The position numbers and the translations under genes were made by a program. A DNA stretch of 64,000 nt, from assembly GCA_020536535.1 (NCBI GenBank), contig JAHLWZ010000711.1, forward strand, positions 1-64,000, given 5' to 3'. A model generated the notes under the pieces. It was given only the letters and a program-made list of their open reading frames with translations, did not search any database and was not told where the DNA came from. Source of the DNA: Pelomyxa schiedti (taxonomy: Eukaryota; Protista; Evosea). Below are positions 1-64,000 of the stretch, piece by piece (positions within the stretch are counted from its first letter, which is position 1; each line of letters opens with the position of its first letter).

Positions 1-572
1 CTGCAAGGATCGAAAATGCAGGCTTGGATCGCCATATGTCATCCACTACGTCTTGCAGAATGGCGCGATTGGTGCGCGTGTCTGCCCATGCCACAAACGT
101 AAGGTAGTTGGCAGTAGAATACGGCACTGTATATTGTAATGTCTCACCCCACCCGTCTGAATTACATCCAACAGAAAACTCTAAGAAAATAAAAGGTAAA
201 AAAATATGAAGCAACTTTGGGTGGCTTGCAACCATAAACTTCCCCCTGAACCAAATCAGTCACTTCCACCAAGTGTGAAGTGGTGAGAGTGCTGGACCCG
301 ACCGTAAAATTTCCACTTAGCCCAGAGTACTTTACATACGACTCACACGATGATGCTTTTCAAGTGAGTGGTCTTCCCCAAGAAACTGACAAAAAAAAAA
401 AACCACAAAAACGAGGAAATGTGAAGTAACTTGTCTGCCACATCAGTGTGAGCGTGGACACAGTTGCATGTTGCCACGTCAGGTGCAACTGCGACGGTGC
501 ACCATAAACGAACGGCAACACAACCGTCACTACAATCAGCCACGTTACACCTTCTCCAAGCCGCCACGCCAT
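1..572 (-). CDS. Secreted purple-acid-phosphatase-like metallophosphoesterase, 5' part (runs off window start)
   Basis: Signal peptide MAWRLGEGVTWLIVVTVVLPFVYG, then APSQLHLTW...LMWQT and HLVEVTDLVQGEVY (PAP N-terminal FN3-like domain). The exon at 1-145 reads YLTFVAWADTRTNRAILQDVVDDIWRSKPAFSILAG (first metallophosphoesterase motifs). Intron-split. Confidence 0.8.
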
Positions 573-694
573 CGCGTTTCGCCGTTTTAATTTGTTGTTG
601 GTTTTTTCCGTGAAGCAATTTTCGCTATTTTGTTTTAGTTCGGGGATCGTGCACCCCTACCCAAAAAAGGAGGCTGGTCACGTGCGGGTTGGGC

Positions 695-993
695 TCAAAG
701 GTCGGTAAGAGACCAGGGATTGCCTGAGAGGCACAGCTGTACCATCTTGAGATATAGGGCTCTGTCCATCTGTGTCACGATCCGTACGTTGGGGGCCGTT
801 TTTTGGGACCAATCAAAGACTGTGGTTCCGCGGCAGAGCCCGGTCCCGGTTTCGACTTGTCCATGCATTTTCAGGGCGTTCTGAGGAATTTTAGAGCGTG
901 TCAGTAGGGCGCGTTGCGAACCGTGACAGAGGCCGGGATGAGTAAGACCGCCGCTGCCACACTGTCACACATAACCCACTCGGGAACGTCGGG
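695..993 (-). CDS. Inosine/uridine-preferring nucleoside hydrolase, 3' end (5' part lost in the N gap); missed by the ORF track
   Basis: Reverse strand reads PEWVMCDSVAAAVLLIPASVT, short intron, then NALKMHGQVETGTGLCRGTTVFDWSQKTAPNVRIVTQMDRALYLKMVQLCLSGNPWSLTDL-stop. This fits the IU-nucleoside hydrolase C-terminal pattern VE..G..RG.TV.D...PNV.V...D. Confidence 0.7.
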
Positions 994-1093
994 NNNNNNN
1001 NNNNNNNNNNNNNNNNNNNNNNNNNNNNNNNNNNNNNNNNNNNNNNNNNNNNNNNNNNNNNNNNNNNNNNNNNNNNNNNNNNNNNNNNNNNNN
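994..1093. other. Assembly gap (100 N)
   Basis: Exactly 100 consecutive N, a typical scaffold placeholder; true length unknown. Confidence 0.98.
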
Positions 1094-1893
1094 ATCTTAG
1101 GAAATCAAGTTCGCGGAAATCTACCTGATCGTTCACCTCGATTTCAAGTCGTTTTCGAGTCCTTATAAGCCCGACACACTCCGACCTTAGAATCACGACC
1201 CAAACCTCATAAATTAAAAAAGTACAAGCCCATAACCAGAAACTACCTTTCTCATTATAGACATCTGGTATGATATCTTTTCCTTGAGCATTCCTGCCTT
1301 GATCAGTCACAGCTGTTGTTGTCGTTGTAGTACTTGTCTGTGGTGGTGGTGGTGGATTCTCCACTTCTTCTTCTTCCTCACCTTGCCTAGGTTGGTGTGT
1401 TGAGTCATCATGCACCTCCACCATTGTATCCCTCCCACTCTAACAGTTAGAAACAAGCAAGATGAATAATGTTTTTCTATTTGACTTTGGTCACAATTAA
1501 ACAATTTTGGTTCAGCTTAAGAGCACACGACTTTTCTCGTGCGGTGGTGCAGTGTTCTGCGGCTAACGTCGTTCGGCGACGCCGTCGTGGATTTCGTTGC
1601 TGTCTCGGCGCGATCCTTGATGTCGGTGCCGACGTGATCAACCCGTGGATTCCATTCTCGCGCATTAGCTTCGCGGCCATCATGTTGATCATCTAAAGTT
1701 CTATTTCTATCCCTACCGCTAACAGTTTTTTTCTTACGTTTTCTGGACGGGTCACAGCATACACGTCCATTGCCCCACGTCTAGAACGTGTTAGCGTGAA
1801 CAACAGCAAGCAAGTTCCACCATCCACTTCCGCAACAACCGGGTACCCAGTGGAAACGTCGGCGACTGGAAGTGTGGAGCGTGGGCAGAGCAA
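1094..1893 (-). other. Unresolved coding-like fragments
   Basis: Open stretches such as MVEVHDDSTHQPRQGEEEEE...SFWLWACTFLIYEVWVVIL and DRNRTLDDQHDGREANAREWNPRVDH...; I could not assemble a coherent gene model or recognise a domain. Confidence 0.3.
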
Positions 1894-1899
1894 CTAGCA

Positions 1900-4130
1900 T
1901 ACAGTCCAATCAACCCACCCGAACATCAACACCCAATCCAAACAACACAAACACAATGGCGCACCGCCGAGGAACAAGCAACAATGGCTTGGGTCCACAA
2001 TACCCAACAAACCATCGCTAATTTCCGCTCGGAAAAACCGTACCCCAATATCTTTAACCTCTTACAATTTGCTCCTATCACATTCGCAAAACTACACCCA
2101 TCCCTCCAGAATGCGGCAATCCCCAAACAAACCTTCACCAAACTACAACGCGCAATAGAACTAGTTAACCAACAACAATACATACAACAACAACTACTAC
2201 TACTACTACTGCAACAACCCTGAGTGCTCACAGACCACAACAATAGCCCAGTTCAACAGACACCTACAACAACTCCTACCTCCGACTCAGGGCTTCCATT
2301 CCCTGAGGGCCCTTCCAGACTAGGACCCCCATCAAGACCCCTTAAACCCAACAACCAAGTTGGGAGAGATCCTTGCTCAGATTCCCCCCAATACTCAACA
2401 AGGCATTCCCTAGTAGAACTACGACGCTTAAACACCCAAGTAAACCCACTTCTCCCATCCAGCTATCTTTTTGCTAGGGCTCCATCAGGACAAGATACAA
2501 GGCAAAACCTGGATGCAGCCCACAATATCATGGATACACTGGGAACAGAATTCCATCTCCGCGTCTACTTCTGCCACTTTGTGACGAAAAAGAAGTTTTT
2601 CTCACTTGCCTTTGAGCCTGACTGCGTCAAAACTAGACCACCATATCGAAGTGGTTGTCAACAACCTTCGGTATACCTTTCTGAACACACGGCCAGAACC
2701 AATTCCTGTATCGTTCATTGTAGACCCCTAGATCATGGGGACAACAACCTCTTGCAGGAGGTATGCCGTACCATTCTGGGCACTTATGGCAGGCTCAAAC
2801 TCAAATCGCGGAAACGCAAGAACCCTAAACCAGAAGCACTTCAACCCCAAGCTCATTCCCAACCCCAGTCATATACTCCAAGAGACCAACCCCACTAACT
2901 CAACCCACCCATCCAATTCCCACTAGTACCAATGCCAACCCAGTAATCTCTGACCACATCAACTACTCCTCCAGCCCTTAAGCCTTTTGACTTTACACCC
3001 CCAGCTCCAATCTTTGATATGTATTGCCAGGCTACAGGAGCAGCCTTGAACTTCCGCAAGACGGAAGTGCTGGCTGCATCTCCCCCGATAGCCAAGGACA
3101 AAATATCGACAGCCTGGCCGGTGCAAACTGTGACGAAATACAAGTACCTAGGAGTTTACATTGGTCACACCACCGCTAAAGTAAGGATTGAACCAATGAT
3201 CAACAAGGCCTGAAGAGAGCTCATACCATTATCCCGAAGGTTATTGGCCTCCAACGGAAAGTATTGGCCGCCAATATCTACATCCAAAAGCAAGGTGGGC
3301 TGTCTACACCCTTGCTGGATATGATGTGGTGGAATGTTGCAACAGCAATATCAGCCTACCGCAATCCCAATCGGCACAACCCCACAAACAAAGACGGCAC
3401 CAGCCCAATTTGGGAGATTGCCCTCATCAAGCATATTCCAGCCCACATGCACACCCACAGACATCTACAGGAGTATCATGCAAGAACACCCCACCAAGCC
3501 ACTACACCACAAACTCCACACAGCCATGAATACTCCACCAATAGAAAGAAACTGGCAAAATTTAGTCAATAGCCTCAACACCCCTGGAATCCCACCTTCA
3601 ATTCGCAATCAAGCCCTCCAAGTAGCCACAAATATGAAACCACTCAATAACCACATGGCTCACCTTTGCGATGTGGCCCCAACTTGCCGCAATGGATGTG
3701 ACTCTCTGGAAACGATGAAGTAGATGTTAAATAAATGCGGCCGTAACTCCAACCTCTGGCGCGAATTATACCTGAACCCCCACGAGATCCTGAATGTAAT
3801 TCCCAACTCGCCGGACTCTGCTATGACAGCAGCAAAAACCCTCGTCGGACTCTACAATTACTACCTCAACACTCCTGCAAGAATTAGCGCGAGTGGAGGT
3901 CCGTTCGGCTTTGGGATTGTCAACCCAAGCCGCTATCCAAAAAGCAGCCCTTGTCCTCCCCAGATACCAGCACTAGACCCACCTTGAACAAACATATAAC
4001 TGCGGCCCTGCCTACAATTAAACCAGTATAACCAGTAACCGCCAAACCTCCGTCAAGCCAAACACACAACAACAAAACATACAGCATCGTGCAAACCAAA
4101 TAACCCAACACAACACCATACACCAATCAT
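1900..4130 (+). mobile_element. Degenerate non-LTR (LINE-like) retrotransposon remnant; recognisable core about 2990-3900
   Basis: FDMYCQATGAALNFRKTE...KYKYLGVYIG...INKA*...LASNGKVLAANIYI resembles the end of the LINE RT and thumb. WQNLVNSLNTPGIP...CRNGCDSLETMK*MLNKC...LW resembles the C-terminal zf-RVT knuckle. Stops and frameshifts, no introns, strongly C/A-rich strand. Outer boundaries are uncertain. Confidence 0.75.
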
Positions 4131-4253
4131 AGCAGATAGAGAATCAATCCCCCAACCCAGAAGAGAGGCCATGTCATGCCACTCTCAAAAAAATGCTGTG
4201 TTTGTATTGGGTTTTTCAGAAACATTGGGGGTGAAAGAACAATTTTGTTTTGT

Positions 4254-5489
4254 TTAGAGGGTGCTGGACACAATTTGGGAGATTCTTCCATTGTGGACTT
4301 CCAACAACAAAATGAGGATATTAGAGCTTTGCTCCCTGACTTCTATTGTGTCGGCAGTTACTACAAACAGGTATCCATTCTCGGCTACAATCTGCTGCCA
4401 TTCAGGTACGCGGGTAACAACTTGAATAGGCCTGGTACTGTTGTCACTGTCCCAGATTTCTATGTTGTGGGTGTCAGACTTCTCAACAAGGAACCTTGAG
4501 GGACTGAGTTGCCATAGAGCTTCAGCAGGGCCTGAGATTACATTTGGAGTACCAGATATTTGGTAAACGTAACCAGCTGACCAGTCGTCGTTTAATGTTC
4601 TTATGAAGTAGGATTCTGGTTTGGAGCAAATATACCCATTGGCAAAGTAATAGTCATCTGCTCCATACCACCAGCGTACATTCTTTACAATTACGGCTTG
4701 GGTTCTGCTGGTCGCATCCATGTCCACAAGATAAAACAACAGTGGAGCATCCTGGACAACTTTAACAACAAGAACAGCTTGGTTCTGAGCTGTTGAATTG
4801 AAGAAGATGGAGGCTTCAAGAAAGGCAGTGGGAAGCTCAGTCATTTTCCCGTTATACAAAAAGGCTGAACCATGTTCTGTGGCAGTGTTGTTGCTGAGGT
4901 TTCCAAGAGTAATCTTTCTCATATTCCAGTCATACAGCATAATCCACCTAGCATTAGCCCCATACACCACAGTGTCCAAAGACTCCCTCAATGCCTCCCA
5001 TTGGCGCCCAGATATGAGATCAGAAACCCAGAAGTTGTGCCTGCCGCCCCCAGCGCGCTTTTTATGGGCTCCCACAATAGCATCGCGCTCCACCCCAGCC
5101 AAGCTGTCATAAAGTACCGGCGGGTTGATTCGTTCCAGCCCTATGGTGCCGAGTGTGCCACTGACGCCAAACTTGACGAGCTTCACCGCCCGCTGCCCCA
5201 TCCTGCCCCTGCTCAGCGACAGACAGAATAACTTGGTGCCGGCGCAGATGGTGCCCCACAGCATCCTGGAGAGGAACCCATTGTCCGCGAAGGTGCGGAC
5301 AAGGGGGCACCGCGCGCCGCAGCGCGGGACGGCGGCGGCGAGGAACGCGCGCATCTGCGCCACCGCCGCGGTGCTGTGGGCGATGATGGTTGTCGGCGGC
5401 GCTGCGTCGCGGCGAGCGTTTGGGCCCGCCTTCTTCCTCCCCTTTGTGACTCGCGGCTTCTTTTGCGGCGGTTGCGGTACACCACTCAT
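4254..5489 (-). CDS. Intronless 411-aa hypothetical protein: basic N-terminus, AFL...PRCG motif, beta-rich C-terminal region
   Basis: Single long ORF with a GC-rich 5' end; NLS-like KKPRVTKGRKK; AQMRAFLAAAVPRCGARCPL; C-terminal short beta-strand-like segments (FLVEKS...IEIWDS, YLFVVTADTIEVRE). Confidence 0.8.
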   Translation of the reverse strand: MSGVPQPPQKKPRVTKGRKKAGPNARRDAAPPTTIIAHSTAAVAQMRAFLAAAVPRCGARCPLVRTFADNGFLSRMLWGTICAGTKLFCLSLSRGRMGQRAVKLVKFGVSGTLGTIGLERINPPVLYDSLAGVERDAIVGAHKKRAGGGRHNFWVSDLISGRQWEALRESLDTVVYGANARWIMLYDWNMRKITLGNLSNNTATEHGSAFLYNGKMTELPTAFLEASIFFNSTAQNQAVLVVKVVQDAPLLFYLVDMDATSRTQAVIVKNVRWWYGADDYYFANGYICSKPESYFIRTLNDDWSAGYVYQISGTPNVISGPAEALWQLSPSRFLVEKSDTHNIEIWDSDNSTRPIQVVTRVPEWQQIVAENGYLFVVTADTIEVREQSSNILILLLEVHNGRISQIVSSTL

Positions 5490-5761
5490 CTATCTACTAC
5501 GTGCTTAATTGCGACTCGGTGTCCCTTGGTTTTTTTTTTTTTTTTGTTGCAAAAAACAAACATCTTTAAATGTTCTCTAATTAGCGACAATCTTAAAACA
5601 ATTTTGGACATGGAGAACGCAATTGTGTTCGTTTGAATTTCGAAAAGCTTAGATCGGGAAGGTGCGGCAAACACGCCAATCCTGGACGACGATTCTCAAG
5701 ACTCAGAGTTCCGGTCTGTTGAACTCAAAAAGTTCCTTTCGTACCTTTCGTATCTGTGGGG

Positions 5762-7573
5762 ATGGACGATTTGTTTAGCGGCGAAGGTGGCGAAGGTGGG
5801 AGATGTGAGCACTGCGACCAGGCAAGCCTAAGGCGCGAAAATCTCAGAGGAAAGTTTCGTGTTTTTTGTGTAAGTGGCCTACGTAACGTGAACATGACAC
5901 GCTTCCCACACAGATCTGTGCCGAGATCCCCCCGTATTGCAATCAAAACTGAGCGTGTGCAGTGTATGCGCGTGCGGTGGTGCCGACGTATGGATCTGCG
6001 TAACTTGCGGGGAGTCTTTTTGCGCTCCGAGTACCTACGCCCATCTCAATTCCCACGTGACCGCTACGATGACTGAAGCGAGCGGAGTTCACGCCATTTA
6101 TTGTTTGCCGTCAACTATGTACCAGGAGCCTGTGTATTGCCATTTCCGCTGCTTCGTGTGCTGCAAAAGCGTCAACTGTGAGGTATCTATCTTGCTAATG
6201 TGGCTGAAATGCGTATCTTGATGTTCATCCCTATTTGTGCGGTGTGGCAACTGTGTACCCGTGTGTCTCTTAGGTATTGGAGAGTATGAGTTCTTTACTT
6301 TTGGATATTGTGCCAAATTGGAAACCACTTCCCCAAAAACTGGATGGAGACATGGAATATGATGAAGCCAAATTCCGGGAGTCTCTTGCTCCTAGAACCT
6401 CAGTCTGTAGTGTAGGGAAAACCTCATTCCTAGTTTTTCATTCGCCTTCTGGCATTTTTTTGTTCTCATTCAAACAAGAATTTCATGGCAGAACCAAAAC
6501 ATACTCTTCTTTGGATGACAGGTCAGGCTCCTGTTCCTGGCCCTTTGGGTCAGCCTGAATTCATCTTGAAGGACAGAAAGTCTTATGAAAACAGACAGGT
6601 GGTTCGGCAGTCACTAAGTTTTTGTATTCAGTCACTTGGCATACAACCACAAACCTTGTTGTATGTATCAAATATGGGAAGGGGTGCTGATGTCTTCGGT
6701 GTCATTCCTGCAACCTCACTTGAATTCTCAACACACAATGAGGGTATTTTGTGCATTGTCTATTCAGCACTCCTCTTTTCCTCACTCTACATAGTTGTTG
6801 TTATAGGCGCCCATTGTGATAGCGTGTCTTGCCCTGGTGCCGATGATAATGGCAGTGGTATCCATACTGTTTTCCCTCTTCATTGTTCACACCGTTTTTA
6901 AAGGTAGTGCTGCTGTTCTACAGATCGCAGATGCTGTTGTTCGTATGAGAATACGTACGGTACCTCTCAGCCTGTAGTTTATCCTTCTCCAACAGTTTGG
7001 CGTAGCGTGCCACCTTGATTGTATTTTTTGACCAAGAGGAGTGTGGACTCGTTGGAAGTCGTTACTTTGCCAGGTAGGTGGACATTTTGTTGTTATTCCA
7101 ACTTTTCATGAAGATTTTTGCATAAAGTGGAAGCGTTGTCAAAAATCCATAGTGTTCACACAGTTGATATGATTGGGTATCTTTCTTTTTTTTTTTGGAT
7201 ATTTCCAATGGTTGAACCAAGATACAACTATAAGTGGCAGATAGCTCTGTTCAACCCACACCCGGATCTTATAGAGATGTATACACACACCTACGCGGAG
7301 CAGGACCCAAGACTTAAAGTTTTACCCCACACACTCGCCGGAATTTCTGACTTCCTCAGCTTTCCTGGTGTGCCATTATTCCCTTTTCAACATGCTCACA
7401 CCCCTCCAGATTTTGTATGCACTGGCCTAGGAGAGCCCAAGCTTGACTCCGGCACCGTCTCCAATCCCAATCACCACAAGCCAACTGACACCATCGAGAC
7501 CATTGACTTTGACTACCTGCATGCCAACATTTCCCTTGTGTTAGCTGTGGTATCGTCCCTTCTCGCACCCTGA
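5762..7573 (+). CDS. Putative zf-UBP zinc finger - M28 metallopeptidase fusion protein (multi-exon)
   Basis: N-terminal CEH...CSVC...VWICVTCGESFC...HLNSH...H...VYCHFRC (zf-UBP pattern). In-frame introns at 6183-6273 and about 6403/6412-6478 lead into the M28 domain with GAHCDS, PGADDNGSG, FFDQEECGLVGS, VDMIG and NHHKPTDTIETIDF. The first intron donor is ambiguous. Confidence 0.75.
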
Positions 7574-7757
7574 AGATTTTGTACGAGATTTTATATGTGG
7601 TAACCTCTAAAAAAAAACCCATATGAACACATTGCACCTCTTTAAGTCCCATTTGCCAACTGACATTGTACTGGATAGAGCACACGCAGTACCAACATCT
7701 CATTAAAATCTTAAATTTTCGGCCTTTGAACCACAAATTCTAATAGATTGGTGATTG

Positions 7758-9038
7758 ATGAGCGGCGGAGCGGTGCCGACGTCGTCAGGGAATGCAGCGG
7801 CCACCACAACAACTACATCGACGACGACTACAACGTCCTCTTCGGCGGTTGCGAGGCCCCCGCCGCCGAAATTAATTATGGCACGGACGGTGGGAAAGCC
7901 AAAAAAGAGGAGGGGCTCCGTGTGGCTGGGAAAAGTCCCAAAATACCTACTGGAAGGTACTGCACGGCGTTTGTTATATCTTGAACCAATCTTCTCTAAG
8001 TCTCATTGTCCACACTAAACTAAAACTACAATTTGTTTGAATAAGAGTGGAAACAACTGGACCAGGGGAAACCGTTGGGATATTTGAGGTGCCCAAAGCC
8101 TGGTACAGCAGCTTATTCGGAGTTGGAACATGCTACTGCATCCGCTGATGTGAGATTTGACCCTGCTGCGCCAAAGCCGCCACCTGGATTGTCCGTGAAA
8201 GGCGAACCGAATTATGGGACATCTTCCATGAACGAAGACACTTCAACAGATGTCACTTTCTTCAGGTCATTTGGCATTTATTGAGTTTGAAGTTAGGTTC
8301 AAAAGTATTATGTGGAAATGCCTGGGCAAAGAAAATTTCCTGTCACTTTGGTACCTTTGACGGTTCCCACATATGTATTATTGGAGACTGCGAGAGGTAG
8401 AATAGTTACCCCTTTTGAAAGGAAAACACACCTAACAACGAAAATAGGTGAATTTTGCTTGGAAGGCATCGTGGACAAAAGGTGTGATATTCAGACTTCC
8501 ACCCTGGACGAAGCAAGCCGCTTTTGCCGGGAAAGGAAAGAGAAATTATTTGAGAGAGCACACAATCCCTTAAAGTCATCAATACGAATTTCTACGGATG
8601 ATATCAAGCCTGGCCATACTGAGATAAGATTAATCGATACCATCCCTACTGTGAGTAATCCAAAACAAAATACCAAACCAAGTCACATGCATTCAGCCTG
8701 AAAAGGAAAAAGGAGACAGGAATGCGCGCATGGAATATAACGCACTTGTTGAGTATGGCAACTCCCTTGAATATGTTTACTCTTAACAAACACATTTTAG
8801 GATTTTGTTTCACCTGTTTGAAGAGAAGCCAAACTGGGATGTTGCTACTTTAGCGGCAAAAACTGAACAACCCAAGGTACCGCTGTGTACAGTTAACGGC
8901 CTTTCCCTAACTGAGAATTCACAGGCCTATGTCAAGGAGGTACTTTCGAATATCGGTGATTATGTGAAGTCGGGAGTGTCCCGTGGAACCTACCAGCTCA
9001 AACCACAGTACGCAGTGCACAAACCATCCAGCAGCTAG
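7758..9038 (+). CDS. GTF2F2: Transcription initiation factor IIF beta subunit (RAP30)
   Basis: N-terminal RGSVWLGKVPKYLLE motif; C-terminal winged helix MFHLFEEKPNW...TEQP..AYVKEVLSNIG...GTYQLKPQY; intron-split. Confidence 0.9.
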
Positions 9039-9342
9039 GTGACAAGAATCAATAATTGAGGTGGACAGTATCCCCCTCAATCAGTAGTATGTTTGTAACA
9101 ATTCACCTCCTTCAAACAACAAGGGAACCCAACCAACCCTCTTATTGGCTTTTTGCCCAGTTCCTAGAACTTTCATGGATTCTTCCCACGTGACGTGTGT
9201 CACGCAAACCACAAACTTGAAGTCCCACCACCACGTAACGTGGGGAAAAGCAATGAAAAAAAACACAGAATTCAAAGAACCAAATTTCACAAGTTACAAT
9301 TCATCACAAATTTGCTTGAATCGTCAAAAACCGACAGGCAGC

Positions 9343-10561
9343 ATGCGGCGCTCGATTTCATTTGTACTTGTAGTGGTGGGGCTGTGTTTGTGCTCGGTCA
9401 GATGCTCCATACTTGTGGGAGACGCCATGGGCCCTGACAGAATATACACCCTCGACACTTCCACGTCACCTGCAACTGTGAACTTCGTGTGAGTCTTTTT
9501 TCTTTCTTGTTTCACAGATAACAACAACAAACAAAACTTCCAATGGGCCACATGTTAACTGGATTGGCAGGTACACAATTACTTCACCAGACAATGGAGC
9601 ATACTATGTAAGCGGGTGTGTGGATAGCCCAGCTGGAATGGCTCGGCTTCTGTTCCACAATTCAACTGCTTGTACATCATGCTACCATATCTTATCTGTT
9701 GACCTCTCCTCTGGAATTGCCACCAAAGGGTGAGCTCTTCCCTATCATTTTGATGGTGATAAATAACACAATACCCAAAGGACCCAATTTTCACTTCCAG
9801 ACCAACTGCACACAACAGAGGTGAAGTGTGACTCTGGATTCCACACGGTGATATTGATGCACTTCCCGGAGGATTACATGTCAATGACGTTGTACAGCGT
9901 CACACCAGACTCTGGGGAATTCTCCCAGGTGGCGTACTTCACATGCGGTGCTGAAATAAGTATCATGTATGGTGTCAACTACTGTCTCGGCTCTGTTCTT
10001 ACGGTCTCCCTTTCTCTTTACTAGGAATGGTGGGCAAGTCTATGACAGTGAATACCACACATATTACATTGAAAACTTTGTTGCACAGAGACCCCTTCAA
10101 CGCGAATACTGGTTTGCCACCATTGTGATCAACATTCAAGACGGTTCCTCACAGTATGTTCCCTACAACAACTCGGGATTCATGTTCGAGGTTCAACACC
10201 CCAACGTCGTCGAATTATTCTTACATCCACACCCGCAATTCCCTCCCTTTGAATGCAGGACCCAGCTCTGACTCTACAAACTCACACAGACAATATCTTC
10301 GTTGGCGTGAATGTCTTCATCGATGACCCAATGTCAGCCCTCACATACTTTGATTACATGGACGACACATACACATACCCCGGGGAGAAACAATCACAGG
10401 TATACACATGGGCCGTGGGAAGCACCACCGACTACGAGTACCTCTATCAACTGGGAGACCCTATTTCACTACGGGCATGGAACGTGGAATCTGGTGCCAT
10501 CACCACCTTGCGGGTCTCATCCATCTTCACACCAAACACCTTCTTTAGCTTCTACAAGTAA
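9343..10561 (+). CDS. Secreted beta-rich protein of unknown function, tandem paralog A
   Basis: Signal peptide MRRSISFVLVVVGLCLCSVRC; exons such as RYTITSPDNGAYYVSGC...YHILSVDLSSG and QVYDSEYHTYYIENF; colinear with 10687-11907. Confidence 0.75.
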
Positions 10562-10686
10562 CACCAACTGTAATACAAGCCAATGGTTCATAGACCTGTT
10601 TTGTTTTTTCTTCTTCAAATCAACGACCTTTGCCGTTGATGTAACATTCTTGTAACCCGAAAAAAAAAACCGCCGTCTCAGCAGCA

Positions 10687-11907
10687 ATGTTTCGCCAGTG
10701 TCTTGTAGTGGGACTTGTGGTGCTTGGAGTGTTCGCTCCTTTAGTTCAATGCTCGATTCTGGTGGGAGACTCAATGATCCCTGAATACCGAGTATACAGC
10801 CTCGATACTTCAACATCGCCAGCAACTGTGACATTTTTGTTAGTGTCCTTCCTTTTATCTTCCAACTTATCTCAGGAGACTGCACGGTCCCCATGTGAGT
10901 CTTTTTAACCCTGGGATAGGTACACAATTGCCTCTCCAGACAGTGGGGCCTACTACGGAAGCGGGTGCGTTGACAGCTCAGCGGGAATGGCTCGACTTCT
11001 GTTCCGCAATTCCACAGATGGCGAATCATATTTCTATTATATCTTATCTGTTGACCTCTCCTCTGGAGTTGCCACAAAAGGGTGAGTTTCTAATCCTCGC
11101 ATTAGATCGAATGGCAATAGCTAATTTCCTCAAGTGCCCAATTTTCAACACCAGGAGAACTAAATACAGAAGATGTGAAGTGTGACTCTGTATTCCACAC
11201 AGTGATATTGATGCTCATTTCTGATGATGCCATGTCACTTACTTTGTACAGCGTCACACCAGACTCCGGAAATATAACGCTGGTTGCTTTTTACACATGT
11301 CAGAACGAGATCAGTCTCTCGTGCGTGTGGAATTTTTTCCATTTACTTTTTTGACTAATTCCCTGTGTTATGTTAGATATGGTGGGCAGGTCTACGACAG
11401 CACTTACCACATGTATTATATCCAGAACTTTATTTGGCAGAGACCCGGTAGGAGAGAATATTGGTACGCCACTCTCGCAATCAGCACTCAGGACGGTTCT
11501 GTGCAATACATTCCCTACAACGTCACAGGCTTTGAGTTTGAGGTTACTATCCAAGTTCGGTAAATGGCAACCGCATTCTGATACTCTCCCATTCGCAGGA
11601 TCAGGCCCTTACTCTCCAGACTCACACAGCCAACCAGCTTGCCGGAGTGAATGTTTTCATTGATAACAGCGGGTGGCAGCTAACTTACTTTGACTTTGCA
11701 CACAGCACATACACCTATCCTGGTGACAAATTCAGATTCTCTGGGGGTGTGTGGTCCGTAGGCAGTGCAACAGACTATGAATTCCTCTACGAAATGGGTG
11801 ACCCCAACATTCTACTTTCATGGGACCTGGACTCTGGGGCACTCTCCATTTCCCGTCTAACACAAAGCTTCACACCACACAGCTTTTTGAACTTCTACAA
11901 GTACTAG
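10687..11907 (+). CDS. Secreted beta-rich protein of unknown function, tandem paralog B
   Basis: Signal peptide MFRQCLVVGLVVLGVFAPLVQC; SILVGD...YSLDTSTSPATV, YYILSVDLSSG, QVYDSTYHMYYIQNF and terminal SFLNFYKY are shared with paralog A. Confidence 0.75.
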
Positions 11908-12227
11908 AAACTAGGCCCCCGCGTTTTTTCTTTTCGGAACAAGAAGGTGGGGGCCCACAATGGAGTCTGGTAGAGGATTCTTTTTTTTAAATGCAATGAG
12001 AGTGCAGAGCAGTTTTCGAAAGTTTGTTACACACACCTCTGGTAGCCTCCAACAAAACCCTGGGCTTGCTGGAGCGTGATCAGGGTTGTGCAAACAACCG
12101 ATTACAACAAGGCGGATTTATTTTTGATATTCTTATTCGTTTTAAATGGTATGGTTCAATGGTCGAATGGGAAGTACAAGGTTCTATTCTAAAAAAACAA
12201 AATAACAAGGCACTGTTCAAGGTTTTG

Positions 12228-15200
12228 TTATCTTCTGCCTTTTTTTTGTAGTCTTCTGCTCTTTACTGTTTGAGGGGCCTTTCTTGTCCTTGGGCGTTTT
12301 CTGGATGGTGGCTTGAAATCGCTACTGCTGTCATTCCCGTCGGCCTCTGTACTGCTGCTGTCATTGGAGGTGCTGCTGGATGATCCGCTTGAAGAGCGCG
12401 AGGGCTTCCGCCTAACCCGGCTTGTTTGTCGGCGTGGTTTCGTTGCCCTCTTGGTTACGGTGGTAGGGGTATAATCAGAGCTTGAGGTGTTGTCACTTGA
12501 ACTTGAGCTTGCACTTGGTGGGTCACGCCTGGCTTGCTTTCTCCCTCCTCTGGGCTTGCTCTTTGTGGGAGCTTCGCATCTTTTGGGTGCAGGATCCTTT
12601 TTATTGGTGGTACTGGCAGCTCTACTGTGTATAGTTTTGTCTGGAGGATGTTTTCCAACATCACTGTCACTACTGTCACTTTCGCTTCCACTGTTGCTCT
12701 CACTGTCACTTTCGCTTCCACTGTCAGAAATATCTATTCCACTTGAAGACTCACTTTCTGACTCACTGCTATCGGGAGACTCCCCACTAATTGGTGGTGG
12801 CCCATCACATTTTTTGTAAAAGAATATGTAGCCACATTGAGACGCATTTGCCATAACCTGGTCGAGCTGGACCACAGTAGCATAGGCGTCATTGAAGTGG
12901 ACCCACTCGCCTGGAACAATGTCAACACTCAATACTTCAAGCAGGCTTGCCACTCTTACCTGCCGAGTGACAGTAGCACGTGTAGTGCCCTTGGGAAGTT
13001 CCTCGGCCTTCATGTATTATTACCCCACACAGCTCATAAAATGGGAGGCTTGAAGCGGATGTTGCGGGTTCTCCGGGATGAAATCTCGATGTATTCAGTA
13101 TAAACGGGAACTTCACAGCAGTAAATATTTTCCTTTTTGAAGTACGGAGCCATTCGAAGCGTTTGAGAACCACACACATTATCTGGAGAAGGTAAGTGGC
13201 AACCCAATATATGATTCATATTGCCTGTGGGAACTTTTGAATAGCCAGTTGTTTTGTGAATTTGGCTCGCTGCTTGCAGTTGTCACACCGCCACTTATCG
13301 GCGAGTAATTCCTTTTTGTAAAAACTCTTGAAGCACTTGATCAGAGACGATGAGGTGCCCTTGTTGGCTTTAGTGCCACGAGGCTGAACCTTTGTCCTTG
13401 AAGTCCGCCAGTTCTGGTTTGTTGTGGGAATATTCAAGGACAAATCTAAGAAGTGATCCTCCTTGCCTGAGGTGTGGCTGCACCTACTGCATGTAATCTG
13501 GTTAGTGTAAATGTGACTTTGTATCCAAAAAAAGAAAATACAACAAAAAAACTATGAAGGTCGAAATCACAAAAACGAAAATAATAATGAGTTGTACTGT
13601 TGAAATCAATGTGCCATCGAACAAATCAGTGACGGGGTAAGACGTTGATTTGACGTTCTTTGGTAATGCCTTGACAAGTTTTTCATACTCGGTACTAAGT
13701 TGGTCAAACAAATACACCAGAAACTCCTGGGCATCCTGAAGGGTTTATAAGTGGGGGGCAACCAAGAGGGGATACTTGTTGTTTATAGCTTCGGAATCGA
13801 GGAACAAACTTCCAGAGTGATTCCACAAAAGCCATTGGACTAACAACATTCCATTTTCCGGATTTCATGACTCGTAGTAGTTCGTGTAGTTGTTGACTGA
13901 GTGTCCTTGTTTAAAGAATGAGACTTAGGTTTGAGCAAGTGTGATACTTGTTGGATTTATAGTGGTCTCGTACTGACTGGAAACAGTCTACTGTGTCCCT
14001 TCTTACCAGTACGTTTGGAGAGGGATTGTATTTTGTATTTATGAAATAGTGTTGAAATTCGTCCAAGCATCTGGAAGTGGTGATGATACAGAAGGTAGAA
14101 TTGTCGTCATCATACGCTACAGACTGTAAAACACTGTTTATGAAGCACGTATTGCCGAGGTTTCTGAGACCAGTATGACGCGAAAGAACCACTTGGCGGG
14201 GGAGTGCCCGCCTGTTGGAGGATGTTGTTGGTGAAGGAGATATTTCTGGGACTTTTGAGGAGGCCACATGGTGTGGAGGGGTACTGGAACCTGAAACTGA
14301 CGCAGGAGGTGGAGTTTTCTTACGATTCGCAAATACCCTCCAAATAGACAATACTTTATGAAGGAGGCTTCGAGAATAGTGTTTGCGAGAAAGTGCGGTC
14401 TTGTCTTTCAACACAAATCTACACCAAGGTCAGGAACGGAATTTTACTATCAACTTCGTTACTTTTCTTCTGAATGCTGAAACACGGAAACTGTCCTCAA
14501 AAGACTGGGTGAGGCATCATCTGCAACTCTATGATTTTGTAAGGTGACATATAATAACGTATGACAACTTGATGGAACTGGAAGCAACAGCTTGAGTTTT
14601 GGAGAGGGATGATACTAGAGCACCAATAGAAGTGGAGGCTAGTTCCGTGTGTGGCGTGGTACTATTACAGGCGAAGCTGTAAATATTCAAGATAAGAGAC
14701 GTCAATAATTAAGAAATTGTGGAGTGAGGCAACCAGTGGCAATTCCACAGATTGATATTCAGTACCAGAGGGTGCTGCGGATGTAAGAAGAACGAAGGCA
14801 ATCAAAATGCATACAGAAGTTTCCTTGAAGTGTTCGTAGGCATGTCCATTTGGACTAAAGAAAGGAAGTTGGAAAAGACGAAAAAGATATGGTGAAGGGA
14901 GTAGTAACCTCAAACAACAAGAAATTGAGCCACAATCCAAACAGCCACAAATACTATCTGTTGTACGACAACCTTAAAAAAAAAAAAAAGGAAAATTTAA
15001 TGGGGGAGTAAAGCCCAAAAGGAAAAACGAACTTTGACAAAGCCATTTGGACGGGTTCAACAACTTTCGCGTAACAACCTCCAACACGGAGGCACTCTTG
15101 AAGTGCAGGCACGGCGTTGAAGCGGAGCCCGATGTCGTTGTGGTAGTTGTTGTTTCTGTACGTGTGGGTGCGTGCAGGGTTTCCGTCTCCCCTTGTTGAT

Positions 15201-15264
15201 CCTCTAGATCTACATCCACAAGATCTGCCGCTGTGACGGGCGAGTGGTCCGGTGTGTCTACCAT
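12228..15264 (-). CDS. Ubiquitin-specific protease (USP3/USP44/49-like) with N-terminal zf-UBP and Ser/basic low-complexity tail
   Basis: PCLHF...LLNPSKWLCQ / CLDCGSISC...HAYEHF (zf-UBP); Cys box GLRNLGNTCFINSVLQSV; QDAQEFL; His box YELCGVIIHEG...GHYTCYC. Confidence 0.92.
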
Positions 15265-15463
15265 CCAACACGAACGCAGTTGCACAAAAAAGGAAAGGAA
15301 AAATGAAATGAAAACCAAGCGGCAAACATCAGGAAGGAAGGATCTCTGCCAGGGACACAATGATGGTGTTTCTCTCGGCGCAGCACTCACAGTCCGAGGG
15401 TAGCACAGTGTCTCTTGGGGAATCATCAGATCCGAGACAAGTTGGTACCAAGAATTCGGCGAC
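15265..15463. promoter_or_regulatory. Probable bidirectional promoter/5' UTR region between USP and PAF1
   Basis: Head-to-head predicted ATGs about 200 bp apart; no specific promoter element identified. Confidence 0.4.
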
Positions 15464-17884
15464 ATGGAACCGGGCCAGGCAGCGACACCTACCCCACAGA
15501 GCACGGGCTCGGCCCCCGGCACTGGCAGCCCCGATCCCGCGGTGCCAGCGGTAGCCGTTGCGCCCCAACAGCTCCCTCCTACTCCGCAGCCGCAGCCCCA
15601 ACAGCCCGCCGAAGCCGCCGCGGCAGTCGCCACCTCCACCTCCACAACCACTCCCTCTAGTTCCATCATCAGCACCACCACTACAACCACCAGCAGTGCC
15701 TCCACAGCGCAGAGCGCGGCGGCCCCCTCGCCGCCGTCGCTCCCGGCCGCCCCGCCTGCCCCGTCACCTTCGCCATCGCCTCTGCCGCCTCCTGCCCCTA
15801 CATCGACCCCTACCCCCACGCCCACGCCCACGCCCACCGCCGCCCCTGCGACGACAACCACAGCCACGACTACCGCCACCACAACGACGTCAAGCGTGGG
15901 GGATAACGCCACCCCCAGCAGCAGCAGTAGCACCAAGGGCGGGGAGCCCGCTGCCCCACCGCAATCACACCACAGACAGCAGCAGCCACCACCACCACCA
16001 CAACAGCAGGCACACAGCCATCACCATCACCAGGCGCCCCCGGCTCACAAAGGCAGTGGTAGCAGTAGCAGTAGCGGTGGCGGTGGCGGCGGTGGTGTGG
16101 GAGGCACGGGAGGAGAGAGAGGGGAGAGACGTCACAGCCAATCTGCCCACCCCTCCTCCGCCACATTGTCCTCGTCATCGCATAAGGCGTCTTCTTCTGC
16201 TCCGGCGTCGTCTACAGCGACGGCAGCGGCCCCGTCTGTTGGAAAGATTTTACCCGAGTGTGTATCTCTGTATCTTTTATGATGTGTTCTATTTATGCTT
16301 ACTGGATCTAAAAAAAAAAAAAAAAGATCAAAGTTGAACCCTAAGGAAGACTTAATTTGTCCACAGCACTACTTGAACCGTTTGCCGGATTTACCTTTTG
16401 ATCCAAAACGGCTCATTTCCTCTTTTGACCCAAACATGTAATTCTCTATTTAGTTATGCCTTGCTTTTTTTTGTGGATGACAATAGGTTTCAGGTTTGTG
16501 AAATACCACACTACATCCCTAGAGAAAACGTACAAGAGACCCCTCGTGTGTGCACCTGATGTTGGTGTCACCATAGATCTTCTAGATCCGCACTCCTTAT
16601 TAAATGCTCATCTCACATACAGTGTGTGTTGACTGGCTCGTTTACTAGGGTCTAATTTTTACGTTTAGATTCTCCCCTTGACCCTGAAGATGCTGCTATT
16701 TGTCCTCCAGAGTGAGTCTATTTCTACTCCCATCGATACCATATTGGAACGAGATCTGACAATTTGTGCCACAGAACACCGGAAATCGCCCAAGCAAAAC
16801 CCAAAATACCACCTTCCCCTTCTATGATTACTTCTTCTGGAGGGAGTTCTGCAGCCTCGCAAAAATCAAAATCTGCTCCCCACGTAACAGTGGAAGATCA
16901 GTCACGCAGGTTGGTATTTTTTTCCCTTTCTTGTTTTTTTTACATCACTTCAAGGCAACAACCTCAGGCAGAAAAACTGGATCTAGACGCCAAAATAAGG
17001 TAATGACATGGCCAATGGCTACACTAACAAGGATAGAATTATCGATGATACATTCAAAGCCATGGAGAACTTTAATCCAGTACACCCAACTGACCCTCAT
17101 CTCACTGTAGAAGAAGTGTATACCATAGTCCCTACTATCGCAATACCTGGTGTATCGTAAGTATACCTTTTGTTTGAAAACTTATTGTAACACTACTTAG
17201 ATACCAGCAGTTCGTTTTTGATGATGACCCTGCAACTTGTGACCTACCTGAAAACGATGACGAAGCATCCGCGGCAAGAACAATGCTCTCACATTCAGAA
17301 CTCCTAGAGACTGGCAGATTCCCGCTAATGAAGACGTTCACACCCGAAACAGAGTTACCTCCAAGCCAGCAAGTTGGCTACTTAGCACACATGGTACCGG
17401 CAACCAGAACTCAAACAGACCCTGAGGTTATAATCCCCCCCTTTTTTCACACCACTTATTGGTGGCAGGTTGATGAATATTCTTGGGTCAAGGAATATCA
17501 ATGGAAAGTGAAATCAGTTGGAACTGTATTGTCCCTTTTCGTTAAATAACGTTTGGGAAATGCTTAAACACACTCAAAAACCACGCAGAATATAATGATA
17601 TTCGTACTTGGGCCACCACCTCCACCCCTAAACATGGATAAAGTAATGGACCCTCTTATCACAACAGAGCAAATGGATGAGACCCCATTAGTGGTTCAGT
17701 ATCTGGGTCTATCCAAGAAAGTAGAAGTCAGCAAAGTAGCAAGAGTATGTACATACAAATCATCTTTCAAGTAACCAACAACACTCACATTATCCCATGA
17801 TAGACCAACCTGGAGAACTTGAGGCAACACCCTCGGCCAGAGAAAGTTGTGGTTCACCAGTGTAGCATGTCAGGATTCGTCTAG
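15464..17884 (+). CDS. PAF1: RNA polymerase II-associated factor 1 homolog with long Pro/Thr/Gln/His-rich N-terminus
   Basis: After the low-complexity exon: [35 protein letters not shown]...[11 protein letters not shown] and VEEVYTIVP match Paf1 motifs. The 3' end is approximate. Confidence 0.88.
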
Positions 17885-18038
17885 TTTCTCGTAGAACCCG
17901 CCGGGGTTTGATGCCAAACAAACAGAGCGAAACAAAAAAAAATGAAAAGGGAAGAATTGCCCCCAAGATCTGATCTTTCAAAAAACAAACAAACAAACAA
18001 CTGGTGGTTGAAGGGTGATGGGGTGTTGCGAAAGTGAC

Positions 18039-19427
18039 ATGGGAGGTAGTGGCGGTGGTGGGCACTCGTCGTCATCTTCATCATATTCGTTCCATCCTAT
18101 AACAAATCAGTACAAGACTCTCGAAGAAGTGCAAAATGGTGAGTTTTTTGTCTTTGGTTGTTACCCTTTTACTGACCATTTGGTAGCATTGAGGGCGGCA
18201 GGATTGGAGTGCGTTTCTTCCTTTTTTTTGGTTTTTTTCTTTCTTCCTGCAAGAAACTAACTTAGATCCAAAAGGAGTTCTAACCTTGTGCTTGGCATCG
18301 ACTACACTAAGAGTAATGAAGAGACAGGTTCTCCACCCTTTCGATGAAATATGTGGAGTAATCTCCTCCCAGGAAAGAGAAGCTTTGGTGGCCGCTGCTT
18401 GCATTCTTTGCTGCCTGGAGCACTTAACCCCTATCAACAAGTCATCAGTATTGTAGCGAGGACCCTTTCTGCCTTTGATGATGATGGGGTAAGTCTCAAC
18501 TCTATTTTCACTGTGCTTACATGTCATTTTAAAAAAGCTCATCCCTGTAAGTTTTCTGTATTACTGTAAGGTTGGTACACTTGATATACCTTTTATTAGG
18601 TTTACGGGTTTGGAGATCAATCAACTGGTACGTTGAACAGTCGTTGTTCAATTCTCATTCAATAAACAGGTGATCGAGCTGTATTCCCCTTCAATGCAGA
18701 AGAAAAGCCTTGCAATGGCCTCGAGTATGTAGTCTTCCATTTATCACAGATGCTTACCATTAAACTAGTGAAGTACTCCGCAGATATACAGAAATAACTC
18801 CAAAAGTAGTCCTCTACGGCCCAACTTCGTTTGCCCCTCTCATATACAAGACGCTCGAAATTGTGAGAAGGACTAAGCAATATCACATTTTGGTGATGTG
18901 TGTGCCCCAAATTTTAGATTATTTCATTAAATGAAATCACAGTATTGCGGATGGACAAGGTACCCAGTGACTCAAAAACCTCACAGATAGATTCTCACTC
19001 CCTCTCAGTTAACGACAAAGGAGCAACTGCCCGTGCCATTGTTGAGGCTTCAAGATACCCTATGAGCATTGTGATGGTTGGAGTTGGTGATGGCCCGTGG
19101 GAGATTATGAAAGGTTCACCTTTGCCACTTTTTTGAAGTCTAAGAAGAAAGCTAGAGTTTGATGACGGTTTGTCTGCACGAAAGTTTGACAACTTCCAGT
19201 TTGTTCCATTCAATGAAATCATGACCAAGCCCCACGTCGAGAACTACGAAGTAGAATTTGCCATCAATGCACTGACAGAAATTCCTGGTATACTTACCTT
19301 CCCCTATCCAGTTACTTTCTAACCTCTTTTTCCCTTTCCCTTCTACAGAGGTATCTCCCTTTTCCTCTCATCCCTTCCTCACACCACATAGCAATACGCC
19401 GCAATACGGAAATTGCATTATATTTGA
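18039..19427 (+). CDS. Copine/RGLG-like vWA-domain protein without C2 or RING domains
   Basis: MGGSGGGG start (possible myristoylation); [97 protein letters not shown]. Confidence 0.9.
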
Positions 19428-20238
19428 TGTAACAAAAAAAAAACCATCTTATCAAACAGCTGTTTCTCTTTTTTTTTTTTCAGTTGTGAATTAATTTATA
19501 AGTGGTGTGCCTGTTTTGGGGTCCAGGTCTGTGTTTTAATGAGAGGAGGAAGGAGGGGGGAGGGTGTGGCATCATTATAGTTGGTTACACCTCCTCCTTG
19601 TTCCTTCCTCCCTCAAGCACCAGAAAAAAAAAAAAAAAGCTGCCGGTGAGGCCGTAGGCCCCGGATTGGATCTCGCACCCTGTGGGTCATGGAACAAACG
19701 CTCAACACAACTCCGCCACTAGTGCGCCGGCAGAAGCTTACTCGAACCTCCTCAATGGAAACGGGTTTCCTAGCGTTAAAATTATATAAAATAAAAACAA
19801 AAGACAATAACACAAAACACCTTTGAGGAGGCTCGAGCAGAGTAGGATACTGATGCAGTTGCGTAGCTGCCTTGAGCGTCTGTTCTATAAGTATGCAAGC
19901 CTCGGGGAGCCAGTTCGGCGTCACGCCCACCGGTTTTTTTTTTTTAAACTATTTTTAGCTTGAAAACCAGACGCAGAACACCAGGTGGTTTTCATCCTCC
20001 AATTGTGTGATTCGTGCATGCAGTTCTCTGATTTCTTCTTTTTGAAAACACAAAGTGTGTGAGTGAGGTGTGTGCACAAAGTTAACTGGTTTCTACCTTG
20101 TCTCCCATCATTGCTTCTGCTGCTGATGAGGATTCCACCACCTTCTTCAAGAGGTTTGTACACCAAGAGGTGGTGGTGGCATGTGCCACTAGAACACTTG
20201 GAAATTCATTTGGAAACAAGCAAAGGCTTATTTATTGG

Positions 20239-23200
20239 CTACAAAACACCATGGGCAGTCAAATAGTTTGTGGCCAGTTGAAGCACAACACTGGTGTTGC
20301 CTTCAATACACCCAGGGCATACATCAAATCCACAAGGAGTGCAGTGATAAACGCTTGTGAAGGAAGCTCCACTGGATGTACCACAAAGGTCACATGAGTA
20401 GCTGTGTAAAAGGGTAAGTGGGATGTTTGTTGAGTTAGGGTTTTTTTTTTACCCATTACTGTATCCACTGTTCTCTTTGATCATTGCTGATTGTGTTGTG
20501 TCCATCAGAGTGTGTCCCTTTCTGCACACGGCGGTGCTTGGAGCCAGTGCCCGTAGTGCCTCTGTAATCTCTGTTGTTGCCCCCTGGAGGAACCGAAGAA
20601 TGTCCGGTTCATAAGGCTTCCAGTGAACCTGTATTGAACATTAAGTTTTGGTGGGAAAAAGACCCTTGGTTTTGAGGAAAAAGACACGCACGGATTCGTA
20701 TTCATAGGGGTATTTCCTCCTCAGGAAAACGAGTACTAGGGCAGTCATCCACACCACGTGGGAGTCTTTTACACTGGCCAGGCAGGCTGGGATTTCTGGA
20801 ACTGCAAATTTGAGACCGAATTCTTTCTGGGGTGCCATAGGTTGAACGTGAGAAATAGTTGGAAATATAGAAATACTGAGATCGGGTCGGCGTACCATAA
20901 GTTTGAGGCTCGGCTTCCATGAATTATTAGATGGCAATCTTAATTTCATTATATCGGGTGATTTGGGAGCTTTTTGCACAAGTTAGAAGGAGTGTGTTTG
21001 GTTAGTACACTTACGAGGCACATATGTTGTTGCAGAGCTTCTAGAATAATAGGCCTGAGGAGCAGCACAACAGGGCGTGGCGGAATAGCAGGCCATAGAA
21101 TGAGTAGGAGGAGGAGCGCAAGCTCTAATAGCACAACAGCCCATGCTCATGGCATATGCTTGTGGTTGTGGTTGTGCCGCTTGTGCTCGGAGTGCCTGTG
21201 CTCGCGCCGCCTGTACCTGCATTTCCTGCTGGTGTCGCCGTTTCTCCCGCTCAGTTACTAATCATTGTAATAAAAATCATGTTAGTGCACCAAAAAAAAA
21301 AAAGATGTAGTACCTGTTTCAAACTGTATGGGTAGCATGGATGAAGTGGCTGCATCATCCCTGCGCTCAACAGCCACGAAAGAGGTGCAATTAGACAGTA
21401 TGTTGTACCTAAAAAACAGTTATCAATGAATACTGTGAATACCGTTAATACTTGCAGCTTAGTTCTACGGTTTTTCGACGTACTTCTTCACTCGATGGGT
21501 GAGCCCCGTTTGCATGCATGAAACTTCTGCTCTCCTCTAAATCTCTTGATTTTTTTTTTAGCAGCTAGCACTCCCAGTATAGGGTTGGTCATACCTTATT
21601 ACAGAACGAGTGAACATGGAAAAGAGTTGCGCGCCACTCGTTATCTTTTCTGAATCAACATGTACACTGATGGAGATTGGGGTTTTCCCAGCCATTGCGG
21701 TTAGGGTGACATTTGATGAACCCATCTAAAAAAGAAATTATTCTAATAAAGATTGGGGAGGCCAAAACCATTCCAGTAGGAGCATATCCATACACGATAA
21801 TTCTGGAGCCTGAGAAAACAGGTGGCAGGATAAATGGAGTTTGTTCCACATTCAAGGTACCCCAATTGCAAGAAATCTTGGTGTTGTAAGAATGACAGGG
21901 GAATAAAACTTTCATAAACATTCGAGAGAGCTGGTTTGAGGGAGGCTGAGAGTTGTTGCATCACTTGATTACTAAGCCGGGATACATCCTTCACAATATC
22001 GTATTCCCCTTCTCCTGCTTTTGCAATTCCACGAACAAGGGCAATATCAACGGACTGGAGAGGAATAAGGAACGTAAGCAATGGAAATAAAGAAACTCAC
22101 ACTTCCGATACCAAAAGTAAACACGCGAGTGGTCTCTGCGTTTTTACGAACTAAATTGAAACATTCGTCACGGGACTCCACTGCACAATGTGAGTATAAT
22201 AGAATATTTTCCAGAAGAGCAAACCCGCCCCATCTGTGAGGATGAAAAGTTGTCTTGGTACTCCCTCCTGTAACTTTCCCTAAAGCAACTTGAGCCAATG
22301 GACTTGAAAGTCGTTGAGTACCTGAAAAATGTGTTGCAGAGGCTTAACCAAATTAGTCCCACCTACAAAAATTTTTGTACAATAAGCTTAGTGGATTGTG
22401 GAAAAAAGTGTACCCATGTCTGCTTCGATCTCATCAACGTGGTTTAGTGCTGCCTGCATGACTGAATCGCTGTAGGGGGCACTTGATTCAAACATCGCTC
22501 TCCAGTCAGACCCAAACTCAATGATGTTGAAGACAACTGAATGGGGCATACTAAAATGAAAGGTTGAGTGTGTTGGAGGTTGTGCTATAAGGGTACATTC
22601 GTAGAAAGTTCCTGAGGGTCTCTTTGGCTATACACTTTGTTAGATTTTTTCGTAGTTTCCAAACAAACCATTTGCAATGCTCACTCCCTCCATTGAACCA
22701 GAGCAATCTACCAAGAAGATCATTTCAGAGAGCACAGGTCCTTCAATTTGCGGTGAAAAGGTTACCATGACAACTTTTTCTGCACCACTTCCCTGCTGTA
22801 CACTATACATAGGCCTGAAAAAGTGTGAATTGCTATCCAGAAATTTGTCAATGGAACGTACAACTTAGGTTGTGCCGGCGTGATGTATATTTCAAGATCT
22901 TGCAACGATGTGGTATTTGAGAGGGGCTGAAGGGTCGCTAAAGCTGTCAATGGACCAGTGGAGTGAACCTCAAATGTATGGGTTGGAGAAGTTACTCTGT
23001 CAATTCCAGTTGATATCTCTATGACCTGTTATTTTTTTTCTGAGTAAACTTATGTACCTATCTGTGCCTGGAGTGCAAAGTTTGGAAGGATCCCGGGGAT
23101 AGCATCAGCCTTTGGCAACACGATTTTTATCTAGTTATACACTTAGTACCAAGAAAAGAATACGGAATGTGAGGACACCTGCCCATCTTGGGAAACAACA

Positions 23201-23732
23201 GCCTCAGTTATGTACTTGAGATTCAATTTTACAGACTTCCCAGGTGGAAGGTTTCCAATATTAATTGTGAATATCTTCATTTCATCTAGGGGGAAACAAA
23301 AAAATGTCAGTCAGAATAACCCCATCAACCAAGCAAACGACCTTTTTTTGTTTCCTCAAGCAGATAACCACCACCACCAGAGGCAATGGCATCATCATAT
23401 GTATTCCTTGCCTGCTCCTTCTCCATCACCTTTGCGGTAACCACTCTGGAGTCTATTTCCGCAGAGAATCCACACACAGAAGAGTTCTCTTGAATCATAA
23501 ACTCATAGACCGCCTCAACAGGAGCACTCCCATTGTTCACAAAAATCTGGTCACATCGGAACAAAATCAGCAAATTGCTGTCAAACCCAAAAAAAAACCC
23601 ACCAAAACAAAAGGGAGAGACGGCTTTCACCTGTGTAAAAGTGACGCTGAGACTGTAGTCAGTGACCACCAGGTCGTAGTTTACATCGCTGAGTGACACA
23701 CCCGCACCCCTGATACTCCCGCAACGGAACAT
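20239..23732 (-). CDS. VIT + von Willebrand A domain protein (VWA5A-like) with a C-terminal ZZ/DC1-like zinc finger
   Basis: VIT: VEAVYEFMIQENSSVCGFSAEIDSRVVTAKVMEKEQARNTYDDAIASG. vWA: FNIIEFGS, TRVFTFGIG, VRGIAKAGEG. Last exons: CRKGHTL...GYSCDLC...YHCTPCGFDVCPGC. The 3' end may extend to about 19700. Confidence 0.85.
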
Positions 23733-23911
23733 AGTTGTCTTTTCGGTTGTGATAGTTTTTTGGTTCCCAAGTTGGGAGGTCGCATTTTGGTTTTTCGAAA
23801 AGACGTTGAGATTTCGGTTTCTGTTCAGAAAAAGGGGAACGGTGACTGGGTCTGGTGCCTAGAGGCAACAATGGGGTTTTTGTTTGCTTAGTATCCAAAC
23901 ATTGTGTGTGT

Positions 23912-25951
23912 TCAGTGGTTGTTGTTGCGGACAGGATCAAAGTAGGGATGTGCCATGGCCTCGGCGGCAGAAGCTCTCGCGTTGTGGTCGTACACAAGAA
24001 GCTTGTTGAGGAGGTCCAGAATGAGCGCCACATCGGCAGCCGGCACTGTCTGAATTATGGGCCTTGGCGTATCCACCCCTTTCGCAGAACCACTGCCGCA
24101 GCTGGTGTTGTTATTGCTGTTGGTGGCTTGTTGCGCTGTTGTCGACGTCGATGTGGAGGTTGGTGCTGATGCTGATGAGGAAGCCGTAGGATTTGCTGAT
24201 TGTACTGATGCCGATGAGGATGTGGATGTGGATGCGGACGCGGATGATGTAGATAGCGGGAATGGTGTATCAGGGAGTGGGGGAGGTGTTTGTGAGGGTC
24301 GGATAGCCGGCGGCGGGGGTGTTGTTGGAGGGCAGGGCGAAGGAATTGGTGGTTGTGGTTGTGACTGTGACTGCTGGTTGCCGCTGTTGTGGAGTGACAG
24401 GGATCGGAATGCAGAGAGCGGTTTTGTGAAGCAGGGTCTGCCCGGCGGCTTCAGGAAGACTTCAAACCCCACTCGCTTGCAGCTGCCAAACGGACAAGCA
24501 ATCAAAGGTTAGATGTAATGTATGATAGTTATGCGAAAACAAGGTTGGAGATATGAAATTGGGACATACTTGCCGAACAAGGCTCGCAGGTGGGAATTGA
24601 CCCGAATGTTGTACTTTTGGGCGTAGGCGTACAAATCTTGCGACCCGAGCACTTTGACAATTTTGGCAAGTTGGTTGCTATTGTCATGCCCCTTGAAAAA
24701 GGGTTCTTTCCCAAAAACCTATTTATTGATAATGTTTCAATTGGAGGTTAGCGGAGGTGGTGCATCTCTCTTACAAGTGCAGCCATAATGCATCCAACTG
24801 CCCACATATCAATAGAGTAGTTGTAGTAATTGTAGTCAAGAAGAAGTTCTGGCGCTTTCCAAAACCTGCATCAGGTTGGAGGTCACTTTGCCTCTCGATA
24901 TACCTAGAGGCCACTCTAACATTGAATTCTTTTCTTGGCAAGTAGGTGTCACTTAAACCCCAATCAATCAGGGTCAGCTTTCGTTGGCTGTGATTCACCA
25001 GAATCTTTTACTTTTTTAACTTGAAGATTGGATGTCATTCCCAGGTTTTGACGTACATTGTAAGGTTTTACATCTCTGTTTTTGTATAAATAAAAAAAAA
25101 TATAAAAAATCGTGTAAGAAGGGGCTGCTCTAATACCTGTGAATAATTCCTTTGGAATGGGTGTAATCAAGAGCAATGAGTAGCTGATAGAGATAGTATC
25201 TCATGTCATAATCGGATAGTTTGGAGAAGAGAACCTGGCTTTGAAAACAGCATAATTTAGTTTTTGTGAAAAAGGATGGAAAGAAAATGGGTAACTTTGA
25301 TATCATCATGTTCTACATATTCCAGAATAAGACTGCATATATTGTTCCCTGTATCGAGTACTTGGTCATACAACTTTGGACAATTAATGGTCAGAGAGGA
25401 TATGGTAGGTTTGCCTTGACAATGTTTGGTCCTCCATGAAGTAGTTGCAGTATGCACACTTCTCTCCGAACTTTTATTGCAGCCACAGGTTTGAGGACTT
25501 TTATTATGCACTTGTTGCTTGTGCTGCTCACAGCACCAAGGAACACTTCACTGTACTTACCACATCCCACCTTTGACATGACTTCATACTTATCAGGTGA
25601 CCTAAAAATTCCAAAAAAAAAAAAAAAATGTCAAAAAAAAGGAAAGTGATGATACTCTTGTAAAGCACACCCAAAGGCCACGTGTTGTTTGGTGTAGTCC
25701 AAATCACAACCCTGAGGGTACACCCGAGACACACTTTCCACGGGGCCTGAAGGTCCCATAATTCCCCCAGTGCCTGGCCCGCCCTCGTCGGCTTTGCGAG
25801 GGGCAGCGACGAAGGACCCCGAATTCGGCTCCGCACCCAAGTTGGCCGAAGCAGCAGAAACAACGGGCATCGACACAGACTTGGTGAGAGCCGTTGTCGT
25901 CGAATTCGTCGCCACGGCAGGCGTTACCGACGCCGAAGCGGTGCTCGACAT
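23912..25951 (-). CDS. Casein kinase II alpha-like kinase (divergent)
   Basis: [100 protein letters not shown]...AEAMAHPYF are all CK2alpha hallmarks. Confidence 0.93.
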
Positions 25952-26167
25952 CGGGCAAAGGTCAACGAGGATCCTTTGATTTTTGAAGATTCAAGATTCT
26001 CCTCCATTGATGTAGGATGAAACGAGAAAGAGGCGGCACTGGGTGGGCTTGTAGTGGAATTACCACACTGCAAGCGTACTTTGGTGGAGAACTGCACGAG
26101 ATATCGTGAACTAAAGGTACAACGTGCTTGTTTTACTGTGATTCTAAAAAAAAAAAGCTTGTTTACT

Positions 26168-28353
26168 CTAGTGGGGGATATTGTTGACGATATCTTGGAG
26201 GAAGTCACCAGGTTTACGCACAATCACATCGGAATCGAGCTGGTTGATGGTGCTGATGACGTCGTCGACGGTCATCGTCCAGCAGTGCACGACCACGATG
26301 CTGTACGCGTCGGGCGACGTCGGGTCCGTCGATGCCATGTTTATCCTGCTCGCAATCTCAGTCGGCGAGAGGCCGAAATCTGATCTGTATTGTTTGTTTG
26401 TTTTTTGTTTGGTTTGTGGTTTGGTTTGGTTAGTTGTGAGGAGATTGTGGGTGGGGGAAATGGGAAATTTGTAAGGCCGGCCATACGAAAGAATGTATCT
26501 TGGTCCTGTCATAACTTGATTATTTTCTGTGAAGTATACTGCACCTCCAACCCTGGCATAGTCACTGTAGTCATACCTTTCATTTTGCTTTAGCCAAATG
26601 TCATTTAGAAAACCGGCGTGGCATACCATATTATTCCTATGGAAGAGGAGTTCGCAAGAAGAGTGCTGCAGGTAGCGGTATTGAAAGTATCACCAATAAT
26701 TGTATAGACACTTTGTTGCGATTTTTCCTTTGATCCATTTAATGGAGCATTAGTAACGGAAAACGCACCATGTATGCATTATTAAGTGAAGCAAAGCCAC
26801 TGAGATCACTTTCTGGCCACAGGTCAGGGTACATGTACCCAATTCTTCATGCTATTACGCTTTGGAGATTAGATTACAAAACTTACCCTGATGCAGCTGT
26901 AAGCAAGTCATCTTGTTCTGTACTCGATTCTTGATAGTACTCGAGCAAAAGGGGTGCCAGCTCCACCAGTGCTGGGGAGATTGTCCACCCCAAGGGAACT
27001 TCACCTCTATTGGGAGATGCCCACCATCTGTGTATATGATTGGAACTTTCTCGGAATGTTACCAAAAAGCAACTTGGTGGAGGTAGCAAAGTCGTTCATC
27101 AACCACTGGAGATTATCTCCGTCACTGCGGATGGAGTTATCGGTTGTCAACCTGGATTAGCAGCTTACCTCATAATGAAGGTCACAGTGTGGTGAGCGCT
27201 TTCTGTTGCGGGGGTATATAACTGGCTTTTTGGCTTGGATGTTTGCAAGTTCATGTTGGTGAATAGTGGCAAGTTCATACTATAGTCGGCTTTTCACCCC
27301 CTTTGCAGTTAGTTGTTGAGAAGGAAAGAGGAAAGACTACCTGCATGTACCCACTTTGATTGGTAAGTGGCCCGGCTTACCATTCCGTACTCGTCATCTC
27401 CCCTAGTATCTAATTAGAGTGCTCCCCAAGACTGGTGTGAACAAACCAACCAAGAACAGCAGAGTTTGGCACCATATTAGCAAGTGCATTCTGACCCAAT
27501 GTAGTATCTAGCATCGGATCATAAAAGTTGAATGCCTGTAGGATTTACTTTATTCCTATGGTACTGCTATTTAATCATACTGATGCAAATATAGAGTAGT
27601 CTACAAGAAACTGAGGGTCTTTTTGATGCGAAAGGATCGACTTGCTCCAAGATGCAATATACTTGGAAAAGAGAGAATCAGGTGTTCCAAAATCACCTGC
27701 GTTATAAAGTTGGGATAGACCAGCTGCCTGGGCAAAAGATACTGTTTCAGGAGTGATCACCACAGTATTTGTAATAGCTGAAATGCTGGTAATACAAGTT
27801 ATGCCTTTCAATATTTAGTGATATCAAACCTGACAGCATTTCTCAATGTATCACTTGCTGAAGTGGCATCACTGTAAGTATAACCAGAAATCATTGGAGC
27901 AAACTTTGTAAGCAAGCCCTGCATATCGTTGGATAAGGACTCATCAACGTAAATTTCAGTGTGGGTGGCTTTCAGTTGATCTAGCCTAACTTTGTTTTCA
28001 CCTTTTAAACTTGAAGGTGAAAAAGGATTCACCATAGAGAATAGGCAGCCCCGCTATCAAGTAAGTAGAGAAAATCCGAAGTAAAAGTCTGGTTGCCAAT
28101 AATGCCACTCAGTGAGTTTGCCAGCACCTTCTGGCTGGAGCTGAATCCCTATAATCATAACCTCAGAACCCGCAACCAAAACCAACAAGAATAGCAGGGC
28201 CCGCACAGCTACGTTGAGGACCCACACAGTTTCCGCCAGTTTTGTGGCTGGATAAGGACTGCCTTGTATTCTCTCCACCCCATTGATACTCCACTCACAA
28301 CGAACAAACACCACCAGAAGGCACAACAACACAGCTCCGTGTACAAGAGCCAT
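26168..28353 (-). CDS. Secreted GxGYxYP-family putative glycoside hydrolase
   Basis: Signal peptide; HTVTFIMSDGDNLQW; WWASPNRGEVPLGWTISPALVELAPLLLEYY...DDLLTAASG then GYMYP; C-terminal YSIVVVHCW...KPGDFLQDIVNN. Intron-rich. Confidence 0.82.
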
Positions 28354-28477
28354 CCCGAAAAAAAAACCGTTTGAACGGAAAAAATGCTTGCTTCTTTGAT
28401 CAAAAATCCCAAAATGTTTTTCATTGATGTTGCTGAAACGACGCCTATCTCAATAGAAGATACAGAACACAAAGACT

Positions 28478-30803
28478 CTACGCAGCTAGCTCCTCCTCTT
28501 CGTATTTCTGGTACTCAGTGCACACAAAGCAATCCCACTCTGACCTGCTGTCACTCACCTCTGCCATGTGGTCATCATTCAAGTTAGTCATAGTCTCCAT
28601 CCCCAAGGCACTGCTCTTGCCGGCTGCATTCATTGCTACAGCTGATTCTGATAGTGCCGGTGGTGGTGATGCTGCTGCATTGGGAGCGCGGCCAGGGCGG
28701 GCCCACCTCAGTTGTTCTGATTCCTCAAGCTCCGCGAGCTTGGCTGGATTTGTGAGGGTGGTGAAGAACTGCCTCGCCATGCTGCTGTTGATGATCCTGT
28801 TAAGTGTCACGGTGGTGCCCTTGGCTCCAACCATATCCAGAAGTTCGCGGTAGACATCAGTCCAATCAATGGGTTCTTCACCAAGGTTCAGGAGCTGTTG
28901 TTGTTGTGAGTTTTTACCGGGTTTTATTTTGTGTTTGTATGATTAAATGGAATTGAGTTTACCCCTTGGCTTATGTGCTTATAAAATTGCTCCATTTCAT
29001 AGCCACTGAGTATGCCGTCGGAATCAAGGTCCAGAACGGAAAACCAATACCATGCACTGGCTGCATCACCTTTGTCCTCCTCGCTCATTATAAACCACAC
29101 CCAATCCATAAACGTAGCACCTCCGACACTTTCACCAGAGGTTCCACGCCACTGTACTTCCGTAGAACTAGTGTGAGAATTCTGCACGGGAGGTCTTGAA
29201 CCCTGGAGATTCAGCGGAATCGGGTGAATTGAAGTGCATCTATCGGCAACAAAGCGAGTAACACATCTGTAGTCATTGTAGTTATGAATATCACTGCTTC
29301 TCAGGACGTGGTCATGGTCATGATCCAGTTCCCAAAACTGTGTGAAGTAAGAAGGGTACACATCAATAGTGGATACTTTGTAGTAAACAACGCAGAAGTC
29401 TTGATATGCAAAAACTGTTCCATAAAGGTCTTCAGAAGACGAAATATGTAGGAGAACTTTAAGTAAGTTGCACTTTTGTAGAATGTCCCGTCTTCCAAGA
29501 ACTCCTTGGTGAGATCTCCCTGTTTGTCTGAATAAGCGAACAATCACATGATCGCAGTAGTAGCTCATAAACTCAGGTGCCTCACTAGATACTGTTATTT
29601 GGTCAAATGTTTAACGTTGATATACCGCAAAGCCTGAAGACCAGGATGACTCTGAGCAATAGATTGCACAAGAACTCTCAGATTCGCCGGAACTAGTGTG
29701 TTAGGCACACTTGCACGCGCAGTGGCCGGGCTTGTAGATGCACCAGTAGCATAAACCCCAGGGGAAGTAGTGCATATCCGCAGAACGCACCACAACATAT
29801 CATCTATTCCTTTATTTCTCAAATACCTCACATGAAACTTCTTCAAGTCACCCAGCTCAACTACTTTTCTCCCAGAAGCATTAGAGCCCTGCGGCGATGA
29901 TGACATCTGTTGCATCACACCACCGTGAGTGTGACGAGGAGTCCTGGACAACCAATGTGCCACAATCGAGCAGATTACACGAGGAAGCTTAGTGGAAGCT
30001 CGAAGCTGGGATTCTGCATGTGCAATACTCACTTCGGCAGAGGGTTCTGACAGTGAAGTAGGCCTTTGTTGCCTCAAAGAACCCGGATTCACACTGAAAT
30101 TCTTACTTCTCCTCTCACTTTGAGTTCCAGTGGGTGTACCATTCCCAGGATGATTCGGATTCGGTGGAATCGAGGAATTGTTGTCATTATGCTTCTGATG
30201 TGAAGGATCCTGATTGGGAGGGCTCCCATAATCCCGCCCCCCGTCACTGTTCTTGGAAACCCCCAACAGGCTCGGCGACTCGGCCGGCGGAGTCTGAGAC
30301 TGGAGGACTGGAAGGGAATGAGGCCTGTATCGCCCATGCGTGATCCGATTGGTCCTCAGATTCTCAACAATAGCAACTGCAGCTACAGAGGAGGCACTAT
30401 GTTGGCTTTGGGGGGTGATTTTCACACCAGAAGGCGATGATGGGACGGTGAATTCCACCACAGAATTGTCTCTGGGAGATGCACATTCCAGCGGGCTGGG
30501 TCGTCCCATAACCCGGGTCTTGGTAGACACCGCCGCCTCGCCTTTATCGGTGACTGGCTTCCCTGCCGCCGATGGCTTCTTGACAAGTGTTGTGGTCGCC
30601 GTTGCCAAATTTGATGACGCCAGCTGCACTGCATCGCGTCCTTGTTGCAATTGTGGGTTTTGATGCGAGCGCTGCTCATGGCTTGCGGAAGTAGTGATGG
30701 AAACAAAGAGGGTGTCGATAAATGACTTTGTCTCAGGGAGGCACAGCCAACGCCTGAACTCTTCGTCGACTTTGATTTGCGCGACGGGGCGCAGCACCTT
30801 CAT
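28478..30803 (-). CDS. PP2A regulatory subunit B'' (PR72/PPP2R3 family), EF-hand protein
   Basis: QIKVDEEFRRWL; IAQSHPGLQAL; FWELDHDHD; DWVWFIMSEEDK...WYWFSVLDLDSDGILSGYEMEQFY; terminal SEWDCFVCTEY. Confidence 0.88.
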
Positions 30804-30907
30804 GTGTTTGCAAACGCAACGTCCGGTGTGTCTTGTCACTTTGTTGTGTGCAGTTTTCCTCGAGTTTTCTTTAGAACAAATATGCTAAAGACAGGCTTTT
30901 TTTTTTT

Positions 30908-31663
30908 TTACTCACTCTGAGTCAGCTGATTTACGATTCCAATAACGTTTGCAGGGTTTGTTTCTACTATGTGACCGTTCACAACAATCTTCATACGCAC
31001 ATTAGAGGTGGAGGAAAAAAAAGGGGAATAACCTCATCTAGAACAAAATGGGCGGTGTCGAGATGATACATTATCTGTTTGGAAAAGATTACACGAAACA
31101 CTTAATGGTATCTCTGCATATTTCTATAGGAGAAGCTACTTACATCTAATTCGCACACATTCTCAAACAAGGTATTATAAACCTCTATTAAAAATTGAAT
31201 GAACTCCAAAACTGCCAAGTCATTCTGGAGTATTGTTGAGAGGGAGTTGAAATCCTTCAAAAACAAGAAAACCTCAGTGGTATCAACTCCAACAACAACA
31301 AAGAGTGATGCATATCGCCGATAAACTATCTTGTGGTCTCGGAATTCCAAGAATGAGCACTATTTGGCCACGTTAAACAAAAAAAAAGGACTCCAAACTC
31401 AACTAGTAGCAACCGCTTAAATTTCACTATACTCTATGTAAACTAGCTCCCATAATTCTATCCAGGGAGTGACACAACCACAAATTACTAATAAGATGTG
31501 TGAATGAGGCACCCATGAGTACTTGGTTTTCAGATCGCGACAGGCACTTCCTCACCACCTCGGACTCGAGTGTGATTCTGTCCCTCGTCGACAAGTGCAC
31601 CCCATAATACCGTGACAGCCTCGTCTGCCCCTGCTTGTTCATCATAAGAACGTACTTGATCAT
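30908..31663 (-). CDS. AP4S1: AP-4 adaptor complex sigma subunit
   Basis: [20 protein letters not shown]...[13 protein letters not shown] / [26 protein letters not shown] / VCELD / [10 protein letters not shown]. Confidence 0.92.
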
Positions 31664-31800
31664 CTCTGCGGTCCTCCCCTTTCTTCCCTCACTTCAACAG
31701 ACACCCAGACACCACCCCCAATTTTTTGATCACCTTTAGTGATCGCCAAGGCGTTCCGCTGCTTTGAAATTCCTGGAAAACAGAGGAAAACAAACCAAAA

Positions 31801-33495
31801 ATGAAGAAACAGGGCATTGTATTGCACGGAACGACGACGAAAAGAAACGGAAACAGTGGCAGCTGTGCAGGGAGACAGAGTCAATTACAACAAGAAGTAG
31901 CCCCTACGTCTCAGTCCTCGCAGGGCGATCAGCAGGACCAACAACGAGGACAAGACACCCACGAGCACGACCACGAGGCACCAGGCGCCAACGCCAACAA
32001 CAACAGCAACAACAAGGGCACCAACACCAACAACAACAACAATCCGAGGCACGAGCACTATGACGACGACGAGTCGAGCATCGAGGCGGAGCTGGCGACG
32101 CTGAGGCAGAAGAAGCAGATGGTGCTGCTGGGGAGGCTGGCCCCCAGGGGCGACGACACGGAGAGCAGCAGCGCCAGCGACGACTGGGGCGGCGACGGCG
32201 ACCCCGAGGGAGAGGGCGAAGGAGACGGCGACGGCGACGAGGAGGAAGACGGGGACGAGACCCAGAGGACCGACGACGGCGCCGCCGCCGACGGCAGCAC
32301 GAACTACGGCGAGGACGAAGAAGGAGGAGGAGGAGGAGGAGGCGGAGGCGGCAGGGGCGCGAGGCCGCGAAGAGCCGACAATGCTGACACTAATGGCAAG
32401 AATCCACGGCAGCAACATCAACAGCAGCAACAACAGCAGCAGCAAGGCGTGAGACTCCCAAAGTTGAAATTGCCGGGTGCCAAGAGGAATGGGAATGCGG
32501 AAGCTCAGCAGCGAGCAGGGAGCAGGGCAAGCGTTGATGGCAAGAAGAACTTGAACTGGGCCAAAGCCGAAATAGAAACTATACGGGCGAACCGCGCCAG
32601 AATTGCACAGGTTCTTCAGCAGCAACAACAAAACCACATACAACAGCAGCAGCAGGATCAGCAGCGGCAACAACAAATTCCACAAACATCACAGATTCTG
32701 GGTCAAATAACTTCCGCTAGTGTACCTGGGGATAGGGCAGTGGAAATCCTTGCGCAAGAACTTGATCGGGAAAGGGCTAAGAATTCAACTCTGGTTGAAG
32801 AAAATGCGAGATTGCAATCAGTCGCTTCGGAATTACTTGTGCTCTTAGGTACAGCGTCTGATGCATTGAATGTGATTCACGATGTCGAGAACGCACAGCT
32901 CTTTGATGACGATAGCGACAACGGCAAGCCGTCGGATGTGAAAAGGCGGGAGCGCATGTTATCAAAAAAGCTACTACAGGTACAGGCTGAAAATACAGCC
33001 CTGAGAAACGAACTTGCAACAACGAAAGCAAGAGCAAACGAACTATCCACACTTCTCGTCAAGGGTGGTATAAGACCGCACTCACCAAGGCACCATCACA
33101 CCGATCAACAACTCGTAATCTCACCACCAGTTTTGCAGCAGCAACAGCCACCTGTAATATACCAACAACCAAACACATCCGCAATGGAACAGATGAGTGC
33201 CGCAGCAGCGGCTGCAGCCGCGGCCGCTGCAACAGCGGCTACCAACGCCGTGGTTACTGCTGTCACTGAGACGACCCGGTTTCAAGTTCAAACAAGTGTT
33301 CTACTTGGACTCCAGAGTACACTCTCTGACCTAGAAACTCTTTCCCAAAGGAGACTTGGGCAAGACCCCTACAACAACACACAACAGCAACACCCACCCA
33401 ACATCCCCCCAACCCAAATCAACAATAACAACATTCCTTATCAAGCCAGCCTTCTCCGCGCCACATCAACATACTCCCACGGCTGGCGCAGTTAA
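31801..33495 (+). CDS. Intronless 564-aa low-complexity/coiled-coil protein of unknown function
   Basis: Long ORF with acidic, poly-G, poly-Q and poly-A tracts and two heptad-like segments (ELDRERAKNSTLVEENARLQ; LLQVQAENTALRNEL). Confidence 0.75.
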   Translation: MKKQGIVLHGTTTKRNGNSGSCAGRQSQLQQEVAPTSQSSQGDQQDQQRGQDTHEHDHEAPGANANNNSNNKGTNTNNNNNPRHEHYDDDESSIEAELATLRQKKQMVLLGRLAPRGDDTESSSASDDWGGDGDPEGEGEGDGDGDEEEDGDETQRTDDGAAADGSTNYGEDEEGGGGGGGGGGRGARPRRADNADTNGKNPRQQHQQQQQQQQQGVRLPKLKLPGAKRNGNAEAQQRAGSRASVDGKKNLNWAKAEIETIRANRARIAQVLQQQQQNHIQQQQQDQQRQQQIPQTSQILGQITSASVPGDRAVEILAQELDRERAKNSTLVEENARLQSVASELLVLLGTASDALNVIHDVENAQLFDDDSDNGKPSDVKRRERMLSKKLLQVQAENTALRNELATTKARANELSTLLVKGGIRPHSPRHHHTDQQLVISPPVLQQQQPPVIYQQPNTSAMEQMSAAAAAAAAAAATAATNAVVTAVTETTRFQVQTSVLLGLQSTLSDLETLSQRRLGQDPYNNTQQQHPPNIPPTQINNNNIPYQASLLRATSTYSHGWRS

Positions 33496-33991
33496 TATCC
33501 CCCTCCATTTGAATGTATATACAGGCCACTGCAGTGGCACCCACATCACAGTTACAAACAAGAGAAGTCAACACAGGCATCAAAACCAGAGAAGCAAAAA
33601 GCCGAACAATCGAATTCGTCCTTTTTGCCGTTTTGGAGAAAAGAGGTGTTCCACGACAGCCCCAACAGGATAGCACCTCCGATCTTCCACGAAGTTAAAT
33701 TTATTACATCAGCAAAAAGCAATCAAGAGTTTTCCTAAGCTTCCAAAAAAGCCAACCAAACAAAAAAAAAAATTCTGCACAGGCAACATTGTTGTGCAAC
33801 GTGCTGCGTCCCAATCGACACACCACATCAACGGAGCCCCAATTGAAATCCCCACACCACAACTAATTTCTTGTGGTCGTTGGTTCTGATTTTTGGCCCG
33901 TCCCTGAATTTTGACTCCCAACCGACGCCAAGCGAATAAACAAGCAACCCATAAGGCAGAACCAGCGGCACAAACACCGACACAAAAAAAA

Positions 33992-36666
33992 ATGTCATCT
34001 GTACTCTCTGCCAGCGCGCCACTTGGGGCCTCGGCCCCTCCCAGGCCCAAAGTTTTGCCCCCGCTCAAGCTGAACCTGCTCGCGGTGCCCACGGGGGGCG
34101 CAGCGACGGCGCCGCTGAGCCCGAGCTCGACCCTGACTGTGCCCAAGGCGAATTCCCCGCCGCTGCAGTGCATGGCGTCGCCGTCGGCTTCGGCGACGAT
34201 GTCAGGACCATCCGGGGGCTTTTTGGGCCTCAGTCTCAGCGCCACGATGTCGCCGTCGGCCCCGGCGGCGTCTCCCATAACTCCGAGGTCGCTGGCTCTG
34301 GCGCATTCGATGAGAGGATCCCCGGACCAGAGAGTGGTTGTGCACTCTCAAATTGGTGACGTGGTGAGTGTGTTTCTATATTGCTTCGCGAAATTTTCTT
34401 CCTAACCAATGTATACTATCAACATACATTTTTTTCTTACATATAATAATTCTTTTTTTACCGTGGTAACCCCAATTCCATCATAAGACTGTTGGAGAAG
34501 TTATTGGAAGGGGTGCTACTGCTGTAGTTCATAAGGGGCTTGTCTCCACGGGCCAAGTTGTTGCTATTAAAGTTGTGAACTCTTCAGTTGTGAGTTCTGC
34601 TGCCTTCCAATCCATTACAGAGGAGATTGATATGCTGATCAAACTGAACCACAAAAACATCATCAGCGTTTTGGGCTACTCTCTCATGAATAAGTTTTTG
34701 TACATCTTTCTTGAGTTGCGTATTTCCCAGTCTCACATGTGTATCTGACCCCTGCATAAGGTATGGTGAAGGAGGTTCTCTGTCACACACGATCAAAGAG
34801 TTTGGACCACTTCAAGAAACCCTTGCTGTAATGTATATCGAACAAGTTCTCAAGGCATTAGTTTATCTTCATAGCAAAGAAGTTATACACAGGTATTCCA
34901 TAACAATCTCCCCTTCACTCACCCATGATATTCCAATCTGTCCTGAAATAGAGACCTTAAGGTTTTAATACGAATCTAATCTTACCGTTCTGATGGTTTC
35001 CTCACAGGCTGCAAATATATTGATGACCAAGATAGGAACTGTGAAATTGTGTGACTTTGGAGTCTCTGCAGATTTGCATGATAGCAGCAAGCAATTTTCG
35101 GTAAGACCCCAGAGAAAATTGCGCTAGTTTTTTTAACTACTCTACAGGTTGTCGGATCACCCTATTGGAGTATGACACTGCGTACTATTTTCCATTTTAT
35201 TTAATTTCCCTCCAATACAACAGTTGCTCCTGAAATTATTCAAATCTCCGGACACTGCCCCGAGTCGGACATATGGTATTTATTGTGTACCTTTTAAGCC
35301 AACTCAAGCAAATAAGGAGTTTGGGTTGCACTATTGTCGAGTTGTTAACTGGAAATCCTCCTTTTTATAAGTAACCAGCTTTTCTATGATAACCTCTTAG
35401 TTAACAGTTTCTCAGCTTGAATGCTATGGCGGCCATGTTTAAAATTGTGAATGATGACATGCCCATCCCACCTAACTGTTCACCAGTAATAAACCCATAT
35501 ATTCTTTTTTTCGTCTTAAGCTTCCTAGGAAATGACTGATGTTCTCCAAAAGTGTTTTAAAAAGGAACCCTCAGAAAGGCCTTCTGCCCAAGAATTACTA
35601 AATCACCCTCTATTTCAGGTAACAAGCACAAAAGAAACCAAACCAGTAACAGTTTCCAGAAAGCACATTCCAATGCAAGTGCAAATACCGATGAAATTCA
35701 GCGACTGGCTGTTTATTCTCGGTCTGCTAGCTCTACTGCACTGCTTCGTACTTTCTTGCTCTCTTTATCCCCTCTGTAACGTAAATATAGCCTCACAATC
35801 TGGTCTTGCCGCAGAAGCAGCCAAGCCCATTCAAGTCGTATCCGCAACGAAGGAGCTCACGGAAATGAGGCAATTACATGATGATTACAGCAGAATACAG
35901 GAGGAAATTGAGGAACTTACATCAAAAAATACACAACTAAAGAAACTCAATGAAGAAACAGAGGTATTGCGTCTTCATTATTGGCGTTTTCTTCCCTCTT
36001 TCCAGCGACAAATTGAGGCCAGAAATAAAGAATACAAGTTTTTATTGACACACACAATGGATGTCATAAAAGTCCATGCTATGTACTTCTTCACTTTTAT
36101 ACCCCTTTTTTTCCTTAACATGAACAGTGGCTCCCAACAAGAGCTAGCGCAAAAAATAGCCATTTTTGAAAGAGAAACCGGAATAGCACTAGTGAGCCCT
36201 TCGCTATTTCTTAATGTTCAATGCATTAATCCAGCTCCACCCAACCTTTTTTTCCCCTCCCCAACAGGTTCCCCAAGAAGAGCCCAAACACACACACCAC
36301 CACGCGCACCATCACCGCCACAGGCACCGTCACTCAGACACAAGCCTCTCCTCTTCATCCCCAGTCCAGCAAACCCTCAACAACACAGTAATAACCACAC
36401 TCAACAGCGGAGCACAGATTCTGCACACATCGGACTCCAACGCATCACCGCCGGTCACTTCGACTTCCGCGCCGCTCACGGCGCCGCCGTCGCCGCCTGC
36501 ACTCGCGCCGAAATCACCCCCGTTGATCGCGGCCAACGGCGCGGCAATGGGGACACCGGAGAACAGAAAGATACTCACCGAGTCTGGAACGATGTCGCTG
36601 GATCAGAAGAAGAAGAAAGCTGGGTTCTTTGGGAAGCACTTCAGGCGGAAAAGTGATGAAGAGTGA
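33992..36666 (+). CDS. STE-group Ser/Thr kinase (Cdc15/SepA/MAP3K-epsilon-like) with C-terminal coiled coil
   Basis: IGRGATAVVHKG...VAIK, EIDMLIKLNHKNI, GGSL, YLHSKEVIHR, AANIL...VKLCDFGVS, VVGSPYW, APE, SLGCTIVELLTGNPPF, RPSAQELLNHP. Confidence 0.92.
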
Positions 36667-36821
36667 GGAGCAATTGGGGCACCCTTTGGCGTTGGGCACA
36701 GTTACTTACACTTTTTGTATCTATCTACTGTTTAAAAATATTCGTCTATTTTCTTTTTCTTGTTGCTTCAAAAAGGATAGGGTGTGGCAGTGTGCCGCTC
36801 TTTTTTTTTTTTTACAGCTGA

Positions 36822-37747
36822 TCAAAACACCAGGAATTTTGCAATTTTAGTCAGGAGAAACCCGGGTAGTGCTAGCAAGGAGCTGTCCTTTCCGGTTCTG
36901 GGGTGGTGTGCACAAAGAACGGAAATAACAGCCTTCCTGTAAGCATGGAGGCCATATTTGCGCCACGTGAGGCCACAGATGTAGGGAAATTTGCCACTAC
37001 CCCAGCGGCATAGTGAATCCTGCAGAATTTTGTTGGTGACGTGCCGGGGAGTGGATGTTGCAGACTCTCTCTGGTTCTGCATTGCACAGAAAATCCTATC
37101 AGAGTACGGTTTGAGGTGAATTGTGCCCCATTTCTTGGGATCGTCCGGAATACCGTGATGCGAAGTGTTGCACCAGGTGCCTGGCTTGATGAAGCACAGC
37201 TGGTGAACTCTTACGGTGTAAAAGGGCACAAATTCTTCAATTTGCAACGCTCCTGGTAGAGAGGGCCGTATGATTTCCGAGGAAGGAAATGAATGGAATT
37301 ACACAGGAACTTAGGGTCAAAAATGCTTACCTTTGCTTGCACGGTATAGCAAAGGACCGGAGCAAACAACTTCTCCAACTTCGTTCACAGTCCACACTCC
37401 CTCGCTTAGTCCAAAATATGCCACACTGGTACCACTAGTTTAAATAGAAATGGGTTAGTAGATAACCCTAGTAGTAGTCGAAAGCATTTAATGTATCTGT
37501 GAGGTATATCTGGGGGGTATTGTTTGTGCGCACATACAAGATGTCTCAGCCAACTCATAGTGACTACGACCCTTCTCGTCAGTAGACAACGCTAGAATTA
37601 CATCGTGTTTGCTCTATGTTTCGTTTCATGGTTTCATTCAACAACATCGAAGCAAACATGGTGCAGTGAGTGGCTCCACATTCCGTCCACCATCGTTTCG
37701 TCGATCAAAACATCGTCGGTGTACCCTGACCCTTCGTTATTTCCCAT
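36822..37747 (-). CDS. Hypothetical protein with C-terminal HPRxG...LP..LL..I motif
   Basis: Spliceable exons MGNNEGSG..., HDVILALSTDEKGRSHYEL, EGVWTVNEVGEVVCSGPLLYRASK, and the last exon ending AVISVLCAHHPRTGKDSSLLALPGFLLTKIAKFLVF. The start is tentative. Confidence 0.6.
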
Positions 37748-37993
37748 ACGGCCGGGTAATTCTCCTAACTAACACAATAGTGCCCCAGATGGAATTGGCA
37801 GTCATGGTGTAGCAGCTGGTTATTTGGCGAAGGTTAGTTCGCAGTAGATCTCTGCTTAAAAAGCTCCACACAATACTTCTGTAATTTTGTATGGCAGAAC
37901 CAATAACTCTCACTAAACTGAGGTCTGACGAAACAAAAAAAAGACTTTTTTTCCCCTCCCAAGGATGGAATAAGTAAAAGCAACAAACAAATT

Positions 37994-40021
37994 TTAGAAG
38001 CGGAAGCCAAATTCCTCCCCAAACTCGGCTTTGGACTCTTTGTTGAAAATCTCGATGTACTGGTGAATGGTGGTGACGGCAAGCAGAATTCCTGTTCCTG
38101 ATCCAATGGCACCCATAAAGTCCGCCGTGACTGTTTTGTTTGTTACTACTGAGCTGGGGGTGGAAAGTAAAAGGAAGATACCAGACAAAGCACCAATGCA
38201 GAGACCGCCAAGAGCGGCTGCTGTTGGGATGTATCTGTTGAGTCGCTTCTCCATGGAAGTGTCCCTGTAGCCTGCGAGTGTCATTCTCTTGTCACGAAGG
38301 TCTTTGGCCACATCCGCAGCTGAGCTGCCTGAGACCTCAATCCAGGTCTTGGAAAACACCGCACAAGTGGTAAGAACGAAGGTAACATAGACGATTCCGT
38401 GCAGCGGGTCTAGGAAAGTGGTAAATATCACGAAGCCAAAGGAAACCATTAAGTACACACCCGTTAAAAACGCGTACATGCTGTTTGGAGGTGACAGGTA
38501 ATAAGCCAGACCTCCAACAGGGACTGACTGCCCTTGAGAACCAGGTGGAATCTGGAACGAATGAGATCGTTTGCTGTAAAAAGGTAAGGTTGTACCTCCC
38601 ACTGGCCGATAAGGCTCACAAATGGGTAATCTCCATAACGGCGATAGATCAACTGTGAAAGGAAATACATGTTGCTGACCATGGCAGTTTGCAAGATAAT
38701 TGGAATGTTGCTTGTGTAGAAGAGCTATCGTAGAGATTACTAAAAAGTATGCAGGAAATGCGTATGGACCTTAATTGGGTAGGAACCACCAGGACCCCTT
38801 ACGTTCTGAGAGTGTAAGGCGAGCTGCACTCTGAACCCCTATGAATTGTTGAGGAAATTATTTTACTTACGAGACAAACCTGGAACTCGATAACAACTAA
38901 GAAGATAATGATAGTAGCAATAAGATTTGTAATGTTTGGCAGGTTGGAGCGGTAAAAGGCCTCTTTCAATGCACGGACCTTGTCCGCACGTGTAATGAGA
39001 AGGTGGAAGAGTGCGATAATGGCTCCCTCAAACTCGACACCTGGAAGGTTATGGTTTGACGGTTCATATGATTGAAATAAAGGTACCTCGACCACTGTTC
39101 ACGGTGGCGGGGCTCAGAGATTTCCAGATAATATTCTCACAAATATTGGTGGCAATAAACAAAGAAATGCCAGAGCCCAAACCATAACCCTTTTGGAGTA
39201 GTTCATCCTTTTGGATACTAAGATCACACAGTTGTATTAAAGAGGAGAGCACACAAGGGTGATGACAATGATGCCGGCAAACATAAGTTGCACGATGATT
39301 AGGAAACCGTTTATAAAACCAAGGTCACGAGGGTCTCCGTACATGCCTTTATGGATAGTTATTCCATGCACTACTAGTAGACTCAAAAGAGATTACCAGA
39401 CAACACATATGCTGTGCCTTGTCCAATCGTGATAATCATACCAAAAACTGAGCAAACAATTAGGGTGAGAAAGCCCAACAAAATAAGTACGTTTTTGTGC
39501 GCCGTTGAAGAGTGCACGATCCTCGCGAAGTCCTTGATCCACAGAGATAATCTTCGACCCGGCAAGAAGTTGCATCACAAGGGAGCTGGTGACAATAGGG
39601 CTGGAGGAGTGTAAGCCATTTCAAAAACTAACATGCACCCCCCAGCTCACCTGATTCCCAACTCCATCAAAGTTCCACGGTTTGATGCCATCACCACACG
39701 CGCCCAGTAGAATGGGTCAACATCAGTTGCTTTGATTCCAAACAGTGGGATTTGGCAACAAACAAGGAAAATGAACAATGTGATCACTGTCCACAACAAC
39801 TTCTCGCGGAATTGAACCTATTGTGTCCAAAGCCAGAGAGACCATACTTCAGCCAGTTGCCACAAAAAACGAAAGAAAAAAAACGGAGAGCAGACGACAA
39901 CAACGAATGCGAACTACGCAACAACAACAAAGATCTACGACAAGTGTACCTTGCGGTCCGGTTGTGCGACCTCCGGGAGGACGTTCAAAAATGGCTTCGT
40001 GAGCTGTAGGAACCGCACCAT
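37994..40021 (-). CDS. SEC61A: Protein transport protein Sec61 alpha subunit
   Basis: [24 protein letters not shown]; CCQIPLFGI; [12 protein letters not shown]; [27 protein letters not shown]; [13 protein letters not shown]; [20 protein letters not shown]. Confidence 0.97.
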
Positions 40022-40316
40022 TTTTTACTTAAAAATGGTTTTTTGTCTTGTGTTGCAGCGACTTTTTCCAATTTTTCTTTTCTACTTTAGACCGTCGTTG
40101 TTTGACGTGGCTCTAATACAGTTGACGAGATTTTGACTTTATCTTCAATCACAAGGATCAGCACAGTCCTGCGGTGAACATCCATGGATAATCATAGCAC
40201 AATCCCCAGATCGTCTGGTCATTCTAGACAAGAGTTGGGCCCTGGAAACAAATCTTCACAATTTCCAACTTGGGTTCGAACGAAACGAACAAACGAGGTG
40301 AAGTTAACGAACGTCG

Positions 40317-41358
40317 ATGGCTGCCACGACTTGTACAACACAGCACACACAACGGTACCATCCCATAATTGGGTGTGAAGGCGAGGCCTTGGTGACGGCT
40401 GAGCTCCGTGGTTCGTTGTTGGAAGTGGCCGCTTGGGCTCTGCATGTAAATCCCTTCTAATACAATGAAGTCCCCACGCACGAAATATCGTGGAGTGATT
40501 TTAATACGAAGGGGCAAAAAAAACCAAACAGAACAATACATTTTACCAAAGAAAGTTTGATGAAGCTTGTTGTTTTGACACCTCTGATGTATTTAATTGG
40601 CTCAAAGAGGGCAAGCCAATTGAGATGTCTTTTTCTGGGGATACACTGATTCTATTGTAGAAATTACAATCACAACACTCATCACACTGAACGACCTCTT
40701 AAAAAATAAACACACCAGGTGCACGGGAACAAACATGAAAATAAAGCTAGCACTTCCACAAGGTACTGTCCCTGTTCAAGATACAACCAGACTTGCCTTG
40801 GAAGTTGCATCTTTGCGTTCTGAGATACAAAAGCTCAGAAATGTGAAGAAGTGCTCTTGGTGTATTTTTTATCCTGGAAGGACTATTACTGGAACGGCGT
40901 GGCAAGATATACCTCTCAGTTGCACATTAAAATGTCTCTCAGCTGTCAAGGTTCTACTACTTTAACTACACTATCACATTAGAATCGTTGGCTAACCAAT
41001 GGCCAGGTAACCATACAATTCAGTGCACTCATAAATCCAGTCTATGGAGGTGCTAGAATCATGATGGATGGAACGACTGTATTTGGAAAACAACCTACCT
41101 ACGGGCTACAGTGGCTTGCTCCACAAACGGGAGTTTGGTGTCGTGTGTCTCACTCTCCTTCATACATTTTCCTCCCTTGTATAACCCCAAAAAAAAGATT
41201 ACAACATTGCCCGGATCCTCGAGCCCATCACACCCGGCGTTCACACATTCACAGTCCAACTTCGTGCACAGAACGACGGCGGGACCGTACAGATACACGG
41301 AGGCGACGCCGATACCCAGTTCTGTCCTGCCTCTCTGTTTGTGGAGAACGTGGAGTGA
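40317..41358 (+). CDS. Multi-exon hypothetical protein (small N-terminal domain, short coiled coil, beta-rich C-terminal domain); not visible as one ORF
   Basis: MAATT...YHPIIGCEGEALVTAELRGSLLEVAAWALH; RKFDEACCFDTSDVFNWLKE; LALEVASLRSEIQKL; VYGGARIMMDGTTVFG...; DYNIARILEPITPGVHTFTVQLRA...LFVENVE-stop, with GT-AG boundaries. Confidence 0.55.
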
Positions 41359-41492
41359 CCTGTCGCACGAACGGGGGAAGGAGAACTTTGCGAAACTTGG
41401 TTGTTAGTGTCCAAGACAACCCGTTGGTTGAAGCCTTCAAAAAAATAAAGCCAAGTCAAAACAAGAAAGAAGGACAGAAAAAAAAAAAACAA

Positions 41493-42008
41493 ATGAGCGG
41501 TTGCTGCCCTAGTTCGCCGCGCAGCGGGGAGGAGATCAACTCGGACGACGATGACGAAGAGAACGAAGACGTGACCACGCACCACCCGCTCGCGATGCCG
41601 TCGATTTCCTCCGACTCCGCGTCGTGCGCCGCCTCGTCGCCTCCCTCTTCGCACCAGCGCGACTGCCTGCTTCCCCGTCTCACGAGGCCGACGTCTCTCG
41701 AGCCCGAGCTGCAGCGCCGCGTTTTCGCGTACACCACCGACGGCGCGAACCGCTGCGTCGCGTCGCCCATCGTCGACGACATCGTCGGCAAGCGGCGGTG
41801 CAAGGACAACCTCGGCAGCATGGGCTCGCTGTGCTACGTGCGCGTGCTCGCCGAGGACGACCCAGACCGCGCCACGCTTCTGCGAAAACTGGCGGGGGAG
41901 GAGCCCTGGGCGTCGCCGGCTGAAGCCAGAGCTGTTGGTGTTTTGCTTGGAATGGCTATTGGTGACAGTTTTGGTGCTAGGCTGGAAGTATGCTTTTCTT
42001 TTTTTCCC

Positions 42009-42040
<32 letters not shown>

Positions 42041-43341
42041 TTTCCCGTTTTTTTTTCCCTTTTTTCCCCCCCTTTTTTTTTCCTCTTCCCCTCTTTTCCT
42101 TCCTTTTGTTTCCTAAGTTAGTTTGGTTTTGCTTTGTTTTGTTTTCTTTTGTGTATTAACCTGGTGTAGTTTAGCCATATACGTTATGGAGTCATTACAC
42201 TTAGAGATATGAACAATGCTGGTGGAAGTTTTGGACTACGATCGGGTCAGTGGACAGACGATAATTCAATGGGTCTATGTGTTGCAGATTCTCTGCTTTC
42301 TTCTCACGGGACTCTTGACCCCCATGATCTTATGATACGATTCCAAGCCTGGTGGAACGGTGGCTACAATAACGGGTTCTGCTATGACTCAAGCAACCAC
42401 TGGAAGCATTCTGTTGGACTCGGTGGAAATGTGACCTCCCTTCTACACTAGTCCCGTCTGTTTTATTTATCTGGAATTTAGATTTCCATGTCCATGCACA
42501 GCTATTTAAGACAAGGAAATCCCTATACGACAGCTGGTGATAGAGAAACGAGTGGCAATGGTTCCATAATGCGTAATGGTGCCCCACCAGTTTGCCATCA
42601 TGATAACATCGCCCTTGCTGAGGAGGTTGATTATTCGTTTCACTCGCATATTTTTGACAACTCTTCCAGACCGCAAGGCTACAGAGTTTAGTTACACACC
42701 AAGGTGACGAGGCCGCTGAATGCTGTAGGCTGCTTGCCCATGTTGTTGTAAAAGGTAACTGAGTAAAAATTATCCCAATTTGTTCTGACAAGTAGTAGCA
42801 ATCAATGGAGAAAGTAAGGAATCCATCATGACCAACCTTGGTACCACTTTCCACAGTGAAGTTCCGTCTGCGCGAGCCCTTGCGCGAAGTGAGACTGAGA
42901 ACGGTGATCCAAATCGCAATTGGCAGTGGCGTGCCGATGAGTACCGATACAGCCCTAAGAGAGCAAATATGCAGCCAGGGTACATTGGCAGTTACGCAAT
43001 GGATGGCTTGTGCATGGCGTTGCATTGCATATGGACGTAAGTCGATTTTATTTTTAAAGTGCAAAGCTAAACTCTACATAGAACCAACTCATTCGAGGAA
43101 GCCATAATTAAATCAGCCAACTTATGTGGTGATGCCGACTCTGTCACATCTGTCACAGGCCAAATGGCTGGTGCTTTGTACGTCTCCCCCATTCCCAACA
43201 CAACGCGAAGCTAACAGCCACACAAATAGGTACGGGGCAAACACAATACCGCAGGATTGGATGAATAAAGTGATGCAATGGGATGGTCATGGTGACATAC
43301 CACTCCGCGCCTACAGGCTGTTCCACCACAAATACCTGTGA
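41493..43341 (+). CDS. ADP-ribosylglycohydrolase (ARH/DraG family)
   Basis: LLGMAIGDSFGARLE; GQWTDDNSMGLC; GNGSIMR; QS..THQG; GDADSVTSVTGQMAGA.YG...IPQDW. Confidence 0.92.
41995..42110 (+). repeat. Long polypyrimidine/poly(T) tract inside the first ARH intron
   Basis: About 115 bp made almost entirely of T/C, including a run of more than 20 T. Confidence 0.9.
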
Positions 43342-43600
43342 TCGGCCCCCAGCACCCATTCCTTTCATCATCCAGTAACCACCACCACGTTTTCTGTGTG
43401 TCACTTCAGGGTAGTTCTTTACCTGGTTCAGTTCTATCTAATCTTGAAGTTACCTTTCTTTTTCTTATCTTCTTTCGTTTCTTCATTGTCATCAAATTCA
43501 CGAAAGGAATCAAAAAACGAAAAAAACTTTCGTGAAGAACGGCGATGTCAGGTGTCGTTTAACCCGTTTTTTTCCGTGACACCCATGAACTAATCATACA

Positions 43601-46600
43601 ATGACAGGAGATCCATACAACGACGACGAGGCCTGGACGCCCCCTCCAACGACGCCCAACAAGATCAACACCACCATCGCCGCCAACAACAACACCAACA
43701 CCAACACCACTGCGAGATCGTTGGCACCAACGGGGTACGAGGACAACCTGGCGTCTTCCCACCTACCATCACCATCGTCGTCAACAGCAACAGCAGCAGC
43801 ATCGGCTCCCATAATCAACAGAACGGCGGCACGCACCAGCAGCACCAAAAACAGCGGATACGAGGAGGACGAAGAGGAAGAGGAGGAAGAGGAGGACGAC
43901 GACGAGGGCGGGGGCCTGTACAAAATCAAAGCGACGCCCGGCCGCGGCGGATACGAAGACGACCAAGACGAAGGTGGAGACAACGCACTGTACAACGTAG
44001 ATGCCAACGGGTACGACGACGGCAGCGGCGGCGGGGGCGGTGGCGGGGGCGGCAAGGGTGGCGGGAGGGCAGCAGCAGCCGCGGCGGCGGCGGCGAGGAA
44101 GCCAGGGGGCCCGCAGAAGGGACCTGTGCCAACGCCCATGCCCACTGCTTCTGGTTCCGGGGCATTGTCACATTCGACCACTCTGGTGGCTTTGAGTGTA
44201 CATTCAGGTTGGTTGGCTTTCGTATTCAATTCGAATTAAATACTAGAATGGTAAAGCAAAATAACCATGACAGAAAACTCCTTATTAGCACATCCCTTTT
44301 CAACGTGCCTTTATAAACAAAAAAATAATCGATTCTGAATTTAATGGTAACTAATATGTTCAATCCAAAACAGGCTCTCCAACAGATGAAGGATTCGGTA
44401 TTTTTCCACCCCAAACTTTGTTACATTGCCCAATCATGATTTCAACACATTTTAGATCCACACACTTGGAACAAAAACTTCCAGGATGGTTTGGATGCTC
44501 TGCGAGCATGTGAAGATGGAACTACAACTGCCCTCGATCCTAACCACCATGACCAACTGGTGGCTGCTTGGACAATGATTAGGAATGCTGCTGCTGATTT
44601 TGTTCATGCAGCTCAAGTTTATGGCAAAATTATCATTGGAGAACAATTTTTACCAATGGCACAAAAGTCAATTAAACCGGCCAAAGTAGGAGGTGTTGCT
44701 GGTGGAGAGGTTTGTTCTTCTCCCTTTTCAGGTTTTTTGTAACTTTGCAACAAGAAATTTATTGTGAATGGCATCTTATTTAAATTTGCCAGAGATTTTA
44801 ACAATCTCTATGGAGGTGACGATGATATTACTTCAAAAGTTGCAGGACATGAGCTTAAGGTACCTTTTTTTTTTTAAAGGGCTTACTTTTTTGTATTTAT
44901 ACAAAACTTTATAGAGTTGCGTTCGATTTTTTGATGCTGCTAAATCTAAAATCAGAGTGCCACTTATGGCTACTGTGGGTAAACAAAGACATTTGCCTTC
45001 AGTGCCCTTATTTTTTTGTTCCCTGTTTTCACAACTAGGTTGATTACCTTGGATTTAGGCTTACGGCAATTTCACTCATCCCAATTATTCCAAGCTCGTA
45101 TGTGCCATTTCCTCACATTTTTTTCTTAAAATATTCCCAGTTCACCAGTCTATGGTTCAAGAGATGGAGGAAACACCATATACCACAGTGACCCAGTTGT
45201 CAATGAATTAATGAAGAGCATATGCGGTACTATGAACCTTAAGGAACATCTATGTGGTCTCAAGTACTTGGCAACTTCTGTGGAACCTTTTACTAATAAG
45301 GATATTAAGAGCAGACCACTTGTTGAGTGGTCCTACTGACATAGAAGTGCATAAAGGAACTGATGGAAACTACTATGTGCCTACCCTTTATTTTCCTTCG
45401 AACTTCATTCTTAAAGTGAAGTAGGTTCTTGATGTTTCCAGATTATTCCCCCCTGAAACTCCTATTCCAACGTTAGTTCTTCTTCTGGATGCCAGTAGTT
45501 TTTAAAGTACTGTAGGGTTGTCCGGTGCTACCTCCATCGGCTTCTTCGTCCTGAATTAGTACTCTCTAGTACAAAGGCACTGTCTTCAGATGCTTTATCT
45601 CCTTTTTCCCGTGCTGACCCCGACAATGCAAAATTGAATGCTGATGTAAACGAATTAACTGATACTTTGCACCAAAAGGTTTTTTTTTACTATTTGCTCT
45701 GCACTTGCTCATTGTTTAAGATTATCCCCGAATTTGCTGAAATGCTTGATACAAAATTTGTAAATATCAGTCCTTCAGATCCTGCCACCCTTGAAATCAG
45801 CTCCAAGATGCATGCAGCTGGTACCTTTTCTTCATCGGGGGGAAATTAAGATTAATCCAGGAATCAATCTGCGACACTATGGGGAAGTTTGGGCACTTTG
45901 CAAGCAGTCATCTGTGAAGGAAATCCTCAAAACCGAAATTGCATCACGGGCAATCAAAGTATATTTCCCTCTCATGTAAAATCCTGTGTAAATTACCTTT
46001 GGGCTAGGTAATTTTACGCAAAAAGCTGCGTGAACTAATGAAAGTAGAGAAAAGATTATCACAGACTCCTTTCTCCCATTTAATTGTTGAATATATCAAT
46101 GTAGTGCTATGTACTGTTGCTTCAACCAAGTACATTTCTTGGAAAAAATTAACAGTGGTAATTTTCCTCTTAGGGAGACAATTATCAGACGTGCCGAACT
46201 GGAGACACGAGACAGGCTGATGAAAACTGAGTGGGAAAATGTGATACATCCCCGAATGGCAACTTATACAGGTTACAATGCACCATGGTACATCAGCATG
46301 TCTGCTGAACCACTGGTGTGCAAAAACTGTATTAAATCACCACCTAAGCTTGAGAAAGGGTGTACTGAGAAGATTAGAAGATATGATGGGGCTTCAGTTT
46401 TCCACACAATCGACAAAGAGCTTCTTTATTGATAAAATTTGTGGATTTTCGTTTTCTGATCGTGATCTCTTGTCTCTGCCTGGCAAGGTATAGACACTTT
46501 GATTCATCAACCTCTCACACCAACAGATAACACATATGAATCTCTTTTCAAGTAGTCCTCTTTAACTTGTTTTATACCGATCAACATTTGATTAGTTGCT

Positions 46601-48285
46601 GATGGCCATGTGCTTGCCCTTGATGCCTCCAAAGCAGCGCCAGAGACAACTGCCCAATTTCTTCGCCTAAGTGTTGACTCCTTTAAATCTGTGATATATG
46701 GAAATCCCAAGTCTTGTCGGTTCCTGCACCACACACTTTGTTCTAACTACTTCCAGATGACTTGCTTTACAGCCTATCCATGTCTCAACTGCGTCTGGGA
46801 ATCTTCACTAGCGACACGCAGGTAATTAACGACGCCTATGAAAATCTTCTTGTTGCTGCCGAAGTTTCTGGTTCCGTTGATCAGTTTGATACCCTTCCTT
46901 GGTTACAAGAATTATTGATCTTCTTGTAACAGAAAAATCTCTACTGCCATGGACACGTGCAAAATAGCTGAAGGATTTGTGCAAATGCGAAAAGACCATC
47001 ACCACATTCCTGCTGGTGGAGACGTTATCTCTATGGCTCTACAAAATGATTGCTGTCTTGCTCTAGGAAGAAATGTATCACGTTGATCCCTGCAGTGTTT
47101 TAACATGCCCTTAAAGGATGGCACAGTTGAGAAAGTCGACATCACTAAAGAAAAGAGAAAACGGGATACACTAACACAAGAAGGAGGTAGAATAACCGGC
47201 ATAGCCTTCCAAGGTGCTACAATGATAACAAGCATATACAGTGATAAAGTTCTGGTATATACGTTAATTTCCCTCTACGAAACTGATCTATTTTCACAGC
47301 TCTGGAACAAAAAGGATCGAGTTAAATCAGTAATTGAGTGTAAGTTTCTTCCACGATGCATGTGTGTGGTGGAAAAGAAACTCATCGTTGGTGGTGGGAG
47401 AGAGTATGCACCTTCTTTCCTAAGAGGTCTTTGTAATTTTTCTAATCTTTTAAGTAATAAGCCCATTGGATATATATCAATGTGGGACCTCGATACAGTA
47501 GACTCCGCTCCAGTGACGTTCGAAGGACATGTTGGATGGTATTTTTCTTGCCACTCCCCATTTCCTCTCTAACAATGTTAAAGTGTTGTAGCAATGATTA
47601 CCTCAACGTTGCAGCACCTTCTTGTTAGTGCCGGGTTGGATGAAGTGCGGCTGTGGGACCTTGAATCACACCAGCTTGTTGCGAAAATACCCATTACCAG
47701 CCGAGTCAATTGTATTACATTTTGCCAAAACGACTCTACTCTCATAACCGGCTCTGATGACGGCCTGCTAAGGTTAAAAAAAAGCCAAAAACAACCCCCA
47801 CAACAAAAAAGAAAAAAACCCCAGAACAACAAAACAACCAAAAAGAAAAGAAAAACAAACAAACACTGCAATTCACAGTAACTAACACAACCAACAGAAT
47901 GTATATGCTGGATTCCACACGGGTTCCCAGGCAGATAGGCCTGATCCACGGTCACTCGGCGGCCGTCACTTGCCTGCAGGTGACCACGGCTCCCATAAGC
48001 CTGCTTATCTCGGGCAGCAGCGACGGCACGCTGCGGTTCTGGCTCCCCTCGCAGTGCTCGCAGCTCGGAATCTGCGTGGGCGTGATACACAACGGGCCCC
48101 CGGTGCTGATGGTGCAGGCCCTGGCCCAGACCAGCCCAAGGAAGAGCGGGACTGGGAGCGGACCCGGCGAGGTGCTGCTACTGGCGTGCTCGTCGAAGGA
48201 GGTGCACGTGCACGCGATCCAGCTGGGGGCCTTGGTCAAGAGCGTGCCGGATTTGGCCTCGGCGCTTTCGTCTTTGGCATTCTAA
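43601..48285 (+). CDS. Clu (clustered-mitochondria central) domain protein, apparently with C-terminal WD40 repeats
   Basis: WNKNFQ...DFVHAAQVYGKIII.E.FLP..K.IKP..VGGVAGGE / KFIVNGILFKFA / SKVAGHELK / VPLMAT.DYLGFRL / YGSRDGG / GPTDIEVHKGTDG.YY. Later LLVSAGLDEVRLWD, LITGSDDG and GHSAAVTCL...ISGSSDGTLRFW (WD40). A single gene is assumed. Confidence 0.75.
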
Positions 48286-48559
48286 GCGTTTGGCACTTTG
48301 TAATGTGTCAAAAAAGTTGAGTTGCTTCTTTGTTCTTTAACACTCAGAAAAACGAAACAAATCTCGGGTGAGCAGAGGTGCTTCATGAAGAGAGGAGGTG
48401 TGAGATAGACTGGGGAGTGAAGTCTACACTTGGATCGAGGCCAAGAAGAGAGAACGAGATCTCAGTTGCACTTTTAATTGTCGGGTTTAATTTCTTCGGA
48501 CAGAATAAATCGAAAACAAACTTTCTACACCGTGAAGTCAAGCACGTAACCCGTAACCA

Positions 48560-50591
48560 ATGTCGTCCGCCGATTCCGCAAGCACTACAACCACCACAAC
48601 CACCACTACCCCTGCAGTCAAGCCCGAAGCGCAAGTTCCTTCGCCTTCAGCACCAACTGCGTCTACTCCCGCCACCGTTGGTACGCCGGCTAAAACTGCA
48701 GCGGCAACCGCGACTGCATCCGTGTCTACATCTGCAAGTGCTATCGACGTAAGTGGCAAAGCGTGCACTGCTTTTGCTGTTGATGTGGAGCTCGCCACAA
48801 AGATTAAGGACCAGGTATTCCTTTGTAATCACGTTAACGTAGTCTCTCATCATTACTTTTTACACAATCACATAGGTCGAGTTTTACTTCGGGGACTCCA
48901 ATTTTGCTCTTGACAAGTTCCTCATGACCAAGACTCAAGAGGGTGCCGAGTGGATGGATTTGAGTGTTGTTGCATGCTTCAATAAACTGAAAGATTTGGC
49001 CAGCCAAAGACATTTAGAAATGCTCCCAGTAGAATTGATGGCAGAATTACTTAAAACATCCCAAGTGGTAGAGGTGAAGGAAAAAGCCTACACCAACTTT
49101 TCATTCTAATTCATTGGACAGATTAGTGAAGACCAGAAAAAAATAAAGAGGAGGAACCCTGTTGTGCCTGAGGATGTTCTAAATAAGCGTACTGCTTATG
49201 TGGTAGGCCATCATTCAGTGTTTTGTTCTCCAATTTGACTGTTTCACAGAAAGGCCTTCCAAGAGGGGTGGAACCAGATCTGAAAAAAATCACTGAGAGG
49301 TTATCTGCCTTTGGCAAAGTAAATGCTGTATGGTTACGGAGGTTCAGAAACAAAGTGTTTAAGGTTTACCCTTTTTTCTGCCAAAGAAAATTAATTATTC
49401 CTGCCCAGGGCTCACTTTGTGTTGAATACGATTCCCCTGAAACCATGCAAGCGGCTGTATCGAGGCCCCTAGATTTTGAAGGGCAAAAATTGGAGTTTAT
49501 TCCCAAGTAAACCCACTTCCATCCATTTCTGTATCTCATTGTCACACAGAGAGCTTTGGATAAAGCAGGAAGCAGAGCTAGGTCATCGTGGACCTTTTAC
49601 CCTTATTGAAGCTACCAAATCAGCAACAGAACCAGCACCAACGAAAGATGAGGGTCCACAGAACCGTCATGGCCTGATAGTTGTTGTATCTGGTCTACCT
49701 GCTGTTGTAACAAACGATCAGGAGTTGAAAGTACCCTTTTCTTGTGATTCCTTTTCTTTCCAATAGTAAAACCAATTACAGAACAAATTGAAAGAACTCA
49801 GTGGGAATACCTCTGGATATGTGTCCCAATCAGAGGATGGAGGGGATTTATATGTCCGATTCAAGGATGCGCAAGATGCCACCAAGTTTGTGCAAAATTT
49901 CCATCTCAAGGAACTGCTTGGCAACCCTGTCCAGTGTTCTATAATGGAAGGTAAAGTATAAACAACAGGTAATTTCATTTCCTCACTAACGCGAATCATT
50001 ACAGGTGAGAAAGAGCGCCTTTACTGGGCCAAGGCATGGCCTCACATACAGGGACCAAAGGGAAGAGGCAGAGGACAGGCCAGAGGCGGGAGAGGTCAAA
50101 GAGCAGGAAGAGGGGGGAGAGGAGGAAATCGCGGTGCCGCAAATACTGCTCCAGCATCTACTGCTGCCGCCTCGACTAACGCGACAGATGCAAATACGGA
50201 ACCTGCCCCTGACACAATGGGAACCGAAGCTGAACCTCAGGAAGGACCAGCCCGAGGAAGAGGCAAAGGGCAGAACAGAGGTAGGGGACAAAGGGGAGGC
50301 CGCGGTGGACGCGGTGGCAGAGGGGGCCGAGGAAGGGGCAGAGGAGGTAGAGGCGGAGCGGACAATGTGGAGCCGAGCATCGCGGAGGAGTCTAATACCA
50401 CTACTCCTACCGCAGCATCTACAACCACTTCCACCACAACATCAACAACCGCCACCGCAACCCCGGCACCAGCACCCCCCAAGGAGAATGTTGAACAAAC
50501 CCTCCCAGTGAAGAGAGAAGCCGAACCAATCAAGGCAGAGACAGAAGCCAAGAAACCAAGAACTGATGACGGAACAGAAAAGAAGGACTAA
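48560..50591 (+). CDS. SSB: La protein homolog (La motif, RRM1, RRM2, RGG-rich tail)
   Basis: KIKDQ|VEFYFGDSN...DKFL; VVACFNKLK; SEDQKKIKR; RRM FK|GSLCVEY; second RRM-like segment ending ERLYWAKA; GRGRGQ/GGRGG repeats. Confidence 0.85.
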
Positions 50592-50680
50592 GAAGCCTTT
50601 TTGTTCTTTGACAAAGAAATAAAATGCTGTTGCAAAATTTTTCATAAAAATAAACACTTTTGTAGCCAAACACAGGTTTT

Positions 50681-51914
50681 TTAAGTGTTTGTGTGATATA
50701 CGGCCATTTCTGTGGCAGCCGTGTTGTGCTTGTATAGCTTCATGGCAACAAAGAACACTGCAACAGATAGCAACGCAAAGCCACCAATTGTACAGCCGAG
50801 ACCTATCCACAAATTTGTCCCTGGGTTTGATTACTGTAGTGCATGTGAAATGTTTTTCTCGCACCACTGTAGCAGTTTCCGTCATCATTATCACACTCAG
50901 GTACATTACATTCTTCGTCGCAGTGATAGTTCCACAACATATCGTCAGTGCATCCAGGTGCGCATTCAACTGAAAGTTTGGGAGAAAAAAATGGTACGAA
51001 AGAAAAACCGTACGGCAAGCATCGAAGTCATAGTTACACGCGAATGTGTCACAATCATAATCACAATAACCGTCCCCTATCCAGGTGTCGTCGCAAGACC
51101 AGTCTTTGCCACATTCTAAAAGAAAATTAACCAATGCCGCAGTTCACTTGGTGAAACCGCAGTCAGGCAAGTCATATGTACACTCAGGAACATAACAGTA
51201 ACTATCACACCATCCATCTCCGATTCCTGCTTTACATTCCGTGCTGCAACCTAACACAGGAGCCCCAGTAAATACACCAGTTAAAGTAAAGCGGACATAC
51301 AGTCATTCCCATCGTAGTCGCACTCGGGGGTAAGGCACTGCGAATCACATATACCGTTCCCGATTAGCGAGGAATCACATAGGCAAGCTAGATATTTGAA
51401 GGGTTACTCCTTCGTTTACAACGGAAACATGAGAGAGCATACTGTTACAATCGTCCCCGTCATACTGGCAATCCGCCGAGTACATACACCAAAAATCACA
51501 CACAGAGTTATTGACCCAGCTACTTAGACACCAATAGTCGCAAGTTGACAAGTGGCCTGGAATTTAAGGTTTTTTTCTCCCATTATCTGTCAACAAAAAA
51601 AAAATCATGCAGAGCAAAGCGCCAATATAGTCCATAAGGGTAATAGTACATACATTCACCATTGTCCCAGTTGCATTCTTCGTTGAAGCAACTTTCGTCG
51701 CACATCCAAGTGTTGTCATAGCATGAACACTGTCCATGCACTACAACGTATTCCAATGATGGGAGAGAAATATGGGTCAGTTGGGGCCATCCCCTTTTTG
51801 GTATGTAATCCCACAATGACAACACACTGACATTCATTCCCCACCATTGTTCACCAGCAGCAGCACAAGGAAAACAGCTGCCCCAAACAACAAACCCCGC
51901 GACGTTGTTTCCAT
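50681..51914 (-). CDS. Type I membrane protein with about six LNR (Notch/Lin-12) repeats
   Basis: Signal peptide METTSRGLLFGAAVFLVLLLV; repeats such as IGNGICDSQCLTPECDYDGNDC, IGDGWCDSYCYVPECTYDLPDC, WIGDGYCDYDCDTFACNYDFDAC; spliced last exon GLGCTIGGFALLSVAVFFVAMKLYK (TM) plus a short tail. Confidence 0.85.
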
Positions 51915-52000
51915 CTCCGCCGGTTTTTCTTTTTTCCGCTATTAATATTTTCTTGATCAAGTTCCATTCGGCGAACAATCATCTACACCAACACGGACGC
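51915..52000. promoter_or_regulatory. Very short divergent intergenic region (86 bp between ATGs)
   Basis: The LNR gene ATG at 51914 (-) and the ankyrin gene's first ATG at 52001 (+) face away from each other. Confidence 0.45.
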
Positions 52001-55000
52001 ATGTTGCACTCGTGGTGGAATGCCATCATTGGTGCCCTCGGAAAGGCCACCAAAGACCTCCACGACGCCGCGGCCCACGGCGACGCGGCCCAGGTGCGCA
52101 AGCTGCTCCGCTCGCTGGCCGACAGCGGCGACCCCAAGGGGCAGCGCGCGGCCGTGAACGCCTTGGCCCCCAGCGGCGCCCCGGACGCCCACACGCCCCT
52201 CTGGGCCGCCTCCGCCGCCGGCCACGCCGACGCCGTCGCCGCCCTCCTGGAGTGCGCGGCCGTCGACCCGGCGCTCCCGCAGTCCGGCACGGGCGAGACC
52301 CCCCTCTACGCCGCGAGCCGCCGCGGCCACGAGGCCGTGGTGGCCGCCTTCGCCGCGGCGCTGGGCGACGCCGCCGCGGACGCGGACGCGGGCGCCGCCG
52401 CCGCCCTGTGGAACGCCGCGCGGCCCGGCGACGGCGACACCCCGCTGTGCGCGGCCAGCGAGCTCGGGCACCTCGGCGTCGCGCGGCGCCTGGCCGCCGT
52501 CTGCTGGACCGACCCGAACCTGCCGCGCGGGGGCACCGGCGCCACCCCGCTGCTCCTGGCGGCCACCGGCGGGCACGCGGAGCTCGTGGGGGTGCTGGTG
52601 GGGGCGGGGGCCAAGCCGGACCTGGACCTGGGCTCGAGCCGGCTGGAGTGCGCCACCCCGCTGTTTGTGGCCAGCAGGAGCGGGTGTGTGGATATTGTCA
52701 GGACGCTGGTCACGGAGGCCAAGGCCGATGTGAATAAGTGCAGGGCCGACGATGGGCGCTCCCCGCTGTTCGTGGCCAGCCAGTTCGGACATGCTGGGGT
52801 TGTGGAAGTTCTCATTTCTCAGGGACACCCTGATGTTAATAAGGCCACCCGGAAAGATGGGCGCACGCCCGTCTTGGTTGCAAGCGAGTTTGGATTCTCT
52901 TCCGTTGTTGACTTGCTCATCTGTAAAGGCCGCTGTGATGTGAACCAGGCAGCAAATGATGGGTCAACTCCACTGATGGCTGCCAGTGGGCACGGGCATA
53001 CCGAGGTGGTGGAACTATTGATTAAGAAAGGCCACGCCGATGTGAACAAAGCCAAATCTGGCGATGGTTGCACTGCCCTGTTAATGGCAAGCGAGAATGG
53101 ACATGCAGCTGTCGTTAGGGTTCTCATTTCCGAAGGGCACGCCAATGTAAACACTCCTACTAAGAAAACTCCGCTATGGGCGGCTTGTCAGAATGGACAC
53201 GCTAACGTTGTGGATGTTCTCATAACAGAAGGGCACGCTGATGTTAGCATTTCATCGAACAGCTCAACTCCTTTGTTTGTTGCATGCCTCCATGGACACG
53301 TCGTCGTTTCAGACATCCTCATCACCAAAGGACATGCTGATCCGAACGAACTTTGTGCGGTTACTAGTCAGACTCCTCTGCATATTGCTTGTGAAAAGGG
53401 TCATGAAAAAGTGGTCGAACTTCTCATCAAAAAAGAAAATGTTGATATCAACAAGCCAAGGGGAGATAATGGGGTGACCCCATTGCAAGTTGCCAGTGCA
53501 GGAGGACATACCACTGTTGTACAGAAATTGATTTGTGCTGGTGTTTCTATCCCTCAAAATCCAAGTAAAATCTTCACGGAACAGTCTTCTCTTTTGCTGA
53601 AAGCCTTTTGGAAAAGTAGTTCCCGTGATATTTTGGTCATCTCCAAACAGTCTCCCCCCGAGGAAAAGGGAACCAGCTCCTCTCTCCATTCGTTGAACGA
53701 AGATGAAATGCAACTAATAAGGGATATAGTTGGAACTGAACTCTTTACTTCTTGTGGGGATATCACGAAACGCCAAGCTACTGCTCCAAGGATTGTCAGA
53801 ACACTGGTCTCTTTTTTACGATATTTCTTTTCTCACTTTTCATAGGATTCTGCTTGTTACGTATGGGCCCGTGTGATGAAGAGGCCATCCAAACGACTTC
53901 ATGCCCTCCACTTAAGCTGTGGAATACTGAAATCCTGGCTTGCCAACTGTATTTCTCACTGCAACGAACTGAAGGACGCTGTGGAAACTCATTTAACCAC
54001 AAGCAATTCGATAGTGGCCACTCATTTGGAAGCTTCTAGCAAGGTTAAAAATTTGCAGATAGACCTGGAGGAGTGTGAACACGAGTTACAACCTTCTCAC
54101 CCTGAGATTGCAAGTGTGAAACTAGCATTTGAACAAGCAAGAGCACACTCACAGGTACTATGGTGGTTTACAAAAGAAAAAGAGGTGGTACAGAGAGAAT
54201 TGGTTGCACAAAACACCAAGTTCAGTAGGCTTTGGGAAGTAGTATCAAATAAAACTCTGAGGGGTCTTACAGAAGAAGAAGTTGCCGATCTGCTCATTCC
54301 TGAAATTTATTACATTTCACTAAGCCCTGGTGATAGCAGCGCTGATACCAGTCCTTCTACTCAACCTTCTGCAATTACTGCTTCCTCATTGGAAGATTCT
54401 TGGCAACAGGATGTGCGAGACCAGTTCATACAAAACCACATAAATGGAGAGGCCCTTGAACAACTTACAAATGACGACATGCTGGAACTTCATATGAACA
54501 ACTTGCTGCACAGGAAGGCCTTATGTCACCTCGTGGAGAATGTGCACAGTTTCGGGACCATGCACCCCTGGCAATCATCTGAACCAGCGGTAATAGAAGC
54601 ACCGGCATCCGCACTGCAATGGACTGAAAACCAAGTTGCTCAGTGGCTTTTAAAAGAAGGATTTGATCAAGTCACACTTGCAGGAACGACCAAATCGCCC
54701 CTGGTCATACCTGGTTGGGCATTTGTTCACCTTACCCACCCTGACCTTAGGGCTCTTGGCCTGACCATCGGCGATGCCAGGCGTCTTTCAACCAAAATTG
54801 CGCTCCTCAAATCGGCGTGTTTCACCACAAGTACTACTGTCACCCAGAAACCACCTCTACAAGAAAAAACACTCACCAGCCACATTTTTCTGGAAGCTAT
54901 TTGTGCAACAACCTGGAAGCGACTGAACGACGAGTATGATGACTTTGTTGACGAGACTCTGGCCAAGCCTGGGGCTACGCAAGGACTTCCACAAACTAGT

Positions 55001-56289
55001 TCCAATTCAGCAACGCTGGCGCCGGAGTCAGTTGAAATACTGGATGAAGCCTGGAAAAAGTCTTTGAACTCTAATATTTATAATATTGTTACTGAGAGGC
55101 AACAGCATTTCAGTGTCAGAGAAAATGAAGACCCACCTTGTGATTTGATTGCCATGAAAACAGTTTGTATTTCTCCCTCTAGCCAATTTTTAATCGTTTT
55201 ATCAGAGGGAAATACATTGCCGGTATCCAACAGGAAGACCGGCAATGCTATCTTGGACATTACAACTCATGACCAAGATAACTGAAGAACTCAATGGCGT
55301 TTGTCTTCTTTCTATTTCATCGGTATTGAGAAATGTGGCCGCTGCACATGAGGCATCAATAAGAGAGGAAAACACCAAGAAAAAAGCAGCTGCCACTAAA
55401 GTGCAGCTTCAAACTGCCCTTGAGGAACTGGAACTTTCTGAAAACCTGTTGGCACAGTCAGAAGAGGTTCTCTGTCAGTCGATTGCACAATCTCGCGCTG
55501 AGAGGGAGTTGTTGACCTGGATTTCTTTGGAAAAGAATGACATACAACGGAATCTTGACGCTACTCAACAATCTCTCACAAGGATGGCCATCCAATTTGC
55601 AAAGAAGTCATTTGCCGGACTATCTGCCCTTGATATATCCACTATTATAATCCCTGAACTTGACCTGTTTTCTGCCACCCCTAGTGAGCAGGGTATCAAA
55701 TAATACACAAATAATTATCCCTCTTTTACTCAATGTCCTTTTCACAGGTACTTCCACTGAAGCCAGAGAGAAACTGTTTTGTGATTCCATTGTTAAAAAC
55801 CTTGTCAATGGCCAAGTCCTCGATTGCCTGCCTGATGACGAGGTTCTGTCCCAGCTTGGACTTACCGGCTTGATTCCCCGCAAGTCCCTGCACCACTTCA
55901 TCAGATGTGTACACAGCTTCGGTGTACCCAAAAGACCGCAAAATGCACAAGCCAAAGCCAAAGCCTCCACTGTGTGCACATGGGACCCAGATAAAGTTCA
56001 CTCATGGCTCCAACACGAAATATCATCCATTACTTCCTCAAACAGCACGCCAGGCACTTCTGCATCACCAACAATCATACCTGGATCCACTGCACACATT
56101 TCCACACCTGCAAGCACAAGCACAAGCAGTGACATTCCTGGGTGGGTTCTGATTCACCTCAACGCAAGGGACCTCATGCATATGTTTCCCTCCTTGCCTC
56201 TGGGTGTTGTTTGCAGGCTAGCAAATTCCATTTCCCTCCTATGTGACAGTGTCTTTACCATCCCAGCACCAAGTACACACAAGCATTGA
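52001..56289 (+). CDS. Ankyrin-repeat / coiled-coil / SAM-domain protein (four exons)
   Basis: About 14 ankyrin repeats (TPLW.A...GH...V..LL). In-frame introns 53795-53845, 55163-55205 and 55693-55747 join the four ORFs. SAM-like segments: FIQNHINGEALEQLTNDDMLEL, WTENQVAQWL...DLRALGLTIGDARRL, VNGQVLDCLPDDEVLSQLGL, WDPDKVHSWL...LPLGVVCRL. Confidence 0.8.
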
Positions 56290-56462
56290 AGTTGGGGAAT
56301 TCGGACACAGATGCAACGTAGCTTTGGCAACCACACAGGGCGGTAAGGATATCCATGAGACGTCGTATTATTACCTACAAATAAAAGATGGTGTTGTACA
56401 GGAAGAAGTAATTTACCCTTAGCTGGGGGAAAAAAAAACGAATAAAAAAAAAAAACATCCAG

Positions 56463-57491
56463 ATGGCGGACGACGATGAGGAACAACCACCAGCTCGGCA
56501 GCTGCCTGCCAAGCGACCTCGTGTGCCATTTAATAGATGAACAAAGAGCGCCTTAACAACACCAAAACCAGGGACTGCTGTCGTTTCGGCCGCCGCGAGT
56601 GTGGGTTCCACGAGATTCTCGTGTGTTGCGCTCGACGTGGCCATGCCGCCACACGTCCTAGATCAGATCGTCTCGTTCGTCATGTTGCGTCCTCACGCCG
56701 GGCTCTGCAACTTCTCGCAGTGCTCGCGCTCGTGCCTCGCTGCGTGCGAGAGGTCGTGCCTCGTCTTTCGCGTGAGGGCTATGTGCAGGGCCGGAAACGT
56801 AGCAATTCCGCCCAACCCTCTGCCTGGAAGCGACGAGATTCTGCGGGAAGTGGGGGTCCGTGTGGGCGAGAGGAAGTCCCTGCTGAGGTTTCTGAAGCGT
56901 GATGTGGAGGATAAGGAGTGGCAAATGGTGGTGGCTGGTGCCAAGCCGATGCCTCTCGGGGAGGATTTCCGGCTGTTTAAAAGATTCGTAGGGGATCATT
57001 CTCGACTCGAGGCGTTTAATCCAAGGGTAAGGCACGTAAACCATGTGCACCACCGGAAGAACCTGTCAGATAATGAATTCAAGCTTCACTGCTTTGGAGC
57101 GATTTGGTTTTACTCTCCAGACCACAGCAAGAAAGCGTTTATCTTCTGCAATGGGCAAGTCAAGGACCAGTATGATGAGCGGGAAGAAAACCGCCAGATT
57201 GGATTCTGCTGTGTGGATGCTGCTGCGCCAACACCACCAGCTCCTCCACATAGACTACTCAAGTCGGATGCCCCTCTTTCTGCTCCCTGGATACCTTTGG
57301 CTGAAGGATCCGCCGAAGAGTGGGACCCATGGCGAGACTATGGGCCTCTGTTTGGGTCAACAACAACCAAGACCTTCCGACAACTGATGGAACGCATAGA
57401 CTGGCAATTACCTAGGGATGAAGAACAGCTTTATGAATACCTGTGGGCCATTGTGGCCTTGTGCGGTTGCAGGCCTCACTTTCAATGGTAA
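56463..57491 (+). CDS. F-box-like protein (one intron 56521-56571)
   Basis: MADDDEEQPPARQLPAKRPR splices in frame to ...MPPHVLDQIVSFV...LCNFSQCSRSCLAAC (F-box-like pattern); the C-terminal domain is unrecognised. Confidence 0.6.
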
Positions 57492-57562
57492 CTGAACCAG
57501 AGCGCCACAACTAGAATGGAAGTTCTTTCAAAAAAAACCATAAAGACTCTCTTTCTTTGGAT

Positions 57563-60500
57563 TTAGGCATAGGTGTCGCGAAGGGAACGGACAGAGAGGG
57601 AGGAGTAGAAGCTGTTGGCGTCGGACATGGCTTCCTTGGAGTGGAATTGAAGAGTGAGGGGGGTGAAGGGCTGCAGGAGGAACCCGTTGCTGAGCCAGTG
57701 GCCAGACAGAGTGCTCTGCATAAACACAAACGGGGCCATGGCATCTGACTCCAGGGTTATGAGGGCATCAGTACCTGAGGGCAGGACGACGGGGTCGGTG
57801 AGGGTGATTGTTGCTTTTGGCAGTGTGACTGCACTTAAAGAGCTGGGGTAAAAGATGTTGCTGGAGAGCACGTTGGTGGCGTTGTATGCATCGTTGAGAG
57901 TCATAAGGAAAACGCCGTCGTTGCGGTTAGCTTAGCTACCGGTTAGTTGCTCATCTCAAAAAGAAAGCCTCTACCAGTTATCTCTGAAATGACGAGTTTC
58001 AAAGCAAGAATACTGGATATACCGTCCACTGCAACTACGGAGGATGTGTAGCTGAATTTAAGGCTGCCATCTGACCAGCTATTTTCCGTGAGCAAAAACA
58101 TATGTTGCAATTGTATACTTACGAAAGGAAGGATACAGTGACAGTCCCTGAAACTGTATACTAAAAGGAAATTGAGTGAAAGAGGATCTCGGAGACAATT
58201 TGCGACCTGGTTGTCGTTCACAATGAAGATGTTCAATTGATCATCAGGATCCTCATAGGGCGACACTAGTAGTGGGGCAAAGAAGTCCTTTGCATAGTTA
58301 TGCAAGAGCTTCCACCGTCCACCATATTCTGTGCATCGCTATGAGGGCGAATATATAACGTAAAAGGAGTGAACCTATTGACGACCAGGTTGGACCTTGC
58401 CAGATATCGTTCAGTTGCCAATACAATGCTCCCATCGTATGTGCTGGTGACACACTCTAAGAGTCATGTTATGTTTATTTTTATCTGGAGTATTGACTTG
58501 ATAACGTCGATATGTTTCAGTCTCGGACTTTATGCACACTGCTTGAACGACTAACAGGATACTTGGAAAAAATAAAGTTGATGATTGCATGTACCCTGTG
58601 AAACGTAGCAGAAATCAGCAAATTGGGTAACGCTGTCACTGTTCTCTGGATATTTGAAATGGAGCTCCATTAATGCACGGATTTGGTCATTTCCACCTGC
58701 ATGATGTTGTCTATGATTCATCAAATCCGAGCTGAAAAAAACTGGTTTTAGCGAGAGTGGGGTTGTGGAAGTACAACTATAAATTGAGGTCCGAAGTTTC
58801 TGTTACAGGTAGCCATGTGTTAATCGATGGATAGCTTTGATACCCATATTCCTTATGAAGGTTATGTAGGAAGAGAAGGACAAAAAGACTACTGAAGCGA
58901 AACGGGGTTTGGGGAAGATGTTTATATCCCAACAATCAGACTGTAGTTGGTCAATGATTGATACTTGTATTGTTTACATACAGTATAGTCATAGAAGTGA
59001 ACGTCACCGTAAATTTCAGACTGAACATTGCCCCTGGTTTTCATAGTCTAGGCGAGAAAAATAGCAAAATAAACTTACCATCTACCAACATACAGCTCTG
59101 ATGTATCTACAAGTGCGCCATTACTTGGGCTACTTGGGACAAAAGGTCTCCTGTTGTTCCCATTAAACAGTAGCAAGATTGAAGGAAAAGGGTACCACGC
59201 GTCTTCCGAAGACAACAGAGGTTGTATGGTATTCAGATACAACTCACTGGGTAGATAAGAGTGTTGTAAAATCAAATGCAAGTTACCTGTAGTCAACAGT
59301 ATACAACTGAGGGTTTTCAACCGTCTCCGAGTACCAGTTGAGTGCACCTTCGTTTTCATTGTTTGCACTCCAAATTATGATAGACGGATGTGACATTGTG
59401 CGGCGCACCTATAGGCGTTAAGTTTCATCAAATATAAAGTGATTTGGAAACCTGGTACTTCACTTCAGCAACAACATTTTCCAAGAAAGTGATATCTCGG
59501 GGGTACATTGCACAGGCAAACATTATCTTGTGAATTTTCATTTTAGACTGATTGGGAGTTTAATTGAGACAACATCTTCCCAAATCATGAGACCGTATTC
59601 GTCAGCAAGATCATAAAATAGATCGGACTGATAGACACCTCCACCCCAGTTCCTTTTTAGTGTGAAAACAGGTTACATGAGATAAGGGAGGCACCTTAGC
59701 ATATTCATGTTGGCTTCAACGGCGCCTGAAAGTAAGTCTTCCAGAACATCCTCTGTCTATGAGAACTCAGATAATAACATGAAAAACTGTGTACATACGG
59801 CGCGATTTTCAAAGCTGTCGGCAGGGATCCAGTTGGATCCCTTAGAAAATACAGGGACATTGTTAACCTTTATATAAAAGGATAAACCCTCTTCACCAGT
59901 TATTTCTTCTTGGATCTGAAAATGATTTCACCACCAATAAAACTGGATGAAAAGTACCAGCTCCAACTTTCGGAAGCCAATATTTCGTTGAAGCGATGAT
60001 GTTTCACCTTTAGTGCTGGTAAATGTAGCCTTGTACATGAGTTAATTATGTGATGGCATCGAGCAGCTGCAAACCTTGACAGAATACAGCTCTCTTGTGT
60101 TGGGGGAAACTCCATTGGGCCACCACAGTGAGGGATTTGTTGCTGTAAGTTCTATTGAAACTAAATTTTCTCCCTGAGGAGTTTCTGAGTTACTGAGAAA
60201 GGGAAGTGAGTGCATACCGCGGTAAGAGTTACAGATTTTGATGAAGTTAATTTGAGACTGTCAATTGCTACTGTTACAGTGCCTGTAACGGATCCACTGG
60301 AAATAATAAATACACGACCCTACAAACTATAAATTTTCCCTGAAACCATATTTGAGTAATTACTGTGACAGTCCAGGTTGATAAGCCAGATTTTGGAGTT
60401 ACTCCAACAGAGAACTCCGAGACCATTGCCTCAGAGTACGCAACAATGCGAATAGATTGCCTGAGTGTCTTAATTTAAAAAATTGACAGATTATGCTGCT

Positions 60501-61327
60501 GCTGACCATATTCCCTCTGGGATAAAGCAGGGCCCCCAGTCCCAAGAAAAGCTACACTGTTCTTTGCGAATGAAATTTCGGTGATCCTCACCATTTTGGC
60601 AAGGGTCATCTGAACTGGGGACAGTGTATGGGTATGCTGCAGCCTTAAAGAATTAGAAATCTCCTTCAGAAGAGATGTTCTACTTGCTCATCAGCATAGG
60701 TAGCAGCAGATTGGAATGCCAATTGTAGGCTATTTGTGCCAGATTTCACTACCGAAGTTATGTCAAATGTATATCTGAAAGTGGGTAGTTTTCAGACGAT
60801 TGAAAGAACTTAAACCTGCGAAACATGTTGTTAGCAGTTCCAAGAGTTACTCCGTTCAATATCACGGATGCTGCTGTATCAAGCCCGTCGCAAACAAGCA
60901 ATACCTGGGTAATAAAAGGTCACCCTTACGCAGTAGCAAGTCTCAATCCAACCTTCTTATAGGAGAGCAAGGTGGTGGTGGCAGTGAAGGTCCTGCTATA
61001 CGTCCATTCGCTAAGACCAACCCATCTGTAGTCAACATCACCATATCGGTAATACGGGTCCTAGTGTGCTTTAAGAAAAAAAAAAAAGTGTATCCAAAAT
61101 ACTTCAATAACACCCGCGTTGATAAGGTCAGTATGAACCACCCCAGGAACAGTAGCCTGGTAGCTGGGACTGGTAATCGTGAGTGAGAAAACTAAAAAAA
61201 AAAAAAAAGAGGACCTGGTGGAGTTCTTCACGGTCCATGAGCTACCACCCAAATCCATTTCATAAGGAGGCGCGCATAGCACAATACACGCGGCCAACAA
61301 AACTACTACCGCTGTCCTAACCACCAT
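57563..61327 (-). CDS. MANBA: Beta-mannosidase (glycoside hydrolase family 2), secreted/lysosomal
   Basis: Signal peptide; [11 protein letters not shown]; VCDGLDTAA; [15 protein letters not shown]; ANMNMLRV; [23 protein letters not shown]; [14 protein letters not shown]; FFAPLLVS. Confidence 0.93.
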
Positions 61328-61479
61328 CCCTTGATGGGTTTTTTTTAATTTTATGTTATTTCTTTTCTACCCATCTCCTAACGAGCAGCGCTTGTTTGAT
61401 TGAACGAGAAAATTGAAGAAAAGGGTTTTTTTTAAAATACTTAGATAAGGTAAGAAAGGTTTAGTGGGGTGTAAGCCAA

Positions 61480-63327
<1,848 letters not shown>

Positions 63328-63399
63328 TTATTTTTTTAAAGTGATTTTTCTTTCGCTTTTTCGCTTTTAAGGAAAACTCACTCGCCAATTGGTTTCTAA

Positions 63400-64000
63400 T
63401 TGAAAACGAGTTGGCCAACTCGGTTAGCCTTTTAGGAACATGTTCGCCTGATTTAGCTCCTCAGGTGCAGAGGGACCAAGTCTCCTCTGGGAACCTGCAC
63501 GATTCCTCAGTCTCCGAAACTTGGGGCCCTATCTGTTTAAAACAACAACCCAAAAGCCAAAAAAAGCGAATTGAGGAAGGAGGAAATTTCTTTTATTTGT
63601 TTCCAATTTGGTTTGGTCTTTCTGGCGTGGCAACACAGAGGGAAACGGCTCGTGAAGGGGCTTTTGGCACTTGCTCTTTTCAGCCCAGCACCGTGTGAGG
63701 AAGCACCTCAAACGCAGAGACAACTCAATACCACACCAACCACACGGAGACCCAAGACAGTGTCTCCCAGCCGCGGGGTGTCACCGACGAGGTGGACCAC
63801 GAATGCCACCGGGCCTCGTCTCGAACGGAGCACGCTCCGCACTCGGCCGCCACCAGGCGACGAGGTGGGATGCTGACAGCAGAAACGCACGCCGGACCGC
63901 TCGCCTGGCCGCGCCACGAGCAGAGCCCCACTCCCAACGGAGCGCGCCACGCGCCCGCCGTCGTTGTCAAGTGTGGTGGTCCGTCCCGTCTCCCCCCCAT
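63400..64000 (-). CDS. Possible 3' portion of a gene entering from beyond the window end
   Basis: GC-rich frame open from the window edge (...VARSVGSGALLVARPGERSGVRFCC...AFVVHLVGDTPRLGDTVLG); no domain recognised. Confidence 0.3.

Follow-up and report, generated by a model that had tools for sequence, protein, structure and literature searches.

ZnF-UBP (zf-UBP) domains accompany deubiquitinases, HDAC6 and BRAP-type ligases. The finger of USP5 (isopeptidase T) binds the free C-terminus of ubiquitin and activates the enzyme, while the fingers of Ubp8/USP22 and USP39/Sad1 have lost binding of the ubiquitin tail and act as protein-protein scaffolds. M28 peptidases, for their part, are mostly secreted or luminal. 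In a stretch of 64,000 nucleotides of the Pelomyxa schiedti genome (referred to here as the window), an anaerobic amoeba, we found a gene that places a ZnF-UBP finger on a predicted cytosolic M28 aminopeptidase, a combination that did not turn up in the papers, protein collections and bacterial loci searched. The explanation that we favor, with moderate confidence, is that a laterally acquired M28 peptidase was united with an endogenous ZnF-UBP to give a predicted cytosolic aminopeptidase guided or regulated by its finger.

Transcript and exon structure of the locus

Positions 5762 to 7573 of the plus strand form one expressed gene of 10 exons encoding 439 amino acids. Each of the nine introns is present as a spliced joint in contigs of the RNA-like run X4; these contigs overlap one another and cover positions 5778 to 7576, from which we infer one full-length mRNA. 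The junctions of exons 2 to 10 in the deposited model P0009 are identical to the X4 joints. A first-pass annotation made from the DNA alone had proposed that finger and peptidase are encoded by a single spliced mRNA, and the X4 joints and P0009 junctions bear this out, together with the start codon (ATG at 5762), the stop codon (TGA at 7571-7573) and the two introns (6183-6273 and 6412-6478) that it had placed between the domains. An in-frame stop lies 5' of the ATG, at about position 5720. Seven introns absent from that annotation, intron 1 among them, were found in X4.

Exon 1 (5762-5849) holds the start codon, residues 1-29 and the first base of codon 30, and contains the first zinc ligands, C15-x-H17 (RCEHC, nt 5804-5812). 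Intron 1 (5850-5913; 64 nt) is supported by a single contig of a single run, an X4 contig in which 5778-5847 is joined to 5912-6186 (joint 5847>5912, side 70, depth 6). The joint slides by 2 nt and gives GT..AG under no placement; the intron is non-canonical, GA..AG, and its ends (GAAAGT...ACACAG) are identical in a second copy of the gene, hereafter the C319 twin. Reading through intron 1 leads to a frame shift in the window copy and to a stop in the twin. Because the intron is removed, the C-x-H ligands of exon 1 are in frame with the finger, and the reading frame that starts at ATG 5762 continues without a stop through the observed splice. A consensus GTAAGT donor at 5870 was rejected, as a stop follows it in both copies.

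Exon 2 (5914-6182) encodes the ZnF-UBP core, residues 30-119, and exon 3 (6274-6411) a 46-aa linker that corresponds to residues 39-84 of P0009. Intron 2 (GT..AG, phase 0; X4 joint 6180>6272, cut +2) marks the boundary of finger and linker, and its junction (...SVNCE/VLESM...) is also found in the deposited P0009. Intron 3 (GT..AG, phase 0; X4 joint 6411>6479, side 129) follows the linker. Splicing of both introns between the finger exon and the peptidase exons is seen in X4, and the donor of the second one, which the first-pass annotation had left open between 6403 and 6412, is settled by the RNA, which splices at 6412; the donor at 6403 was rejected.

Exon 4 (6479-6743) encodes the N-terminal part of the M28 domain, with bacterial homology starting at KHTLLWMTG, and is followed by intron 4 (6744-6794; X4 joint 6742>6794); an acceptor at 6806 was rejected, as the RNA uses 6794. 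Exon 5 (6795-6857; VVVIGAHCDSVSCPGADDNGSG) carries H260, D262 and D271 and is separated by intron 5 (6858-6903; X4 joint 6856>6903) from exon 6 (6904-6959; SAAVLQIADAVVRMRIRT), the joints of which are present in X4 and which matches P0009. Downstream of intron 6 (6960-7005, spliced in X4), exon 7 (7006-7073; RATLIVFFDQEECGLVGSRYFA) carries E304 and E305 and gives a Pfam M28 match by itself. Intron 7 (7074-7113; X4 joint 7071>7112) precedes exon 8 (7114-7176; ...IHSVHTVDMIG), which carries D334, and intron 8 (7177-7221; X4 joint 7175>7221) precedes exon 9 (7222-7367; YNYKWQ...SDFLSFP), seen in X4 record 29 and matching P0009. The last intron, intron 9 (7368-7409; X4 joint 7366>7409, side 146), leads to exon 10 (7410-7573; ...NPNHHKPTDTIETIDFDYL...), carrying H408 and the stop codon.

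The deposited models of the window gene (P0009) and of the twin (P0007) begin at internal Met codons; P0009 starts at ATG 6069, in the middle of the finger, and lacks exon 1. According to the genome paper, annotated introns are GT-AG or GC-AG except for one GT-GG, and none is GA-AG (PMC8887013), so that intron 1 was probably missed by the annotation pipeline; the truncation of the models is apparently due to this GA..AG intron. Since the models start in mid-finger, the fusion is invisible in databases, and the annotation of the Pelomyxa schiedti genome may conceal further N-terminal domains.

The zinc finger and the peptidase domain

The finger comprises the N-terminal ~119 residues and retains all 12 zinc-ligand positions (C15, H17, C45, C48, C58, C61, C66, H73, H77, H89, C109 and C112). 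The ten ligands encoded by exon 2 align with those of nine canonical Pelomyxa zf-UBPs, and exon 1 contributes C15 and H17. Pfam zf-UBP (PF02148) matched exon 2 alone with 19.3 bits (E 0.0013, profile positions 1-51 of 63), which falls below the curated cut-off of 22.7 bits, and the twin finger scored 19.7 bits. Searching the PDB by sequence (phmmer, exon 2) returned no ZnF-UBP, only chance matches with E above 0.1. An AF2 model of the finger was of medium confidence (pLDDT 70.8), and its top 13 matches in Foldseek were all ZnF-UBP domains, as were the top 18 in VIA-align (Z 5.3-6.9, rmsd 2.1-3.2 Å over ~60 residues), the next, unrelated fold following at Z 4.5; this fold match is partly non-independent, given that the modelling alignment included canonical fingers. 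Among the neighbors in a language-model atlas (best score 0.94), zf-UBP was present in 69 of 100 matches. Together with the sub-threshold Pfam match, the ligand alignment and the modelled fold indicate that the N-terminal domain is a divergent three-zinc ZnF-UBP (BUZ) fold.

The divergence extends to the pocket that holds the ubiquitin tail. In the window copy CSRY has changed to CAPS and FWCY to FRCF (F-R-C-F-V-C), substituting Pro for Arg, Ser for Tyr, Arg for Trp and Phe for Tyr, and only W56 is retained. A Gly-Gly pocket is characterized by the Arg and Tyr in C-G/S-R-Y together with the Trp and Tyr in W-C-Y-x-C, and the window copy is left without any of these four; canonical Gly-Gly binding has probably been lost in both the window copy and its twin. 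Between the two copies, dN/dS was 0.18 over the finger exons and 0.14 over those of M28, showing that both domains are under purifying selection.

The M28 domain spans residues ~166-439. P0009, which equals exons 2b-10 of the gene and was used in their place, matched Peptidase_M28 (PF04389) with 90.1 bits (E 2e-25, profile positions 7-192 of 193; cut-off 21.3 bits). The zinc ligands are H260 (nt 6812-6814), E305, D334 (nt 7166-7168) and H408 (nt 7475-7477), with D271 (nt 6845-6847) as the bridging residue and E304 as the catalytic one (E304 and E305, nt 7036-7041); D262 is conserved. In P0009 numbering these are H179, D190, E223/E224, D253 and H327. The metal and catalytic residues are invariant in an alignment (A2) with seven bacterial M28 relatives, and by these residues the domain is shown to be a complete co-catalytic two-zinc M28 domain. 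The closest solved structures are the bacterial aminopeptidases 2EK8, YwaD (6HC6) and SGAP (1CP7). Direct reading of the N-terminus (MDDLFSGEGGEGG) revealed no signal peptide. The domain assignments of the first-pass annotation therefore hold: a zf-UBP finger, here in a divergent form, in which FCAP stands in place of C-(G/S)-R in the alignment and the usual Arg is replaced; an M28 domain intact in its AHCD, GADD, EE, DMIG and HHKPTD motifs; and no signal peptide. The structure prediction that it had called for likewise placed the finger among ZnF-UBP folds. The ubiquitin, ubiquitin-like or histone-type ligands that it had suggested for the finger, and the trimming of termini, are putative, so that its interpretation is supported in part.

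The fusion family and the probable origin of its peptidase

The genome contains four genes in which a finger is joined to M28, namely the window gene, the C319 twin, C720 and C1006. The twin is 93% identical to the window gene and has the same structure; its similarity to the window is confined to 5761-7953, with unrelated sequence on either side. Judging from these alignments we treat it as a dispersed duplicate and not as an allele; an assembly error may lie behind it, the assembly being a single-cell one. Exon 1 differs by 18% in nucleotides between the twins, and all 12 zinc ligands are present in the C319 copy too, including the C-E-H-C of exon 1. C1006 and C720 have their fingers at the same place as the window gene. 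The finger of C1006 is canonical (44.7-45.8 bits, above the Pfam cut-off), its pocket is intact (C-S-R-W and I-W-C-Y-L-C), and its sequence matches USP49 (2e-10) and HDAC6 (1e-7, with the second finger exon). Intron positions and phases inside the M28 part are common to the family, a pattern that suggests one initial fusion followed by duplications. The window also contains, on its minus strand at 13911-14970, an ordinary USP with a zf-UBP.

The first-pass annotation had known of no such fusion, and its impression stands: no protein outside Pelomyxa combining zf-UBP and M28 was found in the protein collections or bacterial loci searched, and the papers searched yielded no such combination. Pfam analysis of the exons and of P0009 detected only zf-UBP and Peptidase_M28, with no UCH, histone-deacetylase or RING/BRAP2 domain. 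When 1.84 billion representative proteins were searched with the finger exon, eight matches were obtained, one of them P0007, the model of the twin; the other seven, which were set aside, had multiple matched stretches, and the three inspected were Cys-rich or tandem repeats. No orthologue of the finger outside Pelomyxa was found among these 1.84 billion proteins, a weak negative, as a single-sequence query misses canonical zf-UBPs too.

The peptidase part has a bacterial affinity: among the matches listed, bacterial M28 proteins of 213-526 aa account for all named non-Pelomyxa relatives. The closest bacterial sequences reach 41% identity, 190 bacterial loci align at 27-38% identity with matches starting at about residue 90 of P0009, and the closest atlas clusters to the M28 part are all prokaryotic. 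All eight bacterial relatives inspected have signal peptides or lipoboxes, and the linker encoded by exon 3, which has no homology to bacterial M28, occupies the position of their signal peptide (A2). A profile scan around 80 bacterial M28 loci (gene ± up to 2.5 kb) found no finger. Searched against its own genome, P0009 retrieved only the four fusion loci, and Pfam M28 matches 45 places there. In a tree of 82 M28 sequences the Pelomyxa pair sits on a branch 2.5 long and joins no bacterial group. Lateral transfer from bacteria is probable; because the branch is long and not nested within bacteria, this conclusion rests on distribution, and no donor lineage is claimed.

Proposed function of the fusion and comparison with known systems

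In the history that we favor, a bacterial M28 aminopeptidase gene would have been acquired by lateral transfer, lost its signal peptide and gained introns, been fused in a single event with an endogenous ZnF-UBP exon, and been duplicated afterwards. The M28 domain would work in the cytosol as an active zinc aminopeptidase, with the finger as its targeting or regulatory module. Since the ubiquitin-tail pocket of C1006, the ancestral-looking copy, is intact, this protein is likely to recognize the free C-terminal Gly-Gly of a ubiquitin-like protein or of ubiquitin that is unanchored; the window finger, still conserved, would more probably bind some other tail or partner. Four copies, expression, purifying selection and one intact pocket suggest that the fusion is used rather than accidental. 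It is also a clear candidate case of domestication, in which a bacterial gene would have lost its signal peptide, gained introns and been fused to a eukaryotic signalling domain.

The altered pocket also allows that the window finger binds no tail at all and serves as a structural zinc module, either holding a partner protein or packing on the peptidase, as in Ubp8/USP22 and USP39/Sad1. The four changed pocket positions, the purifying selection that persists on the finger, and best fold matches that include USP39 (6ah0_W, Z 6.6) and Ubp8 (Z 6.1-6.3) beside HDAC6 are consistent with this alternative; however, fold matches that differ by less than 1 Z unit count as ties and cannot separate binding from non-binding fingers, and the Arg at the former pocket Trp could still hold a carboxylate. 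We regard it as possible, if doubtful. Unlikely, in our judgement, is that the four genes form a family of tail-guided aminopeptidases, in which the ZnF-UBP would read a free protein C-terminus and position or allosterically switch on the bacterial-derived M28 exopeptidase, C1006 reading the Gly-Gly of unanchored ubiquitin and the diverged copies, the window copy among them, having evolved new C-terminal specificities. If true, the ubiquitin system would possess a new effector arm other than its deubiquitinases, and the family would be a natural case in which recognition of a C-terminus is coupled with trimming of an N-terminus.

That the finger exons are an untranslated 5' UTR, with a plain M28 peptidase starting at ATG 6069, would agree with the internal starts of P0009 and P0007 and with a non-canonical intron 1 seen in one contig only, but is very improbable given the open frame from ATG 5762, the 12 ligands kept in both twins despite the divergence of exon 1, the dN/dS of 0.18, the half zinc finger that an internal start would leave on the enzyme, the fingers at the same place in C1006 and C720, and the truncated models being explained by a pipeline that probably missed a GA-AG intron. 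Some members of the M28 family are carboxypeptidases, and free C-termini are held by ZnF-UBP domains; on this general knowledge, and in line with the trimming of termini proposed in the first-pass annotation, the M28 domain might be a carboxypeptidase aimed by the finger at free ubiquitin or ubiquitin-like C-termini and trimming the tail so held, but we give this little credence, as the nearest solved or curated relatives (2EK8, YwaD, SGAP and LapA) are all aminopeptidases, a tail held deep in the pocket of the finger could not reach a second active site simultaneously, and the window copy is without the Gly-Gly pocket.

The favored cytosolic aminopeptidase with a guiding or regulatory finger resembles several known systems in part. 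Its peptidase agrees in metal and catalytic residues with the M28 enzymes of Aneurinibacillus AM-1 (2EK8), Bacillus (YwaD, 6HC6), Streptomyces (SGAP, 1CP7) and Legionella (LapA). Whereas the bacterial relatives inspected have a signal peptide or lipobox and none has a finger, the window gene has nine spliceosomal introns, an N-terminal ZnF-UBP and no signal peptide, and their conserved TDH motif is SDF in the window gene. HDAC6 provides the best fold match to the finger (3phd_C, Z 6.9, rmsd 2.8 Å over 62 residues), and the ligand spacing equals what we take to be the HDAC6 three-zinc pattern (C-x-H...CxxC...CxxC-x4-C-x6-H-x3-H...H...CxxC). Unlike in HDAC6, the partner here is a peptidase and not a deacetylase, the finger is N-terminal, CGRY is replaced by CAPS in the window copy, and a 12-residue insert with extra Cys precedes the last CxxC. 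The fingers of Ubp8/USP22 and USP39/Sad1 give fold matches tied with HDAC6 (Z 6.1-6.6), and the changed pocket of the window copy hints at a similar role for its finger, but their fingers lie within USP or USP-like proteins of large complexes. Finally, in USP5 too a single chain carries a ZnF-UBP on the N-terminal side of a hydrolase, and USP5 structures match the window finger in fold (2g45, Z 5.9; 3ihp, Z 5.3). The hydrolase of the window gene differs in being a bacterial-type two-zinc M28 exopeptidase instead of a USP cysteine protease, and the window copy is without the pocket Arg, Tyr and Trp; by analogy, USP5 might serve as a model for how C1006 could act.

A spliced ten-exon gene

The gene at 5762-7573 (+) of Pelomyxa schiedti, an anaerobic archamoeba, was modeled by reading three frames and aligning contigs of four public sequencing runs of one sample (X1-X4) over 5200-8000. 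Contigs of X1-X3 carried the window sequence unspliced, indicating that these runs behave like DNA; X4 contigs were spliced, indicating that this run behaves like RNA. The X4 contigs revealed nine introns, all on the forward strand, at 5850-5913, 6183-6273, 6412-6478, 6744-6794, 6858-6903, 6960-7005, 7074-7113, 7177-7221 and 7368-7409, eight with GT..AG ends and the first with GA..AG. The contigs listed span 5778 to 7576 and overlap wherever both neighbours are shown, confirming the proposal of the first-pass annotation that a zf-UBP finger and an M28 peptidase belong to one spliced gene; the RNA check it had suggested across the finger-peptidase junctions found both introns (6183-6273 and 6412-6478) removed. 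The ten exons total 1320 nt and encode 439 aa.

The genome study of P. schiedti, which combined a single-cell genome with a Smart-seq2 transcriptome, reported 7.4 introns per gene and annotated introns that are GT-AG (98.4%) or GC-AG (1.6%), with one GT-GG (PMC8887013); the window is contig C711 of this 52.4 Mb assembly. Intron 1 has GA..AG as its sole placement, and sliding by 1-2 nt yields no better ends. These ends are kept in the gene's twin on contig C319 (locus L003, 5969-6028), and retention of the intron shifts the frame in the window copy and reaches a stop in the twin. The consensus-looking GTAAGT at 5870 was rejected as donor, as it leads to a stop; it lies ~20 nt downstream of the GA donor and is unused in the RNA-like run. 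The deposited protein P0009 (358 aa) matches, piecewise and in order, the final 38 codons of exon 2 and exons 3-10, starting at ATG 6069 within the finger, and P0007, the deposited model of the twin, begins at a different internal Met. A gene finder restricted to GT or GC donors could not join exon 1 to exon 2, which probably explains both truncations. Given that annotated introns comprise only GT-AG, GC-AG and one GT-GG, more genes of the assembly may have truncated N-termini. Divergent from the finger gene is an intronless 411-aa ORF (4254-5489, -) with no Pfam match; the 270 nt spacer between them holds a T(17) run at ~5530-5546.

Identity of the finger

Exon 2 alone scored 19.3 bits (E 0.0013) against Pfam zf-UBP, below the curated cut-off of 22.7, and a PDB sequence search with this exon gave no relevant match. 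All ligand columns and the pocket Trp are matched in an alignment to nine canonical zf-UBP exons from this genome, and the C-x-H required by the three-zinc form comes from exon 1. The best 13 Foldseek and best 18 VIA-align matches of an AF2 model of the finger (pLDDT 70.8) were all ZnF-UBP domains, from HDAC6, USP39, Ubp8, USP5 and USP49 (Z 5.3-6.9, rmsd 2.1-3.2 Å, ~60 residues; next fold Z 4.5), a result that is supportive rather than independent because canonical fingers were in the modelling alignment. By language-model features the finger falls among zf-UBP clusters (best score 0.94, 204 of 256 features shared), 69 of 100 hits carrying zf-UBP, and the paralogues have a finger in the same location. 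Together, these data support the zf-UBP identity. The altered binding pocket noted in the first-pass annotation was likewise borne out: the Pelomyxa consensus C-S-R-Y is C-A-P-S in the window copy, F-W-C-Y-x-C is F-R-C-F-V-C, and 12 residues are inserted ahead of the final CxxC.

An ordinary ubiquitin-specific protease at 13911-14970 (-), with a zf-UBP match at 14797-14970 (24 bits) and then a UCH Cys-box exon (GLRNLGNTCFINS), exemplifies the standard zf-UBP host in this genome. The stretch 15000-16300 is very GC-rich (0.62 over 15001-16000) and of low complexity, both strands having long open frames with Ala/Pro/Thr/Gly-rich repeats.

Peptidase origin and paralogue family

P0009 matched nearly the whole Peptidase_M28 profile (90.1 bits), and neither the ligands H260, D271, E305, D334 and H408 nor the catalytic E304 vary across aligned relatives, an intact site as first described. 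The closest solved structures are bacterial aminopeptidases; the best NCBIfam model is aminopeptidase LapA, far under its equivalog cut-off. Homology to bacterial proteins begins at exon 4, and exon 3 encodes a 46-residue linker where those proteins have a signal peptide or lipobox; the reported absence of a signal peptide holds. Given this linker, and that the named non-Pelomyxa relatives among the matches listed are all bacterial, that relatives with 27-38% identity occur at 190 bacterial loci, that the closest clusters in a protein-cluster atlas are prokaryotic throughout and that P0009 finds only the four fusion loci in its own genome, where Pfam M28 matches 45 places, a bacterial origin of the M28 part is probable. 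Contamination is ruled out by the nine spliced introns. In the tree, the two Pelomyxa sequences share a very long branch without a donor, so that lateral transfer is something we infer rather than read from the tree. The C-S-R signature held in common with the amoeba's own zf-UBPs, together with the absence of a finger near M28 relatives at 80 bacterial loci, suggests that the finger is host-derived. The zf-UBP + M28 combination was found neither in full-text literature searches nor among the best 120 relatives of the M28 part (PF02148 in none of the 120 listed), prokaryotic atlas clusters or neighbourhoods of bacterial relatives. Each domain is well known singly; within these searches, the architecture appears new, from known parts.

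The C319 twin is 93% identical over 5761-7953 only, with unrelated flanks, and its ten exons and GA..AG intron are identical in layout. The dN/dS between the two was 0.18 in finger exons and 0.14 in M28 exons. An X4 variant contig with 8 differences over 6578-6730 probably derives from C319, in which case the twin is also expressed. Twin dS was uneven, on small site counts (finger exons, 5762-6182, 0.37; linker exon 0.04; M28 exons, 6479-7573, 0.12), a pattern that gene conversion over the 3' part could have produced.

A third zf-UBP+M28 gene (G000:C1006:13100-14820, minus; L004 1630-3320), with no deposited protein among P0009 relatives, has a canonical finger (45.8 bits read through the intron, 44.7 bits for the second exon alone; USP49 2e-10, HDAC6 1e-7) reading MQACSH...CRGC...WLCLTC...ACSR followed by WHQGHALRHFEETGHPL...IWCYLCDDF. 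Its ubiquitin-tail pocket residues are intact (CSRW, IWCYLC), with the Arg, the aromatic residue and W-C-Y present, and a complete M28 domain with all ligands follows. The fourth member (G000:C720:27880-29660, minus; L095 2380-4160) has an M28 domain 49% identical to P0009 and upstream a finger-like region of weak profile match (CDLC...ELWVCLDCGINFCSICAVKH...GWCFAC), in which CSI replaces CSR and WCFAC is retained; a long low-complexity N-terminal stretch with ACPH also lies upstream of its M28 domain.

Being prokaryotic genes, the bacterial relatives are without spliceosomal introns. C1006 and the window gene have four intron positions and phases in common (phase 1 before VVVIGAH and after SDF..F, phase 0 before RA.., phase 2 after DMIG), and the C720 alignment breaks at the sites of window introns 5, 6, 7 and 8. 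The most economical history would be a single transfer, intron gain and one fusion, then duplications in the order C1006, C720, C711/C319.

Proposed function

The window gene is expressed and spliced and encodes a protein with no signal peptide that has a three-zinc ZnF-UBP fold at its N-terminus and an M28 domain whose two-zinc site is intact. We infer a cytosolic aminopeptidase that the finger would target or regulate; the interpretation in the first-pass annotation is partly supported, in its architecture, pocket loss and missing signal peptide. As its pocket is intact, the C1006 finger could plausibly bind the free Gly-Gly tail of ubiquitin or a ubiquitin-like protein, perhaps with an activation like that of USP5. 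In the window copy and the C319 twin, canonical Gly-Gly binding is predicted to be unlikely; their conserved finger more probably recognizes a different tail or partner, or has a scaffold role like the fingers of Ubp8 and USP39.
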